From positions 1 through 11,994 of the forward strand of contig CAVYVF010000005.1 of NCBI GenBank assembly GCA_963771885.1: a stretch of 11,994 nucleotides of DNA, given 5' to 3'. A model generated the notes under the pieces. The model worked only from the letters and a program-made list of their open reading frames with translations. It was not told where the DNA came from and did not search any database. Shown in pieces: positions 1-11,994 of the stretch. The first letter of the stretch is position 1. The number at the start of each line of letters is the position of its first letter. The translations under genes were made by a program, and so were the position numbers. Source of the stretch: Candidatus Bathyarchaeota archaeon (lineage in GTDB: Archaea; Thermoproteota; Bathyarchaeia; TCS64).

Positions 1-26
1 AGTCCCTTCCTATAGGTATTCCGAGT

Positions 27-143
27 TTATTGAGTATCTAAAAAGCAGGAGAGCTGCTTCTTCTTCATCTTATTCGGGTTACAGCCGTCCAGCTGTAGCA
101 GGGCGATGTCTACTAGCTCGGGTTGAGGTACATCGATGTCCAT
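27..143 (-). pseudogene. Short ORF (38 aa) resembling the N-terminus of a ParB/Srx-like domain protein; probable truncated remnant
   Basis: Manual translation gives MDIDVPQPELVDIALLQLDGCNPNKMKKKQLSCFLDTQ*. It is preceded on the minus strand by AGGTGGGAGG (RBS-like). ELVDI..L..D..NPNKM recalls ParB N-terminal starts, but the frame stops early. Confidence 0.3.
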
Positions 144-249
144 GACTTTTCCTCCCACCTCTAACCAGGATTTGGGTCGAATCACGGCCTTTTCCTAACC
201 ATCGTTTAAAAGGAGCCGGGTGGCGGGCACTTTGATTGCATTGTATAGG

Positions 250-624
250 ATGAATCCGTTTAGGTGGCTCTGGGTCGGCTTAGGGGTCCTGTTCCTCGTA
301 GTCGGCTCAATGTGGGCTTTCTCATCCTTCCATCGTCCCATGTATTACTCTGGGACCTACCTTCGCATGCCCATGATGGGGTGGAGTGGCGGAGGTATGA
401 TCGGGGTGGGTATTATCGGTTTTATTGTGGTTTGCTTCGTCATCATGATTGCACTCAGGTCCACCGCCTGGGGTCATGGAGGTCATAGGATGGGCTGCGG
501 CATGGGTGGGATGGGTTGGTCTGGTGAGGCTGAGGAGATACTCAGGCAACGGTATGCTCGTGGTGAGGTTACGAAGGAGCAGTATGATCAGATGCTCCGC
601 GACCTCAGAGCCGGTGGATATTAG
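250..624 (+). CDS. SHOCT-domain membrane protein, two TM helices, Met/Gly/His-rich
   Basis: The C-terminal AEEILRQRYARGEVTKEQYDQM is a typical SHOCT motif, and there are two hydrophobic segments. ATG at 250 is preferred over GTG at 220 because TTTAAAA (205-211) lies too close to 220. Confidence 0.85.
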   Translation: MNPFRWLWVGLGVLFLVVGSMWAFSSFHRPMYYSGTYLRMPMMGWSGGGMIGVGIIGFIVVCFVIMIALRSTAWGHGGHRMGCGMGGMGWSGEAEEILRQRYARGEVTKEQYDQMLRDLRAGGY

Positions 625-677
625 CCTCGTTTACTCGTAGGAATTGTTTGGCTTGCCTACTTGAGTAAGTAGCTCTG

Positions 678-723
678 TTTGAGTGACTAGTCTGTGCGCG
701 CGAAATGCAAATACTCACTCAAA
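678..723. repeat. Inverted repeat TTTGAGTGA...TCACTCAAA enclosing GCGCGCG
   Basis: Perfect 9-bp arms at 678-686 and 715-723 (11/13 if extended inward). GCGCGCG lies at 696-702, near the centre. Confidence 0.7.
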
Positions 724-756
724 GAAATTTCCCTTTATTGACCTCATTTAACAAAC

Positions 757-764
757 TTTTTATT
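757..764 (+). promoter_or_regulatory. Putative archaeal TATA box of the csoR-ATPase operon
   Basis: TTTTTATT about 25 nt upstream of ATG 787, consistent with a leaderless transcript. Confidence 0.5.
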
Positions 765-769
765 CCCTA

Positions 770-795
770 ATATCCCCCCCAGGGGGATGGGATAT
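770..795. promoter_or_regulatory. CsoR/RcnR-type operator (C-tract/G-tract inverted repeat)
   Basis: ATCCCCC-CCA-GGGGGAT at 772-788, plus outer arms ATATCCC (770-776) and GGGATAT (789-795), overlapping the repressor start. It matches the AT-flanked G/C-tract style of CsoR/RcnR operators. Confidence 0.75.
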
Positions 796-1068
796 CAATT
801 GAGCGCTCAACATAAACACAGAGACCAGGTCCTCATCAGGTTAAACCGAATCGAGGGTCACATCAAGGGAATTAAGAAGATGGTTAACGAAGACCGAGAC
901 TGCACAGACCTACTACACCAACTCGCAGCAGTAAAAGCATCAGTTGAGAAACTAAGCCAACTCATACTAGAAGACCACATCGAATCCTGCCTACTTGACG
1001 CCGTAAAGTCGGGAAAGACCGACACCTACGTCGCCGACCTGAAAAACGCGATCTCAAAACTAGTCTAA
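787..1068 (+). CDS. csoR: CsoR/RcnR-family metal-sensing transcriptional repressor
   Basis: RLNRIEGHIKGIKKMV..DRDCTDLLHQLAAV..LILEDHIESC carries the conserved Cys, His, Cys ligands. 93 aa, 11 nt upstream of the ATPase. The sensed metal is not certain. Confidence 0.93.
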   Translation: MGYQLSAQHKHRDQVLIRLNRIEGHIKGIKKMVNEDRDCTDLLHQLAAVKASVEKLSQLILEDHIESCLLDAVKSGKTDTYVADLKNAISKLV

Positions 1069-1079
1069 AGGCGATAAAA

Positions 1080-3008
1080 ATGACAACAAACGTTGAATGC
1101 GAAGCATGCAGAACAACTCCCCCCGGATTCTTCGACAAGTACAGAGGATTCCTCCTATCACGCGGAATGATAATCGCCTTCATCAACACCACCTTCCTCA
1201 TACTCGGATTCGCACTCGAGTGGACCGGAAACAAGACTCTGGCAAACGCCTGCTTCATCATATCCGCCGTCGTGGGCGGCGCACCCATCTACTGGCTCGC
1301 TATAAACAACGTCTTCAGACGCTTCGACATGACCGCAGGCGTCATGGTAAGCATAGCCATGACGGCGGCACTCATCATCGGCGAATACAGTGCCATGGCG
1401 CTAGTCGCCTTCATGATGATCATCGGCGACGCCTTAGAGGAATTCACCAAGGCGAGAGCCGACATGGCGCTAAAGGAGCTCAACAAACTCGTGCCTGAAA
1501 CCGTCACCGTGAGAATGAGCGGCGAGGACCGCGTCATTCCTCTAGATCAGGTTAAGCCGGGGGATGTCGCCCTAATTAGACCAGGAGCCCGGATTCCAGT
1601 CGACGGAAACGTAGTCTCAGGCTCAGCGACCGTCGACCAGTCAGCCATCACCGGCGAATCCATGCCAGTAGAAGTTGCGGCGGGTAGCCGAGTATACGCC
1701 GGGACGCTTTGTTCGACGGGCTCCGTGGAAGTAACGGTCTCAGGCGTCGGGAAGGACACGACTCTGGGCCAGATGATACATCTGGTTGAGGAAGCCCAGC
1801 ACAGCCAGGCGCCCGTTCAGAGAGCGGCGAACAAGTACGCGAACTACTTCGCGCCGACAGCAGTATTAATCGCCATAATCGCCTACTTCATCACAGGCGA
1901 CATCATCAGAAGCATCACCATACTCATCGTGATATGCCCCTGCGTTCTGGTCCTTGCCACACCGACGGCGGTTGTGGCGGCCATCGGTAACACCGCGAAG
2001 AGGGGTGTGCTCGTTAAGAACGGTGCAGCGATGGAGCAGGTGGGAAAGATAGACGTCGTCGCCTTCGACAAGACGGGTACGGTCACATTCGGTGAACCCA
2101 AGCTCCTCTCAGTCGAGCCGCTGAAGGGCGTTAACGAGGAGCAACTGCTTCTCTACGCGGCATCAGCAGAGCGCTCAAGCGAGCACCCGATAGCGAGGGC
2201 GGTTGTACAGGCTGCGAGGGAGAGGAAAATCGAGGTCCCCATCCCCACCGGGTTTGAGGCTACGCCGGGTCACGGCGTCAAGGCAACCGTGAATGGCAAA
2301 ACAGTCCTGGTGGGTGCGAGGATGCTAGAGGCTGCGAAGGTAAAGATGCCCACAGAGGTTGCTAGCCGGATGGCCGAGGTGGAGGCGAAGGGACACACTG
2401 CGATCCCCGTGGCGCTTGATGGTAAAGTCGCCGGTGTATTTCACATCGCTGATACTGTGCGACCCGAGTCGAGGAAGGCGGTAGCCCAACTCAAGAGCCT
2501 CGGCGTTAAGAAGACGCTCCTAATCAGCGGCGATAATCGGGCGGTGGCTGAGAGCATAGGCAGAGACCTGGGCGTCGATGAGGTCTACTCTGAGACGCTA
2601 CCCCAACGGAAGCTGGAGATTATCAAGGAGCTGCAGTCGAAGGGCTACAAGGTTGCTTTTGTTGGTGACGGGGTTAATGACGCACCCGCTCTCGCAGCCG
2701 CTGAAATCGGTATAGCGATGGGCAGCATTGGTACGGCTGTGGCGATGGAGACTGCTGACATCGTGTTGCTGAGGGATGATGTGGGACAGATCCCGTATGT
2801 GCTTGAGCTCAGTCAGGCGACCATGTCTACGATAAAGAAGAACATTGTTTTCAGCATGGGGATGAACGTCACAAGCGTCATCCTAAGTGGGTTGGGCGTC
2901 TTCGGGCCAGTGGTCGGCGCCATGATGCATGAGGTTGCCGCGGTACCAGTGATAGCTAACTCTGCCCGATTGATCACACGGAAGCCGGGAAAAATCCTGG
3001 ACTCCTGA
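1080..3008 (+). CDS. Heavy-metal-translocating P1B-type ATPase (no N-terminal HMA domain)
   Basis: Motifs TGES, CPC (ICPCVLVLATP), DKTGT, SEHP, SGDN and GDGVNDAP. N-terminal CEAC. Last TM is MHEVAAVPVIANSARL. Confidence 0.97.
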   Translation: MTTNVECEACRTTPPGFFDKYRGFLLSRGMIIAFINTTFLILGFALEWTGNKTLANACFIISAVVGGAPIYWLAINNVFRRFDMTAGVMVSIAMTAALIIGEYSAMALVAFMMIIGDALEEFTKARADMALKELNKLVPETVTVRMSGEDRVIPLDQVKPGDVALIRPGARIPVDGNVVSGSATVDQSAITGESMPVEVAAGSRVYAGTLCSTGSVEVTVSGVGKDTTLGQMIHLVEEAQHSQAPVQRAANKYANYFAPTAVLIAIIAYFITGDIIRSITILIVICPCVLVLATPTAVVAAIGNTAKRGVLVKNGAAMEQVGKIDVVAFDKTGTVTFGEPKLLSVEPLKGVNEEQLLLYAASAERSSEHPIARAVVQAARERKIEVPIPTGFEATPGHGVKATVNGKTVLVGARMLEAAKVKMPTEVASRMAEVEAKGHTAIPVALDGKVAGVFHIADTVRPESRKAVAQLKSLGVKKTLLISGDNRAVAESIGRDLGVDEVYSETLPQRKLEIIKELQSKGYKVAFVGDGVNDAPALAAAEIGIAMGSIGTAVAMETADIVLLRDDVGQIPYVLELSQATMSTIKKNIVFSMGMNVTSVILSGLGVFGPVVGAMMHEVAAVPVIANSARLITRKPGKILDS

Positions 3009-3116
3009 ATACGCACGCATAGACATGATGTTCTTTGCCACATCAAAAGTTCGTAATCAACTCATTGATTTGATGATGAGAAGCTTCTAGTACTCGTAAA
3101 ACCTGGTTACTCGACT

Positions 3117-4346
3117 GTGTCGGGAAGACTCAGTTTTCTCACATCCCTAAACAGAGACGCCAGAACAATCATATTATCAAACTCGTGCCGCAGCTTCGCC
3201 GCAGCTATTCTCTCGGTAAGCTTCCCTATCTACCTAAGCAAAATCGGGGTCTCATCCATACTAATTGGCCTAACCTTCATGGGAATCAGCATATTTTCCG
3301 CACTACGCAGCCTAACCGAAGGAGTCGTAGCCGATAGACTAGGGAGAAAGCCTGTACTCCTCTTCCTAGCTACAAGCCTCACCATAGGTGGAATTATCTT
3401 TCTACTTACAACCAACATCACAATTCTACTCGTAACCGCGGTACTCTTCACGGTAGGAGGCACCATTACCTACCACCCAGCGGAGGTAGCTCTTCTAAGC
3501 GACAAGGTAAGCGACGAGAAAAGAACGATGGCGCTCAGCGTAAACGCAACCCTCGCTACAATCGCAAGTATACTGGGGAGCTTCTCAGCAGCCATCCCTG
3601 AGGCACTCCAGAGAGTTGGCGTCACCGAACTCCCCTCATATCAGCCAATCTTCATCATCTTCACCCTCGTCGGCGCAATCAGCTTCATGCTCTTCTTCAC
3701 AATCAAGGAGGAGAAAATCGAGCACAGGGTCGAAAAAACGGACGTGGTTACGGAGGAAGACAAGGCTGAGCGCAGATTACTAATGAAGTGGTCAGGAGTG
3801 GTAGCATTAGACCAGATCGGCGGGGCGTTCAACAACCTCCTAAGTTACTGGTACTATCTACGATTCGGTGTAGGCCCGGCGGAGATCGGCTTTGTCACCG
3901 GTGTTGGTCGCTTTATAGCGACCTTCAGCTACACGCTGGGGCTCAAGATGGCTAAGCGGTTTGGCACAATAAGAGCTACTGCATTGAGTCGTGTTCCCAT
4001 CTTCATAATCAACCTGTTAACTCCCGCAATGCCGAGTTTCGCTGTAGTCGCCGCAGCTCGAATTTTCATGAGTATATTCAGCGACATAGATGTTCCACTT
4101 AGGCAAAGCTACATCATGGGGGTGACTCGGAGCAAGAATAGGGCTTCAGCTTATGGCACTGTTCAGGTGGTAAGCAGATTCACTTCGGCGGGTGCGCCTG
4201 CTGTGACTGGATACTTGTACCAATTCGTCAGCTTAGCCTTCCCATTTTATGGTGCAGGATTCTTCCAATTTGCTTCTGCTGCCTCAATGTATCTATTATT
4301 CAAAGACATCAAACCCCCTGAGGAGCGGGCGGAGAGAAGGGAGTGA
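3117..4346 (+). CDS. Major facilitator superfamily transporter
   Basis: 409 aa, about 12 hydrophobic segments, motif A GVVADRLGRK, central hydrophilic loop, GTG start. Confidence 0.93.
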   Translation: MSGRLSFLTSLNRDARTIILSNSCRSFAAAILSVSFPIYLSKIGVSSILIGLTFMGISIFSALRSLTEGVVADRLGRKPVLLFLATSLTIGGIIFLLTTNITILLVTAVLFTVGGTITYHPAEVALLSDKVSDEKRTMALSVNATLATIASILGSFSAAIPEALQRVGVTELPSYQPIFIIFTLVGAISFMLFFTIKEEKIEHRVEKTDVVTEEDKAERRLLMKWSGVVALDQIGGAFNNLLSYWYYLRFGVGPAEIGFVTGVGRFIATFSYTLGLKMAKRFGTIRATALSRVPIFIINLLTPAMPSFAVVAAARIFMSIFSDIDVPLRQSYIMGVTRSKNRASAYGTVQVVSRFTSAGAPAVTGYLYQFVSLAFPFYGAGFFQFASAASMYLLFKDIKPPEERAERRE

Positions 4347-4394
4347 TTCCTCTACAGCTCCTAAACGATTACTTCTCTGAATAAACAGCTAGCT

Positions 4395-4421
4395 TGCAGC
4401 TCCTGTTAAAGTAGGAGTGCA
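4395..4421 (+). terminator. Possible hairpin downstream of the MFS gene
   Basis: TGCA-G-CTCCT pairs with AGGAG-TGCA with one bulge, about 50 nt after the stop. No strong T-tract follows. Confidence 0.25.
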
Positions 4422-4478
4422 GCGTTTGATCACACTAGTGGAATGCAAAGGTGTGACATCCTTCTTCGGTTGGCAATT

Positions 4479-4487
4479 CGCGCGCGC
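4479..4487. repeat. Intergenic alternating-CG motif
   Basis: TT-CGCGCGCGC-AC; same core as the sites at 697, 4801, 6386, 6866, 9697 and 11979. Confidence 0.65.
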
Positions 4488-4617
4488 ACTCCACGATAAT
4501 TCTTATTCGATGCATTATGGCAGCTAGGGTTTATCCTATCGAAAATTCATATTAATTGTTAGTAATAATCGCCCTTAAATCATATATATTATTGATATAT
4601 ATCACAAACCGGTATAA

Positions 4618-4740
4618 ATGAGCAAAACAAGCACAGCCTTCGCCCTGATCGGTGCATGCATAACCATATTCCTAATGATTACCTTCTGGAACACCCTGAG
4701 CCAGTTCATGAACGAGGGGCTGCTAAAGGCATTCAGCTAA
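4618..4740 (+). CDS. Small single-pass membrane protein (40 aa), not in the ORF track
   Basis: ATG..TAA gives MSKTSTAFALIGACITIFLMITFWNTLSQFMNEGLLKAFS with one clear TM helix. An AT-rich TATA-like segment lies at 4582-4602. Confidence 0.6.
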   Translation: MSKTSTAFALIGACITIFLMITFWNTLSQFMNEGLLKAFS

Positions 4741-4800
4741 TAGAACAGCACTAACTTTCTCGATGTTAGCCCTTCACAACGCCAATTTCCCAATAGCGTT

Positions 4801-4806
4801 CGCGCG
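4801..4806. repeat. Intergenic alternating-CG motif
   Basis: TT-CGCGCG-ATAA between two convergent stop codons (4740 and 4823). Confidence 0.6.
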
Positions 4807-4822
4807 ATAATATTTCATTTAT

Positions 4823-5371
4823 CTATAGCTTGATGTGCCACATCTTTCTACTTCTTCGTGCGTGTTCATAGTCGGGGTACTCCAAGGTTCTCTCATGCCG
4901 ACCGGTAAGCTCCTCAACATCGATCACAACACAGTGCGCAACACCGAACGTTCGGTAGCTCTTGGTGAACTGCAACCCACCTTCAGACGGGGGCTTACGG
5001 TAGAACTCCTTATACTTTGAGTGAAGCAAACTGAAGAAGTGGAGTTTATTCTCCTCATCGTTCTCGATATGTGCTTTTCCGAAAGCGAGGACACTATCAT
5101 AGTCCAGGTGGCAGAGGGCATCATAGTGGTAACTCACCTCCCCCATGAACTTGTCGACCTCAAAGCAACAGCTAGGGTTCTTCTTCAATACGTCCACCTT
5201 CTTTCCGTTCAAAGCACAGTGGAAAATGATTTTCTTATCCTCATATGCGAAGTTGACAGGGATCACATATGGTTTGTTTTCATCGCTTAGTGCCAGTCGC
5301 CCAACCTCGGCTCTTCTCAGCAGTTCCTCCATCTCCGCCAATCCATCTTCAGTTGTTTCATCTACCTTCAT
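4823..5371 (-). CDS. Pyridoxamine 5'-phosphate oxidase family (NimA-like) flavin-binding protein
   Basis: VGRLALSDENKPYVIPVNFAY..IIFHCALNGKKVDVLKKNPSCCFEVD..YDSVLAFGKA. Start is ATG 5371 or the longer ATG 5416. Confidence 0.9.
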   Translation of the reverse strand: MKVDETTEDGLAEMEELLRRAEVGRLALSDENKPYVIPVNFAYEDKKIIFHCALNGKKVDVLKKNPSCCFEVDKFMGEVSYHYDALCHLDYDSVLAFGKAHIENDEENKLHFFSLLHSKYKEFYRKPPSEGGLQFTKSYRTFGVAHCVVIDVEELTGRHERTLEYPDYEHARRSRKMWHIKL

Positions 5372-5588
5372 ATTACCAACTCTTGCATGTCCACTGGTGT
5401 TTGACGTGTTAAGCATTTATCGGCATATTAACTCTCCAAAGTTTATAGCGGCACACCTATAGGTCATATGCAAAAGCGTGGACACTCTCGAAATCATCTA
5501 TTGTGACCTCCCTAGGAAGATATCTTCTGTAGAATATGAGTACGCCAACTAGGCACGCGCAATATCGACCCCGTAATACACAAACTTG

Positions 5589-5849
5589 CTACAATATCTG
5601 GAAATAGATTAGTAAAGCAAGTTGAACAAGGAGAAAAAGGGGAACAACGAAAAACTTCAGTTTGCGAATCTTATGCCTAAAAAACACCATGCCCAACAAG
5701 TCGCCGAAGGGACCCAAAGCCGCCTGCACCAACAAGCTAGACTCAGATACCCTTCCCTCGCCCCTCACTGCCCGAAACTTATCAAAACCATAGAGACAAA
5801 GAGAGATACAATTAACTAAAATTATCACCGCTAACAGTGCCTGATTCAC
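5589..5849 (-). CDS. DUF1294 (YsdA-like) membrane protein
   Basis: N..SLCLYGFDKFRAVRGEGRVSESSL...G.LLGM.FFRHK.RK.KF signature. GTG start preceded by GGTGGGGAG. Confidence 0.88.
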   Translation of the reverse strand: MNQALLAVIILVNCISLCLYGFDKFRAVRGEGRVSESSLLVQAALGPFGDLLGMVFFRHKIRKLKFFVVPLFLLVQLALLIYFQIL

Positions 5850-5899
5850 GTCAGCTCCCCACCTACTAAATGCGAAATAGATAAAAGCACAGTGTAAGG

Positions 5900-5920
5900 G
5901 CGGGGCCTACCTGGCCCCGC
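5900..5920. repeat. GC-rich hairpin
   Basis: GCGGGGCC-TACCT-GGCCCCGC, a perfect 8-bp stem. Confidence 0.6.
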
Positions 5921-6385
5921 ACCCAAACGAGTGGCTTCAAGATTGGCAGAGATCCGAAGCAAATCAAACAGCGTCTTTCCACTCTATAAGATAAATGGAT
6001 GCTGAAACCATAACAACCGTATGAAAAGAAATTCATAATCCCAGACTAGGAAGAATAACAGAAATACAAAGAACAGAAAAAGGTTAACCAACACAACCCA
6101 GTACACTGAAAATTGAATAGAACGAATCAAATGAACAAAGAAGAAACGAGTATAACACCCCTAAACCGAGGAAAAACGGGGGTATATCGATAAAGCCAAC
6201 CATCGGACAATCTAACCCGTCGAAGGTCCATACTCCCATCGAGCCGTCGACACCAGCATCAGAGGGGTCGAAGAGACCCCTTAAAATCACTAAAAAAATT
6301 AATACTCGACTACCCTTCCGAGTATCTTCGCCTGCTCAACCCAATCCTTCACCGCACTCATCAGAGGAATGTATTTTTAGGTTAA

Positions 6386-6391
6386 CGCGCG
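6386..6391. repeat. Intergenic alternating-CG motif
   Basis: AA-CGCGCG-AGA, about 15 nt upstream of a TATA box. Confidence 0.6.
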
Positions 6392-6396
6392 AGATT

Positions 6397-6440
6397 AGAA
6401 AGTTCTTTATATCCTGATAAATATTCGACTCTAATGGTGA
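6397..6440 (+). promoter_or_regulatory. BRE/TATA promoter and RBS of the zinc-ribbon gene
   Basis: AGAAAG (6397-6402), TTTATAT (6406-6412) and GGTGA (6436-6440), the last ending 6 nt before GTG 6447. Confidence 0.6.
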
Positions 6441-6446
6441 GAACAA

Positions 6447-6845
6447 GTGTCAGATATCTTTGGGAAACTTAAATCGGGTGCATCGAAAGCCGCCTTTGAC
6501 GCGGATAAGCTGATGAAAGTAAGGAAGGTCGAAGGAGATATTTCTCAGCTCAAAAAACAGATAGATAACTTCCAGGAAAGGCTTGGTGAAATCACCTATC
6601 TTAGCTATGTTAACAAGGAGCCGCAGAGCCAAGAAGCAATAGACTTTTGTGAAAAGTTGATTGCTCTCGAGCAGCAAGTGGTCACTAAGCAAGAAGAGAT
6701 AAAGACTATCCAGGCCGAAGTTTTCGGACAGGCCGCACCAGCGAGCGCTCCAGTCGTCACGAATTTCCAAAAATGTCCCAGTTGTAGCAAGATGAACGCC
6801 GCTAATACCAAGTTCTGCGCCGAATGCGGCGCAAAACTGAGCTAA
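6447..6845 (+). CDS. Coiled-coil protein with a C-terminal zinc ribbon
   Basis: Helical N-terminal part, an A/P linker, then CPSC..(10)..FCAECG. Confidence 0.88.
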   Translation: MSDIFGKLKSGASKAAFDADKLMKVRKVEGDISQLKKQIDNFQERLGEITYLSYVNKEPQSQEAIDFCEKLIALEQQVVTKQEEIKTIQAEVFGQAAPASAPVVTNFQKCPSCSKMNAANTKFCAECGAKLS

Positions 6846-6853
6846 TGAATACA

Positions 6854-6880
6854 ATTTCTTGCAAACGCGCGCTAAGAAAT
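6854..6880. repeat. Inverted repeat ATTTCTT...AAGAAAT enclosing CGCGCGC
   Basis: 7-bp arms at 6854-6860 and 6874-6880; CGCGCGC at 6866-6872. Confidence 0.6.
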
Positions 6881-7013
6881 CTAAAATCGATTATCCTTGA
6901 CTAACCTCACAACCATTTTTCATCGCCACGGACACGAGAATCACAATTTTATAAACTTAACCTCATAATAAAAAAATATATACCATCACAACGATTCGAT
7001 CAATCTGACCCTA

Positions 7014-7496
7014 ATGATCGGATCTGAACTACTATATTCGTTATCCCTATGGTTCCTTCGAGCCCTAATCTCAAGTATAACCTGCTTAATCATCGGATAT
7101 CTCGGAATAAGAGGCATCTCAATCATCACAACCCAAGTAAACGAGTTCAAAACCATCAAAGGCCACCCACTAGCCACGAGCCTATTCTTAGGCGGCTTCT
7201 TCATCTACGCAGGTCTAGTCATCTATGGATCTATGGTCAACCCCTTCTTCCTATCCCAAAACATCTCAATCGGCTCTTACTTTAACGTAACAAGACTCGC
7301 CGTAGTCATTCTAAGCTTCCTGGTGAGCTTCATATTCGGAGGAGTCCTCCACTACATATTTAGCAAACTCCACCTCTTCAACGTGGACTTAGACGACATA
7401 AATAAAGATCCAACGGCGGTAGGCATTTTTCTATTCTGCTACCAAATATTCCTTGGATTAATTATCTTCTCAAGCCTAAATGTACCACTCGGCTAG
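7014..7496 (+). CDS. Four-TM membrane protein, DUF350-like (two repeats)
   Basis: Two units of TM-(NEFKTIKGHPLATSLFLGG / DLDDINKDPTAVGIFL)-TM. TTTTATAAA at 6947-6955 upstream. Confidence 0.75.
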   Translation: MIGSELLYSLSLWFLRALISSITCLIIGYLGIRGISIITTQVNEFKTIKGHPLATSLFLGGFFIYAGLVIYGSMVNPFFLSQNISIGSYFNVTRLAVVILSFLVSFIFGGVLHYIFSKLHLFNVDLDDINKDPTAVGIFLFCYQIFLGLIIFSSLNVPLG

Positions 7497-7506
7497 ATTG
7501 ATAAAA

Positions 7507-8337
7507 ATGTCACCCAAAAAAGCTCTGATAAGTATACTACTCATCGTAGCTATAATTGCCCCTACCGTTCAGGGAATCCCTAGTGGTGGCGGTTTACCAC
7601 CGAGCTTTACATACAATTCAGGAGAATGGTATGACGCTTGGGGAATCACACGCACATATGCCGAAGGAAGCCACGGCTACCTCCCACTACTACTCGCAGA
7701 GACAATTGGTGATAACAGTGAACAAGCCTACAGTATTGGTCAAAGGATGCAAGATACCTACTCCGATGAGAATACGCTGGCGACCAAGATTCTGAATTAT
7801 GTCCAGACCTGGGTAGAATACGGCTATGATAGCGATAATGTGTTCATGAATGGTGTAGCTCAAGAGGAGTGGGCCTGGAACGCTGATGAATTAGCTCACA
7901 GCTTCGACACTTCAACAGGCCAAATGGCGGTAGGGGACTGCGAAGACATGTCTTTCCTCAGCGCAACAATCTATGAAGGCGCGGGATTCGAGACAGCTAT
8001 CATCGACGCACCTGGACACGTAGCCTTACTCATCTGGTTACCTGATTTCCAGAACGCTAACCATTACTGGGATCTAGATGATGGTCGAGGAGCCGGCTGG
8101 ATCTGGGTCGAGGCAACCGGCTCATCGAATCCTTTAGGCTGGACGCCCCCAGACTTCTCTGACGGTGAATGGACCGCTTATACGCATGTTGGCGATACCT
8201 TCTATTCTCAACAACCCTATCAGGGTTCTACAGATGGAACGGGAACCGATGGTTCAGGGTCTAGTGGATTCGATTTGAACCTCGTGATACTCATCATTGT
8301 AATACTATTCATGTTGTTCACAAAATCCAGAAGATAA
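7507..8337 (+). CDS. Secreted, C-terminally anchored transglutaminase-like (papain-fold) protein
   Basis: Signal peptide MSPKKALISILLIVAIIAPTVQG; GDCEDMS / GHVAL / WVEAT triad; G/S/T linker, TM helix and KSRR tail. ATG 7507 is preferred over 7480. Confidence 0.82.
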   Translation: MSPKKALISILLIVAIIAPTVQGIPSGGGLPPSFTYNSGEWYDAWGITRTYAEGSHGYLPLLLAETIGDNSEQAYSIGQRMQDTYSDENTLATKILNYVQTWVEYGYDSDNVFMNGVAQEEWAWNADELAHSFDTSTGQMAVGDCEDMSFLSATIYEGAGFETAIIDAPGHVALLIWLPDFQNANHYWDLDDGRGAGWIWVEATGSSNPLGWTPPDFSDGEWTAYTHVGDTFYSQQPYQGSTDGTGTDGSGSSGFDLNLVILIIVILFMLFTKSRR

Positions 8338-8407
8338 CCACTAATAAGCGCACAGATGGTACTATTCTAGAGGTAAATTTGATAGGATCAACACCAGTCT
8401 ATGAAAC

Positions 8408-9586
8408 ATGGACACCGTAAACGCGGAGTCTGATCTAAACGCCTCCAAAATAAATAAGGATCTAGTAACCGGAAACACCAAATTCTCACTGAAAATCCTC
8501 AAAGAGTTACAGACAGAAGACAAAGACAAAAACATATTCATATCCCCCGTCAGCATCTCGATAGCTCTAGCCATGCTCTATAACGGAGCTGAAAGTCACA
8601 CCAAAGAAGCGATCGCTGAAGCTTTACAGATAAAGGGAATACTTCCCGCTGATATTAATGAAGGGTTTCAAGACCTCATGGATTCACTGGACGACCTGGG
8701 CACCCATGTCAGCTTGAGTATAGCCAACTCTATCTGGGTCAGACAAACATTCGAATCCCATATTAAAGACGAATTCAAGAGCGACCTCGCCACATATTTC
8801 AGAAGCGAGATTCTTTCCCGTCGATTTAGTGACTCCGCTACCGTAAACGAGATCAACGCTTGGGTTAAAACCAAGACGGGGGGCAAGATAGAAAAAATAA
8901 TTGAATTCATTTCTCGAGATACAATGATGTACATCATCAACGCGATATATTTCAAGGGAGACTGGCTCAACAAATTTGAAGAAACCAAGACCCGACAGAG
9001 GAATTTCCATCTCGAAAATGGGAAAACCATACAGAAAAAAATGATGAGCACAGTCAAGAAGTTCCATTATTATCATGACGACGGTATACAGGCTGCACGG
9101 TTGCCTTATGATCGAGACAAGATAGCGATGTATATACTACTACCCGATGAAGGCACGAATCTAAATTCTCTCGTAAACGATATCGATCCGGATAAACTTG
9201 AAGCCATTTTCTTAAAGATGAAAAAAATCGAACTCGAGTTACAATTACCGAAGTTGAAGCTAGAGTACGGAAAAAAGCAGTTGAACGACGCCCTCATCCG
9301 ACTAGGAATGGGCATAGCCTTCGATAGAGATTCCGCCAATTTCAAGGCCATTGCCTCACTCTACTCTGAGAACCTATTCGTATCTTTCGTAGACCATAAG
9401 GCAGTTGTTGAAGTTAACGAGATGGGAACAGAAGCAGCGGCAGTTACGAACATCGGGATCAAGCTATCAAGTATGTCGATAGCTACTCGGAGATTTATCG
9501 TGAATAAGCCTTATTTGTTTGTGATACGTGATGACCGCTCTGGTTTAATTTTGTTTATGGGAAAGATTGTAGAACCACTCCAATAG
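8408..9586 (+). CDS. Serpin family protein (inhibitory-type hinge)
   Basis: NIFISPVSISIALAMLYNGA, INAIYFKGDW, VEVNEMGTEAAAVT, F.VNKPYLFVIRD..SGLILFMGKIVEP. Confidence 0.97.
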   Translation: MDTVNAESDLNASKINKDLVTGNTKFSLKILKELQTEDKDKNIFISPVSISIALAMLYNGAESHTKEAIAEALQIKGILPADINEGFQDLMDSLDDLGTHVSLSIANSIWVRQTFESHIKDEFKSDLATYFRSEILSRRFSDSATVNEINAWVKTKTGGKIEKIIEFISRDTMMYIINAIYFKGDWLNKFEETKTRQRNFHLENGKTIQKKMMSTVKKFHYYHDDGIQAARLPYDRDKIAMYILLPDEGTNLNSLVNDIDPDKLEAIFLKMKKIELELQLPKLKLEYGKKQLNDALIRLGMGIAFDRDSANFKAIASLYSENLFVSFVDHKAVVEVNEMGTEAAAVTNIGIKLSSMSIATRRFIVNKPYLFVIRDDRSGLILFMGKIVEPLQ

Positions 9587-9696
9587 TTAGCCACGCACTC
9601 CATGATGGGAATCTTTAGTTCACTAATAATTCAAACGAGCATAATACCCTGTATCGAGCGTGCATGGGAGTATCTAGAGGGTCTACGTAATTTTTT

Positions 9697-9703
9697 CGCG
9701 CGC
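9697..9703. repeat. Intergenic alternating-CG motif
   Basis: TTTCGCGCGCACA (9694-9706) is the exact reverse complement of TGTGCGCGCGAAA (693-705). Confidence 0.7.
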
Positions 9704-9758
9704 ACATTATTGTACAAGCAGTTATTTAGACTCTAATACACAAGTCCATAGACCTCCA

Positions 9759-11702
9759 ATGAGGGCAAAGACTCAATGCGCCCGAGATTGCCCCGATTCC
9801 TGCTACATGGATGCAGAGGTGATAAAAGGTAAACTATTCTCAGTCACCGGAGGAAGAGACAATCCCATAACAAACGGAATGGTCTGCCCCCGAGGAGCAG
9901 GGGACGTAACACGAGTCTACAGTGATAAACGCGTCCTATACCCACGATTAAGAACGGGTAAAAAACCGAACAATGAATTTCTTAAGGTAACATGGAACCA
10001 AGCCTACGACAAAATTACCTCAACCTTGAAGGAATCACTAGAAAAATATGGTCCCGAGAAAATTTTACTATTGGACTATGCAGGCAACGCAGCTCTAATA
10101 ACCTCTCAGTACTCGATGCGCCTCTGGGCGGCAATGGGCGCAACCCACACCGATCACTCAATATGCAGCTTATCCGGGCACGAGGCCCTTAAGCTACACT
10201 ACGGACTCAGCTACGGGGTTACTGCTGAAAAACTACCGAGTATGAGACTCGTTATACTCTGGGGACATAATGCGAAAGTTAGCAGCATGCATCAGTGGGC
10301 CCAAATAAATAAGGCACGGGAAAATGGGGCAAAACTTGTTGTTATTGACCCCAGATGCAGTGAATCAGCGGCTCAGGCAGATTTATGGATTAAGCCCAAA
10401 CCCGGGTCCGATGTAACACTCGCTTATGGCATCGCCAATTACATTATAAACAAAGGCTACGTTGACCTTGACTTCATAAAACAGCATACAATCGGCTACG
10501 ATAATTATCGAAATGAAGCTCTAAACTGGTCAAAAAGCAAAGTCGAATCCATCACAGGTGTTGAATGGAGTGAGGTCGAGACTCTAGCGACTCTACTCGG
10601 AGAAAATAAGCCAAGCGTCATCTTCATGGGGATAGGTCTTCAGAAGGGCAACAATGGTGCTGAGGCGATCAGAGGCATCTCACTTCTGCCAAACCTAGTC
10701 GGACAACATCGAGGATTCTACTATACAAACAGCCGAGCCCGATTCATCGACTATGATTATCTCCACAACCCTAATCATAATTTTATTTGGAAAACCGTTA
10801 GTCAAACAAACTTAGCCTCACAGATTCAGGACGGAGATTACAAATTCATCTACGTAACTGGCACCAATCCCCTCGTTACGTTACCCAACCAAAAGTCTCT
10901 ACGCGAGGGACTATGCAGAAGCGACGTCTATTTGGTAGTTCACGATACGCATATGACCGAGACTTGTGATTACGCTGACGCCGTTCTCCCTGCGCCGACC
11001 TTCCTTGAAAAGGAGGACGTCTCAATATCCGATTGTCACCCTTACACCCGTTTCGGGCAGCGGTGTATCGAGCCCTTGGGTGAGAGCCGCACAGAAGTAT
11101 CCGTCACGAGAGAAATAGCCCTCCGCATTGGAATAGGTGGCCCATGGCTCATGGAGGAGCCGAGGGAAGCAATAAGGAAAACTATGAAGGACTCATTCGA
11201 AAATGGAACTGTTGAAGAGTTTCTCCAAGGCAAAGATTTGAAGATGAGGGAGAGAAGCAGAGATGAATATCAGACTCCAAGTGGAAAAGTCGAGTTCACA
11301 TCAACGACCGCCATCGACCCGACCACTCCACTTCCTAAACAGCGCCCACTCCTTGACGAGGATTCCTTAACCCTGCTAAATAGCTCACTTCCGCACTGGA
11401 CGCACAGTCAATTCAGAGATGTTTACGGGGAAATACCTTCAATTGTTTGGGTGAACAAACTTGACGCAGATGCGAGAGGAATCAGCGACGGTGACGCTGT
11501 TATTCTAAGTAATTCTGGTGGTGAGATAGAGGCTAAAGCACTGGTTGGTGCCAAGGTCAGGCGAGGTGTATTATGGTCTCCTCGACCAATAATCGATACC
11601 CTAGGTAGGCCACAAAATTCGTTAACTTCAGGAAAACCTCAGCATATAGGTGGGGGTCCTAGTTTTAACTCGACAAGAGTTAATTTAAATAAGAAAAAAT
11701 GA
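9759..11702 (+). CDS. Molybdopterin-dependent oxidoreductase (DMSO reductase superfamily), catalytic subunit
   Basis: N-terminal CARDCPDSC..CPRG Fe-S motif, LVVIDPR, IKPKPGSD, TETCDYADAVLPAPTFLEKED, TPSGKVEF, and a C-terminal Mo-dinucleotide-binding domain. Confidence 0.95.
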   Translation: MRAKTQCARDCPDSCYMDAEVIKGKLFSVTGGRDNPITNGMVCPRGAGDVTRVYSDKRVLYPRLRTGKKPNNEFLKVTWNQAYDKITSTLKESLEKYGPEKILLLDYAGNAALITSQYSMRLWAAMGATHTDHSICSLSGHEALKLHYGLSYGVTAEKLPSMRLVILWGHNAKVSSMHQWAQINKARENGAKLVVIDPRCSESAAQADLWIKPKPGSDVTLAYGIANYIINKGYVDLDFIKQHTIGYDNYRNEALNWSKSKVESITGVEWSEVETLATLLGENKPSVIFMGIGLQKGNNGAEAIRGISLLPNLVGQHRGFYYTNSRARFIDYDYLHNPNHNFIWKTVSQTNLASQIQDGDYKFIYVTGTNPLVTLPNQKSLREGLCRSDVYLVVHDTHMTETCDYADAVLPAPTFLEKEDVSISDCHPYTRFGQRCIEPLGESRTEVSVTREIALRIGIGGPWLMEEPREAIRKTMKDSFENGTVEEFLQGKDLKMRERSRDEYQTPSGKVEFTSTTAIDPTTPLPKQRPLLDEDSLTLLNSSLPHWTHSQFRDVYGEIPSIVWVNKLDADARGISDGDAVILSNSGGEIEAKALVGAKVRRGVLWSPRPIIDTLGRPQNSLTSGKPQHIGGGPSFNSTRVNLNKKK

Positions 11703-11976
11703 TTACATCGCCCACGCAACAAACACTCAATCGCTAACCCTAATCCCTCCAAAGCTTATCCTAATGCCATCAATGTAAGCTGGGTTTCCCCAATCTACCC
11801 GCCTTGAAATCCATTGTGAACCAGCCGCTAACTCAATAAACCGTATAAAATGAATAACCACACTTACAATCCTCAAACGCCGTAAACTCCCTCGACACCG
11901 AAGTCACGTTATCAAACGGGTAAATCACAGACCCGAGCATCCTAATGCTCTCGGACGGCGTACCCCCTACCGACAC

Positions 11977-11988
11977 ATCGCGCGCGAT
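11977..11988. repeat. Perfect palindrome ATCGCGCGCGAT containing (CG)4
   Basis: Read directly from the sequence. It lies at the window edge, so its coding context is uncertain. Confidence 0.55.
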
Positions 11989-11994
11989 TGCGGT

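What the first reader, a model, noticed from the sequence alone, without database searches (positions are those of the whole stretch)
220..11994. Gene-scale sawtooth strand skew (G/T-rich before a gap, A/C-rich after)
Seen (hand counts per 60 nt, + strand): 481-540 G+T 44; 901-960 A+C 41; 1141-1200 A+C 38; 2641-2700 and 2701-2760 G+T 35 each; 3361-3420 has 18 C versus 6 G; 4141-4200 G+T 37; 5641-5700 A+C 40; 8461-8520 A+C 40; 9481-9540 G+T 35; 11521-11580 G+T 37; 11701-11760 A+C 43. Within the ATPase, MFS, serpin and oxidoreductase genes, synonymous codons appear to drift from A/C-ending to G/T-ending. The resets fall in gaps carrying the CG motif or a variant; the DNA just before 6386 is an exception and stays A/C-rich. 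Inference: a strand-asymmetric mutational process starts bidirectionally from intergenic sites, for example distributed replication/repair initiation or resection. Windows were hand-picked and amino-acid bias contributes.
Basis: partly seen in the sequence, partly recalled or inferred. Interest (0 to 1): 0.7.

Follow-up and report, generated by a model that had tools for sequence, protein, structure and literature searches.

The report
Strand-bias sawtooth beside CG-sealed DNA joints
In the reshuffled accessory DNA of this uncultured archaeon, each strand is richer in G and T toward its 3' end of every gene block, a real mutational pattern that points the way expected if DNA ends are trimmed back before being rejoined with short CG patches, and that points the opposite way in the few sampled relatives lacking those patches.

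Summary
Real. All 12 hand counts are exact and the sawtooth survives at fourfold sites (0 of 2000 permutations). It runs on through operons and resets at long spacers. Sense strands gain A and lose G at 5' ends, lose C and gain T at 3' ends: the polarity of 5'-to-3' resection, opposite to origins. The host is a Bathyarchaeia MAG; the pattern is strong in low-GC islands (+0.20), near zero in the core (+0.02), so CGCGCG is no genome-wide anchor. The (CG)3-5 tracts are fillers added at deletion and shuffling joints, younger than the skew (6386 exception). Sampled relatives without tracts ramp the opposite way (6 of 6 negative; 11 of 14 tract-rich positive; orthologue pairs agree). Best reading (0.45): damage to 3' overhangs at repeatedly broken and rejoined spacers. 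Against: spacers are unskewed, a neighbouring tract adds little, no enzyme tracks the trait.

The parts
787..3008 (+). Tooth 1: CsoR-type repressor (787-1068) plus P-type ATPase (1080-3008), one continuous ramp across the 11-nt gap
   Evidence: Pfam PF02583, PF00122; third-position T/(C+T) 0.14 to 0.44 and A/(A+G) 0.77 to 0.24 over five bins; no reset at 1069-1079
3117..4346 (+). Tooth 2: MFS transporter
   Evidence: PF07690; fourfold G/T fraction 0.21, 0.22, 0.52, 0.60 by quarter
7014..9586 (+). Tooth 3: DUF350 (7014-7496), 276-aa protein without Pfam hit (7507-8337), serpin (8408-9586); one ramp, moved as one block in the C6 copy
   Evidence: T/(C+T) 0.21 to 0.53, A/(A+G) 0.85 to 0.57; no reset at the 10- and 70-nt gaps
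9759..11702 (+). Tooth 4: molybdopterin oxidoreductase
   Evidence: PF00384; fourfold G/T fraction 0.26, 0.39, 0.37, 0.54
220..624 (+). SHOCT-domain membrane protein; G/T-rich 3' end before the first spacer; slope not significant on its own
4823..5371 (-). Pyridoxamine 5'-phosphate oxidase-like gene; slope not significant
   Evidence: start as called
5589..5849 (-). DUF1294 gene, G/T-rich on its own strand throughout (A/C-rich on +), 3' end facing the 5553 joint
6299..6368 (-).
   Evidence: alignment 5553-6368 with C6:14548-15361; translation
6447..6845 (+). Zinc-ribbon protein; short block, no ramp; lies elsewhere in the C6 copy
696..702 (.). Alternating CG tract, 7 nt, in the spacer where skew resets
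3009..3021 (.). Degenerate alternating purine-pyrimidine tract at the ATPase-MFS reset (inferred aged scar)
   Evidence: age is inference
4479..4487 (.). Alternating CG tract, 9 nt
4801..4806 (.). Alternating CG tract, 6 nt
5553..5561 (.). Degenerate tract at a shuffling breakpoint (C6 has a perfect tract at one side and an extra block between)
6386..6391 (.). CG tract at a recent joint; start of homology with C6:20673
6866..6872 (.). CG tract, 7 nt, between the zinc-ribbon block and tooth 3
9697..9703 (.). CG tract, 7 nt, exact breakpoint between two blocks that have other neighbours in C6
11979..11986 (.). CG tract, 8 nt, added at a joint: the C6 and C2 copies run on here without it
676..2912 (.). 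Stretch deleted in one contig of run X1 and replaced by an 8-nt alternating GC filler; the right end lies inside the ATPase gene
   Evidence: tables 5 and 5c (one contig, depth 5.3)

Best explanation
The sawtooth is a long-term mutational footprint of DNA-end processing in accessory DNA. Islands of this archaeon are broken and rejoined often (shown: shuffled near-identical copies). Joints that survive selection fall mostly between transcription units (shown for tracts; selection inferred). Ends are trimmed 5' to 3', so on each side the strand whose 3' end faces the break is single-stranded for some hundreds of bases (inferred). It takes C-to-T and, less, A-to-G changes without sequence preference, and these are fixed when the gap is filled (polarity shown; chemistry inferred). 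The ends are sealed with 6-10 nt of alternating CG, which is self-complementary and could let any two 3' tails anneal (filler shown; annealing inferred). Many rounds leave each block A/C-rich at its left end and G/T-rich at its right end on either strand. The tract seen today marks only the latest joint, so skew follows old block ends, not each motif.
For: Two-ended, opposite-signed terms in the window with block and codon box controlled: 5' -0.59 [-0.84, -0.39], 3' +0.39 [0.25, 0.67], 4 blocks; C5+C6 -0.42 and +0.32, 13 blocks; scale about 500 nt. By base, window 5' end A +0.35, G -0.16, T -0.13; 3' end C -0.26, T +0.16; this is C-changes left and G-changes right of the gap, the order shown for bidirectional resection in yeast (PMC6786661, passages). 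No neighbour-base preference. Strong where shuffling is frequent: islands +0.199 [0.153, 0.243], 180 blocks; core +0.019, 829 blocks. Lineage-specific at identical codon boxes: ATPase 0.21 to 0.54 here, 0.63 to 0.38 in G057; serpin 0.38 to 0.41 here, 0.71 to 0.34 in G064. Sign follows the trait: 6 of 6 tract-poor genomes negative, 11 of 14 tract-rich positive; 118 orthologue pairs from tract-poor genomes differ from G000 by -0.117 [-0.19, -0.04], 351 from tract-rich ones by -0.006 [-0.04, 0.03]. Fillers are added at joints and in an independent run. NurA is present.
Against: Spacer DNA itself is almost unskewed on either side of tracts or gene ends. Outside C5 and C6 the island 5' term is weak (-0.07 [-0.17, 0.03]) and the 3' term dominates (+0.23), and tract distances predict a ratio of only 1.2. 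In the core and in tract-rich relatives both ends lean G/T (+0.06/+0.09, +0.03/+0.10), which is not the two-sided pattern. A neighbouring tract adds -0.29 [-0.54, -0.03] at island 5' ends, not significant without C5 and C6, and nothing in the core; convergent 3' ends with a tract are lower (-0.093) than without (+0.005). No dose-response: rho 0.25, p 0.37 over 15 genomes with at least 20 blocks; G069, among the richest in tracts, is flat. Differences between 40 pairs of close copies do not show the predicted excess (C/T 3' minus 5' +0.014 [-0.035, 0.068]; A/G 5' minus 3' -0.04 [-0.083, 0.007]). No repair enzyme tested separates tract-rich from tract-free genomes.
Confidence: 0.45

Rival explanations
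1. Transcription-linked bias: exposure of the non-template strand rises toward terminators (pausing, R-loops), and sense minus antisense transcription sets the local skew. Spacers matter as unit boundaries; CG tracts only share the place.
For: The ramp runs through tight operon gaps (island 3' ends -0.258 at gaps of 30 nt or less) and rises at unit ends with no tract (-0.09 co-oriented, +0.005 convergent). A unit model beats a gene model and a 3'-only term fits all islands best. The 3' C-to-T shift is the common element.
Against: The window's strong G-to-A shift at 5' ends would need damage to the template strand; the 5' end (-0.6) is far beyond the core level (-0.25), where transcription is presumably higher; it gives no reason for the sign to differ with CG tracts.
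Confidence: 0.22
2. Single-stranded import: island blocks arrive as single strands that enter 3' end first, so the 3' part waits longest and is damaged most; either strand can enter, which gives a two-sided, near-linear ramp. Captured pieces are then joined with CG fillers.
For: Confined to mobile, low-GC blocks; in the window a linear ramp fits nearly as well as a two-ended decay (AIC 1912 against 1907); blocks move as units between copies.
Against: No uptake system was looked for; 3'-first entry is recalled from bacterial transformation, not tested; tract-free relatives show their opposite ramp in mostly core orthologues too.
Confidence: 0.13
3. Distributed replication: forks or repair synthesis start (or end) in spacers and a leading/lagging bias builds the teeth.
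For: Both transition types shift along the blocks; tract-free G027 and G064 show the polarity expected around origins.
Against: The window has the opposite polarity to origins with a G/T-rich leading strand (PMC3174206, abstract start); the 2 Mb core, copied by the same replisome, is flat around CGCGCG.
Confidence: 0.09
4. Selection on codon use or mRNA structure that fades toward 3' ends of weakly constrained island genes.
For: Island 5' ends resemble the core level (-0.26 against -0.25) while 3' ends approach zero; fourfold divergence is higher at 3' ends (0.188 against 0.133); spacers lack the skew.
Against: 26% of 113 island blocks overshoot above +0.15 at the 3' end against 3% of 651 core blocks; orthologues with the same codon boxes ramp the other way; amino-acid-changing positions of DUF350 also lean A/C.
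Confidence: 0.08
5. Artefact of assembly, binning or my gene calls.
For: The MAG is 6.7% contaminated; C5 correlates only 0.69-0.72 in tetranucleotide use with the large contigs; genes were called with my own script.
Against: Strong ramps and tracts also sit in islands inside the large contigs; C5 shares their GGCC avoidance; aligned orthologues need no start calls; an independent run shows a new filler.
Confidence: 0.03

Closest known systems
Strand-coordinated mutation around resected double-strand breaks ('5' C single-switch' clusters in yeast; PMC6786661, passages read)
   Same: C-changes on the top strand left of the break and G-changes right of it; single-stranded 3' overhang as the target
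   Different: There: single events, APOBEC-driven, tens of kb, repaired by homologous recombination. Here: a standing compositional gradient of about 500 nt at many block ends in an archaeon, no neighbour-base preference, and A/G shifts as well
Replication-associated GC/AT skew (bacterial leading-strand G and T excess, PMC3174206 abstract start; mammalian origin-linked skew jumps, title seen in the reference list of PMC10030826, details recalled)
   Same: Sawtooth in G+T versus A+C at neutral sites with abrupt resets
   Different: Period 1-2.5 kb, tied to gene blocks in islands, and opposite polarity at the reset
Transcription-associated strand asymmetry (G/T excess on the non-template strand; PMC10030826, passages read)
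   Same: Follows transcription units; C-to-T on the sense strand at 3' ends
   Different: Sense strand is A/C-rich at 5' ends with a G-to-A shift; sign differs between close relatives
Ku/LigD non-homologous end joining with filler nucleotides
   Same: G000 carries LigD polymerase, Ku and ligase genes together; joints carry added bases
   Different: Filler is a fixed alternating CG of 6-10 nt; Ku neither necessary nor sufficient across genomes
Integron cassette arrays
   Same: Blocks of accessory genes reshuffled at short intergenic marks
   Different: Marks are often absent from both parent sites, breaks can fall inside genes, flanks share no consensus

Membership tests
Resection-type single-strand damage asymmetry | C-to-T left and G-to-A right of the break on the top strand | tested here: met
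   Window and C5+C6 base terms; in other islands only the C-to-T side is clear
Resection-type single-strand damage asymmetry | Effect centred on break sites and strongest in adjacent DNA | tested here: inconclusive
   Decays over about 500 nt from block ends, but spacers unskewed and tract adjacency adds little
Resection-type single-strand damage asymmetry | Directional excess among new mutations | tested here: inconclusive
   Three-copy sites: A/C-to-G/T 66 of 811 in 3' halves against 47 of 924 in 5' halves, few loci; pairwise differences do not show it
Resection-type single-strand damage asymmetry | 5'-to-3' resection machinery encoded | tested here: met
   Two NurA hits in G000; neighbours read by me as HerA, Mre11, Rad50; also present in tract-free genomes
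Replication-origin skew | A/C-rich before and G/T-rich after the reset | tested here: not met
   Opposite order in the window; met by tract-free G027 and G064
Replication-origin skew | Present wherever the replisome acts | tested here: not met
   Core flat around 515 CGCGCG sites; core ramp +0.019
Transcription-associated asymmetry | Follows transcription units, continuous through operons | tested here: met
   (units inferred from gap length)
Transcription-associated asymmetry | Damage on the non-template strand only | tested here: not met
   G-to-A on the sense strand at 5' ends in C5 and C6
Transcription-associated asymmetry | Scales with expression or antisense level | not testable with these tools
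   No run on record as RNA held the stretch in a DNA-kind search
Ku/LigD NHEJ | Ku, polymerase and ligase genes present | tested here: met
   G000:C23:379234-382788
Ku/LigD NHEJ | Scar trait co-occurs with Ku | tested here: not met
   Ku in 29 of 79 genomes; G064 and G063 have Ku and 0-1 tracts; single-contig G011 and all of genera g3 and g9 lack a Ku match yet most carry tracts
Site-specific cassette recombination (integron-like) | Site present on both partners before exchange | tested here: not met
   At least 10 joints seen with the tract in one copy only; X1 joint between two tract-free sites
Site-specific cassette recombination (integron-like) | Dedicated integrase | not tested
   No integrase search was run

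The most novel reading that the evidence does not exclude
A family of Bathyarchaeia joins unrelated DNA ends by trimming them to 3' overhangs and adding a self-complementary (CG)3-5 tail that works as a universal sticky end, independent of Ku. It does so often enough that overhang damage has rewritten codon use, and even amino acids, at both ends of mobile gene blocks; lineages without this pathway show the mirror-image skew. Strand skew would then record which end-joining chemistry a genome uses and how mobile each gene has been.
Probability: 0.3. Interest if true: 0.87.

Novelty: new variant of a known kind. Interest (0 to 1): 0.66.

Why it matters
Strand skew in prokaryotes is read as a mark of replication or transcription. 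A kilobase-scale, two-sided skew with break-resection polarity, limited to reshuffled DNA and reversed in close relatives, would be a third source, visible in a single assembled genome. It would give a sequence-only measure of how often a gene block has been cut and moved, and a comparative handle (tract-rich against tract-free genomes in one genus) for finding the unknown enzyme that writes the CG filler. Even if the cause is transcription, a sign change between genomes of one genus is unusual and testable.

Tried and rejected
CGCGCG as a genome-wide anchor: no skew around 515 sites in the four large contigs, weak in 144 sites of small contigs. RNA element in the window: 0 Rfam matches. Ku/LigD as the scar maker: distribution does not fit. 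A third primase-like protein of about 440 aa: patchy cargo, not among G000's two hits. A second ATP-dependent ligase: present in tract-free genomes too. NucS, NurA, UDG, PolX, PolB matched 5 of 5 panel genomes and Y-family polymerase 0 of 5, so none discriminates. Breaks lying nearer to 3' ends as the cause of the stronger 3' term: medians 76 against 173 nt, but predicted ratio only 1.2. Enzymatic deaminase motif: none. Close relatives in the metagenome collection: 0 of 52 pattern matches confirmed. Pairwise difference spectrum: no support. Runs X2-X4 hold only short pieces of the window and were not used for habitat or absence. Earlier-note look-ups near the window, by sequence and by skew words returned nothing. 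Only 3 tract-free genomes were sampled with 20 or more blocks, which leaves the sign flip thinly based.
Full report
Setting. The window is a whole contig (C5) of a 2.46-Mb, 23-contig MAG, 92% complete and 6.7% contaminated, with an archaeal 16S gene. Relatives of a window protein lie mostly in records titled Bathyarchaeia or Bathyarchaeota. It holds 11 accessory genes, 10 with Pfam hits, and no Rfam match. Genes outside the window were called with my own hexamer script. Islands were defined by G+C below 0.52 in 5.5-kb windows, 570 kb in all, without using skew or tracts. Blocks are runs of co-oriented genes with gaps up to 60-75 nt. Skew is (G+T-A-C)/all at fourfold third positions on the sense strand; intervals are bootstraps over blocks or genes.

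The observation. 12 of 12 hand counts are exact. The drift is present at fourfold sites (pooled r 0.162; 0 of 2000 permutations within gene and codon box), significant alone in 3 of 11 genes; the serpin reaches it only at twofold sites. The unit is the block: CsoR and DUF350, first in their blocks, are A/C-rich throughout, and the 3 short gaps show no reset while 6 of 7 long gaps do. Excluding the window, island genes give a within-gene, within-box slope of 0.121 against a permutation s.d. of 0.009; the core gives 0.011.

The motif. C5 and C6 share five long pieces at 89-97% identity in a different order, and the ends fall at or near alternating CG tracts. Of 138 flank matches to intergenic tracts, 80 end within 4 nt of the tract, many because the copy carries the same tract; in the part of the output I could see (it was cut) at least 10 joints have the tract in one copy only, for example C10:22657, a 10-nt tract between two pieces that lie 2 kb apart in C20 with no tract. 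Flanks have no consensus. Intergenic tracts number 172, 98, 88, 47, 21 for lengths 6-10, then none but one of 15; other alternating pairs fall off faster. One contig in run X1 joins window 675 to 2913, inside the ATPase, with an 8-nt GC filler. So tracts are fillers written at joints. They occur in 61 of 70 other genomes of the family and 0 of 8 outside it, with counts from 0 to 137; G011 and G073 show the same length profile. I wrote this reading down before seeing that 7 earlier notes of the scan say the same; one of them is marked as partly fallen on a later check, and I could not see which part.

The exception at 6386. The DNA before it is the last 23 codons of a minus-strand gene that is whole in C6. 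The joint is recent and the skew still reflects the older block end. Tracts can therefore be younger than the skew.

Does the motif anchor the skew? Not genome-wide: flat around 515 CGCGCG sites in the large contigs. Block ramps are +0.199 [0.153, 0.243] in 180 island blocks and +0.019 in 829 core blocks. In islands, 3' ends stay at -0.258 before tight co-oriented gaps, rise to -0.09 before longer gaps without a tract and to 0.00 with one; convergent ends are -0.007 (tight), +0.005 (no tract), -0.093 (tract). With block effects removed, a tract adds -0.29 [-0.54, -0.03] at island 5' ends (25 of 143 blocks; not significant without C5 and C6), +0.12 [-0.03, 0.25] at 3' ends, and +0.085 [0.02, 0.16] at 3' ends in tract-rich relatives. 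Block ends matter more than the present tract.

Shape and chemistry. In the window both ends move, -0.59 and +0.39, over about 500 nt; in other islands -0.07 and +0.23. By base, 5' ends gain A and lose G and T; 3' ends lose C and gain T. Read on both strands, the strand whose 3' end faces the spacer carries the C-to-T change. Sakofsky and colleagues show this order (C left, G right) for bidirectional 5'-to-3' resection in yeast (PMC6786661; I read 12 passages). It is opposite to an origin with a G/T-rich leading strand (PMC3174206, abstract start) and, at 5' ends, to non-template damage (PMC10030826, passages). There is no neighbour-base preference. DUF350 codons that change the amino acid also lean A/C against most of 36 homologues, which are not independent of one another.

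Relatives. I sampled 11-400 kb from each of 19 relatives; G011 stretches were chosen near tracts and several G069, G070 and G076 contigs because they hold homologues of window genes. Six genomes with at most 4 tracts per Mb all ramp negatively (G027 -0.164 and G064 -0.123 with intervals excluding zero; G048 -0.029; G063, G057, G056 on 6-11 blocks each). Of 14 with 20 or more per Mb, G000 included, 11 are positive and 3 lie between -0.001 and -0.027. Rank correlation is 0.50 (p 0.024) over all 20 and 0.25 (p 0.37) over the 15 with at least 20 blocks; kin are not independent. The 172 blocks in tract-free loci, a mixed set of archaea with some overlap with the family, are flat (+0.012). G027 is a mirror image by base: T up at 5' ends, A up and G down at 3' ends. 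Aligned orthologues agree: -0.117 [-0.19, -0.04] against G000 for 118 pairs from tract-poor genomes, -0.006 [-0.04, 0.03] for 351 pairs from tract-rich ones, though G069 and G075 alone look like the tract-poor group.

Results against my reading. Spacers are nearly unskewed. Core and tract-rich relatives lean G/T at both ends. Tract distance does not explain the stronger 3' term. Differences between 40 pairs of close copies lack the predicted excess, and transversions are higher at 3' ends; three-copy sites give weak support. Ramp size varies widely between island contigs.

Machinery. G000 has LigD polymerase, Ku and ligase genes together, but Ku (29 of 79 genomes) does not follow the tracts. 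Primase-family extras, a second ligase, NucS, NurA, UDG, PolX, PolB and Y-family polymerase do not discriminate either. The filler enzyme is unidentified.

Literature. Ten full-text searches (listings and abstract starts only, except the three papers named as read) returned no paper on a gene-scale skew or CG fillers in Bathyarchaeia; the one Bathyarchaeia genome paper searched for terms has no mention of skew, repeat or repair in its main text (PMC11697101). The library lacks most subscription papers, and no supplements were opened; island tables there could bear on the claim.

Verdict. The sawtooth is real, mutational, two-ended in this window, confined in strength to reshuffled islands, and of resection polarity. 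The CG tracts mark joints, not origins. A common cause in end processing is the best reading (0.45); a transcription-linked cause is the main rival (0.22). It works like break-flanking single-strand damage; membership of Ku/LigD joining, origin skew and cassette recombination failed a defining test each.

Noticed in passing
G000:C23:379234-382788 (L049, L050, L053): LigD polymerase, Ku and ligase genes in one cluster; Ku found in 28 of 70 other genomes of the family and 0 of 8 outside it.
   Followed up: yes
L123:8047-9366, L124, L125, L126, L127: A 437-440 aa primase-family protein with a small upstream partner recurs as cargo in five genomes of the genus; no such hit in G000.
   Followed up: partly
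G000:C17:24809, C18:4689 and 5605, C2:284701: Four PolX-family hits in G000 against one in each of four relatives; C18 matches itself as a 10-kb inverted repeat at 97.9%, possibly an assembly artefact.
   Followed up: no
G064 and G063 stretches (L132-L142, L179-L180): G+C of 34-36% in a genus whose other sampled members are 47-56%; both are tract-free and keep Ku.
   Followed up: partly
G000:C22:153244: A 4-nt GC insertion with no deletion inside a repeated stretch, the smallest filler event seen.
   Followed up: no
G000:C6:4646-6382: A second CsoR plus P-type ATPase pair in several short frames, either decayed or carrying sequencing errors (names are my reading).
   Followed up: no
G000:C22:290367 and C23:492081: Both PolB frames are shorter (511, 551 aa) than in relatives (696-891 aa), probably frameshift errors in the assembly.
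   Followed up: no
whole genome G000: GGCC is the most avoided 4-mer (14,400 seen, 29,876 expected), and C5 shares the avoidance.
   Followed up: partly
G000:C23:532639-535246: A second ATP-dependent ligase directly after a gene I read as a flap endonuclease; a second ligase is common in the family.
   Followed up: partly
window 7014-8337: DUF350 and the 276-aa protein without Pfam hit are found together in many archaea: homologues of both turned up in the loci fetched with the 276-aa protein.
   Followed up: no
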